DNA of 64,000 bases from a virus, in IMG/VR virus record IMGVR_UViG_3300011443_000002, positions 3,316 to 67,315 of that record; one strand, 5' to 3'. The notes under the pieces are model-generated. The model was not told the DNA's origin. It saw nothing but the letters and a program-made list of their open reading frames with translations, and made no database searches. How positions within the stretch are numbered: the first letter of the stretch is position 1; every line of letters starts with the position of its first letter. Made by a program: the position numbers and the translations under genes. Of this stretch, positions 1 through 64,000 are shown piece after piece.

Positions 1-524
1 TTGGAGCCGTCCAGCACGACGTCTCCAACCTTCTCCACCTTCGCTTCGTCAGGCAGATAGTCTCTTACGATGGACTTGAGAGAGTGCTCCTGCCTGTGGT
101 CGTCGAGTAGTGCAGCGTAATGCCCGACATCGCTGACCGTGCATCCCTGCTCCTCGAAACTGACTCCCCACTCGCGACCCATATGAATCTCGAATCGCGT
201 GTTGAGGTTCGTGATCCGCTTCTTACGCCATCGACGGAAGTAAGTCCTGGCACCTTCTTCGCTGATGTTGTTGCCTCCACCACGGTGTCCCCATGCCAGA
301 TAGTGAGTGCTGCCATCTGGCAACGACACGGCTCCGCCGATGGGACGATCTTTTCCCCACCAGCGAAGTCCTGTCGTTTCCCAATCGAGGCACAGATCCG
401 TCTCGTGGTCCACGTTCGGAGGCTCTTTGTGCTCATCCCACGTGCGGACAGCAGCCTGAGAACTGAACGTGTTATTCGGAGTCTGGACGGGATCGTCGTC
501 TCCGATTAGATCGAAGAGGTTCAT
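1..524 (-). CDS. polA: Family A DNA polymerase, N-terminal 3'-5' exonuclease domain (partial, runs off left end)
   Basis: Not in ORF track. Hand translation from ATG 524 is open to the window edge: MNLFDLIG...CLDWETTGLRWWGKDRPIG...YLAWGHRGGGN...NLNTRFEIH...DVGHYAALLD, with ExoI (DxET) and ExoII-like motifs typical of phage PolA. Confidence 0.8.
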   Translation of the reverse strand, partial: MNLFDLIGDDDPVQTPNNTFSSQAAVRTWDEHKEPPNVDHETDLCLDWETTGLRWWGKDRPIGGAVSLPDGSTHYLAWGHRGGGNNISEEGARTYFRRWRKKRITNLNTRFEIHMGREWGVSFEEQGCTVSDVGHYAALLDDHRQEHSLKSIVRDYLPDEAKVEKVGDVVLDGS

Positions 525-613
525 GACGCTACTATCGCTGCAACAGCGAGCACCAGAATCAGCCAGAACGATACTGCGATCGTGACGTTGACGGAGCGTG
601 GTAGTTCTTTCAT
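521..613 (-). CDS. 30-aa single-TM peptide
   Basis: MKELPRSVNVTIAVSFWLILVLAVAAIVAS; ATGA overlaps with both neighbours. Confidence 0.5.
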   Translation of the reverse strand: MKELPRSVNVTIAVSFWLILVLAVAAIVAS

Positions 614-858
614 GACTCCCTCTGTGGCATGTTCCACATTAGAACGTCGGCGAAGCGTTCGGCCATCTCTTTTTCATACGGCTCGGGATCCACTCCGATG
701 TAGAGAAACATCTCCATGATCGGTTCTCCCTGGTCCGTATACTGACCTGAGCATCCTTCCGCTGCCTCAAGTTTGATGCACTGTGTGTGCTCCAGAAGCA
801 CGACGTCCAAGTTGGGATCGTGCTTCTGAAGTTCCTTGATCATCTCGGAGACCTTCAT
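610..858 (-). CDS. Hypothetical protein
   Basis: MKVSEMIKELQKHDPNLDV...; TGATG coupling to the upstream gene. Confidence 0.7.
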   Translation of the reverse strand: MKVSEMIKELQKHDPNLDVVLLEHTQCIKLEAAEGCSGQYTDQGEPIMEMFLYIGVDPEPYEKEMAERFADVLMWNMPQRES

Positions 859-2531
859 CAGTCCCACCGATCGAGCTTGTAAGTTGCCTTGTCCTTACCG
901 CTCGTGACGCGGATCGTGACCTCGGTCCAATCCTCGTTCTTTTCCACCAGCAATCCCTGTGCCAATGGACCTTCCGTCTCCTGCACCTTCTGACGTCTCG
1001 AGTGTGCCTCGATCACCGAGCGGACTCCGTGAAACTCCGAGCGGAGGATCTCCGGGAACAGGCCAGCACCTTCGTTGCGAGTGTCCTTCGCTCCTTCCAG
1101 CACGAACAACAGACCTTCCTTGAAGTGCTGGAAAGGTCCGTGCCAGTGACACGGTTTGTTGGTGATCGCCAGCACCTTCGTGTAACCAACACTGAGACCG
1201 AACTGATGGAGCGTCGAGCCTCCGACCCACACATACCACGAGACCGGATTCCGACGAAGCTCTCCATCCCACTGAAGGATCGGAGTGGCATCCGGATTGA
1301 CGGCCGTGATCAGCGGAGCCAAGTTGTATCGAGCCATGCCAGCGAGATAAAGCTCGATGCTGTCCGCCGATGGCAGCACGGTTTCCTGGAACTTGATCCA
1401 CGTCATCTTCTTCGTCGGCAGCACCAGCGGAAGCACTGGATTCTCAGCCTTGCGAAGATGGCCGAAGACTTCTCTCGAGATCGTCTCCGCTGCCGAAGGC
1501 GGATCGGCATGACGATAGAACGCGCCTTCGATCTCGTCCAGGCGACAGAACCGACGATCGAGAGCACCAGCGGCTCCGAGCTTGCTGACGATCTCTTCAG
1601 CCTGTCGGATCGTGCCTTCGCTCGGTGCAGCCGTCGGACGCTGGTAGGCCAGCGGATTCATCTTCGCGTTGAAGCGTCTCGCTGCCTGATCAAAACCGTA
1701 GACGGTCAGATCGTCCAGGAGCGTCCCGATCATGCTGCTCCGTGGATGGCAGAAGCCTGCTGGAGCGGTCGCTACAGCCAGCCAGACACGGTTCTGGCGT
1801 CCGTTCTTGACCGTCGGCACACTTCTACCCTTGTCGGCTTCGGTGCCTGCCTTGACGTCCCTGAGCCACGTAGCAGGACCGAGCACCTTCTCACTCCGGA
1901 ACAGAGCATCCGCTTCGAGGATCTTGACAGCAGCGTTGAGCAACGGAAGCGAGTATTCGCTGAGTGCCACGTTGATGTTCTTGAAGTCCTCTCGCTTTGC
2001 AGCCATCGCCTGATCGGCCGTGACGAGAACATTCTTGAAGACATGCTCGGCCGGAGGCTTCACGCACATGTGCATCCACATGCCGGTGACGTCCTGTCCC
2101 CACACATCTTCAGACGAGTAGAAGACGCCAGTCACCTTCGCACGAGAGACAGCCTTGTTCAGAGCCTGCATCGCTGCAGACATCAGCGGCTCGCCTTCGT
2201 AAACGTAGGATGCCCACAGCGGAGACACCGTCTGTCCCTCTGGCGTGATGGTCACGACGTGACCGTATCGCTCGATGAACTTCCGGCACGCTGCACAGTT
2301 GTGATGCTGTCGATCAGCGTCGGAGAAGGACTTCAGATAGACGTCCCACAGATTCGTGGCGTCCGTCGTGAACAGTGCCTTTCCGGTGATGTCGTAAACA
2401 GCCTTCGCGTTGAACGCTGCCTTGAAGTGCATGTAAGCCTGATCGTCTACGTTCCCAATCGTCTGCGTCGGCTTCGACGCTGGTGCAGGCTTCTTCAATC
2501 TCGATCGTCTCGTGTTCGTGGTGCTCTGCAT
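858..2531 (-). CDS. Large hypothetical phage protein (557 aa) with HHNCxxC motif
   Basis: Long ORF with GC3-rich codon use; start moved to ATG 2531 (MQSTTNT); motifs QHHNCAACRKF and GFCHPRSSMIGTLL. Confidence 0.8.
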   Translation of the reverse strand: MQSTTNTRRSRLKKPAPASKPTQTIGNVDDQAYMHFKAAFNAKAVYDITGKALFTTDATNLWDVYLKSFSDADRQHHNCAACRKFIERYGHVVTITPEGQTVSPLWASYVYEGEPLMSAAMQALNKAVSRAKVTGVFYSSEDVWGQDVTGMWMHMCVKPPAEHVFKNVLVTADQAMAAKREDFKNINVALSEYSLPLLNAAVKILEADALFRSEKVLGPATWLRDVKAGTEADKGRSVPTVKNGRQNRVWLAVATAPAGFCHPRSSMIGTLLDDLTVYGFDQAARRFNAKMNPLAYQRPTAAPSEGTIRQAEEIVSKLGAAGALDRRFCRLDEIEGAFYRHADPPSAAETISREVFGHLRKAENPVLPLVLPTKKMTWIKFQETVLPSADSIELYLAGMARYNLAPLITAVNPDATPILQWDGELRRNPVSWYVWVGGSTLHQFGLSVGYTKVLAITNKPCHWHGPFQHFKEGLLFVLEGAKDTRNEGAGLFPEILRSEFHGVRSVIEAHSRRQKVQETEGPLAQGLLVEKNEDWTEVTIRVTSGKDKATYKLDRWD

Positions 2532-2551
2532 GATCGTTCTTTCTTGGTGGT

Positions 2552-2577
2552 CCCTGCTGCCTTCGCAGACAGCAGGG
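2552..2577 (-). promoter_or_regulatory. 11-bp RNA hairpin with GCGA (GNRA) tetraloop in the leader of the 858-2531 gene
   Basis: Minus strand CCCUGCUGUCU-GCGA-AGGCAGCAGGG; the G-U pair forms only on the minus strand. Confidence 0.6.
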
Positions 2578-2885
2578 AAAACACTGGTTTCACTGTGCCA
2601 GATCCCACTCAAGAATTCTGTGAGTCAGTTGTGGCTCACTCTCGGCTTCGTTGACTGGCCTGACGTGGACGGAAGTAAGAGGCTGTGACACTCGACGCAA
2701 GCGGTCGCCTGTAGATGCAAGAAGTTCTAATTCGCTTCTTCGTCCTGTAGGGACTCCACAAATTAGATCGTGTCGATCCACGTAGATCCGGCCGGATCTG
2801 GTGGTTCTATCTCGGATCCCTCACTTGCTTATGGGTCGCTCGAGATTTCACCAAAGAGCGAAGGATAGAAGAAGGTCATCGATCC

Positions 2886-3050
2886 TCACTTGCTCGCGTT
2901 CTTGCGAGCCTTGATCCTGGCCGAACGGCTGACGCCACGAGCGGCACGATCGCGGCAGATCCGTCCCTATCCGGTGAGCCTGTTACGTGCTCCGTTGTCC
3001 TTGTCGAACTTCGCGCACTGCGACAGCGTCATTTCCCTCTTCTCGGCCAT
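2886..3050 (-). CDS. Small basic protein, 27 aa, or 54 aa if the in-frame TAG (2967-2969) is read through
   Basis: AAGGAG SD, then MAEKREMTLSQCAKFDKDNGARNRLTG*GRICRDRAARGVSRSARIKARKNASK*. Confidence 0.4.
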
Positions 3051-3174
3051 TGTGGCGTCTCCTTGTTGGCTGAGGATCATCTGTGAACATCCGAGTGCAG
3101 CCACACTCGGAGCACGCTTTCGGTTTCTTCGGGACGTCGAAGACGTTCGCGCATGACGGACATTCCCATGCCAT
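2983..3174 (-). CDS. Zinc-ribbon protein
   Basis: CPSC...CSECGC; TGATG coupling. Confidence 0.6.
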   Translation of the reverse strand: MAWECPSCANVFDVPKKPKACSECGCTRMFTDDPQPTRRRHNGREEGNDAVAVREVRQGQRST

Positions 3175-3404
3175 CAGCGTGCCTCTCGGAGCAGCCGCTT
3201 CCGACGCTCATCCTCGGGAGCCATGCGGAACCAGAGATCACGCTTCGCTTCCTGGAACGTCTTGCGGAGTGGTCCAGCGTCCATCGGCTGACGCGTCCTG
3301 TGCCATCTCCAGCCGTCGGACGTGTGCCGGATCTCGAAGTATCCTCCGGACGTCACGTAATGGCCTGGAGCCTTGCACAGCAGGCGGAAAGGTCGGAAGT
3401 CCAT
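3174..3404 (-). CDS. Hypothetical protein
   Basis: GGAG SD before MDFRPFRLL; coupled on both sides. Confidence 0.7.
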   Translation of the reverse strand: MDFRPFRLLCKAPGHYVTSGGYFEIRHTSDGWRWHRTRQPMDAGPLRKTFQEAKRDLWFRMAPEDERRKRLLREAR

Positions 3405-3586
3405 CAGCGTGTCTCCAGCAGGTATAGACGTGGTCCGCCGAGTGGAGGCTGATAACCTGCTGCGCCAGCCTGCACGATCTTCTTGTAGCACTCTGGACCT
3501 ACATAGACGGTCTGAGCATCCCGAGTATCGACTAGCTTCCGATGTTTCGGAAGCGATCGATCACAAGCGAAGCATTTCTCGTCCAT
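3404..3586 (-). CDS. Small putative Zn-binding protein
   Basis: MDEKCFAC...VGPEC; TGATG coupling. Confidence 0.7.
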   Translation of the reverse strand: MDEKCFACDRSLPKHRKLVDTRDAQTVYVGPECYKKIVQAGAAGYQPPLGGPRLYLLETR

Positions 3587-3783
3587 CAGATCCTGCCTCC
3601 GTCGTCGATCCACCGAGCAGCGTAGTGGAAAGCGTATCGAGCCTCGACAGCCGCGATCTTCGCCCACATCTCAGCGTCCTGGTTTGAGCAGGATCGGACG
3701 TTCAGCGCGATCCCGATATACTTGAGAGCACGCTGACCACGGTTGGAGGAGCGGAGACGATAGTTGACCGGACCACGCTTCAT
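3586..3783 (-). CDS. Hypothetical protein
   Basis: 65-aa ORF with GGAGG SD; coupled to the next gene. Confidence 0.7.
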   Translation of the reverse strand: MKRGPVNYRLRSSNRGQRALKYIGIALNVRSCSNQDAEMWAKIAAVEARYAFHYAARWIDDGGRI

Positions 3784-3819
3784 GATCGTATCCTCCGAAA
3801 ACGGTTTCCTGTTTCGGTG

Positions 3820-4062
3820 TTAGCGGGAGCCGCTCGGATCCATGTCCTCGTCGTCCGTCTCCTCGACGTCCAGAGCGTCCTCGGTGACTTCGCCATCGGC
3901 GTTGACCACGACACCGAACGTCGGACCAGACGGCTGGCCGACGACCACCAGCCACTCTCCGTCGAACGTGGCGCGGATCACGTTCACGTCCTGGCCGAAC
4001 GTCTCCGTGCAGTAAGCCTTGACCGTCTCGATCGCCTTTGCTTCCGTGATTTGCTTCGTCAT
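3820..4062 (-). CDS. Small acidic hypothetical protein (alternative leaderless GTG start at 4101)
   Basis: AGGAG SD before MTKQITEAK; acidic C-terminus. Confidence 0.75.
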   Translation of the reverse strand: MTKQITEAKAIETVKAYCTETFGQDVNVIRATFDGEWLVVVGQPSGPTFGVVVNADGEVTEDALDVEETDDEDMDPSGSR

Positions 4063-4107
4063 CTTCGTCTCCTGGCTGTCCGGCCGGTCCATTCCGGCCA
4101 CGAGAAG

Positions 4108-4137
4108 ATTATGTGCCGAGACCAAAACCGAAAGCAA
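4108..4137 (-). promoter_or_regulatory. Sigma70-type promoter TTGCTT-18-CATAAT
   Basis: In-frame GTG 6 nt after the -10. Confidence 0.65.
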
Positions 4138-4187
4138 GCACAAAAATATTGAGCTTTTGCACGTCGAAACTGACGCCAGAAACGGCA

Positions 4188-4221
4188 ATCGGCCGGATGC
4201 CTCGATGGACATCCGGCCGAT
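4188..4221 (-). terminator. 12-bp perfect inverted repeat downstream of the 4246 gene
   Basis: ATCGGCCGGATG-N10-CATCCGGCCGAT; weak U tract. Confidence 0.5.
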
Positions 4222-4245
4222 GGCCGACGACGATCGTCAGGAGGC

Positions 4246-5016
4246 TTACTGAGCCGCTTCGGTGCTGGTCTCGAAGGCAGCATCAGCCACGGGCTGATCG
4301 GTCGCAGGAGCGGTCTCAGCGGCCGTCTTGGCAGCCTTCTTCGCTTCGGCAGCCTTGAGCGTCTCGACACGCTTCGCAGCCTTCGCAGCCTTCTCTTCGG
4401 CCTTCGCCAGCCGCTCGGCAGCGTTCGTGGCACGCTTCGCCTGACGCTCGGACCGAGCCGTCGCCTTCGCGATCGCATCCGCGTCCGGCACGAGCAGGGA
4501 GGCACTCGAGACTTCCAGCGTGTCCGGGATCGGGTTCGTGCCGAAGAGAGCCTTTCCGACGTAGATCGAGCCGCGAAGGCCGGTGACGCCGAAAGCGATG
4601 AGACCGTTCTTGTGGGTGGAGACCTTCGTGAATGTCATGATGCCGTTTCCTTCGTTGCTGTTGTTGGTGGTCGGGACGACGACGTCAGCGGGAGCCGACA
4701 TCGGGATCGCGTCAGGCTGCACAGCAGCCTTCTTGCTCGCCTTGCTGGTGGACTTGGTGGACGTGTTCTTGGTGGTCGCCTTCGTGCCTGGAGTCGTCAT
4801 GGTCGTATTCCTCTTGCCGTTGTTGAAAGCCAGATTGACGGTGATGCCCGAACCGAAATCATCGATGGTCACGAAACGCTGCTCACCGAGCAGATCCGTG
4901 TGCAGCCACGTATCGCCCTTCTGAAAGCTCCGCTCCGCTTCCGCTGCCGACTTGAACGTCTTGCCGAGAGCAGGCGAGAGGATCTCGAAGTCCGTGACGA
5001 TCTTGTTGCTGACCAT
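4246..5016 (-). CDS. Lys/Ala-rich, histone H1-like putative DNA-binding protein (256 aa)
   Basis: GGAG SD, ATG 5016; TKATTKNTSTKSTSKASKK and AKAEEKAAKAAKRVETLKAAEAKKAAK tracts. Confidence 0.7.
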   Translation of the reverse strand: MVSNKIVTDFEILSPALGKTFKSAAEAERSFQKGDTWLHTDLLGEQRFVTIDDFGSGITVNLAFNNGKRNTTMTTPGTKATTKNTSTKSTSKASKKAAVQPDAIPMSAPADVVVPTTNNSNEGNGIMTFTKVSTHKNGLIAFGVTGLRGSIYVGKALFGTNPIPDTLEVSSASLLVPDADAIAKATARSERQAKRATNAAERLAKAEEKAAKAAKRVETLKAAEAKKAAKTAAETAPATDQPVADAAFETSTEAAQ

Positions 5017-5029
5017 TGGTCTAGTCTCC

Positions 5030-5185
5030 CTAATGGTTCCGCGTTTTGCCGTGGCATCCGATGAATCGGTTGCCGTTGTCGAAATGCACCTTGATCGGCT
5101 TCCCGCAAGAGAGGCAGCGTCCGATCCGGCCACCAGTCCGGTGAGGCTTCCGACATGCCCGAAGCAGCATCATCAGCGTTCTCAC
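5030..5185 (-). CDS. Small Zn-ribbon-like protein, probably leaderless
   Basis: GTG 7 nt after the -10; CLSCGKPIKVHFDNGNRFIGCH. Confidence 0.55.
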   Translation of the reverse strand: MRTLMMLLRACRKPHRTGGRIGRCLSCGKPIKVHFDNGNRFIGCHGKTRNH

Positions 5186-5192
5186 AACATCC

Positions 5193-5221
5193 ATCCTGTC
5201 CGATGCAAAAACCAAACGCAA
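5193..5221 (-). promoter_or_regulatory. Promoter TTGCGT-17-CAGGAT
   Basis: 17-bp spacer; AT-rich upstream tract. Confidence 0.55.
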
Positions 5222-5252
5222 CACTTTTCTTTCGGACGTTTTTTTCTTGCGT

Positions 5253-5357
5253 TTACCAGAAGAAAGGTGCTAGGAGAGCCATCCACAGGCCGAACATTAG
5301 GAAAAGGAATGCCAGCCAGCCGAGGATCCGGAAAACGGATCGGACGCTCGGAGGCAC
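5253..5357 (-). CDS. Possible 34-aa TM peptide
   Basis: ILGWLAFLFLMFGLWMALLAPFFW; overlaps the 5297 gene. Confidence 0.35.
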   Translation of the reverse strand: MPPSVRSVFRILGWLAFLFLMFGLWMALLAPFFW

Positions 5358-5581
5358 ATGCGGCACTCGGATGCGGAGCACGGCTCGAGACCATACGTCA
5401 TCTCGTGGATCGCTCTCCGCTCGATGTCCATGCGTGAAGGGCTGTGAAACGCGATCGTGTGCACGTGAGCGAATGTCCATTTCATTCCTTTCGGTGCTGG
5501 TATCGTCAGCAAGTATCCGTTTCCGACATCAATCCATCGAGGCTTTGCGCCGAAGGTATCGGCGACGCTCTGGACGGTCAT
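5297..5581 (-). CDS. Hypothetical protein
   Basis: ATGA coupling at 5578-5581. Confidence 0.6.
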   Translation of the reverse strand: MTVQSVADTFGAKPRWIDVGNGYLLTIPAPKGMKWTFAHVHTIAFHSPSRMDIERRAIHEMTYGLEPCSASECRMCLRASDPFSGSSAGWHSFS

Positions 5582-5913
5582 CGCTTCTCCGATGCTCGAT
5601 CTCGTGCCTGTTGGCGCATGATCGACTGGCACGTTTCGCACAGCCATCGATCCTCGATGAAGTTCGCCTTGATCCGAGACGTGTCCGCTTCACAGCGGGA
5701 GCAGGGGACTCCTTTCACTTCTTTCTCTTCATACGTGATCTCGAGCGGCAGATCCTTTCCGATCTCGAGCGTCATGCCGGACCAGTCTGCACCAGAAGGA
5801 ACGGTGATCCAGACCTTCGCTGTTGCAGGCAGTCCGAGAGCCTTCGTGATGTCGAAGCCTGTCAGCGTGATCTCGTGTCTTGTGACCTTCGTTGTCGTGG
5901 ATGTCTTGTTCAT
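5578..5913 (-). CDS. Hypothetical protein with C-terminal Zn finger
   Basis: CSRC...CETC; GGAG SD. Confidence 0.75.
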   Translation of the reverse strand: MNKTSTTTKVTRHEITLTGFDITKALGLPATAKVWITVPSGADWSGMTLEIGKDLPLEITYEEKEVKGVPCSRCEADTSRIKANFIEDRWLCETCQSIMRQQARDRASEKR

Positions 5914-6164
5914 CACTCTTCTCCAAGCGTCGCCAATCCTCTGGCCAGGATGTTTCCGTGATCATCCATCTTGCACAGCCTCATGAGACCGTAGCGTTCT
6001 GGCTGTCCCTCGAATTCCTGCTCGGTGTAAATGGATGCCCATCGAGGACCGAAGAATTCGTGCATCAGCCTTCGAGCCGTTTGTCCGTCAGCTTCAAATT
6101 CGATGTAGTGGTTTGCGAGTGCTCCGCCGTATTGTCCTGCTCCGAACGTGACAAACATTTTCAT
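5913..6164 (-). CDS. Hypothetical protein
   Basis: MKMFVTFGAGQ...; coupled on both sides. Confidence 0.7.
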   Translation of the reverse strand: MKMFVTFGAGQYGGALANHYIEFEADGQTARRLMHEFFGPRWASIYTEQEFEGQPERYGLMRLCKMDDHGNILARGLATLGEE

Positions 6165-6610
6165 CGCACATTCCCTCTCGGACCTTGCACCGATTGATCG
6201 CTGGTGCTGCCATCTGGAAAGATGATCGTAACGTGCCGATTCATCTTCTTTGCGTATCGGACTGTCGTCCACGTGCCTGAGCGGATCTGCTCCAGAAACG
6301 TCTTCGGTGTAGCGATCAGAACATCACAGGCACGTGCGATGTCCATGTTTCGATCCAGATACGGCTTCGCATCCCAGACGATGTCTCCTGGCACGGCTCC
6401 GAGGATCGCGATCGCCTTGTCGTCGTCCGGAGGATGCAAGGTGCAGGGAATTCCGATCTCGTGTGCCACGTCGTGAGCTTGAGCGTCCGCTCCGATACAG
6501 CAACCGTGGTGCAGCCTTGCAGGGTAGTAAGAACGGAGCAGGACAGCGAGTGTCGCTCGCTGCCGCTCCGTCATGCCTTGTGAGGTGCCGGTGAAGCCGA
6601 TGATCTTCAC
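6161..6610 (-). CDS. SLOG-superfamily (YspA/DprA-like) nucleotide-binding protein
   Basis: IGFTGT, HHGCCIGAD, RNxDIA-D-LIA-P and SGTWTTVRYA motifs; GTGA coupling. Confidence 0.7.
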   Translation of the reverse strand: MKIIGFTGTSQGMTERQRATLAVLLRSYYPARLHHGCCIGADAQAHDVAHEIGIPCTLHPPDDDKAIAILGAVPGDIVWDAKPYLDRNMDIARACDVLIATPKTFLEQIRSGTWTTVRYAKKMNRHVTIIFPDGSTSDQSVQGPRGNVR

Positions 6611-6825
6611 AGCACCACTCGCTCGACGCCGATGTCGTTCATCACGTTCCAGCGTTTGCCGTTCTGATCGACATAGATGCAATACTCGATCGTGTCTCCG
6701 TCCTCGCTGTCCCACTGGACGACGGCCAGCGTATAGTGCGATTGGCCGAAGGAGAAGACCTTCGGAAAATCCTTGAGTCCTGCCTTGCTGGCGTCGAACG
6801 TGTTGGTGCTGATTGGCTGGCGCAT
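6607..6825 (-). CDS. Hypothetical protein
   Basis: AAGGGA SD before MRQPIST. Confidence 0.7.
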   Translation of the reverse strand: MRQPISTNTFDASKAGLKDFPKVFSFGQSHYTLAVVQWDSEDGDTIEYCIYVDQNGKRWNVMNDIGVERVVL

Positions 6826-6896
6826 GATGCTGTCCCTTCTTGTCTTGGTGCCTTGCCAGCCGCTACAGGGTAACGGCTGGCGCAAACGCGGCGACA

Positions 6897-7082
6897 CTAT
6901 ACCATGGAGGCTTCCGTCTCCGTGCAGTAGATCTCTTCCGCTTCCGACGACGTCAGATCGCCCATCTCGACGGCCAGCGAGAGGATCTCGGCGAGCCGTG
7001 CAGCGTTCTGGCGCACGATCTCAGCGGTCAGTTCCTGTGCCTCGAAGATCCGAGCAGCGTTCACGTTTGACTTGATCGTCAT
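6897..7082 (-). CDS. Hypothetical protein
   Basis: GAGG SD; 61 aa. Confidence 0.7.
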   Translation of the reverse strand: MTIKSNVNAARIFEAQELTAEIVRQNAARLAEILSLAVEMGDLTSSEAEEIYCTETEASMV

Positions 7083-7091
7083 GATGTCCTC

Positions 7092-7301
7092 TCAGCGAAC
7101 GTAGACAGGTTTATCGGCACGTCCGGCCATCTGGTTCTGCGACGCACCAGCGTGGCCGAAGCCTTCACCGAACACGACTACGTATCCAGCCTGACGGCTC
7201 GGACGCACGTAGGAAACGGACAGCATGGACTTCCCGGTGAAGTCCACGATGATCTGTCCGGGACGGACGTTCTTGAGCGAAACAAGATGAGCGTTCAGCA
7301 T
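7092..7301 (-). CDS. Hypothetical protein
   Basis: GGAG SD before MLNAHLV. Confidence 0.65.
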   Translation of the reverse strand: MLNAHLVSLKNVRPGQIIVDFTGKSMLSVSYVRPSRQAGYVVVFGEGFGHAGASQNQMAGRADKPVYVR

Positions 7302-7312
7302 GGCAGGCTCCG

Positions 7313-7540
7313 TTAGCAAAGCTCGATATCGTCGTGGGTGAAGAACACTCGGCGATTCTCGTGCAGGACGACGAAGCCGAGGTGAGGCATCAGGCGATCG
7401 GCGCAGCAACGCGGGAGATCGGCCACGGTCAGCAGGATGGAGCCAACCGAGGGACGGTGCACCGAAACCGTCCGCTTGGGATCGGTCAGGAGGTAGTCGG
7501 CCACGATCGCGAAGACGTTGTCGAAGTTGCTGTTGGACAT
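7313..7540 (-). CDS. Hypothetical protein
   Basis: AAGGA SD; 75 aa. Confidence 0.7.
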   Translation of the reverse strand: MSNSNFDNVFAIVADYLLTDPKRTVSVHRPSVGSILLTVADLPRCCADRLMPHLGFVVLHENRRVFFTHDDIELC

Positions 7541-7552
7541 GGCAGGTATCCT

Positions 7553-7678
7553 TTACAGAGCCAGAAGGGCGATCAGCGTCGCGATCGACACGATCCAGGT
7601 TACGGTCACAGCGAAGGCCAGCTGATTGATCATCTGGACTTCAGCGGCAGCAGCCTTGCGAGTCGTCTTCGTCTTCAT
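7553..7678 (-). CDS. 41-aa leaderless membrane peptide
   Basis: MKTKTTRKAAAAEVQMINQLAFAVTVTWIVSIATLIALLAL; ATG 6 nt after the -10. Confidence 0.7.
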   Translation of the reverse strand: MKTKTTRKAAAAEVQMINQLAFAVTVTWIVSIATLIALLAL

Positions 7679-7713
7679 ACAGAGATAATGCCTGAGGGAA
7701 AATCGAGAAGCAA
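7670..7713 (-). promoter_or_regulatory. Promoter TTGCTT-17-CATTAT plus ATGAAGACG; copy 1 of a 44-bp perfect direct repeat
   Basis: Identical to 8190-8233. Confidence 0.85.
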
Positions 7714-7730
7714 CAACTATTTTTCGATCG

Positions 7731-7763
7731 GCGATCCGGAGAGGTAAAACCACTCCGGATCGC
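7731..7763. terminator. 11-bp inverted repeat after the 7776 gene
   Basis: GCGATCCGGAG-N11-CTCCGGATCGC. Confidence 0.5.
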
Positions 7764-7775
7764 TGCTGGCGTCGA

Positions 7776-7994
7776 TCAGCCGACGACGCAGATACCCTTG
7801 TGAACCAGACCAACAAGCTCGGCGATCTCGTGCTGGCGAGCGTAGACGACAGGCGAGAAACGGCCATCGGCCTGGACGATGATCATGTGATTCACGGTCT
7901 CACGCGTCCGGCCGATCAGCGGCAGAACCTTGTCCAGAGCCTTGATCGCGTTGTCGGCGGTAGCGTAGGACTTGGCGTCAGCAAACATTCTCAT
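7776..7994 (-). CDS. Hypothetical protein
   Basis: AGGAG SD; 72 aa. Confidence 0.75.
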   Translation of the reverse strand: MRMFADAKSYATADNAIKALDKVLPLIGRTRETVNHMIIVQADGRFSPVVYARQHEIAELVGLVHKGICVVG

Positions 7995-8021
7995 GATTTT
8001 CTCCTGTATCTACTGGTGGAT

Positions 8022-8198
8022 TCAGCGGACGATCACGGCGATGCAGAGACCGTCTGCACGGTAGACATAGCCTTCTTCGTCGATCGTGAAACGCTCCGTC
8101 TTGCTGAACGAAGCCATCGAGAACGTCGGCTCGAAGTTGAGGATCTGGCCGTGAATCCGAACGGCAGCAGCGATTTCAACGATCGTGAACGTCTTCAT
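8022..8198 (-). CDS. 58-aa leaderless hypothetical protein (below ORF-track cutoff)
   Basis: MKTFTIVEIAAAVRIHGQILNFEPTFSMASFSKTERFTIDEEGYVYRADGLCIAVIVR. Confidence 0.75.
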   Translation of the reverse strand: MKTFTIVEIAAAVRIHGQILNFEPTFSMASFSKTERFTIDEEGYVYRADGLCIAVIVR

Positions 8199-8233
8199 AC
8201 AGAGATAATGCCTGAGGGAAAATCGAGAAGCAA
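8190..8233 (-). promoter_or_regulatory. Promoter TTGCTT-17-CATTAT; copy 2 of the 44-bp direct repeat
   Basis: Identical to 7670-7713. Confidence 0.85.
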
Positions 8234-8316
8234 GGGTAAAAACGACGATCGACGAAAATATATTTTGAGCCGCTCTGGTATGCTGGCCGGAGGTGCCAGC
8301 CTGCTACCAGGACGAG

Positions 8317-8813
8317 ATGTCGGAATTACGACTGATGAAGTGTCGGCTGGACGACTGAGCAGATAACGGTTTCGTGAGGTGTCGGTTTTACGACTGAGCA
8401 AGTGTCGGAAAGACGACTGACAACTTTCGCTTTACGTAAGCGGATGGCCGGTGTCGGAAAGACGACTGAGTAAGTGTCGGCCTGACGACTGGCAACTTTC
8501 GCTTTACGTAAGTGAGGTGTCGGCGGGACGACTGATGAAGTGTCGGAAAGACGACTGCAAACTTTCGTAAAGCGTAAGCGATGGGTGGGTGTCGGAAAGA
8601 CGACTGAGTAAGTGTCGGCGGGACGACTGACCTCGATTACGAAATTACTGACTAGGTTTCCCGAGCCGCTGGTGGGTGTCGGCGGGACGACTGAGTAAGT
8701 GTCGGAATCACGACTGAGCAGATAACGAAACCGTGATCCTCGAGGATGGGTGTCGGCTGGACGACTGAGCACGTGTCGGGAATACGACTGATGTAGTGTC
8801 GGAAAGACGACTG
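8317..8813. repeat. Array of 15 copies of GTGTCGG-N4-ACGACTG (six pairs and one triplet, 23-bp period within clusters)
   Basis: Copies start at 8317, 8340, 8379, 8402, 8451, 8474, 8517, 8540, 8589, 8612, 8676, 8699, 8750, 8773, 8796; only the first has A instead of the leading G. Confidence 0.97.
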
Positions 8814-8860
8814 AGAAGGTGCCTAGTGGTCCCTGGCTGGCCTGACCCTATATCTAGTGG

Positions 8861-8889
8861 TTGTATTGCCTGCAAGGATCTACTAGGCT
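8861..8889 (+). promoter_or_regulatory. Rightward promoter TTGTAT-17-TAGGCT
   Basis: Same -35 as the 53426 and 55183 promoters; faces the primase gene. Confidence 0.6.
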
Positions 8890-9012
8890 GCTCGTCCCGG
8901 ACTTGGTAGGGACGGCCATCCCTCGCTAAAGTGTCGTAAAGATTCGACTTCCGGCTCCAGACGGGAGTCAGATGCCGAGCGACAGCCAGGATCGGGACTA
9001 TCTGGAGGCTTC

Positions 9013-9240
9013 GTGAACGGAGCGTTTTACTCGTGGCTGGTCGCAAATCATCCTGTATTTGCCAGCCGTTTTCCTGCCTTGCGTCTTCCGACGGCCAGCA
9101 GCCGACTATATGTCCTGCTCCGAGCCGCTCGGAACGATCTAAAAATCAGATCAGAAATCCGGATCCATCATCGTCTGTGGAGGCACAGATCGATGACGGA
9201 GGACTCATGCCCGAAACAGATGGGAACAGGCTGTGAGTAA
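9013..9240 (+). CDS. Possible small protein upstream of primase
   Basis: GGAGG SD close to the GTG; overlaps the primase start. Confidence 0.4.
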   Translation: MNGAFYSWLVANHPVFASRFPALRLPTASSRLYVLLRAARNDLKIRSEIRIHHRLWRHRSMTEDSCPKQMGTGCE

Positions 9241-11239
9241 GGTGAAGCCTGTGCCGGAGTGGCTGCAAAAGTATGTGGATCGTGGCTTCCGCCTTGTGTT
9301 CTACCCAACAAAGCGGAAAGGTCCAGTGACAAAGGGATGGGAAGCCAAGACGTTCACAGCAGCCGACTATAAAGAAGGCGACAACGTCGGCGTGATGTGC
9401 GGTCACGAGATCCAGCCTGGAAAGTTCTTAGTCGATATCGACTTTGATTGGGCTGAGGGAGTGCCGCTCGCGAAGCGTCTCCTGCCTCCAACCGAATTCG
9501 GTTTCGGCCGTGATAGTCGCAAGCTCTCGCATGCCTTCTATACGGCTGGCTCTCCGCTGGTCACTCGAGTGTTCGACGACGTTGATGGCAAGCGTATCGT
9601 CGAAATGCGAGCCTTGTCCAGCGATGGGACGCTGGGTCATCAGACGATGATCCCGCCTTCGGTGCATCCGAGTGAGGAGATCGTGACGCTCCGCATGGAT
9701 GGAGCCATCGGCCACGACGACAACGTCGAGAGACGCGTCGTCATGTATGCCATCGGATGCTTGCTGTTCCAGCATCTCGGCCAGCGTGGATTGCTACACG
9801 ACGTTCGCTTGGCTCTCGGAGGCTTCTTACTTAAGGTTGGTTTGACCGAGGAAGAGACCATCACGATCGGTGAAGCGATCGCTGAAATTACTGGCAACAA
9901 CATCAACGACGTTGAGACGACAGTAAGGTCCACAGCCTCTCGCCTGAAGCAAGGCGAGCGAGTGGTCGGGAAGCAGGCACTCGAAAAGGCCATAGGGGAC
10001 CAGGGAAAAAACGTCACAGCGAGAATCAAACAGTGGCTCGGGATCAAGGACTTTATCGTCAACGATAAGGGAGCCATCATCGCCAACAAAGAAGAGAACA
10101 TCGTGCGTGGGCTGAATCAGCTTGGTGCCGAAGTTCTATTCGACGATTTCTCACAGCGGGCGAAGGTCAAATACAACGGCTTCAACGGCATGTTGATGGA
10201 CGAGCAGCGAAACAGGATGCTGCTGGACCTTGACAAGCATTTCCACTTCTCGCCTTCGGCGGAGCGATTCGACATGGTCCTGATGGACATGGCGTATCAC
10301 AACCGAAAGCATCCGGTGCGCGAATACCTCGAGAGCGTCGAGTGGGATGGGAAGCCGAGAGTAGATGAGTGGCTGATCAAATTCGGAGGTGCAGCCGACA
10401 CCGAATATGTTCGAGCGGTCAGCGCCATCGTTCTTATTGCTGCTGTGAAACGTGTGAGATCTCCAGGCTGTAAGGTGGACGAGATGCTGGTGCTGGAGAG
10501 TCCACAGGGTCAAGGCAAGAGCAGTGCTCTCCGTGCCTTGTGCCCGAAAGAGGACTGGTTCTCAGACGATTTCCCGATGAACGTGGACTCGAAAGAAGTA
10601 ATTGAGCGGACGGTTGGTAAGTGGATCATCGAGGCAGCGGAATTGTCAGGAGTAAGAAAGGCGATGTCCGAGCATTTGAAGTCTATGGTCTCGAGACAGA
10701 CCGATGGTCCGGTGCGAATGGCCTATGCTCGATTGCCTATGGAGCAGCCACGACAGTTCATCATCATCGGCACAACAAACTCGACGGCATACCTGAAAGA
10801 CGAAACAGGCAACCGACGTTTCTGGCCTGTCCGAGTCAAGGTCTTTGACGTTCCTGGCATCATCTCCGAACGTGATCAGATATGGGCTGAGGCTGCTGCT
10901 AGGGAAGCGAAGGGCGAGCGGAGCAGCCTGCATCCGAGCCTGTGGCCGATGGCTGGTCTCCAGCAGGAGCGGAGACGTATTGAGGATCCATGGGAAGTTC
11001 TGTTGGATTCCGAGTTTCCTCTGGACCAGAAGATCCGAATCACGCCAGAGAAAATCTGGGAGGCACTCGGCATCCAGCCTGAGAAGCGTGATGAACGCGG
11101 TCAGGAGCGGATCATCAAGATCATGCAGCGTCTTCAGTTCCGCCGTGTCACCGTGCGAAGCGATGATGGCAAGGCGACAAAGGGATGGGGACGAGATGTA
11201 ATCGAGGGAAATCTTCAACTGGAGCTTGAGGACAAATGA
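9233..11239 (+). CDS. Bifunctional primase-polymerase fused to VirE (VapE)-type helicase
   Basis: N-terminal prim-pol motifs (GW...NVGVMCG...LVDIDFD, SHAFY, QTMIPPSVHPS); C-terminal Walker A ESPQGQGKSS, WIIEAAEL, IIGTTNS-YLKDETGNRRFWPV. Confidence 0.92.
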   Translation: MSKVKPVPEWLQKYVDRGFRLVFYPTKRKGPVTKGWEAKTFTAADYKEGDNVGVMCGHEIQPGKFLVDIDFDWAEGVPLAKRLLPPTEFGFGRDSRKLSHAFYTAGSPLVTRVFDDVDGKRIVEMRALSSDGTLGHQTMIPPSVHPSEEIVTLRMDGAIGHDDNVERRVVMYAIGCLLFQHLGQRGLLHDVRLALGGFLLKVGLTEEETITIGEAIAEITGNNINDVETTVRSTASRLKQGERVVGKQALEKAIGDQGKNVTARIKQWLGIKDFIVNDKGAIIANKEENIVRGLNQLGAEVLFDDFSQRAKVKYNGFNGMLMDEQRNRMLLDLDKHFHFSPSAERFDMVLMDMAYHNRKHPVREYLESVEWDGKPRVDEWLIKFGGAADTEYVRAVSAIVLIAAVKRVRSPGCKVDEMLVLESPQGQGKSSALRALCPKEDWFSDDFPMNVDSKEVIERTVGKWIIEAAELSGVRKAMSEHLKSMVSRQTDGPVRMAYARLPMEQPRQFIIIGTTNSTAYLKDETGNRRFWPVRVKVFDVPGIISERDQIWAEAAAREAKGERSSLHPSLWPMAGLQQERRRIEDPWEVLLDSEFPLDQKIRITPEKIWEALGIQPEKRDERGQERIIKIMQRLQFRRVTVRSDDGKATKGWGRDVIEGNLQLELEDK

Positions 11240-11538
11240 ACACCACCGATATGCTGGCAGATATCGCCAGGAAGATGAAAGAGCTTGAGCCTCCATGGGC
11301 CAAGTATCGGGGAGCACGTCTTACTGTGAGTCCGATGGTGGAAGAGGATGTGATTCTCATCATGAATCCGTATTCACTATTGGCTGGTGAACACGAGAGA
11401 CCTCGAGTGCTGGTTTCTCAGAGGACTCTCGATAAAATAGACTTTCCACGGTCTCATCCTGAGATTGCCGCCATGCTTGTGTATTACCTGAAAGATGTGA
11501 AGCCAAATGAAGAAGCATCAGATAAAGACAGGCGATAA
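11236..11538 (+). CDS. Hypothetical protein
   Basis: ATGA coupling. Confidence 0.7.
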   Translation: MNTTDMLADIARKMKELEPPWAKYRGARLTVSPMVEEDVILIMNPYSLLAGEHERPRVLVSQRTLDKIDFPRSHPEIAAMLVYYLKDVKPNEEASDKDRR

Positions 11539-11707
11539 GCTGGTGACAACGCTCGAAGGTAAGGTCCGCAAGTGGAGACCTCGAGCGGATAAGAACCGTA
11601 GACCTATTGGATATGCACTTGGTCCAGTGGACGATCGTGGGATCGTGCCTGTGCACATCACGAGATCGCTGATCACGAACATTCAGGCAGACGAAGGACA
11701 GCCATGA
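11507..11707 (+). CDS. Hypothetical protein
   Basis: 66 aa, coupled to the next gene. Confidence 0.6.
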   Translation: MKKHQIKTGDKLVTTLEGKVRKWRPRADKNRRPIGYALGPVDDRGIVPVHITRSLITNIQADEGQP

Positions 11708-11871
11708 ACGGCATACCCTGTCCCCTGTGTGGAAAGCCAACAGACTGGGTCTCGACTTACAACGAATGGGAATACGCTTGTAAGTCTTGCGATGCTCGAT
11801 TCAACGATAAGAAAGAGCAGATGCCTCCGTTTGCCACGATGACCCACATCAAGATGAAGGTGCAGCGATGA
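11704..11871 (+). CDS. 55-aa Zn-ribbon protein (below ORF-track cutoff)
   Basis: MNGIPCPLCGK...YACKSCD; ATGA overlaps on both sides. Confidence 0.7.
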   Translation: MNGIPCPLCGKPTDWVSTYNEWEYACKSCDARFNDKKEQMPPFATMTHIKMKVQR

Positions 11872-12194
11872 AGAAGAAACTCCTTATCACGCTGCTCATA
11901 GAGGACACATTAGATACTGGCGTCCTCACAAAAGATGAAATTGAGGACTCCGCTCGGAGATTCTTCATCCAGGCTCAGGAAGAAAATCCGTGGGGCGGAC
12001 TCAACGGAGCACCGATCTACATCGAGGAGATCCGAGAGATCGAGGTCTGTGATGATGGATGGACTACGATCAAGCCTCTTACTGAGATCAAACTCATTTT
12101 CTGTGAGTGCGACAAGCACAAACACGGAAAGTATATGAACAACGATCCATCTTATACCTGCCTCGATTGTGGCCTGATGGTGCCAACGCTATGA
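11868..12194 (+). CDS. Hypothetical protein with C-terminal Zn motif
   Basis: CECDKH...CLDCG. Confidence 0.7.
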   Translation: MKKKLLITLLIEDTLDTGVLTKDEIEDSARRFFIQAQEENPWGGLNGAPIYIEEIREIEVCDDGWTTIKPLTEIKLIFCECDKHKHGKYMNNDPSYTCLDCGLMVPTL

Positions 12195-12766
12195 GCCATC
12201 AAGGACTCTATATGGACGACGAACGTCTCGAGTGGCTGCTGGAAGGTCTCAATACGAAGACGATACCTTCGGTGCACGAACAGATGGAGATGATCCAGCG
12301 GCTGCATCCCGAGTGGCTGAAACCTGCTCCGATGGACTATGAAGAAGCTAAGGTTCATCGTGAATTGAGACGTGCAGCCACAACAATCCACGAGCAGCAG
12401 GAACTTGCAGCAGGCGAGAAATACGTGACGCGGATGGGTGAGAGCGGACGCTATCGCCAGGCTCTCGAGACGACCACGTTCAACGATCCGGAACCGACCT
12501 ATGTCGCAGAAAAGCACTGGATTTTCAAGGCTTCGTATGGTCGTGATCCAGTGTGGCGAGACGTTACAAAGAAGTGCCGACAGGCCAGCAACGAATACGG
12601 AATCAACATACTGGTGAGCAATTCCATGTTTGGTGATCCGTGTCCAGGCTATGTGAAGAATCTTTGTCTTACTTACATCACGAAGAACAAACAGACGGTT
12701 CAGGTGATGGTCCGAGAAGGACAGAATCTCGTGGTCACGCTGAGGAACATCCATGGCTTACGTTAA
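12191..12766 (+). CDS. Protein with C-terminal SUEL/galactose-rhamnose lectin-like domain
   Basis: IFKASYG-DVT-I-VSNSMFGDPCPGYVKNLCLTY matches the remembered SUEL/DUF3395 pattern. Confidence 0.65.
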   Translation: MSHQGLYMDDERLEWLLEGLNTKTIPSVHEQMEMIQRLHPEWLKPAPMDYEEAKVHRELRRAATTIHEQQELAAGEKYVTRMGESGRYRQALETTTFNDPEPTYVAEKHWIFKASYGRDPVWRDVTKKCRQASNEYGINILVSNSMFGDPCPGYVKNLCLTYITKNKQTVQVMVREGQNLVVTLRNIHGLR

Positions 12767-13148
12767 CTTCGGGCCAGGAGTCGTGCAGTTTCAGATCGGC
12801 GATCAGAAGTCTGATCTGGTGGAGTTTCGTCAAGTCGCACCAGACATGATTAGAACATGGGACGGAGAGTATCCTGATCCTATAGCAAAGCGTCTCGAGG
12901 TCTGGGTGAGCCTTGCTGCACCTTCTGAGCGGATGCTGGATCTGCTACAGGCAGCGTTCTATGAAGGCAAGGCTGTGCCTCTGTTGTTGTGGCTCGGCGA
13001 AGGTCAAGGCTTCGACTTTGATGGATACATCAAGACGTATGCTCCGCTGTGGGACTGCGATCGTGGATTCATACAGTGTGAATTGGAGATCGTAGGGACT
13101 GGCCGAGTGCGGATGATTCAGGAGCAGGAAGGGAAGGTGATCTCGTGA
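12753..13148 (+). CDS. Hypothetical protein, weakly tail-tube-like
   Basis: LLQAAF-G-V...FDFDGYI...ELEIVGTG-V pattern. Confidence 0.6.
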   Translation: MAYVNFGPGVVQFQIGDQKSDLVEFRQVAPDMIRTWDGEYPDPIAKRLEVWVSLAAPSERMLDLLQAAFYEGKAVPLLLWLGEGQGFDFDGYIKTYAPLWDCDRGFIQCELEIVGTGRVRMIQEQEGKVIS

Positions 13149-13357
13149 GACCAGAAGCCGAAGCCGTGATCGCTGCTGGCCTGGAGATGAACGAGGCTCT
13201 TGTTGCCATGCAGGAGACTCTGTGGAAACTCCATGAGATGCATAAGCTGAATCATCTTGTGTGGAGCAACGCAGAGTTGAGACGCGCATTGAAAAATCCA
13301 GATAAGAAGACGCGGATGATGGCCTATGAGGTGCTTCATCTTCGGAGGTCGAGATGA
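13145..13357 (+). CDS. Hypothetical protein
   Basis: GTGA coupling. Confidence 0.65.
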   Translation: MRPEAEAVIAAGLEMNEALVAMQETLWKLHEMHKLNHLVWSNAELRRALKNPDKKTRMMAYEVLHLRRSR

Positions 13358-13608
13358 GTATTCAGGCACGAATTCATGCTCAGTTGCAGGACCACGAGCC
13401 TGGAGACGGATCATACAAGTGTGAGTGCGAGAGGTGCGATTTGTTTCGCACGATACTAGCACAGGAAGACAAGGCCGATCTCAGGCACGAGTTTGACAAC
13501 TGGGACAAGTCTACCGAATTCACAAGAACGTGCAAGAATCCTGTAGATGCTGGAGACCAGATGGCTCTCCGAGATGCATACAAACTACTGTCTAAGGCAC
13601 TCGCATGA
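13354..13608 (+). CDS. Hypothetical protein
   Basis: ATGA coupling; H...CECERC. Confidence 0.7.
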   Translation: MSIQARIHAQLQDHEPGDGSYKCECERCDLFRTILAQEDKADLRHEFDNWDKSTEFTRTCKNPVDAGDQMALRDAYKLLSKALA

Positions 13609-13850
13609 ACATCGAAATCCTGCACGTAAACGTCTACCGAGCCAGATACGGAGCGGACACCGTGCTGCTCGAGACGAACTTTGATGAGTGGATCCCTGCT
13701 GATGCAGGCGAGAAGGTATCGCTGCAACTTCGAGCACCGAGATTCAAGGGTCACGAGTGGGCAAAAGAGGTGCTCGGTGCTCCGGAAGCCATCATCACGG
13801 TTTACGATCACAACGTAAACGTGGTCGATCTAAGTAAGAACGACGTTTGA
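13605..13850 (+). CDS. Hypothetical protein
   Basis: ATGA coupling. Confidence 0.7.
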   Translation: MNIEILHVNVYRARYGADTVLLETNFDEWIPADAGEKVSLQLRAPRFKGHEWAKEVLGAPEAIITVYDHNVNVVDLSKNDV

Positions 13851-13870
13851 TCGTCGATCTCGACTGTGTT

Positions 13871-14143
13871 GTAACCGTTGTAACCGGCCGACGGTTACAA
13901 AAATGTGCGAAAACACCTCTATTTTATTGACGTAACCTTTGTAACCGTTGTAACCGCGTTTCCTATAACTACCAGGCGAGAGTGCTTCACCCACCGAGTA
14001 ATTCTTACGCATACTTAGATCCACTGCTAGCTAGAGAGACTCTGGTTACACAGGTTACAAAGGTTACAGCCTCGGTTTTGCAGGGAAAAAGTGGGTTACA
14101 AGTTAGGTTACGACAATGTTTTACAGGGAGAATTTGAGTAACC
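13871..14143. repeat. 12 GTAACC/GGTTAC hexamers including an inverted pair of 9-bp-period triplets; candidate origin or pac region
   Basis: GTAACC at 13871, 13880, 13932, 13941, 13950, 14138; GGTTAC at 13893, 14044, 14053, 14062, 14094, 14106; AT-rich non-coding DNA. Confidence 0.9.
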
Positions 14144-14211
14144 GTTCCGTGCTCCGACCAACATCGAATTAGAATCCTCGCTGTTGGCAGGCAGGACTTG
14201 TAACTATGCTG

Positions 14212-14240
14212 TTGCCTTGCCTGCTATGCCGTGGTATACA
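14212..14240 (+). promoter_or_regulatory. Candidate late promoter TTGCCT-17-(TGG)TATACA
   Basis: Extended -10-like GTGGTATA, also seen in the 62830-62858 promoter. Confidence 0.4.
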
Positions 14241-14254
14241 GCCTAAGGTCAAGT

Positions 14255-14605
14255 ATGCCATCCGTCTTCGACGACATCGAGCTTCCTAATGGCGACGCTC
14301 GGCTTCTAACAAAGGCCGATATCAAGGCACGTTTGAACAAACTCGTGCCACGTGCCTTCAGGACACTCGAGAAGAATTTGTTCGCGGATGATGAGAAAGT
14401 CCAGGTGCAGGCTGCACTCGGGATCCTCGATCGCACAGGCTATGGTCCGAAATCGACTGTTAGCGTGGAAGACGAACGAGAGGATCTCACCAAGCTCACA
14501 CCGGACGAACTTAGGCAGCGTGCTCTGAACATCGCTGCTCAGATCGCCGAGAACAATCCTCCCTCGGAAGGTCCATTCGAGGAAGAGGACAAGACGATTC
14601 ACTAG
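14255..14605 (+). CDS. Probable terminase small subunit
   Basis: Position before terL; ILDRTGYGPK motif and acidic tail typical of TerS-like proteins. Confidence 0.7.
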   Translation: MPSVFDDIELPNGDARLLTKADIKARLNKLVPRAFRTLEKNLFADDEKVQVQAALGILDRTGYGPKSTVSVEDEREDLTKLTPDELRQRALNIAAQIAENNPPSEGPFEEEDKTIH

Positions 14606-14624
14606 GTTCTTATCAGGTATCGAG

Positions 14625-14680
14625 GTCTAGACTCTGCGTTACTGCGTGGAGGCTGGCTGGTTCGAGTCCAGCACTAGATG
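14625..14680 (+). ncRNA. D-armless tRNA-like structure with canonical T-arm
   Basis: GCTGG-TTCGAGT-CCAGC (14656-72), acceptor-like GTCTAG/CTAGAT, 7-bp hairpin 14632-51, 4-nt variable loop; no CCA. Confidence 0.45.
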
Positions 14681-14793
14681 CTCCGGAACAGTAAGTCCGG
14701 GGATCACATCTAATGACAGCGGCGTCAGCACCTCGGTATCTGGTAAGAACTTAGATTTAACAAAGAAAGTAAGAGGCTCGATTAGATGCATAC

Positions 14794-16323
14794 TTGGGAC
14801 ACAGCGTCACATTCGCAGATCCGGTAGCAGAGATCCGCTCAATTGAAGCGGAACTTCTCCGTCGTCTGCATCGCGAACAGCCTCATCGCTGGGTCGCGGA
14901 TCGTCTGGGTGAGACCATTTGGTCCGGCCAGCGAAAGGTGCTGTCGTCTCTTGCTTTGCATCGTCGCACAGCCGTCAAATCCTGCCACGAGATCGGCAAG
15001 AGTTTCATTGCCGCTCGAGCCATCGGCTGGTGGGTGGATACGCTCCCTCTCGGATCCTCATTCGTTGTCACGTCCGCTCCGACGGCTCCTCAAGTCGAAG
15101 CGATCCTCTGGCGTGAGTTTGGCCGTGTCCATTCCAAAGGCAATCTGGCTGGTCGTCTGAATCAGACAGAATGGTGGTTCTCTCCTGCGACTGGCAAGGA
15201 CGAACTTATCGCCTTCGGCCGGAAGCCTGCTGATACAGATCCCACAGCCTTTCAAGGCATCCATGCACCTTACGTCCTCTTCCTCCTGGACGAAGCGTGT
15301 GGCATCACTGGACCCTTGTGGGAAGCGGCAGACTCTCTCATCGCGAACGACAATTCCAAAGCACTCGTGATCGGCAATCCCGATGATCCGCAGACTCGGT
15401 TCGCCGAAGTGTGCAGACCGGGATCAGGCTGGAACGTCGTGGAGATCGGAGCGTTTGATACTCCGAACTTCACAGGTGAGAAACTTCCTCAGGACGTGCT
15501 CGATCAGTTGATCGGTAAGACATACGTTGAGGAGAAGCGGAAGCAATGGGCACCTCATTGGTTCTGGATCAACAGAGCAGGTGAACGCTGTGATGTAGAG
15601 AACGGTGTCCGTTGCGTATGTCCAGAGGACGAAGATCCGCAGGACACCGATCCTTACTGGCAGAGTAAGATCCTCGGTAAGTTCCCCAAGACGAGCGGCA
15701 TCAACGCTCTAATTCCAGAAAATTGGATCATCGCTGCACAGCATCGGGATCTAATTCCCGATACGCGTGAGAACGAACTTGGCCTGGACGTCGGAGGTGG
15801 AGGAGACTCTACCTGTGGCGCACATCGCCGTGGCGATGTCGTGCGGATCAAATGGGAAGATCACAATCCGGACACGATGGAAACCTGTGGCAACGCGATT
15901 GACCAGCGTCGCAAGCTCGGTGCCTCGCTTGTCAAGGTGGATGCCATCGGCATCGGACGTGGCGTCGCTGATCGCGCAAAGGAATTGAACGAGCCTTTCA
16001 TCGCTGTGGATGTTGGCAAGGCTGTAGAAGGCACGGATATTGAGGGACGTCCACTCTCGGACTTCTTCATCAACAAGCGTGCTTACTTCTATTGGAACCT
16101 TCGCACACGCTTTGAAGAAGGCCGAATTGATCTTGATCCGTATGATCAGGATCTTGCGAAGGAGCTTGCAGGACTTCGTTACAAGCGAACGTCCTCCGGT
16201 AAGATCCAGATCGAGTCCAAGGACGAGATGAAGAAACGCAAGATGCCTTCGCCCAACAGAGCCGAAGCCATCATGCTGTCTTTTGCTAAGGACGAAGAGT
16301 CCGATAACTCGGTGGTCTGGTAA
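14794..16323 (+). CDS. terL: Terminase large subunit
   Basis: Walker A SCHEIGKS, Walker B FLLDEA, nuclease GLDVGGGGD, DRAEA-like NRAEAIMLSF. Confidence 0.95.
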   Translation: MGHSVTFADPVAEIRSIEAELLRRLHREQPHRWVADRLGETIWSGQRKVLSSLALHRRTAVKSCHEIGKSFIAARAIGWWVDTLPLGSSFVVTSAPTAPQVEAILWREFGRVHSKGNLAGRLNQTEWWFSPATGKDELIAFGRKPADTDPTAFQGIHAPYVLFLLDEACGITGPLWEAADSLIANDNSKALVIGNPDDPQTRFAEVCRPGSGWNVVEIGAFDTPNFTGEKLPQDVLDQLIGKTYVEEKRKQWAPHWFWINRAGERCDVENGVRCVCPEDEDPQDTDPYWQSKILGKFPKTSGINALIPENWIIAAQHRDLIPDTRENELGLDVGGGGDSTCGAHRRGDVVRIKWEDHNPDTMETCGNAIDQRRKLGASLVKVDAIGIGRGVADRAKELNEPFIAVDVGKAVEGTDIEGRPLSDFFINKRAYFYWNLRTRFEEGRIDLDPYDQDLAKELAGLRYKRTSSGKIQIESKDEMKKRKMPSPNRAEAIMLSFAKDEESDNSVVW

Positions 16324-17750
16324 TGAACAATCCATTTCTCCGACTATTGGAATCGGCCTTGCTTTCTCGTGCGGAACTTGCCTCGAGAGCAGGCATCACG
16401 TTCGGTGGTAAGCGAGACACGTTCGAGGTGCTCGGCTTCACCAAGAACTTGACGCTAGACGATTATCGGCAGCGTTATGAGCGTAATTCGGTTGCTGGCC
16501 GTATCGTGGATGCCTTTCCTAGTGCCACGTTCCGAGGCACTGGTGGAGAGATCATCGAGAACGAAGACGTCGAAGTTGTGACGGCATTTGAGCAGGCATG
16601 GATGGACCTTGCGACACGGCTCGGTGTCTGGTCCGTGTTCAAACGTGCGGACATCCTTGCTGGTCTCGGTCGTTACGCTGTCATCCTGATCGGTGCTCCT
16701 GGCCTGTTGGATCAGCCACTCGCGAACCTGACCGCTGAGAACATCTTCTTCTTGCAGGCTTACGGAGAAGCTGATGCAGAGATCAAATCGTGGGAGAACG
16801 ATGCAACGTCTCCACGCTTCGGGAAGCCGACGCTTTACTCCCTCAAGCGTTTGACAGCGGACACGTCTCGGATCGCGAAGGACGTGCACTGGACTCGCAT
16901 CATCCACATTGCCGATGGCCTGTTGGATGATCACGTCTATGGACAGCCACGATTGAAGCGTGTCTGGAACGATCTGGACAACTTGGATAAGTTGACCGGA
17001 GGAGGCAGCGAAGCCTTCTGGCTCCGTGCACATCAAGGCTATCAGTTCGACGTGGACAAGGACTTGAAGCCGGATCCCAAAGAGAAAGAAGACATGCGGG
17101 ATCAGGTGGATGAATTCATCCATGGCATGCGTCGTGCTGTCCGGACTCGTGGCGTCACGATCGAGACGCTTGGATCTGATGTCGCGGATTTCAGCACGAA
17201 CGCAGACACGGTTCTGTCGTTGCTCTCGGCTGGCACAGGAATTCCCAAGCGGATCCTGATGGGATCGGAACGTGGCGAGCTTGCATCCACCCAGGATCGG
17301 GAGAATTGGACGGAGCGAGTGCAGGACAGGCGAGACGACTACGCTGGACCAATCGTCGTGCGTCAGTTCGTGGATCGTCTAATCGAGTTTGGTGCTCTGC
17401 CGAAGCCTGTCGAGTATGAAGTCCTCTGGCCCGCTGTGAACGATCTTACTGACGAACAGAAACTGGATGTCGCGGTCAAATACGCAACGGTCAATCAGGC
17501 AGCAGGTGAGACCGTCGTCACGGCAAATGAAATCCGGGACAAGGCTTTGGGCATGGAGCCGCTCGATCCTGAGGATCTCGAGGACGACGTTGAAGACGTT
17601 GAAGTGGACGACGAGGATGAGGACGAGGATCTAGACGAGGACGAAAACGAGCAGGGACTTCAGGCAGCGAGCCGTAACACAAAGATGGCCGTGCTCCGTC
17701 GGCGCAAGGCTCACGCGATCGCCTTCTATGTTCGGAAGAAGGCAGCGTGA
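16323..17750 (+). CDS. Portal protein (DUF1073/HI1409-like)
   Basis: Follows terL; GIPKRILMG-ERG-LAS-QD-NW motif; acidic C-terminal tract. Confidence 0.9.
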   Translation: MNNPFLRLLESALLSRAELASRAGITFGGKRDTFEVLGFTKNLTLDDYRQRYERNSVAGRIVDAFPSATFRGTGGEIIENEDVEVVTAFEQAWMDLATRLGVWSVFKRADILAGLGRYAVILIGAPGLLDQPLANLTAENIFFLQAYGEADAEIKSWENDATSPRFGKPTLYSLKRLTADTSRIAKDVHWTRIIHIADGLLDDHVYGQPRLKRVWNDLDNLDKLTGGGSEAFWLRAHQGYQFDVDKDLKPDPKEKEDMRDQVDEFIHGMRRAVRTRGVTIETLGSDVADFSTNADTVLSLLSAGTGIPKRILMGSERGELASTQDRENWTERVQDRRDDYAGPIVVRQFVDRLIEFGALPKPVEYEVLWPAVNDLTDEQKLDVAVKYATVNQAAGETVVTANEIRDKALGMEPLDPEDLEDDVEDVEVDDEDEDEDLDEDENEQGLQAASRNTKMAVLRRRKAHAIAFYVRKKAA

Positions 17751-18661
17751 ACGCTCTGCTTCGTGCAGCCGATAGATACGAAGGTCGGCTCAAAACAGTT
17801 ATCAATCGCTCGGTGTTAGAAGGTCGCAAGAAGATCTCCGTCTCTCGGTTGGCTCGTGCTTTGAAGCGTCGGGATCGTGCTGGCGCAGAACGTGAAACGC
17901 TGATGGCAGTAAACGCTATGACTAAGTCGCTCGAGACCGGCCTTCCGCCGGTGCTCATGTCGCTTGTCGTGGCTGGTGCAGGCATCGCGACGTCTACGCT
18001 CTCACGTGATGTGAACAATCTGAAGGCTGCACGACGCACGAGCGTCAAACTGAACTTCCGATTTGATCGCACCAATCCTCAGGCTGTTGCTTGGGTGGAG
18101 AAGCACGGCGCGGAACTTGTTACTGAGATCACGGATGAAACTCGGCGTGCTCTGCGTCGCATCATGACCAGAGCCTTTGTCGATGGCATCCCTCCGGTGC
18201 AGGCAGCGAAGCAAATTAGGAAGACTGTCGGTTTGACGTCAGCGGGAGAAGAGGCAGTCAATAACCTGAGGACTAAGATCCTCGAGAATCCCGGTGCACG
18301 AATCTATGCAGGCAAGGTGCCGATCCGTGTTCCGGAAAAGGGAATGAGTAAGAGCCGCTTGAGAGAAGTTCTCGCGTCTTACTCCGATCGTTTGGTGCGG
18401 CAGCGTTCGCTTCTTATCGCTCGCACCGAGACGATCAAGGCCAGCAACGAAGGTCAGAATCAACTGTGGAAACAGGCATCGCAGCAGGGTCTGCTTCCTC
18501 GGAATGCGAAGCGTGTGTGGCTGGCTGCTGGTGATGAACGCACGTGTCCGATTTGCAGCGAGCTTGACGGTAAGACGGCTCCGCTGAATGGGTCATTTGA
18601 AGGCAAGTTTGATGGACCTCCGGCTCATCCCGCTTGCCGATGCACGACAGGACTGGCCTAA
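17747..18661 (+). CDS. Mu gpF-like minor head protein
   Basis: IARTE...W-A-GDERTCPIC-ELDG...PPAHPACRC. Confidence 0.93.
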   Translation: MNALLRAADRYEGRLKTVINRSVLEGRKKISVSRLARALKRRDRAGAERETLMAVNAMTKSLETGLPPVLMSLVVAGAGIATSTLSRDVNNLKAARRTSVKLNFRFDRTNPQAVAWVEKHGAELVTEITDETRRALRRIMTRAFVDGIPPVQAAKQIRKTVGLTSAGEEAVNNLRTKILENPGARIYAGKVPIRVPEKGMSKSRLREVLASYSDRLVRQRSLLIARTETIKASNEGQNQLWKQASQQGLLPRNAKRVWLAAGDERTCPICSELDGKTAPLNGSFEGKFDGPPAHPACRCTTGLA

Positions 18662-18807
18662 TGTTGTATTCACTTTTCGTCGCGGCGATCTTGATCATCG
18701 TTGTGTTGGTGCTAGTGAAGAATCTCCTGCCTGAGCACTTCAGGCTGGCGTCCATCATCTGTTTCCTGCTGCTCCTGATCTGGATCGTGCGGCTGGTGCT
18801 GCTATGA
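18661..18807 (+). CDS. 48-aa two-TM peptide (below ORF-track cutoff)
   Basis: MLYSLFVAAILIIVVLVLVKNLLPEHFRLASIICFLLLLIWIVRLVLL; TAATG and ATGA coupling. Confidence 0.7.
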   Translation: MLYSLFVAAILIIVVLVLVKNLLPEHFRLASIICFLLLLIWIVRLVLL

Positions 18808-20393
18808 AAACGCTGCACACATTCGTGCTCGCTGCCAAGTCAAACGGGCAACTTCGTGTCGCGACCTTCCAGGATCGCGAACATATCGTGGTGCCTGTTG
18901 TCATGATGGTGGAGGGAGTGGTTCACGCTGTGAATTCTCCACATCCTGACTTGGTGCTGCGTGAGGAATTCAGTAAGAACTTCAAAGGCTGGAATGGACG
19001 TCCTGTTGTGGGCGGACATCCTTACCTGCATGGAGAGCCGATCTCGGCCAACGATCCCACGACGCTGGAGGCTAACGCTTTCGGCTCGGTGTTCAACACC
19101 GATGTCAAGGGTGATCGTCTCGTGGCGGAATTGTGGATTGATCCAGTAAGAGCGGCGAAGCCTGGATCAATTGGCGAACGCGCACTCGAGCGGATCAAAT
19201 CGGGAGACGAAATCCTCGAGGTTTCCGTGGGTGTTTTCGCATCCACCGAAAAGAAGCCGGGAGTCTTCAAAGGTAAGAACTATGAAGGCATCTGGCGCGA
19301 CTACGTTCCTGATCACCTTGCTGTCCTGGCCGAAGGTGATATTGGTGCTTGCAGTGTCGAAATGGGATGTGGTGCGATGAGAGCCGCAACCGTGCATCTC
19401 GTAACTGCTGGAGGGATTCAGGCTCTGCATCAGGAGGTCGAAGTGTCCAATACAAGTAAGTCGCAGAGCATCAAGGAACGGTTCAAATCGTTTCTTGCGT
19501 CTCTTACGGCAGAACTCAACACTGCTGCCGATGTCGGCGACAGCGATGTGAGGTCTGCGCTGAATCGCAAGCTCCGTGAAGTGGAGCCTGGATTCCTCGG
19601 TGTCGAAGAGGTCTTTTCGGCCACGAACAAAGTCGTCTATGCCACGATGCCATCGGATAAGTTCACGCTTGTCCGTCGGTCTTTCACCGTGGATGGAGCG
19701 GACGTGTCCATCGGAGACGATCCCGAAGAAGTGCAGTTCGTGCAGTCTTTCGAGCCTATTGCAGCAACGGAGCATGCAACCGTGAAGGCCGCTTGTGGAT
19801 GTAGCGGTCACGTCGATTCAAACAACGCTGTATCCACAGCATCAGGAGAAGCACTCATGACCAAGTCCGATCGCATCAACGCTCTCATCGCTTCCAAGAA
19901 GCTCGGTCCGGCTCTGACGGCAACCGTTCTGGAAGCCTTCACGGATGAACAGCTGACGGCTGTGGAGAAGGCTGCTGCCGACGCTCCGGAGCCTGCTGCT
20001 GTCGTCCCTGCTGCACAGCCTGTCGCCGCTGCTGCCGCTCCTGCGATCGTTGCTGCTGCCTCGGAGCAGACGACGGAGCAGTTCATCAACGCGGCTCCTG
20101 CCGAAGTCCAGGAAGGTCTGCGTGAGGCTGTCCGCGTCACGAAGGAACGTCGCACGATGCTGGTCTCGCGTCTCAAGGCGAGCGGTCGCAGTGACTATAC
20201 GGATGCCGAGCTCAACGCTCTGACGATCCACGGTCTCGAGCGTCTCGCGAAGTTGGCCGGTGTCCAGATGATCGCTGCCTCGGATGTCCCGGTGGACTTC
20301 AGTGCTCTCGGGATGCCGCGTCAGGAGAACAGCAACACGATTGACGCTGCTCCGAGTTTGACCGAGCGTCTCGTGGCGAACGCGAAGAAGTAA
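18804..20393 (+). CDS. Prohead protease-scaffold fusion (DUF2213-like)
   Basis: LEVSVG, DHLAVL-EG-IGACS-EMGCG; Ala-rich scaffold C-terminus. Confidence 0.88.
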   Translation: MKTLHTFVLAAKSNGQLRVATFQDREHIVVPVVMMVEGVVHAVNSPHPDLVLREEFSKNFKGWNGRPVVGGHPYLHGEPISANDPTTLEANAFGSVFNTDVKGDRLVAELWIDPVRAAKPGSIGERALERIKSGDEILEVSVGVFASTEKKPGVFKGKNYEGIWRDYVPDHLAVLAEGDIGACSVEMGCGAMRAATVHLVTAGGIQALHQEVEVSNTSKSQSIKERFKSFLASLTAELNTAADVGDSDVRSALNRKLREVEPGFLGVEEVFSATNKVVYATMPSDKFTLVRRSFTVDGADVSIGDDPEEVQFVQSFEPIAATEHATVKAACGCSGHVDSNNAVSTASGEALMTKSDRINALIASKKLGPALTATVLEAFTDEQLTAVEKAAADAPEPAAVVPAAQPVAAAAAPAIVAAASEQTTEQFINAAPAEVQEGLREAVRVTKERRTMLVSRLKASGRSDYTDAELNALTIHGLERLAKLAGVQMIAASDVPVDFSALGMPRQENSNTIDAAPSLTERLVANAKK

Positions 20394-20433
20394 GACGGCT
20401 GAAACCTAGCAGCCTACTAACAAGGAGAACATC

Positions 20434-20850
20434 ATGAATCAGCGAGTCATCAAGCTGCTCGGCGAGCCGACCCAGAACGAGGATCATGCCGCATCAGAGG
20501 CAATCACTCCCGGTCATCTCATCGAGCGTCTGTCCACCAACGAAGTGCGCAAGCATGCGACTGCCGCCGGAAACACGGCTCGCATGTTCGCACTCGAACG
20601 CGAAGAGATGGGACAGGGAGTCGAGGTCGATTACGCGATCGGCGACAAGGTCAAGGCAGGGACGTTCCCTCCTGGCACTCGCGTTGCTGCCTATCTCGCG
20701 TCCGGTCAGAACGTCAACATCGGTGACAAGCTCGAATCGGCTGGCAACGGCACGCTTCGGATCCTTGCAGCCGGTGTGGCTCTGGCCACGTCGTGCGAAG
20801 ACACTGGTGCTCTGACGGTTGCCACTCGTGTGGCCGTGGAGATTCTGTAA
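20434..20850 (+). CDS. Head decoration protein
   Basis: Position between scaffold and MCP; ITPGHLIE...LESAGNGTLR. Confidence 0.8.
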   Translation: MNQRVIKLLGEPTQNEDHAASEAITPGHLIERLSTNEVRKHATAAGNTARMFALEREEMGQGVEVDYAIGDKVKAGTFPPGTRVAAYLASGQNVNIGDKLESAGNGTLRILAAGVALATSCEDTGALTVATRVAVEIL

Positions 20851-20891
20851 TAGCGATCTGCATTTGATCGCACAACGTCAAGGAGATCACT

Positions 20892-21911
20892 ATGAATCAG
20901 AGTTCCCATGCCACGATCGATTCGCCACGTGGCTTCATGTCAGGCAGCACTGGCCTGTGGGCTGGACAGCAGTTCATCAAGGCAGCGATGGCAGGCAAGG
21001 GTCTGTCGCCATCCGCTCTTCGCGTCGCCGAAGTTTTGACGCGTGATGAGTGGAAGGTGCTGGACACCGAGATCATCGCCGAAGCGGAGATTCGTCTCCG
21101 TGCAGTCGCTGATCTTATCGCTGCTGGTCTGGTCAAGCGAATCCCGAACGGTCTTGCGAAGACCGTGCTGGAATACCAGACGATCGGCGACATGGATCCG
21201 GCCATCGTCTCGCTGGACGGTGTGACGCGGAGCATGAACGATCGCGTCGAGTTTGGTTCGGCTGGCATTCCGCTGCCCATCACGCACAAGGACTTCTATC
21301 TGAACCTTCGTGCGTTGCTGGCGTCGCGATCGTCAGGTGAAGCACTCGACACGACGCACGTTCGTGTTGCGTCGCGCAAGGTCGCCGAGACGACGGAGTC
21401 CATGCTGTTCAACGGTGGACCGACGTTCGGTGGTCTGCCGATCTACGGTCTGACCACGCATCCGAATCGCATGTCCTCCGGCTTCGCTGGTGGCGTGTCG
21501 TGGGATGATCCGGCGAAGACTGGTGCGTCCATCGTCACGGATGTCGGCACGATGCTGTCGGCCTTCGAATCGCAGTCCATGTTCGGTCCATACATGATCT
21601 ATGTCGGATCGGGCGGATCGCTCAAGCTGCAGGAGGACTACAAGACGGAGAGTGATGTCACGATCCGTGAACGTGTCCTTCAGTTCGACAACATCCAGGG
21701 GATCCGCGTTGTCGATCAGTTGGCTGCTGGCGAAGTCGTGATGGTCCAGATGACTCCCGACGTCGTTCAGATGGTCGAAGGCGAGCCGCTTCAGACCGTG
21801 CAGTGGGACGTGCATGGTGGTTTCCAGATCAACTTCAAGGTCATGACGATCCTCGTTCCGCTCGTGCGTGCGGACGCTGGTGGTCTGGTCGGCGTCTATC
21901 ACATGGCGTAA
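20892..21911 (+). CDS. Major capsid protein (HK97 fold, encapsulin/Linocin_M18-like)
   Basis: LTRDEWKVLD, PLPITHKDF-L-LR-L-ASR; strong SD and optimal codons. Confidence 0.92.
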   Translation: MNQSSHATIDSPRGFMSGSTGLWAGQQFIKAAMAGKGLSPSALRVAEVLTRDEWKVLDTEIIAEAEIRLRAVADLIAAGLVKRIPNGLAKTVLEYQTIGDMDPAIVSLDGVTRSMNDRVEFGSAGIPLPITHKDFYLNLRALLASRSSGEALDTTHVRVASRKVAETTESMLFNGGPTFGGLPIYGLTTHPNRMSSGFAGGVSWDDPAKTGASIVTDVGTMLSAFESQSMFGPYMIYVGSGGSLKLQEDYKTESDVTIRERVLQFDNIQGIRVVDQLAAGEVVMVQMTPDVVQMVEGEPLQTVQWDVHGGFQINFKVMTILVPLVRADAGGLVGVYHMA

Positions 21912-21917
21912 TGTGGA

Positions 21918-21952
21918 GGGAGCGATCTAAGTAAGAAGGTAAGATCGCTCCC
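21918..21952 (+). terminator. 11-bp hairpin after MCP
   Basis: GGGAGCGATCT-N13-AGATCGCTCCC; no U tract. Confidence 0.55.
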
Positions 21953-21974
21953 ATCACAGAAAAGGAGATCAAAC

Positions 21975-22208
21975 ATGTCTGGAATCGTCAAGGGACGCGT
22001 CAAGAAGGGAGCCAACTTCCGTGTCGCAGGACAGAAGGTGGCAGAAGGCACGATCGTGGACTTGACTCCGCGACAGGTGAAGGCTTTCAAGAATCAGTTC
22101 GAGCTTGTCGGCTCCGTCGAGGATGCTCACATGCAGCAGACTTCTGGTCAGCCGAGTGCTGCTCAGACGCTCGCTCCCGCGAAGCCTGCCGCGAAGGCAG
22201 AGAAGTAA
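21975..22208 (+). CDS. Small head-associated protein
   Basis: AAGGAG SD; position after MCP. Confidence 0.7.
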   Translation: MSGIVKGRVKKGANFRVAGQKVAEGTIVDLTPRQVKAFKNQFELVGSVEDAHMQQTSGQPSAAQTLAPAKPAAKAEK

Positions 22209-22223
22209 GAAGGAGCAGACGAC

Positions 22224-22742
22224 ATGGCTCTCAACGCAACACCGGGATCACCAACAGCGGACAGTTACGCGACTGTCGCCGAAGGTGACGCTTATCACGA
22301 CACGTCTTTGTTTGCCACAGGCTGGACTGGTGCTGTCCTGGCTGACAAAGAACGTGCCTTGAAGATGGCCACTCGTCTGCTCGATTCATATTACACGTGG
22401 CTCGGTCAGAGAACCTTCTCTGATCAGGCTCTTGGCTTTCCGCGCACTGGCCTGTTTCGTGATACGACGATTGTCGTGGACTCGGCGACGATTCCGCCTG
22501 AGATCCGAAACGCCACAGCGGAATTCGGGAAGTTTCTACTGGCAAATGACCCTAATCAGCAGAATGAAGCGGCTGCACAGGGGATCACCAAGATCAAAGT
22601 CAGCACAATTGAACTGACGTTCAAGGATGTAATCGAGTCTAAGTCCATCCCGGATTTCATCGACCTCATGATTCCTGAAGAGTGGTATGTCGGTGGAGTC
22701 GTTGAAGACGACCTCAAATCCTCCATCTTTGAGATCGTATGA
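22224..22742 (+). CDS. Head-tail adaptor
   Basis: ADSYATVAE-D-YH...Q-L-FPR...IP-EI-NATAE pattern. Confidence 0.85.
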   Translation: MALNATPGSPTADSYATVAEGDAYHDTSLFATGWTGAVLADKERALKMATRLLDSYYTWLGQRTFSDQALGFPRTGLFRDTTIVVDSATIPPEIRNATAEFGKFLLANDPNQQNEAAAQGITKIKVSTIELTFKDVIESKSIPDFIDLMIPEEWYVGGVVEDDLKSSIFEIV

Positions 22743-23200
22743 GCCTCAATTCCATCATCCGTGCCGGTGTGGCTGTTGCTAACAGCGTCACAGCGGACTT
22801 ACAGGGGACAGTGACTCACGCTGCCTGGATTCGCCAGGACGAAATGGGTGCTGCTGTCTACGGCAGACGTGTTGAAGGACTCGACATCTACGGCGAAGCG
22901 GATGCCATCGGTGTCGCGACGCCACGTCAGGCTGTGATCGAATTGAAACAGCGTGCTCGAGAGGTGCAGGGAAGACACATTCTAACTTTCGCCCATTTGA
23001 CCTTCGTTGGTCCGATCCCTGTCAACGGTATGACAGACGCACGTAAGGAAGCGGTCGATCCTCGTGACGTGTTTGTTCTGCCTGATGGTAAGACCGGACC
23101 AGTGGTGGACGTCGAAGGTGTTGTGGATGCTGAGACTGGTTTGATGTATGCCGTGGAAGTGTGGCTCGGTGACATCAGCCGTGTCGGAGGAGCACAGTGA
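22739..23200 (+). CDS. Head closure (stopper)-like protein
   Basis: Position and size. Confidence 0.6.
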   Translation: MSLNSIIRAGVAVANSVTADLQGTVTHAAWIRQDEMGAAVYGRRVEGLDIYGEADAIGVATPRQAVIELKQRAREVQGRHILTFAHLTFVGPIPVNGMTDARKEAVDPRDVFVLPDGKTGPVVDVEGVVDAETGLMYAVEVWLGDISRVGGAQ

Positions 23201-24456
23201 CCTCTGATCTGACAATCCTGTGTGTGAGCAAGGGCGAGCCTTACACGAAGGAATTCTTCCGGCATTTCATGCTTGTCGCCGATGAGATCGGCGCTGAAGT
23301 TGTCCTTGCTCTCGACCATCCATCCGAGAGTGGCTCGGTTAGTGAGATGTGGACAGCTAAGAATGTGCGTTGGATTCGAGTCAAGTCAAGCGGATTCATC
23401 GAGTCAGTTCTGGACGAAGCCATCAGCAAGTGCCGCACGAAGTTCGTGCTTAGGCTGGACGACGATGAGAAGTGCTCACCTGCTCTCGTTCGCTGGCTCA
23501 AAGAAGGCAAGTATCTAGCAGCGTCGCACTGGAAGTTCCCACGTGTCCATCTCTGGAAGGATCAGCACACGTTCATCAACGCTGTGCCGCTCTGGCCTGA
23601 TCACCAGACACGTCTGTCGCTCAAGGAATTGAGCGGAGGACGCACGACAGTGCATGCAGGCAGTCCCTTCGGTGGAGGGACGTTGTGTCCTCATCCAATT
23701 GAGCATCACAAGTTCTTGGTGAAGGATCACGCCGAACGTCTCGCGATTGCCACTCGATATGAAGCCGTCCAGGCCGGTGCAGGCAGTCAGGGAATGTTGG
23801 CGTTCAACGATCCAGAGGCTTACTACAGCATGTCTCTGCCGCTCTCACCTTACGGAGAGACGGACGTTGTCAACAATGCGCTGACGGTTGCAGGCACGAT
23901 CGGCATGCACCAGCATGACGAAGAGATTCGGCCGTTTGCGGAGTGGCTCGCCACGAGACAGCCGCACCACGTCATTGAGATCGGCACGCTGAAAGGTGGA
24001 ACGGCTGCTCTCTGGCATGAGCTCTGCACAGGCACGGTTGTGAGTGTGGACCTTCCGAGCGGACGCTTCGGTGGAGCGGATCACGGATACAACGAAGAGG
24101 CTGTGCTCAAGCGGAATCAGACGCTGCAGAACAAGTTTCACAGGCTGCACTGTCTGTCGGCCAACAGCCACAGCAAGGAAACTCCGGAGCTTGTGCATTA
24201 CCTTCTGAAAGAGGAGCAGGCGGATTTTCTCTTCATTGACGGAGACCATACTTACGAAGGAGTCAAGGCGGACTTCGAGATGTATGCTCCGCTCGTGCGT
24301 CCCGGAGGTATCATCGCATTGCATGACGTGTTGGACACGCCAGTGCATCGCAGTGCAGGCTGTTACGTGAACAAGTTCTGGAATGAGTTGCCTCCGCACA
24401 AGGCTCTCTTTTCGTGCAATGGTCCATGGGGCGGAATCGGAGTGACGTTCCGATGA
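23197..24456 (+). CDS. GT-A glycosyltransferase fused to class I SAM methyltransferase (Methyltransf_24-like)
   Basis: LRLDDDE (DxD) and WPDHQTRL; IEIGTLKGGT, FLFIDGDHTYEGVKADF, PGGIIALHD. Confidence 0.9.
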   Translation: MTSDLTILCVSKGEPYTKEFFRHFMLVADEIGAEVVLALDHPSESGSVSEMWTAKNVRWIRVKSSGFIESVLDEAISKCRTKFVLRLDDDEKCSPALVRWLKEGKYLAASHWKFPRVHLWKDQHTFINAVPLWPDHQTRLSLKELSGGRTTVHAGSPFGGGTLCPHPIEHHKFLVKDHAERLAIATRYEAVQAGAGSQGMLAFNDPEAYYSMSLPLSPYGETDVVNNALTVAGTIGMHQHDEEIRPFAEWLATRQPHHVIEIGTLKGGTAALWHELCTGTVVSVDLPSGRFGGADHGYNEEAVLKRNQTLQNKFHRLHCLSANSHSKETPELVHYLLKEEQADFLFIDGDHTYEGVKADFEMYAPLVRPGGIIALHDVLDTPVHRSAGCYVNKFWNELPPHKALFSCNGPWGGIGVTFR

Positions 24457-25253
24457 TCACTCTGCCGCATCTCGAGACTAACGTGACCGTGGCCTGTCAG
24501 CTTCGGTGCGTGAGTTGCAATCACTTCGTTGCTCTCCAGGCTAACGAAGCTCGGAAACGCTTGGCTGATCCGGTGCAAGTCTATGATGATCTTGCTACGT
24601 TATCCAAGTTCGTTCATACAGATGCTTGGGGTGCTTTGGGTGGCGAGCCTCTGCTTCACCCTAATCTCGTGGATGTTCTAACGGCTGCACAAAAGAGCCG
24701 TATTGCAGACGTCATCGAGGTCTGGACCAATGGCATCGCTGTCCGTAAGATGGGTCCAGCGTTCTGGGATTCATTTGATCGTCTGGTGCTGTCCGTCTAT
24801 CCAGGCACGTTAGACGATGCAGAGATCGATTGGATCAAGGCAGCGTGCGTAGAGGCACAGGTGGAGTGTAGTGTCAAAGATGAACGAGTCGTCCCGAATT
24901 TTGAACGTCTACTGGAGCCATCACGATCTGCGCCTGCTGAGACACTTGCAAAGTATCGAGCGTGCTTCTTTAAGGACTACTCTCGCGTTGCAGATAACGG
25001 CTTTTTCTATCGTTGTTGCACTAGTCCTTTCATTCCTCGGTTACTTCTAGGACTGCCGGAAGGCACCGATGGAATTCGCATTTCGGATCTCACGGAATCG
25101 GCCTTGTTCATGTTCTTAGGTCAGCGTGAGGCACCAGCAAGTTGTCAGGTATGCTCCGGATTAGATCCGGCCATTCGTCGTCGCGTGGATTGGAAAGAAG
25201 AACGCAACCCTGAACGCTGGCTCGAGGCTTCTAAGAGCGAAAGAAAGATATGA
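24453..25253 (+). CDS. Radical SAM enzyme
   Basis: CQLRCVSC (CxxxCxxC), LGGEPLLHP, WTNG; extra C-terminal Cys; ATGA coupling. Confidence 0.9.
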   Translation: MITLPHLETNVTVACQLRCVSCNHFVALQANEARKRLADPVQVYDDLATLSKFVHTDAWGALGGEPLLHPNLVDVLTAAQKSRIADVIEVWTNGIAVRKMGPAFWDSFDRLVLSVYPGTLDDAEIDWIKAACVEAQVECSVKDERVVPNFERLLEPSRSAPAETLAKYRACFFKDYSRVADNGFFYRCCTSPFIPRLLLGLPEGTDGIRISDLTESALFMFLGQREAPASCQVCSGLDPAIRRRVDWKEERNPERWLEASKSERKI

Positions 25254-25402
25254 ACAATAGGTTCACCAGCTTTGTGTCCTTCTGGACAGTAGCTATCTTC
25301 ATCGAGATTGTGATGTTCTTTCTTGACGTCTATGTCTGGTTTAGATGGCAGGGAGCACGTGGTCAGTTCTATTTCAAGCGATTCCTCAAGGTGAGAGCAT
25401 GA
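25250..25402 (+). CDS. 50-aa single-TM peptide (below ORF-track cutoff)
   Basis: MNNRFTSFVSFWTVAIFIEIVMFFLDVYVWFRWQGARGQFYFKRFLKVRA; ATGA overlaps on both sides. Confidence 0.6.
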   Translation: MNNRFTSFVSFWTVAIFIEIVMFFLDVYVWFRWQGARGQFYFKRFLKVRA

Positions 25403-27504
25403 AAGTCTTCGTAAAGCCTCAGGAGGGACTCTCGCGCGCGATGGATCGTGTGGCCAGAGGTCTGACCGAAGATCAGGCTGTGACCGTCGTGGACCACGAA
25501 GAAGATGCAGATTTCGTGCTCATTCACGCGATCGGATTTCCCGAGACCGTTGCAGCCGTCAATCGTTGCCATGCACGTGGACAGCTTGTCGGCATCGCTC
25601 AGTATTGCCTTCGCACCACGCAGAAGCCGAACACGAAGGATTGGCTTCCGGTGTGGCAGAAGGCTGGACTCGTGTGGTCGTATTACGACATTCCTGCACT
25701 CTGCGAAGAGGATGGAGTCAAGGCCGAAGGCTTCGTGTTCTACCACTCGCCGCTCGGTTGTGAGCCAGCGATCTTCTACCCAAGCAACAACGGCAAGACA
25801 TACAAGATCGCAACATCTGGATATGTCGCTGCAACCGAATGTGTGATGGAGGCAAACATTGCCGTCACTAAACTTCGCAAGCGACAGTTTCATCTTGGTC
25901 CAGATAATCTCGGACTCACACGTGCAGCGGATTGTCGGCTCAACATTCCTGATGCTGAACTTGCCTCCCTTCTTGGCCAGTGTGAATTCGTGGCTGGTCT
26001 GAGACGTGTTGAAGGCTTTGAACTTCCTGCTGTGGAAGGTCTCTTCTGTGGAGCACGGCCGATCGTGTTTGATCGACCGCACTATCGGCACTGGTTTGGA
26101 GAGCTTGCGGAATACATTCCGGAACGTGAGCCTCATGCCGTCGTCGCTGATCTGATGGACGTCCTGTCGAAGCCTGCACGTCCGGTGACGGCTGCTGAGA
26201 GGCAGCAGGCGACCAGACTGTTTAGTTGGCCCGCTGTGGCTGCTGGCCTATGGTCGGCAGTGTCGGCCATGCCAAAGGCCGATCGCCTGTCCAGGCCAAT
26301 CAAGGCCAGCCGACGGCCACGGCTGCTGTATGTAGGGGACGCTGCCGTTGCCAGTGGTTTCGCTCGAGCCGCTCATCGAGGCATTCTCGCGGACGTGCAC
26401 AAGACGTTCGACGTCACGTGTCTCGGGATCAACTACATTGGCGATCCGCACACGTTTCCATATCGAATCTATCCGTGTCACGACTACTTCGGTGGCGATG
26501 CCTTCGGCACGTATCGCATGCCGAAGTTGGTGCAGAAGATTAAGCCGGAGCTTGCGATCATCCAGCAGGATCCGTGGAACTTTCCACCTTACTTTCACAG
26601 CATGGAGAAGTCCGAAGTCTCTGTGCCTGTGATTGGTGCTGTGGCTGTTGATGCTCTCAACTGTCGTGGCAAGTGTCTGAACAATCTCGTGACGGCTTCG
26701 TTCTGGACGGAGTTTGGCCGTGCAGAAGCGGAGAAAGGTGGATACGAAGGTCCATCGCAGGTGATTCCGCTCGGTGTGGATCTGGACATCTATCATCCGA
26801 TGGATCGTCATGATGCTCGTGTGATGCTTGGCATCCCGAAGGACTACTGCGAAGTCTTCATTGTTGGTAACGTCAATCGGAACCAGCCACGCAAGCGTCT
26901 GGATTTGACGATCGCGAACTTCGCCGAGTGGGTCAAGGCATACGGCATCAAAGACGCTTACCTGTATCTGCACGTGGCTCCGACAGGTGATCGTGGATAC
27001 GACGTCAAACAATTGATGGCGTATTACGGAGTGCTCGATCGTTTGATTCTTGCGGAGCCTGAATTGGGACAGGGTATGTCGGAGAAGATGCTGTCGGCGA
27101 CGTATGCAGCCTTCGACGTCCAGGTTTCAACGACACAGGGAGAAGGTTGGGGACTCACGACGATGGAAGGCATGGCCTGTGGAGTGCCACAGATCGTGCC
27201 GAAATGGTCTGCTCTCGGTGAGTGGGCTGCACCAGCCGCTCGTCTCGTGCCTTGCATCCGCGAAAACATCGTGACGGACAGCAACATCAACACGATCGGC
27301 GGAGTGGCATCGTCCCTCGCCTTCGTGGAGGCACTGCACGAAACTTACAGCGATGAGAGCCTCCGCAACGACATGCGGACTCGAGGTCTCGAGCTTGTGG
27401 CACGATCGGAATATCGGTGGGAGAGCATCGCCGCTCGGTGGCTGTCCCTCGTGTCTGAGACGTATGAAAGTCTTCAGACGAAGGCTCTCAAGGTGGCTGT
27501 CTAA
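25399..27504 (+). CDS. Tandem GT-B (GT4-like) glycosyltransferase, 701 aa
   Basis: Two catalytic motifs, EGFELPAVEGLFCG and EGWGLTTMEGMACG; VGNVNRNQPRKR. Confidence 0.92.
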   Translation: MKVFVKPQEGLSRAMDRVARGLTEDQAVTVVDHEEDADFVLIHAIGFPETVAAVNRCHARGQLVGIAQYCLRTTQKPNTKDWLPVWQKAGLVWSYYDIPALCEEDGVKAEGFVFYHSPLGCEPAIFYPSNNGKTYKIATSGYVAATECVMEANIAVTKLRKRQFHLGPDNLGLTRAADCRLNIPDAELASLLGQCEFVAGLRRVEGFELPAVEGLFCGARPIVFDRPHYRHWFGELAEYIPEREPHAVVADLMDVLSKPARPVTAAERQQATRLFSWPAVAAGLWSAVSAMPKADRLSRPIKASRRPRLLYVGDAAVASGFARAAHRGILADVHKTFDVTCLGINYIGDPHTFPYRIYPCHDYFGGDAFGTYRMPKLVQKIKPELAIIQQDPWNFPPYFHSMEKSEVSVPVIGAVAVDALNCRGKCLNNLVTASFWTEFGRAEAEKGGYEGPSQVIPLGVDLDIYHPMDRHDARVMLGIPKDYCEVFIVGNVNRNQPRKRLDLTIANFAEWVKAYGIKDAYLYLHVAPTGDRGYDVKQLMAYYGVLDRLILAEPELGQGMSEKMLSATYAAFDVQVSTTQGEGWGLTTMEGMACGVPQIVPKWSALGEWAAPAARLVPCIRENIVTDSNINTIGGVASSLAFVEALHETYSDESLRNDMRTRGLELVARSEYRWESIAARWLSLVSETYESLQTKALKVAV

Positions 27505-27902
27505 TGGCGTTCTCAATTAAGTTTGACGACCGTCAAGGCATCCGGCGCAAGCTCCAGAAGATGATGCAGGACACGCCAAGAGAAGTGAGCAAGGCTGTCC
27601 GCATGGAGGCAGAGATCGAAGCCACGGAATCCAAGCGTCGGACTCCGGTGGATCTCGGCAATCTCAAGGCGAGCATCCACGTGGAAGGTCCAGAGATTTC
27701 AGGCAATCAGATCAGCGCGACGATCGCTGCTGGTGGTCCGGCGGCTCCATATGCTGTCTACGTTCATGAGGATCTCAGCGCATATCACAAAGTCGGACAG
27801 GCCAAGTTCATCGAGTCCACGTTGAAAGAATCCGCTCCGTTTCTGCCTGCACGTATCGCGAAACGGTTGCGTGATAGTTTGCTGTCGAGAGCAGGACGCT
27901 AA
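27504..27902 (+). CDS. HK97 gp10-like neck protein
   Basis: TPVDLGNLKASI, YAVYVHE, GQAKFIES. Confidence 0.88.
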   Translation: MAFSIKFDDRQGIRRKLQKMMQDTPREVSKAVRMEAEIEATESKRRTPVDLGNLKASIHVEGPEISGNQISATIAAGGPAAPYAVYVHEDLSAYHKVGQAKFIESTLKESAPFLPARIAKRLRDSLLSRAGR

Positions 27903-28309
27903 TGTCTAGATGGCTGTCCATCATGCTGCTGCAAGAGCCGTTCGACATGGGATTAGATCCTCTCGGACGCGGTCGTTGCGGCTTCAATTTCATCGTGGAG
28001 AAGACTCCGTCTGATACGTTCATGGCGGAGACGTTCTCTATTCTTGTTGCTGCGAATGTGGGTGTCGTCGGGACCAACATTTTCGGCTCAACGGCTGTAG
28101 CGATCCCGGAAGGTGATGGACCTTACCTTCTAATGATCGAGACAGGAGGTCCGGGCGGAGTGCGGATCCATAACCAAATTCCTCCAGCGTATCAACGTCC
28201 GGGAGCACAGATCGTGGCGCGTGCTAAGAAGTATGCAAACGCACGAACGATGGCCGTCGCTGCCTATAACGCACTATCGACTGTGTGTAACAGGCCAGTG
28301 ACCGTCTAA
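27902..28309 (+). CDS. Tail terminator-like protein
   Basis: Position; ETGG-G...P-AQIVARA-Y-AR pattern. Confidence 0.75.
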   Translation: MSRWLSIMLLQEPFDMGLDPLGRGRCGFNFIVEKTPSDTFMAETFSILVAANVGVVGTNIFGSTAVAIPEGDGPYLLMIETGGPGGVRIHNQIPPAYQRPGAQIVARAKKYANARTMAVAAYNALSTVCNRPVTV

Positions 28310-28331
28310 CACCGACTCAAGGAGATCAACT

Positions 28332-28793
28332 ATGCCAGAAGGTATTTCAGCACAGGGAACAGTCATCGCCGTCTCGCCTGATCCCGCATGGGTCGGAAGT
28401 GGTGTTACGGCTTTCGTGGACATCGCCGAACTTCGGGAGATCACTCCTCCGGCTCTGACGCGCAACGCGATCGAGACCACGACGCAGAACGAAGACGATG
28501 ACGCGTATGTCGTCGGCATTCGGCGTCACGGTGACATGTCGTTCGATATGAACTTCGTGCCGAGCAACGGCACGCAGGATCATTTGACCGGCCTTCAGAA
28601 GAAGTGGTTCGACGGCAGTCGCAACATCTATCGCATCACGTATCCTCCGATCGCACCTCAGACGACTGGTGCTTCGTGGCTGTTCAGCGGATTCGTGTCT
28701 CAGTTCGCTCCCTCGGCTCCTCTGGATGATCGGCTGAGTGCAGCCGTGACCATCCGGCCGACGGGACGCCACGATTGGGTGGCTGGCGCGTAA
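28332..28793 (+). CDS. Major tail (tube) protein
   Basis: I-PP-LTR-IETT...G-R-G-MSF-MNF-P...W-FSGFVSQF. Confidence 0.9.
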   Translation: MPEGISAQGTVIAVSPDPAWVGSGVTAFVDIAELREITPPALTRNAIETTTQNEDDDAYVVGIRRHGDMSFDMNFVPSNGTQDHLTGLQKKWFDGSRNIYRITYPPIAPQTTGASWLFSGFVSQFAPSAPLDDRLSAAVTIRPTGRHDWVAGA

Positions 28794-28804
28794 TGAGTAA
28801 GACC

Positions 28805-28830
28805 GGGACAGGCCAATTCTGGCCTGTCCC
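28805..28830 (+). terminator. Intrinsic terminator-like hairpin
   Basis: GGGACAGGCCA-ATTC-TGGCCTGTCCC followed by ATTTC. Confidence 0.7.
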
Positions 28831-28850
28831 ATTTCATAGCGGAGACGACA

Positions 28851-29249
28851 ATGAAGTCCGATCAGACTCTGAGCGACGTGGCAGTGAGCACCGAAGAAGA
28901 GACCAATTACCTGTCGGCAGACGACATCTTCAATTCCGAAGACATCGACTACGTTGATGTTGTGATCCCGGAGTGGAAGCGTAACGGTAAGCCTGGAGTC
29001 CTTCGCTTGCGCGCGATGACGGCTGGCGAAGCGATCAAGTTCACCGAAGAACTCAAGGACAATAAGAAGGCTGATTCTTATGTCCGTATTGTTGCAGCCA
29101 CAGCGATCGATCCGAAGACTGGCGAGCGGATCTTCAACGGTGATCTCGCTGTCAAGAAGTTGCTGGCCAAGAAGTCCGGGATCTTCATCCGGCTTCAGAC
29201 CGCTGCCATGAAGCTCAATGAGCTCGGTGGCGACGTAAAAAACGTCTAG
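28851..29249 (+). CDS. Tail assembly chaperone (gpG-like)
   Basis: Between tube and TMP; ends GTA AAA AAC GTC TAG. Confidence 0.88.
   Translation: MKSDQTLSDVAVSTEEETNYLSADDIFNSEDIDYVDVVIPEWKRNGKPGVLRLRAMTAGEAIKFTEELKDNKKADSYVRIVAATAIDPKTGERIFNGDLAVKKLLAKKSGIFIRLQTAAMKLNELGGDVKNV
29237..29243 (+). promoter_or_regulatory. -1 frameshift heptamer A AAA AAC giving gpGT (to 29650)
   Basis: The -1 frame continues RLERGTSRRFAYRLAVKLG into ORF 29294-29650. Confidence 0.88.
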
Positions 29250-29650
29250 AGCGAGGCACCTCAAGGCGATTCGCGTATCGGCTGGCTGTTAAGTTGGGCC
29301 AGCCGAGCGTGAATAAGATGCTTCGCGAAATGACGTGGCGAGAGTTTGAAGAGTGGGTCGAGTTTTTCCGGCGCGAACCGTTTGATGAAACCAGACAAGA
29401 CTATCGGATCGCGCAACTTGTTGCCACTCTGATCAATGTCAACAGGAGTAAGAAGCAGTCCCCTGTTACCGTTGACAAAGTAAGAATCCTCTTCGGCGAC
29501 GAGGAGGAAGTGAAACCGAGACAGACCGTCAAAGAGCAGCAGCAGATCGGCCAGATGTATGCGAACTTCTTCAACGCATTAGAAGAAGAGAAGCAGGCAA
29601 AGAAGGAGCAAGCTCGTGACCGGCGTAAATCTCGGAACACTATTCGCTAA
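29243..29650 (+). CDS. Tail assembly chaperone frameshift extension (gpT-like)
   Basis: MT-REF-EW-EFF--EPF--R-DYR-A pattern. Confidence 0.85.
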   Translation, partial: RLERGTSRRFAYRLAVKLGQPSVNKMLREMTWREFEEWVEFFRREPFDETRQDYRIAQLVATLINVNRSKKQSPVTVDKVRILFGDEEEVKPRQTVKEQQQIGQMYANFFNALEEEKQAKKEQARDRRKSRNTIR

Positions 29651-32600
29651 GCTGCTGCTGGAAGATGATTTTTCAGCAACGTTCAACAAGTATATCCAGC
29701 AGCAGGATGCAGCGGAGAAGAAGACACAGGCTGTCGCCAATGGCTTCAAAGTCGCGGGAGCGGCGATGGCAGCTTTTGGCGCAGCCTCGATCAATGCTGC
29801 AACCGATTTGAATAAGAGTATGGCAAACATTGCCACTCTTATTCCCAACAACCGAAAGCGGATTGACGAACTCAAAGAGTCTGTGCAGGGACTCTCTGTG
29901 GAACTTGGTAAGTCCACGGAGGATCTCTCGAGCGGTCTCTATGAATTGATCTCGTCCCTCGGAGATAGTGCCGACAACGTGAAGATCCTCGAGATCAACG
30001 CGAAGGCGGCTGCTGCTGGTCTTGCCACAACGCAAGACGCGATCAAATTCACTTCTGCCGTCACCAAGACGTATGGCGATACGTCTGCTGAAGCCTTCCA
30101 GAAGGTTTCGGATCTTGGTTTCCAGGCAGTAAATCTCGGTCAGACAACGTTCCCTGAATTGGCCGAGTCTATCGGCCGAGTGGCTCCGCTCGCGAAGGAA
30201 ACTGGCGTCTCCATGGAGGAGATGTTCGCTGTTGTCGCGACAGCCACAGGAGTCACCGGGAACACGAACGAGGTCATGACGCAGATGGCTGCTGCCATCA
30301 CGGCTCTGGTCTCGCCAACAAAAGATCTTCAGGAAACATATGACAAGCTCGGAGTGTCTGGTGGCGAAGCTCTAATCAAACAGAAGGGACTTGTCGGAGC
30401 TTTGCAGGCTGTTGCAAAGGGAGCACGTGAAGCCGATAAGCCTCTGATTGACTTGCTTGGTCGCAAAGAAGCCTGGATCATTGCATCCTCACTTGCTGGT
30501 GCACAGGCTGAAAGTTTTTCACAGAAACTCGAGTCCATGGGGAAGGTTGCTGGTGCAACCGATACAGCGTTCAAGGAACAGACTCAGGGAATTGCTGCTG
30601 CCGCACATCAGTGGGAAGTGTGGAAACAGCAGGTGAATGTTGCGTTGCAGGATACTGGCGACGCGATCCTCAACAGTCTTACTCCTGCCTTGCAGGCTGC
30701 TGTGATCGGCTTCAGCGAGATGGGTGGAAAGGCTATTGCTTCCGCTGGAGATCTTGCACAAGTTGCGATCGCCGCTAAGATGCTTGGTGGCACTCAGGTG
30801 CTCTCGTCTGTCGGTAGTCTTGCATCCAGTCTGACCGGAGTCACAACGGCTGCACAGGCAGCACGATTCGGCCTGATCGGAATTGGTATCGCGATCGCCG
30901 CATGGTCCCTGGTGAAAGTGTATGAGGCTCTGAGTCTCATCAACGACATCAATAACCAGACCAGCGAAGCACTCAAGGATGCTCAGCGCGATCAGCAGAT
31001 GGCTGCTCGTGCTATTGCCGAAGCACACCGAGCCACAGGACTCGAAGTTAAGAATCATGCGGAGGCTCTCGAGATCCTCCGTGCCAAATCCGCAGGCATG
31101 CGTGGCGAGCTTATGACTGGCCAGCAGATGACCGCGAAGATGGCCGAAGCATGGGCCATTGGTGCAAAGGAAACAGGCAAGTATCAGCAGGCTCAGGATC
31201 AGGTGATCATCTCCGTCAATCGGGCGAAGGTTGCCACACAGGAACAGACGGCTGTGCAGAGCACGCTTGTGACCGAGCTTGCACGAGTGAACAAAGAAGT
31301 CGCAAGTCTTACTGGTGCACAGAAAGAGCAGATCGACGCTGGCATGGCGTTGAACATGAACGCGAAGGACATCTTCGAGTCCATGAAGAAACTCCCGAAG
31401 GGAGTGCAGGCTTCTGAGGCAGCAATCCAGGCTTACATCAATAAGGTCAAGGTTGCCACTAAGGGAACAAAAGATCTAGACGAAGAGCTCAAGAAACTCA
31501 CGGACAGTTTCAGCGGTAAGACACTCATTGACGCTGCAAAGAAAACAGCCGATGCCATGGAGAACATGGTCACGGTGACGAAGCGTGAGTGGGACCAGCT
31601 TGCGCCGATCTTTGGCGATGCCATCGAGAAGATGGTCAAGCGTGGAGAAACAAAGACACCGGAATTCAAGCGTCTTTCTGCCTTGTGGCTGAAGGCCATT
31701 GGCGAAACGATGCAGTCCGCTCCATCGGGAGTTGACAATGATCAGTTCTTCCGGAATTTCTTTGGACAGGATCACGTCAACGTCTGGAGTAAGTTCTTCC
31801 AGCGTAGCACTGAGTCCGCGTTCTCACATGCTGTGCAGAACATCACTGGTCCAGCAACATCGGATTGGACCAAGATGTTCTCCGGTCTCGGAGAGACTGC
31901 GAAAGTAAGTGCAGAGCAGTGGGCACCAAACTTCTTGGACGGTCTTATGACGCGTCTGAATACGAAGGAGTTTGGTGAGAAGCTCGGCATGACGTTGATC
32001 GGTGCGTTGCAGAACGGTGCAAACGCTCGGCAGATCGGTGCCAGCATCGGAGGCACGATCGGCACCGAAGTCGGCAAACAAATCGGTGCTCAGGTTGCCA
32101 GCAGCATCGGAGGACTTGCAGGCGGGATCGTCGGTAATGCGGTCATCCCTGTCCTCGGTGGGATCCTCGGATCCATGCTTGGTGCTTACATTGGTGGTCT
32201 GTTTGGTGGAGGCAGTGAAGAGGCAACAGCAGCCAAACAGATGAGGGATCAGATTCTCCAGAACATCGGAGGCAAGGATTCTCTGCAGCGTTTTCAGGAG
32301 CAGGGAGAGCTTGTTGCGAATGCCTTCTTCCAGGGTCTTCGTGCGCCGCACCAGCGTCCCGGAGTCAGTGACGAAGACATCAACACGATTCTGACTTCTA
32401 ACGATCCTGAGAAGATCCAGAACGCTTGGGATCGGATGCAGCCTGTTATTGAGGCTGTGCAGAAGACATTTGAAGGACTGGCTCTCGCGATCACCGGCAC
32501 CAATCGAATCGCAAACGGTCTGAGCCAGAGTCTTACGAAGTCCATGGAGGAGCAGGTCAAGGCGCACGAAGCAGCGCAGAAGGCTATGCTCCAGACGATG

Positions 32601-33842
32601 AAAGAGGCTGGCGCATCGCAGGAAGAGCTCGACAAGAAACAGGCTTATTTCACAGAGGAAAATAAGAACCGAGTCTTCGCTGCAAATGAAGTGCAGATTG
32701 GATCGTTCAATCGGTTGGCCACGATCGCTGGTGCGGACCTTGTCAACTTGGCTGGTCGCACAGGTGATCTTGTTGGCGCACTCATGCAGTTGCAGCCGAC
32801 GTTTGATGTTCTTATCGAAGCTCGAGATAAGTTTGGCCTGACGGACCAGATGTCCGCTGCCACAGCGGAAGTCCTGCACTTCTACGAAGTAGTTAAGAAC
32901 AACGCGGATGTCTTTGACACGGTTGCTGGCGTCGGTCAGGTGTTGACCGGCTTCGGTGAAGCCATGTTGGAGAACACCGAATTGTTCAACGCTCTCGGTG
33001 GAGAGCTTGCGGCGCAAGTCGGGATCCTTCAGGAGCGTGGCGTCGCGACGAATGAAATCTTCGCGATGATGGCTCCACAGTTGCAGGCTCTGTGGGAAGC
33101 GGCGGAGAGTGGCAAGGTCGTCGTTGATGAAACCACTCAGGCACTTCTTGATCAGGCCGAAGCACAGGGAGTCGTTGGCGAAGCACATAAGGATGTCAAC
33201 GAACAGATCCTCTCGGTTCTTACTGAGATCCGTGATCTGTGGGGAGTGAGCATCCCGTCCGCTGTTGACGAGACTGGACGTGCCATCGAACGTGTGGGCC
33301 GACAGAACGCGGTCACAACGAACCAGTCACGTAATGCTGCACATCAGACAGGTGAGGCATGGGAAGCGGCACAGCGTAAGATCACGGAAGATCTTCGCAG
33401 GCAGCAGGAGATCCAGCGCAATGAGACAGAGCGGACTGTCCGTCACGTCTCGCTGGAGCTCAAGAAAATTCCTAATGACTTCCCGATCAATTGTCGGTGG
33501 GTGCCTCCAGGCGATCTGGAATTGCCTCCACCTCCGACATATGAAGTGCCAGTCGAATTTGAAATGCCGGAAGGTCGTCAGCCATGGGATGAAGGCTATT
33601 ACAATCCCAACACAGGCGAGACACATTATCCGGGACGCACTTCCGCGACTGAGCCTACTGTGCCTGATTCGAATCCCTATCAGGCTGCTGGTATGACTGT
33701 GCCTGCTGGTGATATGGAAGGTGGACGCGGAACACAGACGATCATTGTGGAGCGTGATGGTCAGCGAGACCTTCAGTTCACTGCTGAAAATCTGCCGAAC
33801 TACGTTCGTGTTCGTGCTGGTGCCTCGGTGTTGGGAGCTTAG
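29616..33842 (+). CDS. Tape measure protein (TP901-like N-terminus), 1408 aa
   Basis: Ala-rich helical repeats; G-TTF-ELAE-IG-VAP motif; position. Confidence 0.95.
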   Translation: MTGVNLGTLFAKLLLEDDFSATFNKYIQQQDAAEKKTQAVANGFKVAGAAMAAFGAASINAATDLNKSMANIATLIPNNRKRIDELKESVQGLSVELGKSTEDLSSGLYELISSLGDSADNVKILEINAKAAAAGLATTQDAIKFTSAVTKTYGDTSAEAFQKVSDLGFQAVNLGQTTFPELAESIGRVAPLAKETGVSMEEMFAVVATATGVTGNTNEVMTQMAAAITALVSPTKDLQETYDKLGVSGGEALIKQKGLVGALQAVAKGAREADKPLIDLLGRKEAWIIASSLAGAQAESFSQKLESMGKVAGATDTAFKEQTQGIAAAAHQWEVWKQQVNVALQDTGDAILNSLTPALQAAVIGFSEMGGKAIASAGDLAQVAIAAKMLGGTQVLSSVGSLASSLTGVTTAAQAARFGLIGIGIAIAAWSLVKVYEALSLINDINNQTSEALKDAQRDQQMAARAIAEAHRATGLEVKNHAEALEILRAKSAGMRGELMTGQQMTAKMAEAWAIGAKETGKYQQAQDQVIISVNRAKVATQEQTAVQSTLVTELARVNKEVASLTGAQKEQIDAGMALNMNAKDIFESMKKLPKGVQASEAAIQAYINKVKVATKGTKDLDEELKKLTDSFSGKTLIDAAKKTADAMENMVTVTKREWDQLAPIFGDAIEKMVKRGETKTPEFKRLSALWLKAIGETMQSAPSGVDNDQFFRNFFGQDHVNVWSKFFQRSTESAFSHAVQNITGPATSDWTKMFSGLGETAKVSAEQWAPNFLDGLMTRLNTKEFGEKLGMTLIGALQNGANARQIGASIGGTIGTEVGKQIGAQVASSIGGLAGGIVGNAVIPVLGGILGSMLGAYIGGLFGGGSEEATAAKQMRDQILQNIGGKDSLQRFQEQGELVANAFFQGLRAPHQRPGVSDEDINTILTSNDPEKIQNAWDRMQPVIEAVQKTFEGLALAITGTNRIANGLSQSLTKSMEEQVKAHEAAQKAMLQTMKEAGASQEELDKKQAYFTEENKNRVFAANEVQIGSFNRLATIAGADLVNLAGRTGDLVGALMQLQPTFDVLIEARDKFGLTDQMSAATAEVLHFYEVVKNNADVFDTVAGVGQVLTGFGEAMLENTELFNALGGELAAQVGILQERGVATNEIFAMMAPQLQALWEAAESGKVVVDETTQALLDQAEAQGVVGEAHKDVNEQILSVLTEIRDLWGVSIPSAVDETGRAIERVGRQNAVTTNQSRNAAHQTGEAWEAAQRKITEDLRRQQEIQRNETERTVRHVSLELKKIPNDFPINCRWVPPGDLELPPPPTYEVPVEFEMPEGRQPWDEGYYNPNTGETHYPGRTSATEPTVPDSNPYQAAGMTVPAGDMEGGRGTQTIIVERDGQRDLQFTAENLPNYVRVRAGASVLGA

Positions 33843-33844
33843 TC

Positions 33845-36772
33845 GTGGCTGAGACATACACCGTCGTTCTTACTGTCGATAGTATTGAACGTAATTGGCA
33901 GCCGACCACACTTAACCTTGAGAAAATCGGACTTGGCCGAACCGTCCTGAGGTTCGTGATCAATTCGGTTGTGGCTGGAGTTTCGTTTCCACGTGCCATC
34001 AAACGTGACCGCGTGATCCTTACGGTCAACGGTATCGAAGTATTTGATGGCATCATTTGGGCTGTTAACGAGACACGCATCTTCGAGAAGGTCGGTATTC
34101 TCCAGACGTGTGAGTGTGTGGACTTCGGTAAGCTGTCGGAGAAGGTTCTAATCAACGAGCCTCATGCCAGCAGTTCTCTGGAAGACGCTCTTACTCATGC
34201 TGTCGCCAATCTCCTGCCTCACACAATTGTTCCAGGCACGATGGCACCTTCCGGTGTCACCTTGCCTGACATGGCATGGGAATGGCTGACGATTCGTCAG
34301 ACGATCGAACTTCTCGCGTCCCTCAGTGGGTGGTTGCCAGAGTGGGACGGAAACGAAGTTATCTTCGTGGAGCCTGGAGCCACGGCTGCACCGTTTGATA
34401 TTGACGACGTTGAACCTAATTGGGTGTCGCTCAGCAAAGGTTCAACGCTCGAGGAGTATTGGAACGAAGTGTGGGGACGCTATGGTCCTCGCGGTCAGCT
34501 TCTTATCACACAGAGAATCACAGGCGATGGCGTAACAACGGAATGGCCGCTTGACGAAGCTCTAATCGTTGTCGGTGGTCAGGTGACTCCATCTGGTCTT
34601 GTGACTGTGACACGAAGCGGACCTTCTGAATCGCAGGAGACGACGGACGCTGTTGGTTATCCCGGATATGGACCGGGACAGTGGCACTATGATCCGAGGA
34701 ATTTGAACGACAACGTCATCATCCAGAACACTGGAGCCAGCACGATTCTCGGTGTTGGCGAGACGATGGACATTCAGTTCACTGCCTCGTTTCCTGGTGC
34801 TGTGTTCGCGCGCGAAGATACCGAATACGCAACCTTCGGTCCATTCACAGCACGTATTGACAATCCTAACATCACCAATAGAACCGAAGCACAGGCATGG
34901 GTCGATGCCAAACTTCAGGAGCTTGTGGGATCGCAGGAGAAGGTCATCGTCAAGACCAGAACGTATGGTCTCGAGCCGTTCCAGTCTCTTACCATCAACG
35001 TCGATGACTTTGAGATTGATGGCGACTATCTAATTCTCAAAACGCAGATGGCCCATGTCAGCAAGACGTCCAGTGGACGACACTTGTTTGATTGGACTAT
35101 TGAGTGCGTGCTCGGGAACCAGTATCGCGCAAATTGGGAACGCTTCTTCCGGCCAAATGCTGGCGTCCAGGGGACAGGTGGAGCCGCGATCTATACGCCG
35201 ATTCCGCTTGGAGGATGTGCAGCATCCACAGGCATCGTGCTATTCTCGGACAATTGGAATTCTGCCTCGACTCCTTACGAGAATTGGCCTGACAACGATG
35301 AAGGCGGAGGAGTGCCAGCAGCCGCTGACGATCTCGAGATCGCTGGTGGAGCCATTCGACTTGTCGGTAACGGCTTCTTGGCTGCTAACCATATCGGTAA
35401 GAGCTTTGAAGTTCAGTTCTTTGAAGGCTGTGTCGAATTCACTTACATGTCTGCCACAGGCTTGAGCACGTCCTCAACGACGGAGCTTGTGGAACTTGGT
35501 AGTCCAGATCCGCCTAACATCTATGTTGGTCCGTTCATCACGATTGGCCACGTCCACAATGGCGTGACTGACGAGCGGATGAGCATCATTTACGAAACAA
35601 ACTTCGGAGTTATTACCGCGTTCAACAGTGCAGCAGGCTTCATTAGCACGTCTGTCGCTGATCTTTACAGGCTGGAATTCAAGCTCAGTTACTCTAATGT
35701 TGGGTATCTGCGGTTGTATAAGAACAACGTCCTTGCTTTTGATTCCGGTGCGACACTCGATTGGCCTGGAAGTCTTGTGGCCAATGGCGGATTCCGTGCA
35801 GTGCGAGTGGCTCCGAAAGGCACGCTGGACAGCTTTGTTCTGCGTGTGCTGGACGCTACAGCCATCCCGAGTGCCAGCGTTTCACCGAGCAGCAGTGCAT
35901 CGCTGAGTGTGTCTCCGTCGTCTAGCATGAGTCCTAGTCCGTCGCCTGGTAACAGTTCAAGCGTCAGCCCTTCGGCATCTAGCAGCGTCAGTCCGTCCAG
36001 CAGCGAGAGCCGGAGTGCAAGTGCCAGCACCAGTCCATCGTCTTCCGTAAGTCCATCGTCGTCTGTTTCTCGCAGTGCAAGTTCCAGTGCGAGCCGTAGT
36101 CCGTCGCCTTCGAGCAGCCAGAGTCCAAGTCCGTCTCCGACACCGTCTCCGTCGGTCAGTCCGAGTGCTGGTGCAGGCTTCCCGGAAGTGCTTGGCATCG
36201 TCACTGGCAATCAGGCAGCAGCCACGTCGCACGCGATCAATCTTCCTGCTCACAACGCTGGTGATCTTCTGGCAGTGTTCTTCTCTTGTGGCACTGCGAC
36301 TGTTTCAATTGACACTGGTGCCTCTACTTCTGGATGGACTGTTAGAGGAGATCAGGCAGGCAGTTCAGGATCGGGTCGTGGTGTCATCTTGGAGAAGGTC
36401 GCTGACGACGGCTCAACGACACTGACGCTCACTACAAGTTCTTCGGTGGCATCGTCACACATTTCCATGCGGTCGAACGGCAGTGGTATCGACTGCACGG
36501 GCATCGGTTCAACTAGCAGAGATTGTCCTAATCATACTCCTGCAGGCGGGACGCAGGACTATCGCTGGCTCGCTGTTGATATGTGTGGTGCAGGTAACTT
36601 CCCGATGACATCAGCACCAACAAACTACGATGATCTTCGCTCGGTGGCTACGGGCACTCGGCCGAGCGTGTCGATTGCCGAGCGAGAGCTCAATGCTTCA
36701 TCTGAAAATCCAGGAACATACGGCGGATCTTTTGTAAATCGCACCACCTTCACAGCAGCCATCGCTCCATGA
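33845..36772 (+). CDS. Tail tip/hub protein with lectin-like middle, Ser/Pro tract and C-terminal beta domain
   Basis: Follows TMP; hub-like N-terminal ~430 aa; SPSSS repeats at residues ~675-775. Confidence 0.8.
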   Translation: MAETYTVVLTVDSIERNWQPTTLNLEKIGLGRTVLRFVINSVVAGVSFPRAIKRDRVILTVNGIEVFDGIIWAVNETRIFEKVGILQTCECVDFGKLSEKVLINEPHASSSLEDALTHAVANLLPHTIVPGTMAPSGVTLPDMAWEWLTIRQTIELLASLSGWLPEWDGNEVIFVEPGATAAPFDIDDVEPNWVSLSKGSTLEEYWNEVWGRYGPRGQLLITQRITGDGVTTEWPLDEALIVVGGQVTPSGLVTVTRSGPSESQETTDAVGYPGYGPGQWHYDPRNLNDNVIIQNTGASTILGVGETMDIQFTASFPGAVFAREDTEYATFGPFTARIDNPNITNRTEAQAWVDAKLQELVGSQEKVIVKTRTYGLEPFQSLTINVDDFEIDGDYLILKTQMAHVSKTSSGRHLFDWTIECVLGNQYRANWERFFRPNAGVQGTGGAAIYTPIPLGGCAASTGIVLFSDNWNSASTPYENWPDNDEGGGVPAAADDLEIAGGAIRLVGNGFLAANHIGKSFEVQFFEGCVEFTYMSATGLSTSSTTELVELGSPDPPNIYVGPFITIGHVHNGVTDERMSIIYETNFGVITAFNSAAGFISTSVADLYRLEFKLSYSNVGYLRLYKNNVLAFDSGATLDWPGSLVANGGFRAVRVAPKGTLDSFVLRVLDATAIPSASVSPSSSASLSVSPSSSMSPSPSPGNSSSVSPSASSSVSPSSSESRSASASTSPSSSVSPSSSVSRSASSSASRSPSPSSSQSPSPSPTPSPSVSPSAGAGFPEVLGIVTGNQAAATSHAINLPAHNAGDLLAVFFSCGTATVSIDTGASTSGWTVRGDQAGSSGSGRGVILEKVADDGSTTLTLTTSSSVASSHISMRSNGSGIDCTGIGSTSRDCPNHTPAGGTQDYRWLAVDMCGAGNFPMTSAPTNYDDLRSVATGTRPSVSIAERELNASSENPGTYGGSFVNRTTFTAAIAP
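35867..36169 (+). repeat. ~100-aa Ser/Pro low-complexity tract
   Basis: [27 protein letters not shown]... Confidence 0.95.
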
Positions 36773-37056
36773 CAATAGATCCTTTCGCTCTATACGATTG
36801 GATTCTGAAGGGCGGACTCGGTGCCGCTGTCGGCGCATTCATCTTCCTGTTGTATACGCGCAAGCTCCGATGGAGTGCTGAGTTAGACGACATTAGAGCC
36901 GCTCACAAAGTCGTGGTAGACATCCTAACGGCAAGAATCGTGGAACTGACCGAGGAGAGGAACGAGTATAAGAAGTTGGTCATCAGCAGCCAGCAAATGG
37001 CATCGAAGTCTGTTGACCTTGCATCTGAGATTAAAGTCACAGCGAGAGAAAGATAA
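36769..37056 (+). CDS. Holin-like or i-spanin-like protein (1 TM plus coiled coil)
   Basis: N-terminal TM WILKGGLGAAVGAFIFLLY; helical C-terminus; lysis region. Confidence 0.55.
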   Translation: MTIDPFALYDWILKGGLGAAVGAFIFLLYTRKLRWSAELDDIRAAHKVVVDILTARIVELTEERNEYKKLVISSQQMASKSVDLASEIKVTARER

Positions 37057-37271
37057 TGTGGAGTGCATTCATGCGCGTGATCGCCAAACTTCTGTGCAGC
37101 CATCTGCCAAAGGAAAAACCGGAAGTTCCTCCACTGCCAAGTCCAACTCATGACTATGTGGAGCTTCAAGTTCTCCAGTCGTTTGATCGGGAACTACAGG
37201 CACGTTTTCGCTCTCTTGAAGTTGATGCGGATGTGATCATCCGTCGGCGCACAAGATCAGCAGGTCGGTAA
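37056..37271 (+). CDS. Hypothetical protein
   Basis: TAATG coupling. Confidence 0.65.
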   Translation: MWSAFMRVIAKLLCSHLPKEKPEVPPLPSPTHDYVELQVLQSFDRELQARFRSLEVDADVIIRRRTRSAGR

Positions 37272-37277
37272 GAAATC

Positions 37278-37775
37278 ATGATGGAATCTGTTGTTCCCTT
37301 CTTGCAACACGCATACTGGATTGAACTTTTCCAGCTTGTTGCGGCTCTAATCGGCACCTTCGCAAATGTGTGGGGAGTGCTTGACTCGTGGAAGGATCTC
37401 AAGTTCGTTGTTCAGAACAGGGTCAACGGTCGCAGACTTTTCGCGGCCAAGCGTAACTTGTTTGAAGAGTCGATTCGCCTGGTGATTCATGGGCTGTTTC
37501 TAATAAACGGCATTGTGAGCATCCTCTACGCTCCGCCTGCACCGGGCATGACAATTCCCGATGACCGTTACGTGCAATTGATGGTCGCTCGAGCCGTCAT
37601 GACCATTGCCTCTGTGCTTCTTACTATCAAGTCTGTTCGTGACATTCAAGATCGGCAGCGTCTCCGGCACATGTTTGATCACGAGCATGTGACGCCAGTC
37701 GTGTTAGATGTGATTAAGAACAAGGCAGAAGACATCGTTCAGGTGATCCAGGAAACCCGCGATTCAAGGAGTTAG
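37278..37775 (+). CDS. Three-TM membrane protein (holin candidate)
   Basis: Three hydrophobic segments. Confidence 0.65.
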   Translation: MMESVVPFLQHAYWIELFQLVAALIGTFANVWGVLDSWKDLKFVVQNRVNGRRLFAAKRNLFEESIRLVIHGLFLINGIVSILYAPPAPGMTIPDDRYVQLMVARAVMTIASVLLTIKSVRDIQDRQRLRHMFDHEHVTPVVLDVIKNKAEDIVQVIQETRDSRS

Positions 37776-37777
37776 AA

Positions 37778-38251
37778 GTGACTAAGAAGATTGTGCTTGC
37801 TTTCGTTGTGTTGGTCCTGTATGGTCGGCCAGCATTCGCGCAGACTGGTGCCTGTCCATCTGCGATGACGCTTACTGTGAATCCAACTTGGGTGTGCTTC
37901 ATGCCTGATCTGGATCCCACATCAGGACACAACGCAACGGATCCGCTGACTGGCCAGCCTGTTGTTACTCGATATGATCTGCTGTTCTTTGCTCCTGGCG
38001 TGGACTCTGCGACTGGTGCACCAATCCAGACGATCAGCATGGGAAAGCCTACGCTCAACGCTCAGAATGCTGTGTGGCTTCAGCGTGGAGAGCTTGCAGC
38101 AATTCCTGTCGGACAGCAGTATCGTGCTCGTGTCGTGGCTGTTGGTCCCGCTGGAACGTCGCCGAGGTCGGCGGAGTCTAACCCTTTTGGGCGGTCGAGC
38201 CTTCCATTGCCTCGTGCACCGGCACGAGTGTCGGTAACTCCGGAACCATAA
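37778..38251 (+). CDS. Secreted FN3/Ig-like protein (short form)
   Basis: Sec signal MTKKIVLAFVVLVLYGRPAFA-Q; YRARVVAVGPAGTS FN3-like strand. Confidence 0.75.
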   Translation: MTKKIVLAFVVLVLYGRPAFAQTGACPSAMTLTVNPTWVCFMPDLDPTSGHNATDPLTGQPVVTRYDLLFFAPGVDSATGAPIQTISMGKPTLNAQNAVWLQRGELAAIPVGQQYRARVVAVGPAGTSPRSAESNPFGRSSLPLPRAPARVSVTPEP

Positions 38252-38583
38252 TCGGGATTGGCGAAGGAAACATCGGCAGTCCATTTGGCGGCTCGAGACA
38301 GTGGTTCGCGTTTCTTACTTTGACGAACATGCAGGACGCACCTCAGACAGCAACGGTGATCATCAATGTTGATGGCGTGAGCACTCCGGTGCAGTTCACG
38401 CGAACGCTTGGTGCTTGCCAGTCTCTTGCTGTTGGCGTCCATGCGATTCCGGGCATGCCTCCGAATGCAAACTTCCGGACACAAGTCGGATGGCCTGGAC
38501 TCGGGAGTGCTGGTCTGATCATGCGTCCGCATGATGATTTCGGCAGTGTTGTCGTAATGCCTCCGACGTCGGTGTTGCGATGA
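38182..38583 (+). CDS. -1 frameshift extension of the 37778 protein (heptamer C CCT TTT, 38182-88)
   Basis: Frame opens right after TAA 38179-81; no start codon until TTG 38320; ATGA-coupled to the endolysin. Confidence 0.65.
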   Translation, partial: PFWAVEPSIASCTGTSVGNSGTIIGIGEGNIGSPFGGSRQWFAFLTLTNMQDAPQTATVIINVDGVSTPVQFTRTLGACQSLAVGVHAIPGMPPNANFRTQVGWPGLGSAGLIMRPHDDFGSVVVMPPTSVLR

Positions 38584-39122
38584 ACAAGGACGAGAAGGCT
38601 TTCGTTGAAGAGACGCTCCGCCGTGAAGGATGGCCGAAGGTCACTAATCGGCCATCCGATCGCGGAGGTCTTACTAAGGGCGGAATTACTCGAGCCGCAC
38701 TCGAGGAGTTTCGCAAGCGTAAGGTAACGGACGACGAGATCCGGAACCTTACATTAGAAGAGGCTGCTGCCATCTTCTCGTTCCAATATCTGAAACCATA
38801 CATGTGGATTCCAGATACGTCTATCCGAACCTTCTGTGCTGACTTTGCCGTGATGGCCTGGCACGATGATGTGGCGAAGATGCTCCAGACTGCCGCCGGT
38901 GTCACGGTAGACGGTGTCGTCGGAAGCATCACAAAAGAGAAGGTTCTGCTGCTGATCCGCCTTGATCGTGGCGTGTTCTTCAACAAGTTGTTTGACTACC
39001 GCTTGAAGGATCACGTGAAGAACGCTTACGATCCGGATGTTAGACAGTTCCTTGAGACGCATCCATCAACACAACTGAAGAATCTCGCTGGCTGGCTCAA
39101 TCGCATGGCGGAGTGGGTGTAA
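38580..39122 (+). CDS. Endolysin, glycosyl hydrolase 108 family
   Basis: EGWPKVTNRPSDRGGLTKGGIT, then VTVDGVVGSIT peptidoglycan-binding-like motif. Confidence 0.9.
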   Translation: MNKDEKAFVEETLRREGWPKVTNRPSDRGGLTKGGITRAALEEFRKRKVTDDEIRNLTLEEAAAIFSFQYLKPYMWIPDTSIRTFCADFAVMAWHDDVAKMLQTAAGVTVDGVVGSITKEKVLLLIRLDRGVFFNKLFDYRLKDHVKNAYDPDVRQFLETHPSTQLKNLAGWLNRMAEWV

Positions 39123-41032
39123 TGGATAAGATCAAACTCGGTGCTGGTGTTTTTCCGTCCATCACTTTCAACTCCGCGATCAATCGCGTGCAAGTTGCTT
39201 GGCAGGATGGATCGTCTATCGTTCTTACGACGATCCATCCTGACACGCTGGCCAGAGAAGGTGATGACATCGAGTTTATCGGTGGTGGAGCCGGAGCATA
39301 TCCGGAAGTGTATGCTCACGTCTCCGCTCTCTATCTGGCCTACAGAGATGGCGCAGATCCCTTCTTCGGAAGGTTCGGCGTTCACAATAGGACGCCAGAG
39401 GCTCTCGGCCAGATCCACGGCTCGAGACCTTCGGTGCTCGGAGAAGGCAAGTTGGCATACATCTCTGGACCAGCAGCCGAAGGTTATCCAGTCCGCATGA
39501 AAGACGTGACGGCTCTCGGAGCAGGCACGATCGTGCGTCATGCGGCTGGCACCGGACTGTCTCGGATCACTGGTGGACACGTCGTCACGATTGACGAAGA
39601 CCGCTCCTCCGTGGCCGGAATTTCAGATCCCTCGTTTGCTGGCGACGCTGTTGTCGGCACCACGGATCACCAGGGAAAGCCTACACTGAAGGCTCTGCGT
39701 GGAGACCAGCAGTGTTTCATCGGACACGGTGAGGACAGTCAGAATCCTCGCATGTGCACCGATGGAAAGCGTTTCTTCATCGTTGCGTGGGGAGCCACAG
39801 GTGAGGGAGTCCGCTTGTGGCGAGTGCTGCCTGAAGATTTCTCCAATGTTACGAACAGTCCATTCGGTGTTCCGGTAGACACCGGAAAGGCTCTCGGATA
39901 TTTCTTCGGACGTCGGAGCAAATACGGACAGTTTGATCTCGCTGATAACTGTGCGATCCTGCCTCTGGACGCATGGCAGGACAGCGATGGATCGCTGCCT
40001 CCTGATGTTGGCGATCAGATCCGACAGAGCATCCTAGACTCTGGCAGAGCCATCGTCTCCAACACAGCGATCCATCATGCGGCTCCCGAGTGGGCCAGAG
40101 TGATCGGCGTGTTCGCTGGTCGTCAAGAAGGAAACGTCTGGGTCCATGAACCAACAACACGTGCCGAAGCGGATCAACTGGTCAAGGAGACAAGGCAGCA
40201 GATCAAAGACGCTGGTCTGCCTGCACGTCCGGTGATCGTGATCTTGCGTGAGGAGCGTTCCACGGATCCTCAGTTCATTGGCGTGTCGGAAGCTCTCGCT
40301 CCTGAGATCTATTTCACAGAGCCTGAGTCTTCTTATGACCAGCAATTGAACGTCGCTCGAGCACGTATCGCGGACGTGTGCCGAGCCTTCTCGCCGCTGC
40401 CGCTCTACTTGTGTGTGCAGGCATTTGATCGTGCGAAGACTTCGTGGAAGAACAATCCTGCCGCATTAGAAGCAATCCAGCAGGCTGCAAACGAGTCTAT
40501 CACGCAGGGACAGATCAAAGGTTTGATGTGGTTTGCCTTTGCGCGTCCCGGTGGAGTGCTGTCTTATCCTCAGTTGGAACCGTGGCATGTGGCACAGATC
40601 GCTGTGACCCCAAGTCCATCAACGATCGTTGACCCTACGGAGCCTGTAGATCCAGATCCGCCATCGCCATCACATCCGGAGGAAGACGTGAACGAAGCAG
40701 AAGTCCGTTCAGAAGTTTCGGGAGAGATCCATTCGTCCCGAGTGCCACGAGACATCGCACAAGGCGCGATGATCCGATTCAATCACGAAGTCGTGTGGGA
40801 TCGTGATCGTGTCGGCGAAGACAACATCAGCGGAGGTGCGCAGTATATCTATTTCTGGCCAGCATACTACGCTGAGATCGGTGCTCGTCTTGCGAAGGCT
40901 GGTCCGCCACAGGGATCCCCTGAGCAGGTTTACGCCACATGGGGCGATTGGTCTTACCAGGGATTCAAGGCTGCTGCGAACTTCTATTGGAGTGAGCAGG
41001 GAGTCCCGCCGGGAAAAACCCAGACCCTGTAG
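39122..41032 (+). CDS. Multidomain protein: beta-propeller-like, TIM-barrel/GH-like, Pro linker (short form, 636 aa)
   Basis: TAATG coupling; propeller-like repeats; TPSPSTIVDPTEPVDPDPPSPS linker. Confidence 0.75.
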   Translation: MDKIKLGAGVFPSITFNSAINRVQVAWQDGSSIVLTTIHPDTLAREGDDIEFIGGGAGAYPEVYAHVSALYLAYRDGADPFFGRFGVHNRTPEALGQIHGSRPSVLGEGKLAYISGPAAEGYPVRMKDVTALGAGTIVRHAAGTGLSRITGGHVVTIDEDRSSVAGISDPSFAGDAVVGTTDHQGKPTLKALRGDQQCFIGHGEDSQNPRMCTDGKRFFIVAWGATGEGVRLWRVLPEDFSNVTNSPFGVPVDTGKALGYFFGRRSKYGQFDLADNCAILPLDAWQDSDGSLPPDVGDQIRQSILDSGRAIVSNTAIHHAAPEWARVIGVFAGRQEGNVWVHEPTTRAEADQLVKETRQQIKDAGLPARPVIVILREERSTDPQFIGVSEALAPEIYFTEPESSYDQQLNVARARIADVCRAFSPLPLYLCVQAFDRAKTSWKNNPAALEAIQQAANESITQGQIKGLMWFAFARPGGVLSYPQLEPWHVAQIAVTPSPSTIVDPTEPVDPDPPSPSHPEEDVNEAEVRSEVSGEIHSSRVPRDIAQGAMIRFNHEVVWDRDRVGEDNISGGAQYIYFWPAYYAEIGARLAKAGPPQGSPEQVYATWGDWSYQGFKAAANFYWSEQGVPPGKTQTL

Positions 41033-41057
41033 AGCCGGGAGTCCCATCTACTGGGTC
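41011..41057 (+). promoter_or_regulatory. -1 frameshift signal G GGA AAA plus downstream stem-loop
   Basis: Heptamer 41011-17, 5-nt spacer, GACCC-T-GTAGA...TCTAC-T-GGGTC hairpin 41023-57. Confidence 0.8.
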
Positions 41058-42192
41058 ACGGATTGTTGGCTCTGCTCATCCGCAAGATGAAGCATGGGCT
41101 GACGATCGGGACTACATCTCTCCGCTGTCCATCTCGATGCTCTATGCATCCATGGATGGAATTGATCCACGGCATTTGATGGACCAGTGGATGAAACTCG
41201 GTGGAGAGGCTGGACGCTGGATGTCTGGTCGTCTTACGCAGAGTGCCAGCCGCTCAGGCCAAACTCCTGAAGCGGCTGTGGAGCGATATCCAGTCGTGGC
41301 TGGATACTTGCGTGAGCGTTCGCTTCGTGGCCACTCCGTTATCTTCACGGATACGGCAGTGGAATTCGATTTCATGAATCACCTGAGAGCCATCGTGCAG
41401 GCTGCACTTGCAGCCGGTATTGTGGACATCCTCGAGTGCATCAACGAGATTGGCCACAGTTCGCAGAAGCAATTCAGTTGGAGCGAGATTGGTCAGTTTC
41501 TCCAGCAGATTCGGAGCCTCGGTTGGACTCGTGCGCTGACGGCTGGTGCATGGCTCCAGGCAGACGAATTGGTCAACGGAAAATATCCACCAGCCGACTA
41601 CAGAGAAGCAAACGTCTGCGACACACATGGCGCAAGAGGGAATGAGCCTGCATGGGACAACGCGAATCATCTCTTCGCAGAACTTCGCGTGATTCGCAAC
41701 ACGTATCCATGGACTTCCAGACTGTCAGGTGAGCCACAGCGGACGGATGATAACATCATGCCTGCCTCTGTGTTTCCTTACCTGCTCGGTGTGGACGGCC
41801 AGGGATTCAATACGTGGAGCACGCTGCACTGCTCACAGGCTCGAGACTGCCAGATGTTGACAGGCAGTCAGTTGGAAGACGCCAAGCTCTTTCTTCGTGG
41901 CGGTAAGATCCTCCCTCGTGGTCGTTACCACTATGAGAATGCAGACAACACAGGATCGTGGCCTGACAGTCCTGTGGGAAATGCAGCGTTCGTTGAAGGG
42001 CCAGCGTCAAACGGAGACAAGACCGTTTGGCGTGCGCACTCGTTCCGACATCACGGTGGACAGTGGTTCCTCGTGATGAGTGGTCCGGACATCACGCGTC
42101 CGGGATTGGTGCTCCAGAATGGTTTCGTGCTGGATCAGAAGATTGATCAGGTGAGCCAGCACGTTTCTGTTCATACGTTGAAACAGGGATAA
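41017..42192 (+). CDS. Glycoside-hydrolase-like TIM barrel, -1 frameshift extension of the 39122 protein
   Basis: Frame open from the slip site (NPDPVEPGVPSTGSRIVG...AWADDRDYISPLSISM) into ORF 41137; ECINE and SGEP clan-A-like Glu motifs. Confidence 0.75.
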   Translation, partial: NPDPVEPGVPSTGSRIVGSAHPQDEAWADDRDYISPLSISMLYASMDGIDPRHLMDQWMKLGGEAGRWMSGRLTQSASRSGQTPEAAVERYPVVAGYLRERSLRGHSVIFTDTAVEFDFMNHLRAIVQAALAAGIVDILECINEIGHSSQKQFSWSEIGQFLQQIRSLGWTRALTAGAWLQADELVNGKYPPADYREANVCDTHGARGNEPAWDNANHLFAELRVIRNTYPWTSRLSGEPQRTDDNIMPASVFPYLLGVDGQGFNTWSTLHCSQARDCQMLTGSQLEDAKLFLRGGKILPRGRYHYENADNTGSWPDSPVGNAAFVEGPASNGDKTVWRAHSFRHHGGQWFLVMSGPDITRPGLVLQNGFVLDQKIDQVSQHVSVHTLKQG

Positions 42193-42204
42193 GGAGAAGT
42201 TCAC

Positions 42205-43047
42205 ATGTTCCAGTTGACCGCAGAAGAATTGGCAGGCATCGTTGCTGTCGTCGTTGGCTTCACAGAGTTTGTCAAACTCTCGAAGTTCGTTGACGAAAAG
42301 TATGGGATGCTCATCGCTGCACTCGTGAGTGCTATCGGCATCGCTGCTTACGCTACGTCCAAGCCAGAACTGGCGTTCAATCGCTTCATGATCTGGCCAT
42401 TCGTTTCCGCTTTCCTCGTTGTCTTGACTGCTGCTGGTGGCGTCTACGGGATCATCCGCTCGACTCGTGGTGCGGATGCCATGGACGCATCTGGCCCACG
42501 AAACGAGCCTCGTGTGCCAATGTGGCTGATCGCTGTTCTTGGCAGCAGCCTGCTGCTCTCAGGCTGTGCAGGCAAGAAACCTGCTGTCCTCGTGGGTCAG
42601 GCCGGTGTTGTGGCTGTGGATTCGATCTATCAGATTCACACAGCCGTTGTTGCGCTGAACCTTCCACGTGAGAAAGAGCTTGCTGTTCAGAAGGCTCTGT
42701 TCAAGGCCAACGAAGCTCTGGCTCCGCTGCCAGGACTGGTGATCGCGATCGACAACGCAACGAAGGCCGGTGAGCAGGCAACAAACGAAGTGGACAAGGC
42801 TCTGGCGTATCTTGCCGAAGGTGCCAAGTTCGTGGAGTCCGTCAGAGGTGATCTCAACGCTGTGCCAACAGCAGCGGCTGTGATCAAGCTGGTGATTCAG
42901 GTGCAGCAGGCGATCACAGCCGCTCAGACTGCGATCGAGCGTGTGAGAGCACCAGTGCCACAGGCACAGCAGATCCGAAATTCTCTGGATGCTGTCGCAC
43001 GTGTGCATTACCTGACGCGTGGATCGAATCTCGTGTTGGCGAACTAA
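42205..43047 (+). CDS. Holin-like three-TM domain fused to an internal lipoprotein signal and helical domain
   Basis: AAGGAG SD; three TMs, then MWLIAVLGSSLLLSG-C lipobox (Cys codon 42565). Confidence 0.75.
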   Translation: MFQLTAEELAGIVAVVVGFTEFVKLSKFVDEKYGMLIAALVSAIGIAAYATSKPELAFNRFMIWPFVSAFLVVLTAAGGVYGIIRSTRGADAMDASGPRNEPRVPMWLIAVLGSSLLLSGCAGKKPAVLVGQAGVVAVDSIYQIHTAVVALNLPREKELAVQKALFKANEALAPLPGLVIAIDNATKAGEQATNEVDKALAYLAEGAKFVESVRGDLNAVPTAAAVIKLVIQVQQAITAAQTAIERVRAPVPQAQQIRNSLDAVARVHYLTRGSNLVLAN

Positions 43048-43058
43048 CGGAGGCAAAC

Positions 43059-43286
43059 GTGGATCAGGCAAAAGTTCTCGAAGTCCTCGAAGGCACCACG
43101 GCTCTTGTGGCTGGCCTGACAGGTAACATTGTCACGGTTGGTCTTGCCGTGGCTGCAATCAAAGGGATCATTGGCATGGTCGTCGGCCAGTCCCTCGAAG
43201 GTCCAGAGTATGCGGCTGCAATCCAGCGTGGCCTGGATCGCAACCGTAAGTCGATCGGCGATCGGATCGATACGCTGGAAGGCTAG
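43059..43286 (+). CDS. Small amphipathic protein
   Basis: GGAGG SD, GTG start. Confidence 0.7.
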   Translation: MDQAKVLEVLEGTTALVAGLTGNIVTVGLAVAAIKGIIGMVVGQSLEGPEYAAAIQRGLDRNRKSIGDRIDTLEG

Positions 43287-43295
43287 TAAGACAAT

Positions 43296-43326
43296 CGCGG
43301 GATGGGACACAACGTCTCATCCCGCG
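43296..43326 (+). terminator. 13-bp hairpin between lysis and glycosylation genes
   Basis: CGCGGGATGGGAC-ACAAC-GTCTCATCCCGCG; no U tract. Confidence 0.55.
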
Positions 43327-43339
43327 AAGGCATATTCCC

Positions 43340-44245
43340 ATGTCTAAACTGTCGATCATACTGCCGTCCCGGAACGAACCTTTCCTGCCTCAGACAATTG
43401 AGGCTGTGCTCAGCAAGGCTCGCGGAGAAGTTGAAGTGATCGCCGTGCTTGATGGATACTGGCCGATTCCATCGCTTCGTGACGATCCTCGTCTCGTGAT
43501 CCTGCATCGTGGCTCTGCTCGTGGGATGCGTCCAGCCATCAACGCTGCTGTCTCCGTGGCATCAGGTGAGTGGCTGATGAAGTTAGATGCACACTGCGAT
43601 GTCTCGGAAGGCTTTGACGAAATTCTCAAGGCCGAATGCGAGAGGAATTGGATCGTGGTTCCTCGTCGCATGTCGCTGGATCCGTTCAATTGGTGCAAGG
43701 AAGAAAATGGTAAGTCACCTGTTGATGCCCACTATCTCTCTTATCCGTTCGAGCGTCCCGGCGATGCATCGTGTGGCCTTCATGGGACAGTGTGGAACGC
43801 TCGTGCTCGTGCACGCCAGCACGTTCTCCTTGATGAAGAGATGTCGTCTCAAGGATCTTGCTGGTTCATGCACCGCGAACACTGGACGCGTCTCGGACCT
43901 ATGGAGGTATCTAAGTATGGAAATTTCATACAGGAATTCCAGGAGATCGGCCTAAAGACGTGGCTCGGTGGTGGACAGGTGATGGTCAATAAGAAGTGCC
44001 ATTATCTCCACTGGCACAAAGGCAAACACGGCCGACAGTATTTCATCTCGAGTAAGGAGATGGCTGCTGGTGCAGCCTTCGCGACACAGTATTGGATGAC
44101 GGACTCGTGGTCCGATCGTGTGCACGATCTCAAGTGGTTTATCGAAAGATTCTGGCCGGTGCCAGGATGGCCGAAGGATCTTGATGCAGCCTTCGCTGAT
44201 GCACGAAACAAACTTGGAGCCAACAGAAAGCTGATCACCGTATGA
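43340..44245 (+). CDS. GT2-family glycosyltransferase
   Basis: LSIILPSRNE, EVIAVLDG, G-R-AIN, LMKLDAH. Confidence 0.92.
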   Translation: MSKLSIILPSRNEPFLPQTIEAVLSKARGEVEVIAVLDGYWPIPSLRDDPRLVILHRGSARGMRPAINAAVSVASGEWLMKLDAHCDVSEGFDEILKAECERNWIVVPRRMSLDPFNWCKEENGKSPVDAHYLSYPFERPGDASCGLHGTVWNARARARQHVLLDEEMSSQGSCWFMHREHWTRLGPMEVSKYGNFIQEFQEIGLKTWLGGGQVMVNKKCHYLHWHKGKHGRQYFISSKEMAAGAAFATQYWMTDSWSDRVHDLKWFIERFWPVPGWPKDLDAAFADARNKLGANRKLITV

Positions 44246-44904
44246 GCCGCGAAACTGACACGCTTGACACTCTCTATACGCTCTATCCAGGCACACCGAA
44301 GATCGTGCCGGACAAGTATGCTCCTCTCGAGATTCCCAACCGTGTTCGTGACGATATCCCAACTATGTTGGATATCTTGTTCAAGGATCAGACTCGAATC
44401 GTTGGTGCAGAGATTGGCGTTGAGCGAGCCGTGTTCAGTGAGGTGCTGCTTCGGTCTCCACGTCTCGAGCTTCATTTGATCGATCCGTGGCAGGCTTATC
44501 CGGGATATCGTGATCACGTGACTCAGGAGAAGTTGAACGGCTTCTATGAACACGTCCAAGAAATTCGCCAGAAGTATCCACAGCGAACAGCCTTGTGGCG
44601 CATGACCAGCGTAGAAGCGGCACGTAACTTTGCCGATTTCAGCCTGGACTTCGTTTACATCGACGGCAATCATACGCTGCCATATGTGATCATGGACCTT
44701 GCAGCCTGGACGCGGAAGGTGCGTCCCGGAGGTCTAATCATGGGCCACGACTATCGGAAGCCGAAGAACAACATCGGCCATCATGTTGTGGAAGCCGTCA
44801 ACGCTTGGACCTATGGCTATCGCATATGTCCGTGGTTCCTGCTCGGTGCCAAAGGTGACGAGCACCGAGATCAGAATCGCACTTTCTTCTGGGTGGCACA
44901 GTGA
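44242..44904 (+). CDS. Class I SAM methyltransferase (Methyltransf_24-like)
   Basis: GAEIGVERA, DFVYIDGNH, KVRPGGLIMGHDY. Confidence 0.92.
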   Translation: MSRETDTLDTLYTLYPGTPKIVPDKYAPLEIPNRVRDDIPTMLDILFKDQTRIVGAEIGVERAVFSEVLLRSPRLELHLIDPWQAYPGYRDHVTQEKLNGFYEHVQEIRQKYPQRTALWRMTSVEAARNFADFSLDFVYIDGNHTLPYVIMDLAAWTRKVRPGGLIMGHDYRKPKNNIGHHVVEAVNAWTYGYRICPWFLLGAKGDEHRDQNRTFFWVAQ

Positions 44905-46670
44905 GCAAGTTGGTTTCCATCTTGATCCCTGCTCGGAATGAAGAGTGGCTCGCTCGCACGGTGGAGGACGTTGTCACCAAGATGAAAGGTGACAGCGAGG
45001 TCATCGTGGTTCTTGACGGTGCATGGGCTGAGCCTCCATTAGACAAGAATGATCGCGTCACGGTGATCAAACTTCCGCATAGCATCGGCCAGAGAGCAGC
45101 CACGAACATGGCTGCTCGAGTGGCTCAGGGAAAGTATGTCATGAAGCTTGATGCTCACTGCCAGGTGGGTGAAGGCTTCGACAAAATCCTTGCAGAGCAC
45201 GGAGACGCTCTCGGCCCGAACGTGTGCCAGATCCCTGCTCAATACAATCTCCATGCGTTCAATTGGGTGTGCACCGGAGGACACAAAGTCTATCAGGGTC
45301 CGACTCCGGTCAACGGTTGCACGTGGAAGCCTAAGAACGCGAAGGTCGAGGATCCGATCTGTGGACTGCCTGCCACTCGAGAGATCGTATGGAAGCGTCG
45401 CACCTCTCGTCTGACAACGTCGTGGCGTTTCGATAAGAGCTTGCATTTCCAGTATTGGGGACAGCATCAGGAGATTCATAAGAAGGAACAGATTCACGAC
45501 GTGATGTCTTGCCTCGGTGCGTGCTGGTTTGTGAACAGAGGTCACTTCTTACTCCTCGGAGGATTAGACGAAGCACACGGATCGTGGGGACAGATGGGCA
45601 CTGAGCTTGCGTGCAAGTTCTGGCTCAGCGGAGGACGTATGGTCGTGAATAAGCATACGTGGTTCGCTCACCTGTTCCGGACACAAGGCGGAGACTTCAG
45701 CTTTCCGTATCCACTCAGCGGCACACAGCAGGCACAGGCTCGAGAGAGAAGTGCATGGCTCTGGAAGCAAGGCAATTGGCCGATGGCAATACGAACGCTC
45801 AAGTCTCTTATCCAGCAGTTTGATCCTCCTGATTGGAAGGAAAAGACCAATGGCCTATCTGGACGCACGACACATCCGACAGTGGTCGAACGAGAGGCTG
45901 GCAGCAGCATTAGTATCAGCGTCAGCCATGCCTTCGACGACTCCGGGCAAGCTCTCAGTGATGTTAGAAGTGATGCGCCGACTAAAGGATGCATCTGGTA
46001 TACTGACCATCGAGCCTCAGAAGCAATCTTGTTCAGTTCACTTGACCATATCCAGCGGGCTGCACCACATTTCCCTCTAGTGCGTGTTGGTATTGAGCAC
46101 GTTCCTTACATCGATGTGCTTGTTCCAAATAGTCAGCGTGGTTATCTGACTATGTTCAAGCAGATCGTTGCTGGTCTGCGAGCACTCAAGACAGATATTG
46201 TGTTCTTTTGTGAGCACGACGTGCTGTATCATCCGTCTCACTTCGAGTTTGATCCACCGAAGCGAGATGTGTATTACTACAACATGAATGTCTGGAAGGT
46301 GGATGTCTCGAGCGGTCGTGCTGTGACCTACAGGACGAAGCAGACGTCCGGCCTTGTTGGTTACAGAGAGCTTCTGTTGGAACACTACACGAAGCGAGTG
46401 GAGCTTGTGAAGCGGAACGGCTTCTCTCGCAAGATGGGATTTGAGCCTGGATCCCATGGACGTTCGGAGCGTGTGGACGATATCAAGTCTGAGGAATTCA
46501 GATCAGAGTTTCCCAACATTGATCTGAGACACAGCAAGAACCTGACGCCAACACGGTGGATGCAGGCTCAGTTTCGTGATCAGCGTAACTGTCGGGACTG
46601 GAAGTTGAGCAACGCAGAAAACATCCCTGGCTGGCCTGGATTGGCGAGCTTCTTGGAGAGCATCAAATGA
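44901..46670 (+). CDS. GT2 glycosyltransferase fused to a second GT-A domain
   Basis: VSILIPARNE...MKLDAH; second domain IWYTD...FFCEHDVLYHPSHF. Confidence 0.9.
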   Translation: MSKLVSILIPARNEEWLARTVEDVVTKMKGDSEVIVVLDGAWAEPPLDKNDRVTVIKLPHSIGQRAATNMAARVAQGKYVMKLDAHCQVGEGFDKILAEHGDALGPNVCQIPAQYNLHAFNWVCTGGHKVYQGPTPVNGCTWKPKNAKVEDPICGLPATREIVWKRRTSRLTTSWRFDKSLHFQYWGQHQEIHKKEQIHDVMSCLGACWFVNRGHFLLLGGLDEAHGSWGQMGTELACKFWLSGGRMVVNKHTWFAHLFRTQGGDFSFPYPLSGTQQAQARERSAWLWKQGNWPMAIRTLKSLIQQFDPPDWKEKTNGLSGRTTHPTVVEREAGSSISISVSHAFDDSGQALSDVRSDAPTKGCIWYTDHRASEAILFSSLDHIQRAAPHFPLVRVGIEHVPYIDVLVPNSQRGYLTMFKQIVAGLRALKTDIVFFCEHDVLYHPSHFEFDPPKRDVYYYNMNVWKVDVSSGRAVTYRTKQTSGLVGYRELLLEHYTKRVELVKRNGFSRKMGFEPGSHGRSERVDDIKSEEFRSEFPNIDLRHSKNLTPTRWMQAQFRDQRNCRDWKLSNAENIPGWPGLASFLESIK

Positions 46671-47767
46671 CACTTGGCACGCATGCAAACAAGCTGGATC
46701 GTTGGCTCGGTCCGGAAGAAACGGCACGAATCTCTCATGCGATGAAGGATTGGTATGGTCCGCCGATCGCTGTGGGTGGAGTGCCAGGACGCGTGTTCGC
46801 GCACAAAGGTGGAGACTTCCGTGGTCCGATTCGCAGCGGTCAGTTTCTCCGCGATATCGAATTCGCTGAGATGAGACTCCGCAAGCGTTTCCGTCCTGCA
46901 CTTACGAGGATGAATGCAGGCTTCGCCAGCCTCTCCGATTTGATCGCGGAAGGGACCACTGGCAAAGCTCGCTGGTTCATGTTCAACAAGGTCGGCACCA
47001 CTGGCGTCGTCAACGTGACGAATAGTCTGTGGCTCGTGGGTGCGATGCCTGCTGCTGGTGCAGCCGGATCTGCTGCTCCCGGAGGACGTGCACCAGATGA
47101 CAGCACGACTGGTGCATTTCCGTTCACCAATCCGACAGGTGGAGATACACAGCATTTCACGACAGGGTATCCGCTGTCCGGTGTGGCTGGTAACACGCTG
47201 CTGTTGTATGACCGGATCTTCGACGTCGCGAAGACGATGAACAGCAGTGCCACGGAATCTGTGACTGGCGTGCCAACACGGTATCAGTCGAGCACCACGA
47301 CGGATCCGGACTATGCCGGAGGGAACTTTCTGTTCGTAGAAGTTGGAACGGTGCTCGCCGCTACAGCCCACAACTGGACGGTCTGTCAGTATCGTGATGA
47401 AGCCGGTAACGATGCTCAGACGCTTCCATCTCTGACTGGCAACAGCGGAGCAATTGCCAATCGGTTGGATCATCCTGTGGGTCAGTGGTTCGCTCCGCTC
47501 GCCACAGGTGATACGGGCATCAAGGATCTGCATCAGATGCAGTGTTCTGCCGCTGTTGCCACAGGCACGATCAACTTCGTCATCGGCCATCCGATCGCAT
47601 GGATGCCGTGTCCTGTTGCCAACATGATTTGTATCGCAGACGGCATCAATACCGCGTTCAATCTTACGCGGATCTTTGATGACGCGTGCCTCGCGTTCTT
47701 GGAAGTATGTAAGCCTGCCACAACGGCGACGACTTACAACGGTCAGTTCATGACTGTCGCAGGATAA
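46667..47767 (+). CDS. Putative virion structural protein (Gly/Thr/Ala-rich, beta-rich)
   Basis: Composition and late-operon position. Confidence 0.6.
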   Translation: MTLGTHANKLDRWLGPEETARISHAMKDWYGPPIAVGGVPGRVFAHKGGDFRGPIRSGQFLRDIEFAEMRLRKRFRPALTRMNAGFASLSDLIAEGTTGKARWFMFNKVGTTGVVNVTNSLWLVGAMPAAGAAGSAAPGGRAPDDSTTGAFPFTNPTGGDTQHFTTGYPLSGVAGNTLLLYDRIFDVAKTMNSSATESVTGVPTRYQSSTTTDPDYAGGNFLFVEVGTVLAATAHNWTVCQYRDEAGNDAQTLPSLTGNSGAIANRLDHPVGQWFAPLATGDTGIKDLHQMQCSAAVATGTINFVIGHPIAWMPCPVANMICIADGINTAFNLTRIFDDACLAFLEVCKPATTATTYNGQFMTVAG

Positions 47768-47773
47768 GAACCA

Positions 47774-50203
47774 ATGCGCTTCTACTCATCGGCGGGTCGA
47801 GTCTTTCTCGCTGCTCAATTGCAGTGGGCACCGACGCTCATATCGCACAATCCGAATCCTCCGATTGTTATTGAGCAGACGGAACATCCGTCGGCGAGTG
47901 CGAGCCAGTCGCCGAGTAGCAGCGTCTCGAGCAGTGCTTCGCCGAGTGGATCGTCGTCTGTTAGTCCCTCGGCTTCGGTATCGCCTTCTCCAGCACCAAC
48001 GATTCCGCCGACAGTTACAGCATCGGCTGGTCCTCACACTCTTACAGGTGGTGGGGATGTTATCTCGGTTGTTGGTCTGTCGTTGCAGGTTGGTGACGTT
48101 GTCGGTGTTCTGGGTCAAGTTGGAGGTCCAGATCCGCAGGCACTGTTTCCAAGTGATAACGCGACTCCTCCGAACACATATGAGTATGTCGAATTCCCAA
48201 GTGGATTCGGCATCATGTTCTGTGCCGTGGCACGTATCGTCAACGTGCCTACACAGGTCAGTCTCAATCCCAGTGGAAGCATCGACTTTGGTAAGTGCTA
48301 CACAATAAAGATTGAAGACGCGGCTGTCTCAGGAACGCTCATTCAGGATGATGCAGGTATCGACACTGATTTCAGTGGAGACGATACTGAGACGCTGCCT
48401 GCTATTGTTTCACTCGCGCAAGCATCCGGTCTGTTGCTTGCGACTGGTGGTGCAGCAGGTTTCGGCGACATCATTGTTGGTTACACAGAAATTCAAGGTT
48501 CGTTTTCTGCTGAAGTGTCAGCAGGATGGGAATCTGTAACGAGCACTGGTCCACACTCTGCGATCCAGGTAATCGACGAGCCTGGTGGCGGAGACGGTGT
48601 TATTTATCACATCGCCATCGCAGGTGACGTTCCTGCTGGTAGCAGTCCAAGCGTCTCTCCGAGTGCCTCTGTTAGTCCGTCGTCGTCTGCATCGCCGAGC
48701 GTCTCTCCATCGGCGAGCGTCTCTCCATCGTCCTCCGTCTCTCCGTCGGTCTCTCCGTCTGCGTCTGTTAGTCCATCGTCGTCTGTCTCGCCGAGCGTCT
48801 CGCCTTCGGCTTCGGTGTCGCCGAGCAGCAGCACCAGTCCATCGGTGTCGCCTTCGGCCAGCCTGTCGCCATCGTCGTCCGTCTCTCCGTCCGTCTCTCC
48901 GTCGGCGAGCCAGAGTCCCTCATCCTCGGTCTCGCCGAGTGTCTCTCCGTCTGCGTCCGTCTCTCCGTCTTCGTCTGCCTCTGCGTCCGTCTCACCTTCG
49001 GCCAGCATCAGCCCTTCGGCGAGCGTATCGCCTAGCAGCAGCGAGAGTCCATCCGTATCGCCATCGGCGAGTGTCAGCCCTTCGTCTAGTGTCTCGCCGA
49101 GCGTCTCGCCTTCTGCCTCTGTCTCTCCGTCGTCCTCCGTCTCTCCGTCTGTTAGTCCTTCTGCCTCTGTCTCGCCGAGCAGCAGCGTATCGCCGAGCGT
49201 ATCGCCATCGGCCAGTGTTTCACCGAGCAGCAGCGTATCGCCGAGCGTCAGCCCTTCGGCGAGCGTATCGCCATCGGCCAGCGTCAGCCCGTCCTCAAGC
49301 GTCTCTCCGTCGGTCTCTCCGTCTGCCTCTGTCTCTCCGTCTTCGTCGATCTCTCCGTCTGTCTCTCCGTCGTCGTCCGTCTCTCCGTCTGAGTCTCCGA
49401 GCGTCTCTCCGTCGGCCAGCGTCAGCCCATCCAGCAGCGTCAGCCCAAGCGTCAGCCCTTCGGCCAGCGTCAGCCCAAGTTCGTCCGAATCGCCTAGTGT
49501 CTCGCCTAGTGCCAGCGTTTCGCCTAGCAGCAGCGTTTCTCCGTCGGTCAGCCCAAGTGCCAGCATCAGCCCTTCGGCGTCCCTGAGTCCATCTGCGTCC
49601 GTTTCTGCTAGTGTTTCGCCGAGCAGCAGTCCGAGTCCATCTCCAGGGGACAGCCCAAGCGTCAGCCCTTCGGCATCCGTGTCGCCGAGCGTCTCGCCTT
49701 CGTCGTCGATCTCTCCGTCTGCCTCCGTCTCTGCGTCTGTCTCTCCGTCTTCGAGCCAGAGTCTTTCGGTCTCTCCGTCTGCCTCTGTGTCGCCGAGCAG
49801 CAGCGAGAGTGCCTCCGTATCACCTTCGGCCAGCGTTTCACCGAGCAGCAGCACCAGTCCATCCGTCAGCCCTTCGGCCAGCATCAGTCCCTCGGCGAGC
49901 GTCTCGGCTTCCGTCTCTCCGTCTGCCTCTGTCTCTCCGTCGTCGAGCCAGAGTCTTTCTGCCTCTCCATCGGCCAGCAGTAGTGAGTCACCAAGCGTCA
50001 GCCCGTCCTCGAGTGTCTCGGCTTCGCCTAGTCCCTCGATACCTCCGGCCTTCGTCACGTCCGTCAAGTTCCTGAACGTGCGGCTCAGGCCAGTGATGGC
50101 ACTTGGGAACATCCGTCTTGGTGCTCCGACGCTTGTTCTTGTTGATCAGACCGTGGAAGAAGAAGGTCCACAGTTTTCTAACGTGAGGATCAGAATCGTA
50201 TGA
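47774..50203 (+). CDS. Mucin-like Ser/Pro-repeat protein, 809 aa (putative virion fibre)
   Basis: Short S/P patch, beta-rich domain, 466-aa SPS repeat, short C-terminal domain. Confidence 0.85.
48641..50038 (+). repeat. 466-aa tandem repeat, ~16-aa unit [16 protein letters not shown], synonymously diversified
   Basis: Read directly from the translation; Ser encoded by alternating TCN and AGY blocks. Confidence 0.97.
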
Positions 50204-50553
50204 GCACACACATCGAAGAACCAGTGCAGGAAGGCAGCGATTTTGAGCTCACTGCGATCCTGTATGGACCGGATGGAGTCACGCCAGTAGGGAACGACGT
50301 TGTCACGGAAGTGCTCATGACCATCCGGGACGTGGCTGGTGGCGTTCTAATCGACACCGATCGCGACGTCACGTCCGGCCTGGATATTGATGGGAACTTC
50401 GCAACGCTGCTAACGGCTGATGACAACGCGGTCATCGAAGGCAGCGGAGAACATCAGTTGAGGCTACTGACGTTCAAGATCACGCACTCCGGAGGACGGA
50501 AGCGGAATCAGGAGATCACGTATTACCTCGATAACCTGCAGGATGCTCCATGA
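50200..50553 (+). CDS. Small acidic beta-sandwich protein (BppU-N-like?)
   Basis: ATGA coupling; fold inferred only. Confidence 0.6.
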
Positions 50554-50861
50554 TCAAACTTACTTTGATCGTTGCACTCTTGGTGCAGCCAGAACGTCCG
50601 GCCTTCACAACTGTGTTGGCCGATCAATTCGTGGCTGCAAATCGCTGCACGGCTCGATGGTCTTGGGGCGAAACTTTCCTCGGTCTCGGTGTGCCGAATC
50701 CGACAGGTGAGACGCACGTCTTACGTTGTCGTGTGCCTCCGATTCCAGATCCTATCGAGATGGTCGGCAAATGGTATTTGCAGGATCATCTCGATAAGAA
50801 GGTCTGGTGGATTCAGGGAAGCACTCCCGGATCCTGGGTCCGCTTCGCTGGCGAGCCTTGA
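50550..50861 (+). CDS. Small possibly exported protein; last gene of the late operon
   Basis: Hydrophobic N-terminus; ATGA coupling. Confidence 0.65.
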   Translation: MIKLTLIVALLVQPERPAFTTVLADQFVAANRCTARWSWGETFLGLGVPNPTGETHVLRCRVPPIPDPIEMVGKWYLQDHLDKKVWWIQGSTPGSWVRFAGEP

Positions 50862-51019
50862 CGCTTGCGTTGCTGCCGTCGTGCTCCGCACGTGTCGCAC
50901 TTCCAATTCGCGAAGATAGGATCCGTGTCGTAATACATGTATCGACGATGCAAGCTGCTATACTCTCCGACGATATCACATCGTCGGAGAGTGCCTCCGC
51001 ATGGACAGTTTCTCGACAT
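50813..51019 (-). CDS. Zn-ribbon protein
   Basis: CPCGG...CDTCG. Confidence 0.65.
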   Translation of the reverse strand: MSRNCPCGGTLRRCDIVGEYSSLHRRYMYYDTDPIFANWKCDTCGARRQQRKRQGSPAKRTQDPGVLP

Positions 51020-51240
51020 TACAACTCCTCGAGCCAGTGCAGCGGAACAGATTCGTGATCGCTTCTCTCGACGACACGAATATCGAATTCTCCGCTCCGC
51101 ATATCCGGTGTCTTATCGGGATCCTGGCCTACGTGCTCACAGACCATCTTACGAACGTCTTCGGCTTCCCACTTTGTCAAGCGGACAGCGAGCACGCACG
51201 AGTGCGTCCACTTGTTAGCCTCGACAAGATAGATGGTCAT
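51019..51240 (-). CDS. Hypothetical protein
   Basis: Coupled on both sides. Confidence 0.7.
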   Translation of the reverse strand: MTIYLVEANKWTHSCVLAVRLTKWEAEDVRKMVCEHVGQDPDKTPDMRSGEFDIRVVERSDHESVPLHWLEEL

Positions 51241-51416
51241 TTGTTCTCTACCTTGAGCCTGTCCTCGGATTCCAGATCCTTGTAGATCACATAGTCCAGG
51301 TGATCTCCAGTGTGCGCGACGCTCTCAGAAATGTAGTGCGTCCCATGCACTCGGAGTGCAGGCGGGAGAGGCTTCAATGGATGGAGCTTCAGCGCCGACT
51401 TCGTTGTCGTCTTCAT
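51237..51416 (-). CDS. 59-aa hypothetical protein (below ORF-track cutoff)
   Basis: MKTTTKSALKLHPLK...; ATGA overlaps on both sides. Confidence 0.7.
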   Translation of the reverse strand: MKTTTKSALKLHPLKPLPPALRVHGTHYISESVAHTGDHLDYVIYKDLESEDRLKVENK

Positions 51417-51709
51417 GATAATCTCGCTGGTTTGAAGTCACATCGAGGACACTGACCTTCCAAGTCCAGGAAATAACTCCAGCATCGGTTGCACAGATTT
51501 GACTGCACCTGATCTCGAATGTCCTTCTGGACGTTCTGCCGCTCGACGTGCTTCGCGTATCGACGCGTCCGCTTGATCCGATTGACTCCGCTGTGCACCT
51601 TGCAGTATTCGGATCTCTCGATTCGGCCGAAGGAATTGCCACAGCAGCAGAAGTCACAGCATCGAGGACGACGTGTCTTCGGCGAGACGCGGAAGTCTGT
51701 TAGAGCCAC
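51413..51709 (-). CDS. Cys-rich Zn-binding protein
   Basis: CCDFCCC, CKVH, CNRC, CPRC. Confidence 0.65.
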   Translation of the reverse strand: MALTDFRVSPKTRRPRCCDFCCCGNSFGRIERSEYCKVHSGVNRIKRTRRYAKHVERQNVQKDIRDQVQSNLCNRCWSYFLDLEGQCPRCDFKPARLS

Positions 51710-51908
51710 GGATCACCCAGCCTTTCGTTCGATGGCCGCATGGACACTCAAGCCACGTTCTGTCTTTCGAGAATCTCTGCACCAGACTGTGACCGTGGAT
51801 TGCACAGCCGATGCAGGCGAGCCAAGAGCCGACGACGTTCGAGCCGTCTCTGGACAGTCTTGAAAGCAACGATGACGATGGCAACGAGAAGAAGGATTTC
51901 CATGGCAC
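51654..51908 (-). CDS. Small Zn-binding protein
   Basis: CAIHGH...LECPCGH. Confidence 0.6.
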   Translation of the reverse strand: MPWKSFFSLPSSSLLSRLSRDGSNVVGSWLACIGCAIHGHSLVQRFSKDRTWLECPCGHRTKGWVIRGSNRLPRLAEDTSSSML

Positions 51909-51910
51909 TG

Positions 51911-52249
51911 TTACACCTCAAGTGATCTTACGTTCTTGTCGATACGATCGAGCAGGATCTCCCTGCACCAATCGCACTCAGGATCCTCGAGTGCTTCTCG
52001 ATCGAGCCTGATCTGTTGCTCCGTCCTGCCTCGACGATCGAGCGTCTTGAACCACGTCCAGAACCGTGGATCCCATCCAGGGAGCCTGGCAGGATCCGTT
52101 ATAGGCTCGGTGCCAGCCTTGCCAGCCTTTGCCGTGGCCGGAGTCACCTTAGCCTGTCCTGCACAATCAGGCAAGTCCGGAGCGGCATCCTGGTGCCGCT
52201 CCGTCTCTCCAAAGTCAAAACCGAGTTGACCCTGTGCCTTTCGAGCCAC
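51911..52249 (-). CDS. Hypothetical protein
   Basis: AGGA SD, GTG start at 52249. Confidence 0.65.
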   Translation of the reverse strand: MARKAQGQLGFDFGETERHQDAAPDLPDCAGQAKVTPATAKAGKAGTEPITDPARLPGWDPRFWTWFKTLDRRGRTEQQIRLDREALEDPECDWCREILLDRIDKNVRSLEV

Positions 52250-52250
52250 G

Positions 52251-53396
52251 TTAGGATCCTGACGTGAGACGCTTCGTCGTGCCAGCGATCCCACGACGGC
52301 CGATCGGCATCGCATCAGCAGCAGCCTTGCCAGCCTGACGGCCAGCCGCGTTGAACCGAGCGGATCCGGACAGCGAGGAAATGTGGCTGCTGGTGCGGGC
52401 GAATTTGTTGTCGATGTAGTCCTGCACCTTGACGACAGCCTGATTCAGACGGACCAGAGCCGTGGCCGTCGTCATCCCGGCTTCGACGGAGACACTCGCT
52501 TCCATCGCTGCCTTGCGAGCCTCTTCCATCCGCTCACGGATCCTCGAGACGAAAGCGTCGAGCCAGGACTCCTTGAAACCAGCAGCCTTCTTGGTCGATC
52601 CCTCGGTCCGCTTGAGCATCCACCAGTAGTCGCAATATGCCTTGTGGGACATCGTTGCAGCCATCGGCACCAGCATCCCGAAGACATACTCTGCAACCGA
52701 AGCGTGGGACTTCGTGCCGACGAACCAGATCTGATTGGATCCGGGAGCGACAAGGAACTTGCAGAGATTCGCGTGTGAGACGATCCGTGCAAGCTGCTCC
52801 TGCCAAGCGATCCGGGACTTCTTCTTATCGACTCCATACTTGGCAAGGTCACAGCGGATCTCGATGACGGGATCGCGATCGGCTGCACGAGCATAGTCGA
52901 TGTCCGACGGATTCAGTTCGTGCTCGATCAACATCTTGTTGATCATGCCAGCGAAGGCTTCGGACGCTTCGAGGTTCCCGATCTCGGCTTCTCCGTCTCG
53001 CTGTGCCTGGAGCTTGATCAGGCGATCCATGATCTTGTTCTTGGGATCGGCCTTCTCTTCACGACGGTTGGTCAACGCGGTCAGCATCTCGGCTTCAAAC
53101 TCCCGAAACTGATCGCCGTGGTTCATGTGGCGAAGGTGAGCCATCTCGTGAGCGGCGACTTCCCACACACGATCCACGCTCATCATCTCGGCCATCCAGT
53201 TGCCTTTGCTGTCCTTCGTGCGGAGCGTCAGGTGGATGTGGCCTGATGCGTCGCACGTGCCGAGAGCGGACGTCTTGAGGCTCGGCTTGACCGTGTGGGA
53301 AACCTTGCGGAGGTGCAGACCATACTGGTGCGCAACCGTGCGCATCTGGGTGGCGATCTCCACGAACAGCGGAACGTCGTCGGGATAAATGTCCAT
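52251..53396 (-). CDS. Zn-metalloprotease-like domain (HExxH) fused to DUF2786-like domain
   Basis: AHEMAHLRHMNHG-F; then K-L-KL-A...EA-AF---KML-EH-L; leaderless start. Confidence 0.75.
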   Translation of the reverse strand: MDIYPDDVPLFVEIATQMRTVAHQYGLHLRKVSHTVKPSLKTSALGTCDASGHIHLTLRTKDSKGNWMAEMMSVDRVWEVAAHEMAHLRHMNHGDQFREFEAEMLTALTNRREEKADPKNKIMDRLIKLQAQRDGEAEIGNLEASEAFAGMINKMLIEHELNPSDIDYARAADRDPVIEIRCDLAKYGVDKKKSRIAWQEQLARIVSHANLCKFLVAPGSNQIWFVGTKSHASVAEYVFGMLVPMAATMSHKAYCDYWWMLKRTEGSTKKAAGFKESWLDAFVSRIRERMEEARKAAMEASVSVEAGMTTATALVRLNQAVVKVQDYIDNKFARTSSHISSLSGSARFNAAGRQAGKAAADAMPIGRRGIAGTTKRLTSGS

Positions 53397-53402
53397 GACC
53401 AG

Positions 53403-53431
53403 ATTATTCCTGAAGTCAAAAACCGATACAA
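53403..53431 (-). promoter_or_regulatory. Promoter TTGTAT-17-AATAAT, ATG 6 nt downstream
   Basis: Read directly. Confidence 0.8.
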
Positions 53432-53440
53432 GGGAAAAGT

Positions 53441-53462
53441 GAGGGAGCCTCTCGGCTCCCTC
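53441..53462 (-). terminator. Intrinsic terminator
   Basis: GAGGGAGCC-GAGA-GGCTCCCTC followed by ACTTTT. Confidence 0.85.
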
Positions 53463-53473
53463 CCTGGTGCAGC

Positions 53474-54943
53474 CTACTCGCCGATCTCCGCCTTGTGGAC
53501 CAGCGTCAGGATCTGCTTGGCACGTGTGATCGCCACGTATTCGATGTTCTGCTCCTCGGCGTTCACGCCACGAGGATACAGAGTGAAGCCGAGCACGAAC
53601 ACGTGATCCGCTTCCAGACCCTTCGCACGATGAACGCTGGAGCAGGTGATCACGCCAGCCTGTCCGAGACCGTCGTCAGTAAAGAGACCGTCGATCCGGA
53701 CTTCCATGTCGGCGACGCTGGAGGCTTCGTGCGCGATCACGAGCAGCGTCTCCGCCTTGTCGTTCACCTGATCGATCTGGTTCTCACGCTTGGCGATCGT
53801 GAAGCGGCGGACTTCGCGATCACGCCATGCTTCGATCCGGCCGATCATCGTCTCGATCCCGATGTTTCCCTTTCCGAGCTTGCGGACGATCGTCTTGAGT
53901 CCAGCGCCGATGTCGCGACCAGCGATCCGAGCACGCTTGCCAGCACGAAGCAGAGCGAAGGCAGTGGAGACCAGCGGAGCGTTCGTGCGCGACAGCAGGA
54001 AGTCTCCGTTGCTGATCGCCTGCACCAGAGCGTCCGATCCGATCGCGTTGATCGTGCCTTCGTGAGCCGCTCCACACTGGAAGTCCGGCACCAGTCGCTG
54101 AGCCTCTGTGACGATCGAGGATCCGCAACGATACGTGACGGTCAGCTTCATCTCGGTGGCGTTCAGTTCGTTCTTCAGACGGCCAAGCGATCCGCTGTCG
54201 GCACCACGGAAGCCGTAGATCGCCTGACGGTCATCGCCCACAACAGCGATCCGGCCACGGCAGATTCCCTGAGCGATCTCAAGCTGTGCAACCGTCATGT
54301 CCTGAGCCTCATCGACGACGACAAGGTCATACTGCTTCGCCAGCCAGCCGTTGCGAACAGGCAGGAAAATCATGTCCGCGAAGTCGATGCCCGTCTTGAT
54401 CGGCTTGACCGTGGCAGCAAGCTCCATCGCTGCCAGAGCCTTCTTCTCGACGAACAGAGCATCGAAGCCTGCATCCTGCCACGTCTCGTCCGGCTCGCAC
54501 TCGAAGGCATAGAGGATATCGGTGATGTCGCCGACGTTGCGCGCATGCGGATTGATCTCGCGTGCCTTCGTGTGCAGCTTGCTGACGAGACGCTTCACGA
54601 CGTCCGGAGTCTTGACGCCGCAAACGGCTTCGGCCAGCGAGTCAGCGCGATCGCTGCCGTTGCCAACACGAACACCAGACCAGTAACGGCGGACAGCAGC
54701 GAAACCGATGCTGTGCAGGGTCTGAGCCTTCGCGCAAGGATTGGCGATCCGATTGGTCAGTTCCTCGGCGATCCGCTTGTTGAACGCGGTCAGCACGATG
54801 TTCTGCTCGGGAGCACGATTGATGCCTTCGATGATCGTCGTCGTCTTGCCAGTGCCTGCACGAGCAACGACCACGAGATGACCTTCGCCGCTCTCGAACC
54901 AACCGAAGATCGCGTCCTGCTGTTCTGACCAAGTCCGTTCCAT
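53474..54943 (-). CDS. UvrD/Rep-family SF1 helicase
   Basis: ARAGTGKTT, VVDEAQD, VGDDRQAIYGFRGA, YRC, SSVHRAKGLE, YVAITRA. Confidence 0.95.
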   Translation of the reverse strand: MERTWSEQQDAIFGWFESGEGHLVVVARAGTGKTTTIIEGINRAPEQNIVLTAFNKRIAEELTNRIANPCAKAQTLHSIGFAAVRRYWSGVRVGNGSDRADSLAEAVCGVKTPDVVKRLVSKLHTKAREINPHARNVGDITDILYAFECEPDETWQDAGFDALFVEKKALAAMELAATVKPIKTGIDFADMIFLPVRNGWLAKQYDLVVVDEAQDMTVAQLEIAQGICRGRIAVVGDDRQAIYGFRGADSGSLGRLKNELNATEMKLTVTYRCGSSIVTEAQRLVPDFQCGAAHEGTINAIGSDALVQAISNGDFLLSRTNAPLVSTAFALLRAGKRARIAGRDIGAGLKTIVRKLGKGNIGIETMIGRIEAWRDREVRRFTIAKRENQIDQVNDKAETLLVIAHEASSVADMEVRIDGLFTDDGLGQAGVITCSSVHRAKGLEADHVFVLGFTLYPRGVNAEEQNIEYVAITRAKQILTLVHKAEIGE

Positions 54944-54972
54944 GATGTTGTCTCCTCTTTCTCTCTTCGACG

Positions 54973-55152
54973 TTAGCGGATCGATCCGCCGTTTGACGGA
55001 ACGGCAACGGACCACTGCTCATACGAGAGCGTCTTGATCCGTCCACCTACCCAGAACATGATGCGGACAGCCTGACACGTGGCGGACTGCACCTGAACCA
55101 GCTTTCCCTCGAACGTGAACCACTCACCAGCGGCAGGAATCGTCGTCTTCAT
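54973..55152 (-). CDS. 59-aa leaderless hypothetical protein
   Basis: ATG AAG ACG 7 nt after the -10. Confidence 0.75.
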   Translation of the reverse strand: MKTTIPAAGEWFTFEGKLVQVQSATCQAVRIMFWVGGRIKTLSYEQWSVAVPSNGGSIR

Positions 55153-55159
55153 GAAGAAG

Positions 55160-55188
55160 ATTATGGGAGACGTCGAAAACGAATACAA
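55160..55188 (-). promoter_or_regulatory. Promoter TTGTAT-17-CATAAT
   Basis: Read directly. Confidence 0.8.
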
Positions 55189-55376
55189 GCACAAAATGAG
55201 GATCCCGTAAGTCCCACAGGATCAACAACTTACGGCCAGGGTCCGCTTGATTGCCTATAAACGCTGGCGTTTTCCGGCCATGCAAGGCTCTGGCAAGGCT
55301 CCCGATCGCCTTGCTGGTCCAATCAAGGCAGTCCGAAAATAGCCTGCAAAATGGAGCGGAATCGAGACCGGACCAT

Positions 55377-55414
55377 AAAAAACAGGCTGGCAACCGTTGA
55401 AGATCGCCAGCCTG
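55377..55414 (-). terminator. Intrinsic terminator after the SSB-like gene
   Basis: CAGGCTGGC...GCCAGCCTG stem followed by TTTTTT. Confidence 0.88.
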
Positions 55415-55433
55415 ATTTTACCGTCGATCCGGA

Positions 55434-56312
55434 CTACATCTGAGCCGTGTTGAAGCTCTCGTCTTCGGCCACGTCTGCACCAGCAGTGTCCACGTCGATG
55501 ATGATCCGCTTCGCCTTGAATTCGTCAAAATACTTCTTGACATCTCCGAGGACATCAGGGTGGATCCATCCGGGCATCAGCGATCCATCCGGCTTCGTCG
55601 CCGAGTATTCGGAAGGGATGTCCGAATTCTTAACGACGTAAACCTTGAAGGTTCCCTTCTTGTTGGTGAAGCTCTCGCTGTGGATCCGATACTTGCCAGC
55701 GTAGATCGGTCCGGGACGCTGTTTGATGAACGTGTTCATCTGCCGTGCAACCTTGATGCCGGTGGACTTGAACGACAGTCCGATGATCTCGAAGGACGGC
55801 AGCAGCATCACGACGTAGTCATAGAACTTCGTCGCGATCGGAGGGATCGAGGCACCAGACACGGCATCACGCGTGAACTGAGTGCGAGGATCGTTCTGAG
55901 GGATGTCCATGTCCTTGACTCCACCACCAGATTCACGTGGATAGAATTCCACGTGACGTGGAGCGTCCGCACGAAGGACGATGAATTCGAGAGGACCAGC
56001 GCCGTAGATCTCCTGAGTGACGCTGTTGAACAACTGTCCAAGCTCGAGACCGTTGATGAACTTGGCGTGCTCGGGATCAATCTCGAAGGACATCTTCTGC
56101 GCCAGAGCAAGGCGCGGAAGAAGCATGTCGTCCTTCGTGATGTTTTCCTTGCCTTCGTTTCCAGCGTTCTGCAGATACTCCGGCACGTCCTGTTTCGCCA
56201 GAGCCGTCGCCTTCGGATTGATCGGTGCCGGAAGGTTCGCCGCTCCCTGCACTACTTCGGGAATCTTGGCGTCCGTCTTGGCGATCGCCGTTGTCGTGTT
56301 CTTTGTTGCCAT
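55434..56312 (-). CDS. Putative ssDNA-binding/annealing protein
   Basis: Replication context; PRL-L-Q-S motif; acidic C-tail with aromatic residue (DVAEDESF). Confidence 0.65.
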   Translation of the reverse strand: MATKNTTTAIAKTDAKIPEVVQGAANLPAPINPKATALAKQDVPEYLQNAGNEGKENITKDDMLLPRLALAQKMSFEIDPEHAKFINGLELGQLFNSVTQEIYGAGPLEFIVLRADAPRHVEFYPRESGGGVKDMDIPQNDPRTQFTRDAVSGASIPPIATKFYDYVVMLLPSFEIIGLSFKSTGIKVARQMNTFIKQRPGPIYAGKYRIHSESFTNKKGTFKVYVVKNSDIPSEYSATKPDGSLMPGWIHPDVLGDVKKYFDEFKAKRIIIDVDTAGADVAEDESFNTAQM

Positions 56313-56323
56313 GTCTTATTCTC

Positions 56324-56494
56324 TCAATACGCTGTCGTGATGTGGAATCGAAGGCCGGTGATCCTCTCCAGAAGATGCTCGACCTCTATGACCTTCTTCA
56401 GATCTCCGATCGTGACCGTTGTGTCCGATACCTCTCTTCCAGTGGCTTCTGCCACAACCTTCGGTCCATCCTTGATCGTCACCGTGACTCTCAT
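56324..56494 (-). CDS. 56-aa hypothetical protein (below ORF-track cutoff)
   Basis: MRVTVTIKDG...; ATGA coupling. Confidence 0.65.
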   Translation of the reverse strand: MRVTVTIKDGPKVVAEATGREVSDTTVTIGDLKKVIEVEHLLERITGLRFHITTAY

Positions 56495-57105
56495 GACCGT
56501 GCCTTCGTCAAGACGGTCTTCGTCTTGGACCAGATCTTCACGCCATCAGGTTCCGGCTCGCCTTCTACCAGCCGTGCCTTACACAGACTGTTCGCTGTCT
56601 GCCAGGGAAGTGCAAGCTGATTTTCCAGACCGTTGTTCATGCACCACTCGCGGAAGCGATCGCGATCTTCCACCTGAGCGTAAGGTTCATACTGCACTCG
56701 GACACTCGAGCCGTCCTCGTCCAGCGTCAAACTCGTGAGACCTTCGTTCTCGAATTGATCGACCAGAAGCTGATTGTAGGCTTCGCCGATCAAATTGATG
56801 TTGGACTCGTGTGCTTCCAATTCGTCCTTCACCTTGCGAATGTAGCGGTAGACGACGGCAAACTGAGAAGCGTATGTCTTGCGGTCGCCGACAGCGTTCA
56901 TGAAGACTTCGTTGATCTGCTTGAAAGCGTGCTTGATTCGATCAAGCTCCAGACTCGTCATCCTGTCGATCTGTTCTGCTGTGAGATTGTCCTCCTGTCC
57001 GCTCTGGACGATCTGCTGTCTGACCGCGTTGACTCGGTCCTGATAGGCAGGCTCCGTGCCGAGGTGCCGAGGGAGCTTGTCGATGTAAGCCGAATACTTT
57101 CCCAT
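56491..57105 (-). CDS. Helical phage protein (Gam/Gp157-like region)
   Basis: Coiled-coil N-terminus; sits beside the SSB-like gene. Confidence 0.65.
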   Translation of the reverse strand: MGKYSAYIDKLPRHLGTEPAYQDRVNAVRQQIVQSGQEDNLTAEQIDRMTSLELDRIKHAFKQINEVFMNAVGDRKTYASQFAVVYRYIRKVKDELEAHESNINLIGEAYNQLLVDQFENEGLTSLTLDEDGSSVRVQYEPYAQVEDRDRFREWCMNNGLENQLALPWQTANSLCKARLVEGEPEPDGVKIWSKTKTVLTKARS

Positions 57106-57312
57106 CTAATCTTCCTTTCTTACGATCCACCACTCGATGATTTCGTGGTTCAAACGCAGATTCTCCACGATGGTGCTGACCTCGTGAGCAGCATCATCCA
57201 TGGTCGGAGCCTTGACGACTCCGGTCGTATACAGACCGATGTTGTGGATGTTAGGGAGCAGCGCGAAATAACGCCACTCCTGCACGGCAGGAATCTTCTC
57301 GATATCGGGCAT
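57106..57312 (-). CDS. Hypothetical protein
   Basis: AAGGGA SD. Confidence 0.65.
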   Translation of the reverse strand: MPDIEKIPAVQEWRYFALLPNIHNIGLYTTGVVKAPTMDDAAHEVSTIVENLRLNHEIIEWWIVRKED

Positions 57313-57364
57313 TGTCGTCCCTTGTGTGGCTGGCCTGTATTAGTCTCAGGCAACAGCGGAGCCT

Positions 57365-57393
57365 AGCATATACCAGCCGCAAGCGGCTGTCAA
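57365..57393 (-). promoter_or_regulatory. Promoter TTGACA-17-TATGCT with palindrome CAGCCGC-AA-GCGGCTG in the spacer
   Basis: Perfect -35; inverted repeat 57374-57389. Confidence 0.8.
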
Positions 57394-57401
57394 ACTTAGA
57401 T

Positions 57402-58949
57402 CTATTCTTCTGTAAGAGCCTTGACCCACGCTCCAGCGGTCATCTTAGCAAGGTCTTCTTTCTTCTCAAGCTGCTTGAACAGAATATGATCGATGGTCTT
57501 CTGTCCCTTTGGTCCTGTCGCCAGAGCATAGAAGTAAGAGACAGCATTCACCTGAGTGGGACGGTGTGTCCTATCTCGAGACTGATCGAGGTCCAACAAA
57601 CTCTGATTGAGACTGATGTAGTAATTCGTATCGGCTGCTGTCAACGTCAGGCCGATACTCCCTGTGCCGAGCGTCGCAATTGCACACGCGGGACCGGGAA
57701 CCGTCTTCGCTGGATCCAGAAGATCAAGGACATAGTCTCGCTCCGCCTTGCTCTGAGACCCATACAGGCCAGCCGCTGTGATCTGTGGGAACTTCTCCTT
57801 GAGCGTCGCCATGATCCGGAAGGCTTCAGGTTTGAATCGGCACCAGACAATGAACTTGAGATTCGGCTTCTCATACAGAGCGTCCTCGAGCCATCCAAGA
57901 AACTGTGCAAGTTTCTCATCACCGATGATCATCATCGGCTCGGTCTTCTTCCGTGGTGCAGGAGCCACAACGGTCTCAATGTAGTTCGGAAGATCGCCGA
58001 AATCCTCCTGCTGTTCTGCCTCGACTCCGCCGATGAATCCCGAGGTGATCTGCGCCAGCCGCATGATCTTGACAATCGAGTGGGACGCCACGGACACTTC
58101 GTCCCTGGACAGCCACGTGACCATTTCGTCTCGCATGTCGCAATAGGTCCGCCACAGTGCAGGCGACAGCGGAGTCTCGAGCAGCACCGGAGGCATTTTC
58201 TCCGGAAGGTCCAGACAGTCCTTCTTCAAACGTCTCAGGACATACGGAGAGAAACGCTGCTGCAGATCGTCCAGCATCCTCCATCCGACAATCTGCTTCG
58301 CCTGCCAGCCTCCCATGATCGCGTATCGTGCACGAAACTCGAAGTAATTCCGGCACTCCAGAATTCCCATGTGCATGATTCGGCCTTGCGAATACATGTC
58401 ACCAGGAGAGTTTGCGATCGGTGTGCCATTGAGCAGCAGCACTCTGCCACACTTGGCACGAATCTTCATACAGGCTTTGGTCTGTTTCGCCTGTGCATTT
58501 TTGATCTTGCTCGATTCATCCAGGATCAACAGCGTCTTCGGGCCGACCCACTCGAGGATTTCCTCGAGATAATCGCCGGATCGAACATACTCGTAATTCG
58601 TCACCGTCCAATCAAGGAACGGCATACTTGATGCTGCCTTGCAGTGGACCCACCGATCCATCTGCCGATGAAACTCGGTAACAGTAACAGGCAGGTCTGT
58701 CCACAGATGCTTGTGAAGCTCTCCACGTTCTGGATGAAACCAAACTCCTCTCACAGCAGCCGGAGCGATCGTCAACACTTTGTTGATCTTGCCTTGCAGA
58801 AACAAAACCTGTGCAGCGTCGATAGCTTGCTTGGTCTTGCCTGCTCCCATTTCATCGGCGAGCAAGAAGAACGTGTTATTGACAATTGCCTGCACACCGA
58901 TGATTTGATGTGCAAACGGACTCCAGCGGCTGCGAGATAGATCGATCAT
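57402..58949 (-). CDS. SNF2-family SF2 helicase
   Basis: LADEMGAGKT, ILDESS-IKN, LNGTPI-N, G-IGLTLT, Q-DR-HR. Confidence 0.95.
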   Translation of the reverse strand: MIDLSRSRWSPFAHQIIGVQAIVNNTFFLLADEMGAGKTKQAIDAAQVLFLQGKINKVLTIAPAAVRGVWFHPERGELHKHLWTDLPVTVTEFHRQMDRWVHCKAASSMPFLDWTVTNYEYVRSGDYLEEILEWVGPKTLLILDESSKIKNAQAKQTKACMKIRAKCGRVLLLNGTPIANSPGDMYSQGRIMHMGILECRNYFEFRARYAIMGGWQAKQIVGWRMLDDLQQRFSPYVLRRLKKDCLDLPEKMPPVLLETPLSPALWRTYCDMRDEMVTWLSRDEVSVASHSIVKIMRLAQITSGFIGGVEAEQQEDFGDLPNYIETVVAPAPRKKTEPMMIIGDEKLAQFLGWLEDALYEKPNLKFIVWCRFKPEAFRIMATLKEKFPQITAAGLYGSQSKAERDYVLDLLDPAKTVPGPACAIATLGTGSIGLTLTAADTNYYISLNQSLLDLDQSRDRTHRPTQVNAVSYFYALATGPKGQKTIDHILFKQLEKKEDLAKMTAGAWVKALTEE

Positions 58950-59179
58950 GGTAACGAATACTTCCAGACTTGGCGATTGTAGATGTCGAGTTCTTTTCCC
59001 ATCTCCCGAGCAAGCTCGCCACGTTTGTGCATGCGGAGCAGCAACGAAGCGATGGTCTCGTTATCTACGCTGAGATGCCAACTGATTTGTCTGCACGTCC
59101 GTCCGGGCATGATCCTGAGCATGTCCTTCACACGTTCAGGCTTTGGTCTCGGCTTCAGTGTCATCGGAGGCTGCTCCAA
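58946..59179 (-). CDS. Winged-HTH DNA-binding protein
   Basis: PGRT-RQIS-HL...L-RM-KRGEL-R...WKY. Confidence 0.7.
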   Translation of the reverse strand: MEQPPMTLKPRPKPERVKDMLRIMPGRTCRQISWHLSVDNETIASLLLRMHKRGELAREMGKELDIYNRQVWKYSLP

Positions 59180-59369
59180 GCTCGTTCAACGCGGCTGTCG
59201 CCATGTCGTCCATCGCCACAAGAAAGAAGTTCGGTGGGAGACTCTCTTTCAATTCTCCGATGAACTTCCTGATTCTGAATTGCACGTCTTCTCGTGGAGT
59301 CCAGTTACGAACACGTTCCATCGTGGCTTCGCACGTGCAGGGATCCTTGTGACAGATCTTGCACTTCAT
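59136..59369 (-). CDS. Hypothetical protein
   Basis: CKICHKDPCTC N-terminus. Confidence 0.6.
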   Translation of the reverse strand: MKCKICHKDPCTCEATMERVRNWTPREDVQFRIRKFIGELKESLPPNFFLVAMDDMATAALNELGAASDDTEAETKA

Positions 59370-60196
59370 ACGGTCTCCTTCTTCGGAAACACTCCGTTGA
59401 GAGCAGCCGAGACAACACGCAGAGTATCAGGCGAGAATTCGCCCTTCATCATCCAAGCGTAATAATCTCGAGCCACGTTCGTCATCGGCGTCCCGGACCA
59501 TTTGCCGAAGTTGATGATCGGCACATCGCCCTTGAACACGAACTTCCGCTGACTGTCGATGGCTTCCGGATCCTTGCACAATCCGTGGCACTCCTGCACG
59601 GTTCGCGGGAGCTTGTGACGCTGGAAGAATCCCATTGCTCCATCGACCGTGTCCTGAATGTCGTTCAACGCTCGGTGTGCGCCTGATGGCTCTCTGCCTG
59701 CATACTCCCGCACGAAGTCTGAATTGGTCCGTGGCTGGAGCTTGCGCCACAAGTTCATCGGATCGAGAAGATGGGCACCTTCGTAAGACCACTCGACTCC
59801 CGCACGTTTCATGCCAGCCATGATCGCCCGCAAGTCGAAGTCCACGTTGTATCCGCAGAAGTCGCAGTCTCTCATTCCGCCTGCAAGGTTGCGAGCGGAC
59901 TGAGAAAACAGCGGCCATTTCGGAATGTCCTTGCCTTCGTGCTCCCGAGTTTCTTCCAGCATCTCCATCGTGATCTTGTGCACTTCCGTGGCAGCAGGAT
60001 GGATAAGAACGCTCGGAGGCAGGCGAAAGAAAGACTGCCACTTCTTAGTCGGTCTGCCATCGTGATAGAACACGATCAGTCCCATCTCAATGATGTAGGA
60101 CTTCTCAGGCGGACACTTGTCGTGCGTCTCCACGTCCACACAAATGAGTGGACGCTCGAGGTCGAGCACGTCTCGGAGGTCAGCATCAGTTATCAC
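59366..60196 (-). CDS. DEDDh 3'-5' exonuclease (DnaQ-like)
   Basis: DVETH, GYNVDFD, AHRALND; C-terminal FGKW-G motif. Confidence 0.92.
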   Translation of the reverse strand: MITDADLRDVLDLERPLICVDVETHDKCPPEKSYIIEMGLIVFYHDGRPTKKWQSFFRLPPSVLIHPAATEVHKITMEMLEETREHEGKDIPKWPLFSQSARNLAGGMRDCDFCGYNVDFDLRAIMAGMKRAGVEWSYEGAHLLDPMNLWRKLQPRTNSDFVREYAGREPSGAHRALNDIQDTVDGAMGFFQRHKLPRTVQECHGLCKDPEAIDSQRKFVFKGDVPIINFGKWSGTPMTNVARDYYAWMMKGEFSPDTLRVVSAALNGVFPKKETV

Positions 60197-60410
60197 GTTT
60201 GACCTTTCTCACCTGCTTCGCCTGTTTGCCGTTTCCCTGCACTCCCTTGTCATCGGGAACAAACTCGACCGCTTGTCCTTCCCTGACCGTGTCGAAGTCT
60301 AATTCAGGGATGAACCACGTGGCATGAGCGTAACGAGACACTCCGTCCTCGTCTCCTCTGACAAAAGCGTAACCTTTCGAGTGTATGACCCTGATGACAA
60401 TCCCCGTCAT
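60186..60410 (-). CDS. Cold-shock domain (OB-fold) protein
   Basis: MTGIV...KGYAFV...F--VREGQ-VEF...G-QA--V. Confidence 0.85.
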   Translation of the reverse strand: MTGIVIRVIHSKGYAFVRGDEDGVSRYAHATWFIPELDFDTVREGQAVEFVPDDKGVQGNGKQAKQVRKVKRDN

Positions 60411-61426
60411 GCTTTCTCCAATCGCTTGATCTCATCATCCAAATACCACCGAGCCTTGCGAAGATCCTCGAGTGGATCAGGATTCTTCTTACCTGCTCTG
60501 GCGATATACTTCGTGCAGTTTCCAAGTCGATAGTTCAGTTCCCATGCGTCGGCGACTTTGATGTGTTCGTATGGATTGTCCGCTCCGCCGTAATGCGAGG
60601 GATGATCTACGGCTTCTTTGTCCTTGTCCCAGACCATGTAGTGATCTGGATTGTAGTGGTTATTCGGCAGCTTGCATCGCTTTATCTTACCACTCACAAG
60701 ATCACGTTCCGTATAAGGACAGAATTCGCCCTTATAGTTTTTCCACTCGGCAGGTGCTCGACCAGTGAGCACTGCACACTCTGTGTGCATGTAAGTGATG
60801 CCTGCATCATTCTTAGTCTCCACGAAGGTGCCTTCCACGATGAGATTAGAACAGTGAGTGCAATACATCACGGTTGCTGTAGACATGGCCTTTCTGTAAA
60901 GCGGATCATCCACGAGTGCTCCGACAATGTCCTTGCCGTCTGTCATGATCGTGTCCATGCCGACAAAGAAGTGCAGGCGAGCGTCGTGATCCTGTATCGT
61001 GAAACAGTGGTCGCCTTCGTGTCCGAACGGAGACAAGCACTGAAGATACGACGTGCCACAAAGTGTCTGACAACGCGAAGGCGAAGCCTTGCCACGAGCA
61101 TCCAATTCGTCAGCCACGGACTTCACGTAAGCGATCAACGCTGGATTGATCGGCTCCTGAGCCTCGTTGACCATCTCTTTCGTGTTCTCCGGATTGGCAA
61201 GCTCATTCATGTCCTGACACGCTTTCAGGCACGAATAACAGAGGATCTTCATCCCGAATTCGGGATTGGTGTAATACGGTCTGCCTGCTCCGATGTTACG
61301 CTGGCAGCGTCCACACTTCAACGGATCAATGATCCTCTCGGCATCCGGGCACACGATCCGGTGTCGGCCGTCATGACCTTCGACAAAGGCACACTGTCCG
61401 CCGTGCTCTGTATGACTGCAACGCAT
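60407..61426 (-). CDS. Multi-Zn-finger protein with C-terminal DUF3310 domain
   Basis: Three C...C...GHxGxH-like modules, CGRC/CYSC and CTHC; VDHPSHY...LGN-KYI-RAGKK...EDL-KA-WYL; TGATG coupling. Confidence 0.75.
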   Translation of the reverse strand: MRCSHTEHGGQCAFVEGHDGRHRIVCPDAERIIDPLKCGRCQRNIGAGRPYYTNPEFGMKILCYSCLKACQDMNELANPENTKEMVNEAQEPINPALIAYVKSVADELDARGKASPSRCQTLCGTSYLQCLSPFGHEGDHCFTIQDHDARLHFFVGMDTIMTDGKDIVGALVDDPLYRKAMSTATVMYCTHCSNLIVEGTFVETKNDAGITYMHTECAVLTGRAPAEWKNYKGEFCPYTERDLVSGKIKRCKLPNNHYNPDHYMVWDKDKEAVDHPSHYGGADNPYEHIKVADAWELNYRLGNCTKYIARAGKKNPDPLEDLRKARWYLDDEIKRLEKA

Positions 61427-62481
61427 CACTTGTCCTTCCGACGAAACAGCCACTCTCGAGCGGCCACAGTCCAATCCGCTTCCTGGACAGCCACAGTGTC
61501 CATGTAAGCGAGAGCAGCAGCCTTGCCTTCGGCCTTGAAGATGAAATGAGCCTGGAGGACTTCCAGACAGTTGTTGAAGAAGGGATCGTTCTTGACGCTG
61601 CCAGGGATGGGCTGAGGTGCTCCGTCTCCGACCATCTGATCAATGTAGTTGACCACGAAGGCAACACACGCGTCAAGCTCCTGAAGACTACGTGTCGGAA
61701 TCGGGAGACTCCTGCACTTGTAGTCATACGGATTGGCGTCGATCATCGGAGGCAGACCGTATTCATCCTCCGAGGCAGAGCCGAAGGCATCCTTCTCGAT
61801 TCGATACATTGGCTCGAGAGTCTTCAGATATCCGTGCCAATTGACAGAGATCTGAGTGTATTTCCCGGCCGACACTCCGATGGCTGCTGCCACGTATTCG
61901 TGCAGCAAACTGAAGTGAACAGCGTTTGCACCGTAGCATCCCCACACGATGTCGTTTGATCGGCAGAAGACCACGAGCTCAAGTTCCTGCCTTGTAGAGA
62001 TCTGGAACGTGGCGATGAGATTGCACGGATGATCCTTGCCTCCACGGCCAAGATCCACTTCGGTGTCCCACATCTGGAGGACACAGCGGCGATCGTTGTG
62101 ATCCTTCTTCAAGGACTCCACGATGATGGACAACTGATCGCCCACGCAAAAGTGCTGACGCCAGCGATGTCCATAGGCTCCATGCAACGTCTTGCCGTCG
62201 TCGCTGAAGTCCTGCATCCGCTTGGCGTATCGCACGAGAGCATCAACGTCGTTGCGACCATTGAGCATCCACAGTGCTTCGTAGAGGTGCAGGAAAGGAT
62301 TGGCGTCTCGCTCAGGCCAGAAGATCACTCGCTCATATGGCCGAATGTAGACGGTGGAGACAGGCTCCGACAGTTGCAGCACTGGTCCGTTGCGACTGTC
62401 TCGAGGAGTCCCCTGCATCCGCAGAAGGCGGACAGCAATCGGGAAGGCTTCGTGGACGTTCCGAGCGGTCAGGACTCTCAT
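61426..62481 (-). CDS. Thymidylate-synthase-family enzyme, probably dUMP hydroxymethylase
   Basis: SRNG, GAYG-RW, PCN catalytic Cys, RSND, YGAN (Asn = dUMP specificity); next to a 5-hmdU-kinase-type gene. Confidence 0.85.
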   Translation of the reverse strand: MRVLTARNVHEAFPIAVRLLRMQGTPRDSRNGPVLQLSEPVSTVYIRPYERVIFWPERDANPFLHLYEALWMLNGRNDVDALVRYAKRMQDFSDDGKTLHGAYGHRWRQHFCVGDQLSIIVESLKKDHNDRRCVLQMWDTEVDLGRGGKDHPCNLIATFQISTRQELELVVFCRSNDIVWGCYGANAVHFSLLHEYVAAAIGVSAGKYTQISVNWHGYLKTLEPMYRIEKDAFGSASEDEYGLPPMIDANPYDYKCRSLPIPTRSLQELDACVAFVVNYIDQMVGDGAPQPIPGSVKNDPFFNNCLEVLQAHFIFKAEGKAAALAYMDTVAVQEADWTVAAREWLFRRKDK

Positions 62482-62798
62482 ATCGTCTTACTTTCTTTCA
62501 GAAGGTTCCGGAGGTGGATGGCAGCAACGATGATCTTCAGCTTGTGATACTCCTCACGTGATGGTGTCGTGGAAAATACGACTCCATTGTCCAGGACTTG
62601 TCCAACAACTTCTGTCATTGGATCGCCCTTGTGATAATGGTAGTCGTAGATATGAACGATGTTGAATTGTTTGCCGTCCTCGTGCGGCTCGAGATAGTGC
62701 TTGTCCACAAGCTCTGTCAGGCGAGTGTTGAAGACCGTGTCAATTCCTTCTTTGTCCAGTGTGACGTGCTGCACAATTCTTACAGACAGGCTGTTCAC
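62478..62798 (-). CDS. Hypothetical protein
   Basis: GTG start; coupled to the TS-family gene. Confidence 0.65.
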   Translation of the reverse strand: MNSLSVRIVQHVTLDKEGIDTVFNTRLTELVDKHYLEPHEDGKQFNIVHIYDYHYHKGDPMTEVVGQVLDNGVVFSTTPSREEYHKLKIIVAAIHLRNLLKESKTI

Positions 62799-62829
62799 GT
62801 CTTACTCTCTTTCTCCAGTAAGATCCTAA

Positions 62830-62858
62830 CCTATACCACAAATCCCCTGTATTTACAA
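62830..62858 (-). promoter_or_regulatory. Candidate promoter TTGTAA-17-(TGG)TATAGG
   Basis: In an AT-rich intergenic gap; 17-bp spacer. Confidence 0.5.
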
Positions 62859-62864
62859 GGGAAT

Positions 62865-63596
62865 TCAGCGGAGTCCCTTGCAGAAGATCAGGCGATCGAA
62901 GAAGGTCTTCGTGTCTTCGCCAGCCGCGATCAGCCGATCATACTCGGGAGGATAACTGACGACTTTGTAACGTGCCTTCAAGAAGTTCAAGCGACGTTCG
63001 AGGTTCTTCATAGAGGCATCACGCGACGTGTGATACTCGATGCAGAGTTTCTCAGCGAGTGGCAGGAGGTCATCGTCCAACAATCCTGCCTCTGCTCCCT
63101 CGATGTCCATCTTGATCCCATCAAATCCCTTGATCGGTTTGATGTAGCTTCCGTGCATGTTCGGCAGCGTGCCACATGGGTGTGCAGGCAATCCCGAGGT
63201 CGGATAGGCTGTCTGCCGATAATGGTCCGTCTCGAGCCGTCCCTTCCAGAAGGGAAGATTGTCCTCGTGCCGATTGGTGACGGCTGTGCGGAAGATGGAG
63301 AAGTGAGGCACGTTCCGCCCAAGCAACTCAAAGCAATCCGGATCAGGTTCGTAACACACAGCCTTCGCCCCACGAAGCATGCAATAGATCGCGAAGGCTC
63401 CGATGTTGGCTCCGAGGTCCAGCCACGTCTCATCGGGCATCACATCGAATCCCATGCGGACGCGTCTGTATCCACGGTTGCAGACGACTTCGTCAAACAC
63501 TCGCTCATCGCTGGTGCCTTTGCGATAGAGCACGACGGCTCCACCAATTCGAGCCTCTCCGTTGATGCTGACGATCTTAGATGCTACGTTGTCCAT
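62865..63596 (-). CDS. FkbM-family SAM methyltransferase
   Basis: LDLGANIGAF, YEP, IKMDIEGAE, EYH. Confidence 0.9.
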   Translation of the reverse strand: MDNVASKIVSINGEARIGGAVVLYRKGTSDERVFDEVVCNRGYRRVRMGFDVMPDETWLDLGANIGAFAIYCMLRGAKAVCYEPDPDCFELLGRNVPHFSIFRTAVTNRHEDNLPFWKGRLETDHYRQTAYPTSGLPAHPCGTLPNMHGSYIKPIKGFDGIKMDIEGAEAGLLDDDLLPLAEKLCIEYHTSRDASMKNLERRLNFLKARYKVVSYPPEYDRLIAAGEDTKTFFDRLIFCKGLR

Positions 63597-64000
63597 CACA
63601 GTCCTCCGTCGTATTTCTGTTTGATCCGCTCGCCTTCTTTCACGCGGCAGTATTTGTCATACTCACATGCCCAATGTTCCACCTCTCGCATTTCCCACGA
63701 TCGCCACGTCTCAGGCCAATACTCCTGATCGTTCGTCATCTCGAGGATCTCTCGCATCACGCTGAACATCAGCTTGCGATCGAGGACATACATCCTGTTG
63801 AGGACTCCCGGATGACCGTGCAGCACTCGGCTGATGCCTTTGGTGCAGCCAGGACCAGGATTCGCCCACGTCATGATGTCCGACGCTTCCGACAGCACTG
63901 GCGTCCATCGAAGATCCGAGACGACTTCATAGGACATGAACGGACCCAGGAAAGGGATCGCTGTAAGGGCTGTCCATGCCTGCTCCAGACTATACCACTC
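63596..64000 (-). CDS. aGPT-Pplase1-type / 5-hmdU DNA kinase-associated helical protein (partial, N-terminus outside window)
   Basis: Frame open to the edge: LGPFMSYEVVSDLRWT...WANPGPG...EH-ACEYDKY-RV, recalled as the HhH-fold hypermodification family. Confidence 0.75.
   Translation of the reverse strand, partial: EWYSLEQAWTALTAIPFLGPFMSYEVVSDLRWTPVLSEASDIMTWANPGPGCTKGISRVLHGHPGVLNRMYVLDRKLMFSVMREILEMTNDQEYWPETWRSWEMREVEHWACEYDKYCRVKEGERIKQKYDGGL

Follow-up and report, generated by a model that had tools for sequence, protein, structure and literature searches.

In the 64,000-nucleotide stretch of freshwater phage DNA analysed here (the window), two open reading frames, ORF1 and ORF2, adjoin a cell-wall lysin gene, and ORF2 lies in the −1 frame relative to ORF1. 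The locus raises the question of whether these are two ordinary genes or one gene whose ribosomes can change frame at the end of ORF1. An earlier note on this DNA had proposed a −1 frameshift yielding a 636-aa and a ~1023-aa form. Comparative evidence supports this proposal, and on the basis of the sequences we consider it very probable that a programmed −1 ribosomal frameshift signal joins ORF1 to ORF2 in the window.

Layout of the locus and anatomy of the junction

The features of the locus are listed below, with the basis of each in brackets.

38580..39122, plus strand: upstream gene, GH108-type endolysin (Pfam PF05838 Glyco_hydro_108, E 6e-14)
39122..41032, plus strand: ORF1, zero-frame product of 636 aa (ORF, homologue alignment, fold model)
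40998..41003, plus strand: AGGGAG, Shine-Dalgarno-like hexamer 7 nt upstream of the heptamer (sequence; tentative)
41011..41017, plus strand: slippery heptamer G_GGA_AAA, phased with ORF1 (sequence, alignment)
41017..42192, plus strand: −1-frame extension, 391 codons and stop (sequence, alignment, structure model)
41018..41022, plus strand: 5-nt spacer ACCCA (equal length in 11/11 loci)
41023..41057, plus strand: putative stimulatory hairpin (local fold; covariation in homologues)
41030..41032, plus strand: zero-frame stop TAG of ORF1, within the 5' arm of the hairpin (sequence)
41064..41075, plus strand: segment complementary to the hairpin loop and 5' arm (complementarity; tentative)
42205..43047, plus strand: next gene, with its own ATG and GGAG (sequence)

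The endolysin stop TAA (39120-22) shares the sequence TAATG with the ORF1 ATG at 39122, a GGAG sits 5-8 nt upstream of this ATG, and the alignment of the homologues begins from it. The tape measure gene occupies 29616-33842 and the frameshift gene lies ~5 kb downstream, after the GH108 endolysin. The arrangement typical of tail chaperones, a small ORF pair between the major tail and tape-measure genes, was not found at 39122-42192, and the earlier note had rightly placed the pair outside that context. The protein of the next gene (42205..43047) had no family match in domain scans; the gene in the same position of locus L008 has a weak Phage_holin_4_1 match. Neither a promoter-like site nor a plus-strand terminator-like site was found between ORF1 and ORF2; the sole terminator-like site is on the minus strand, indicating that the hairpin is unlike a plus-strand intrinsic terminator.

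ORF1 ends with CCG GGA AAA ACC CAG ACC CTG TAG (stop at 41030-32), in which G_GGA_AAA has the phase of an X_XXY_YYZ slippery motif for a −1 frameshift. The in-phase heptamer, the 5-nt spacer, the stem-loop at 41023-57 and the open −1 frame are all present as the earlier note had described them. The −1 frame opens at 40996 and translates as GKNPDPVEPGVPSTGS. It contains no ATG, GTG or TTG before 41137, 40 codons past the slip site, and, as had also been noticed, the ORF called at 41137 lacks a clear Shine-Dalgarno: no purine-rich sequence of this kind precedes it, while the starts of ORF1 and of the gene at 42205 both have GGAG. The predicted fusion is 632 + 391 = 1023 aa long, with the junction VPPGK|NPDPVEPG and the junction peptide VPPGKNPDPVEPG. 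GGGAAAA/G heptamers drive −1 shifts in phage tail chaperones. The V_VV.A_AA.R class, which includes G_GGA_AAA, is among the most efficient heptamers in E. coli (PMC4066793). The AGGGAG hexamer at 40998..41003 may be an upstream stimulator, and it is not conserved among the homologues in the ten-locus alignment used for covariation (A3).

The arms of the hairpin (41023-33 and 41047-57) form 10 pairs with one U.U mismatch around a 13-nt loop, and the same nucleotides double as code for the linker D-P-V-E...T-G-S in the −1 frame. The local fold has an energy of −20 kcal/mol (z −2.5), which was equalled by 1/200 shuffles. When the longer stretch 41011-75 was folded, the minimum energy favoured an overlapping hairpin at 41029-75 over that at 41023-57, and the segment at 41064..41075 could pair either as stem 2 of a pseudoknot or within a rival hairpin. 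Pairing between the loop and downstream sequence across loci is suggestive only (permutation p ~0.014). An Rfam scan gave only a sub-threshold chance match on the minus strand, so the signal is not a described RNA family. That the signal stands above chance is settled by the homologues and not by the window alone.

Conservation of the signal across homologous loci

We compared 11 loci, namely the window and ten relatives from independent metagenomes (L001-3, L006-11 and L014). Although the identity of ORF2 among homologous loci is only 18-56%, in all of them ORF2 occupies frame −1 with respect to ORF1, and the −1 ORF overlaps the zero-frame ORF by 25-289 nt. Past the ORF1 stop, no ATG, GTG or TTG occurs in the ORF2 frame for ~12-72 codons in any of the 11 loci, and the sole earlier in-frame GTGs, in L007, L008 and L010, are located within ORF1. 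An in-phase Z_ZZN tetramer stands exactly 5 nt before a hairpin in 11/11 loci (C_CCU in six, C_CCC in three, U_UUU in one and A_AAA in the window). The earlier note had named conservation of the signal as a check, and each of the ten homologous loci proved to need a −1 shift at the position-homologous site.

Six tetramers are shift-prone in E. coli, and they include C_CCU, C_CCC, U_UUU and A_AAA (PMC4066793). Perfect X_XXY_YYZ heptamers are found in 5/11 loci, and in three relatives the P-site re-pairing is poor (G_GAC_CCU, A_GAC_CCU and C_AUC_CCC). C_CCY tetramers gave only ~0.3-1% shifting in E. coli reporters (PMC4066793), so the long form could be very minor.

In every locus a hairpin of 9-11 bp starts 5 nt past the motif, as is expected of a stimulatory structure. 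Covariation was computed on A3, and the hairpin of the eleventh locus, L014, was identified in addition. In this alignment 95.1% of the hairpin cells are paired versus 78% in shuffles, none of which (0/500) reached 95.1%; double, compensatory changes occur in 6/11 pairs, the covariation score is 0.424 versus 0.139, and controls slid along the alignment pair at most 58%. The covarying pairs 23-53, 26-50 and 29-47 link third codon positions of the −1 frame, first and second positions being fixed, and the hairpins are 29, 32 or 35 nt long, with indels only in multiples of 3. Covariation restricted to wobble positions, together with indels of this kind, indicates that the hairpin region forms a stem in the RNA and is also translated in the −1 frame, even though that frame offers no start codon. 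The hairpin is an unusually clean one, since the same wobble positions reveal pairing in the RNA and coding for protein alike. The −1 ORF thus overlaps ORF1, lacks an initiation site of its own and is constrained as coding sequence beginning at the shift site.

In the relatives the TAG lies 9 nt earlier than in the window, at the boundary between spacer and stem. The window retains the geometry of tetramer, 5-nt spacer and hairpin despite its displaced stop, suggesting that the hairpin is tied to the slip site and not to the stop. MAFFT on a longer stretch (alignment A7) aligned the window with a 5-nt gap; the ungapped A3 is equally parsimonious and sets A_AAA on C_CCU, with 17 codons covered by 50 nt in both L003 and the window. 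The A_AAA of the window is position-homologous to C_CCY or U_UUU of the relatives.

No match to ORF1 or ORF2 was found by tblastn against 50,697 GenBank phages, and a profile search of viral and genome contigs with the ORF2 alignment gave no relatives. In the literature we found no report of a frameshift in such a gene type. More distant relatives carry the two parts in other arrangements. In P0016, P0023-28 and P0040 (927-1005 aa), the ORF2 domain is at the C-terminus of a single frame, so that the search for in-frame fusions among homologues, another check named in the earlier note, also came out positive. The N-terminal domain of these fusions matches the ORF1 profile (hhalign probability 94%, E 1.4e-7), and the C-terminal domain of ORF1 matches P0016 and P0027. 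P0007 (1060 aa) was also considered as an in-frame fusion and was rejected, as BLASTP showed only the central ORF1 domain in common and no detectable similarity of its C-terminal half to ORF2. At the fused junction of L012, the sole in-frame fusion examined, the hairpin is absent (z +0.83). In another distant relative, L013, the ORF2 homologue is a separate gene whose GTG overlaps the ORF1 stop (GTGA), indicating that fusion is not obligatory for function.

It is very unlikely that ORF1 and ORF2 are two ordinary genes, in which case ORF2 would start either at ATG 41137 or further upstream at a non-canonical codon, and the hairpin would have a different task, for instance in mRNA stability or translational coupling. 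The ORF2 homologue of L013 does stand as a gene of its own, and gene callers split the pair in every locus, but the ~12-72 conserved ORF2-frame codons past the ORF1 stop contain no start in 11 loci, and the first barrel strand, beta-1, is encoded upstream of 41137, where the Shine-Dalgarno is missing. The hairpin region bears the marks of translation in the −1 frame, and in-frame fusions exist. Independent initiation at 41137, which the earlier note had named as the outcome that would count against it, is unlikely on the same grounds. We also rejected termination-reinitiation at the UAG, there being no start-like codon nearby and the geometry of the window being kept though the stop moved. Translational hopping between the copies of GACCCT flanking the stop was likewise rejected, because L003, L006 and the window lack the repeat.

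Homopolymers are the usual place for single-base errors, and the A5 run at 41014-18 could have been miscounted in assembly or sequencing. With A6 the gene would be in frame, as it is in other lineages, and would encode an identical 1023-aa protein with the same junction peptide. This explanation seems highly improbable, since all ten relatives, with differing sequences and independent assemblies, also lack one base in that span. A run of five A is short. A functional signal predicts the features seen in the window, namely a perfect in-phase heptamer, a 5-nt spacer and a hairpin, which has been retained with 10 bp; the hairpin is lost in the one in-frame fusion examined. The slip sites are indeed short homopolymers (A5 in the window and C3-C5 in the relatives), at which RNA polymerase might stutter, leaving some transcripts one base longer. 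Known cases of productive transcriptional slippage occur on runs of ~7-9 or more (reviewed in PMC5009743), and six loci have only CCC; the fixed distance to the hairpin and the strict codon phasing mark ribosomal rather than polymerase slippage, making a stuttering polymerase extremely unlikely. There is scarcely any chance that the locus is a decaying pseudogene, in which a once-fused hydrolase gene was broken by a frameshift mutation and ORF2 is silent. In-frame ancestors are plausible, but ORF2 is open and conserved in 11 loci at 18-56% identity with its catalytic N-E and E invariant, the alignments show purifying selection on it, and the break is always −1 and always at the same site.

Domains and predicted function of the two products

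In the ORF1 model a six-bladed beta-propeller (~aa 1-246) is followed by an alpha/beta domain (~250-500), from which a disordered, Pro-rich linker leads to a helical bundle at the C-terminus (~528-628). The propeller fold resembles Neu2/GH33 (Z 17-19) and also WD40 proteins and lectins (Z 15-17), and it dominated the fold searches done with the whole model. The ORF1 profile gave no match against PDB sequences, and Pfam and PHROGs scans of ORF1 and ORF2 gave nothing usable. The extension begins with a Pro-rich linker, continues with a (beta/alpha)8 glycoside-hydrolase domain of clan GH-A and ends with a beta-sandwich. The ORF2 model (pLDDT 95.4, pTM 0.94) has the (beta/alpha)8 barrel, and its structural matches by VIA Z include GH140 8t9w (26.5), GH164 (25.7) and GH5 (24.9), with which Foldseek agrees. 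N138-E139 and E234 are invariant in 27 sequences, and in the model they follow the fourth strand (131-137) and the seventh strand (229-232), respectively, which is the 4/7 arrangement.

From this model, ORF2 is a predicted clan GH-A (4/7) TIM-barrel glycoside hydrolase. It had no Pfam or PHROG match that would place it in a named family, and its profile gave only marginal PDB matches (E ~0.05) to GH5 and GH2 around the N-E motif. The strands at residues 16-35 of the model, beta-1 included, precede the called ATG (residue 36), and the structural matches to GH140, GH164 and GH5 begin at model residues 8-14. The additional GH-like barrel of the earlier note is thus recovered in the model; its description of both ORFs as hydrolase-like is well supported for ORF2 and only loosely for ORF1, which has a sialidase-like propeller and an alpha/beta domain without a sequence family. 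Because the gene comes after a GH108 endolysin, it is probably an accessory envelope-polysaccharide hydrolase, a role suggested by its sequence context.

According to the mechanism that we propose, ribosomes translating ORF1 would meet G_GGA_AAA (41011-17) with the hairpin (41023-57) at the mRNA entrance, and a fraction would slip one base back, the Lys-tRNA leaving one AAA for another and the Gly-tRNA exchanging GGA for GGG. Non-slipping ribosomes would end at the TAG (41030-32) and release the 636-aa protein; slipping ribosomes would make the 1023-aa protein, with ORF1 connected to the clan GH-A domain by a Pro-rich linker. The gene is translationally coupled to the GH108 endolysin in the lysis module, and its products would most likely serve as an accessory enzyme that cleaves an envelope polysaccharide other than peptidoglycan during lysis, some molecules carrying the second catalytic domain and others lacking it. 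The slippage itself, its efficiency, the substrate and the role in lysis are what we infer. Short and long products might be made in a fixed ratio, as the earlier note had it.

It is possible, though doubtful, that the frameshift is a stoichiometry or timing device for lysis, by which lineages tune the dose of the GH-A form. The helical C-terminal domain of ORF1 would then oligomerise short and long chains so that a set fraction carries GH-A, and there would have been repeated toggling among a fused frame (100% long), a frameshift (a mixture) and separate genes (L013). The conserved C_CCY-CAG-UAG, read by Pro-tRNA, might conceivably make the ratio sense the translational state of the host late in infection. 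A pairing of the loop with downstream sequence, if conserved, would make the stimulator an H-type pseudoknot embedded in the palindromic code for the linker D-P-G...P-G-S.

Relation to known systems

Most known cases of programmed frameshifting in tailed phages concern tail chaperones or the decoration of capsid or tail. The lambda G/GT-type tail chaperones (G_GGA_AAG) resemble the window in a −1 shift on G_GGA_AAR that gives a short and a long form, and in keeping the frame relation across very divergent phages though the sequences are not kept; unlike them, the present gene has a strong conserved hairpin and an extension that is a ~390-aa enzyme domain. The frameshift of E. coli dnaX (tau/gamma) uses a heptamer with Lys codons, a hairpin and an upstream Shine-Dalgarno-like element. 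The window shares with it the slippery heptamer with Lys codons and a hairpin ~5-6 nt downstream, and among the loci the window alone has the AGGGAG-like upstream element; the dnaX shift truncates the protein, whereas that of the phage extends it by 391 residues.

There is a likeness in the kind of product to OrfA/OrfAB of IS3/IS911, in which a slippery tetramer or heptamer is followed by a zero-frame stop just downstream and by a hairpin or pseudoknot, and the shift appends a whole catalytic domain, so that one mRNA gives two products of differing activity (PMC4066793). IS3/IS911 encode a transposase and use A_AAG or A_AAA_AAG, whereas the phage gene is a lysis-module glycoside hydrolase whose loci mostly have C_CCY and lack a conserved upstream Shine-Dalgarno. 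The capsid proteins of T7/T3 (10A/10B), Lactobacillus phage A2 and Listeria A118/A500 likewise carry, on a fraction of copies, a C-terminal extension that is added by a −1 shift close to the 3' end of the gene, and in related phages this extension is encoded either in frame or through a shift (PMC5009743). There the extension is an Ig-like structural part of a virion protein; the extension described here is catalytic and belongs to a lysis-module protein.

Like the GH140 apiosidase (8t9w), the GH164 beta-mannosidase (6t5o) and the GH5 enzyme (4qfu), ORF2 combines a (beta/alpha)8 barrel with a C-terminal beta-sandwich and has N-E at the end of beta-4 and E at the end of beta-7, as GH-A enzymes do (rmsd 3.2-3.3 Å over 329-339 residues), but its sequence identity to them is 7-9% and it matches no Pfam family. 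Mycobacteriophage LysB is a second lysis enzyme beside the endolysin and attacks an outer, non-peptidoglycan layer of the envelope; the analogy is functional only, LysB being an esterase without homology to the phage protein.

The case would add a new member to a known kind of recoding. If the reading is true, a frameshift appends a complete catalytic domain to a lysis-module enzyme, with a signal kept in at least 11 uncultured phages, and the proteins have no match among annotated families. In every locus the gene is split by gene callers, which place the ORF2 start 12-72 codons late and remove the first barrel strand, so that databases hold truncated and probably non-functional hydrolase models. 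The in-frame, frameshifted and split forms would provide a natural series for asking why the frameshift is retained.

The ORF1/ORF2 junction in the window

ORF1 (39122-41032, zero frame, 636 aa) begins at an ATG that overlaps the endolysin stop (TAATG) and has GGAG upstream, and the alignment of its homologues starts at this same Met. Its 3' end reads CCG GGA AAA ACC CAG ACC CTG TAG. The earlier note described an in-phase GGGAAAA heptamer here, followed after 5 nt by a stem-loop at 41023-57, and all of these elements are present in the window sequence (underscores split zero-frame codons):

41011-17, slippery heptamer G_GGA_AAA, in a phase that fits tandem slippage
directly after the heptamer, spacer ACCCA, 5 nt
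41023-33/41047-57, hairpin of 10 pairs with one U.U mismatch (-20 kcal/mol, z -2.5); folding a longer stretch favours an overlapping hairpin at 41029-75 instead
41034-41046 / 41064-41075, complementary loop and downstream segments, with equivalents in the homologous loci L002, L003, L006, L007, L009 and L011

The -1 frame, which the same note took to be open into the ORF called at 41137 without a clear SD, is open from 40996; its first ATG/GTG/TTG is 41137, and no Shine-Dalgarno sequence was found upstream of this ATG in the window. The predicted slip product, computed as 1023 aa in agreement with the size suggested before, has the junction VPPGK/NPDPVEPG. An AGGGAG at 40998-41003, 7 nt 5' of the heptamer, is similar to the SD-like element that stimulates shifting in dnaX; relatives do not conserve it.

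The proposed frameshift signal in homologous loci

ORF1 has 14 relatives among 5.8 billion proteins, mostly of 605-636 aa. We compared the DNA of eight of them together with L009, from the ORF2 scan, and L014, the best ORF2 match. In these ten loci (L001-3, L006-11, L014), an ORF2 homologue is encoded in the -1 frame. This frame runs open through the ORF1 stop, and for about 12-72 codons 3' of the stop it is free of start codons; earlier in-frame GTGs occur solely in L007, L008 and L010, all inside ORF1. Because the loci are independent metagenome assemblies and ORF2 identity to the window is just 18-56%, sequencing error or a private mutation cannot explain the shared -1 pattern. Public gene calls place the start of the ORF2 homologue at the first ATG/TTG/GTG, 12-72 codons past the ORF1 stop (10/10 loci), so that database proteins (e.g., P0017-P0021) are without the first barrel strand.

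In every locus, the window included (11/11), an in-phase Z_ZZN tetramer stands exactly 5 nt 5' of a 9-11 bp hairpin. Six loci have C_CCU and three have C_CCC, while L009 has U_UUU and the window A_AAA; perfect heptamers are present in five loci (G_GGA_AAA, G_GGC_CCU, A_AAC_CCC and, twice, A_AAC_CCU). All tetramers used by the family are within the list of those shift-prone in E. coli (A_AAG >> U_UUC > U_UUU > C_CCU = C_CCC > A_AAA), where the V_VV.A_AA.R class ranks with the most efficient heptamers (PMC4066793). ORF1 typically ends with ...C_CCY CAG UAG in most relatives, followed directly by GACCCUGGA...UCCAGGGUC. In an ungapped alignment of the hairpin region, the A_AAA of the window aligns to the C_CCU column; the spacer UAG is gone and the stop comes 9 nt later, with tetramer, 5-nt spacer and hairpin still in the same geometry. 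Since this geometry is kept despite the moved stop, the hairpin is tied to the slip site, not to the stop. Conservation of heptamer and stem had been proposed as a check, and the -1 frame, a shift-prone tetramer, 5 nt and a hairpin were found together in 10/10 homologous loci.

The 11-pair helix was 95.1% paired in this alignment versus 78.3% in shuffles (0/500 reached 95.1%), with both-side changes in six pairs and a covariation score of 0.424 versus 0.139; shifting the partner by one column lowered the pairing to 50-58%. The top three covarying pairs (columns 23-53, 26-50 and 29-47) are third codon positions of the -1 frame on both sides, and pairs at first and second positions are essentially invariant. 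In that frame one arm reads D-P-G and the other P-G-S, and the hairpins are 29, 32 or 35 nt long, every indel being a multiple of three. The stretch 3' of the ORF1 stop is thus under two constraints at once, as paired RNA and as -1-frame protein, although the -1 frame has no start codon in it; ribosomes must enter this frame from ORF1.

Most loci show complementarity between the 3' portion of the loop (GUCCC, UGACCC, ACCCCG, AGCCC) and a segment that lies 7-13 nt past the stem (GGGAC, GGGUCA, UGGGGU, GGGCU). These duplexes are more stable within a locus than across loci (permutation p about 0.014) and have changes around a CCC:GGG core that look compensatory; the downstream partner overlaps an invariant Gly codon. 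The pairing is suggestive of an H-type pseudoknot.

Protein folds, family arrangements and rival explanations

The ORF2 model (pLDDT 95.4, pTM 0.94) shows a (beta/alpha)8 barrel followed by a C-terminal beta-sandwich, in line with the additional GH-like barrel expected for the long form. It matches GH140 most closely (Z 26.5, rmsd 3.2 A over 333 residues), then GH164 (Z 25.7) and GH5 (Z 24.9), and Foldseek agrees. N138-E139, which follows strand 4, and E234, which follows strand 7, do not vary across 27 sequences, and this is the clan GH-A hallmark. The called ATG 41137 is residue 36; residues 16-35, ahead of it, form a beta-hairpin and strand 1 of the barrel, and structural alignments begin at residues 8-14. 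The ORF1 model (pLDDT 83.7) has a six-bladed propeller, an alpha/beta domain, a disordered Pro-rich linker and a helical bundle. The propeller is sialidase-like (Z 17-19), a fold match that is not specific, and ORF1 matched no sequence family in Pfam, in PHROGs or by profile against PDB sequences.

An in-frame fusion in homologues, another proposed check, was found: 7 of the 38 representatives from an exhaustive ORF2 search are 927-1005 aa long and have the ORF2 domain C-terminally, and a separate search added P0016 (950 aa). The ORF1 profile finds their N-terminal domain (hhalign probability 94%, E 1.4e-7), and P0016 and P0027 also match the C-terminal helical domain of ORF1, just N-terminal of the linker. 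The in-frame fusions are collinear with the predicted 1023-aa protein. At the in-frame junction of L012, the slippery site, stop and hairpin are all absent (z +0.83). The distant locus L013 has an ORF2 homologue (25% identity, E 1e-8) whose GTG overlaps the ORF1 stop (GTGA), with no linker:

L013:4582-5616, separate GH-A gene; its product begins at the conserved ...RIVG motif, without the Pro-rich linker

This gene is a natural split version of the fusion, and the family thus includes fused, frameshifted and split arrangements. P0007 (L004:3001-6183, 1060 aa) carries the ORF1 central alpha/beta domain (57% identity over aa 204-508) in frame with a different C-terminal half. That half includes the GH5-like motif VNEPYQNGW, and similarity between it and ORF2 could not be detected, which points to shuffling of hydrolase modules as domains within the family.

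The reading of ORF1/ORF2 as a previously unannotated -1 programmed frameshift is well supported by these comparisons. Independent initiation of ORF2 is very unlikely, as a start at 41137 would truncate the barrel by removing strand 1. Equally improbable is a miscounted A5 run in the window assembly; with an A6 run, the identical 1023-aa protein would be read in frame. Such an error bears on the window alone and leaves the family-level result unaffected. Transcriptional slippage has a still smaller chance of being correct because six loci have CCC only, and decay to a pseudogene, with catalytic residues conserved, is the least credible of these explanations.

Genomic setting and likely role

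The window is a tailed-phage genome, with small ORFs and an endolysin between the tape measure gene and ORF1/ORF2:

14794, + strand, large terminase
16323, + strand, portal
20892, + strand, major head protein
29616-33842, + strand, tape measure
38580-39122, GH108 endolysin (Pfam E 6e-14)
42205, start of the gene after ORF2, with its own GGAG-ATG
43340-46670, two GT2 glycosyltransferases plus a Methyltransf_24 gene, immediately 3' of the lysis genes and next after the 42205 gene

This gene order indicates a lysis module rather than the tail-chaperone slot; the earlier note likewise placed the frameshift outside the usual chaperone context. At the corresponding downstream place, L006 and L007 have an MT-A70 methyltransferase, and L008 has a GT2 gene after a holin-like gene.

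In the window and its relatives, the gene adjoins peptidoglycan hydrolases (GH108, Hydrolase_2, Peptidase_M15_4 or SLT), and in L008 it precedes the holin-like gene. The product is most likely an accessory enzyme of lysis whose target is an envelope glycan other than peptidoglycan; alternatively, it may be a virion-associated depolymerase.

By their coordinates, ORFs 37778-38251 and 38320-38583, which lie just before the endolysin, stand in a -1 relation (region 38164-38583). If a second -1 shift there is real, the lysis module would have two frameshifts. Literature searches found no earlier report of the ORF1/ORF2 frameshift, and its signal was not found in Rfam. The kind of frameshift is known; the gene family and the genomic context in which it would occur here are new.
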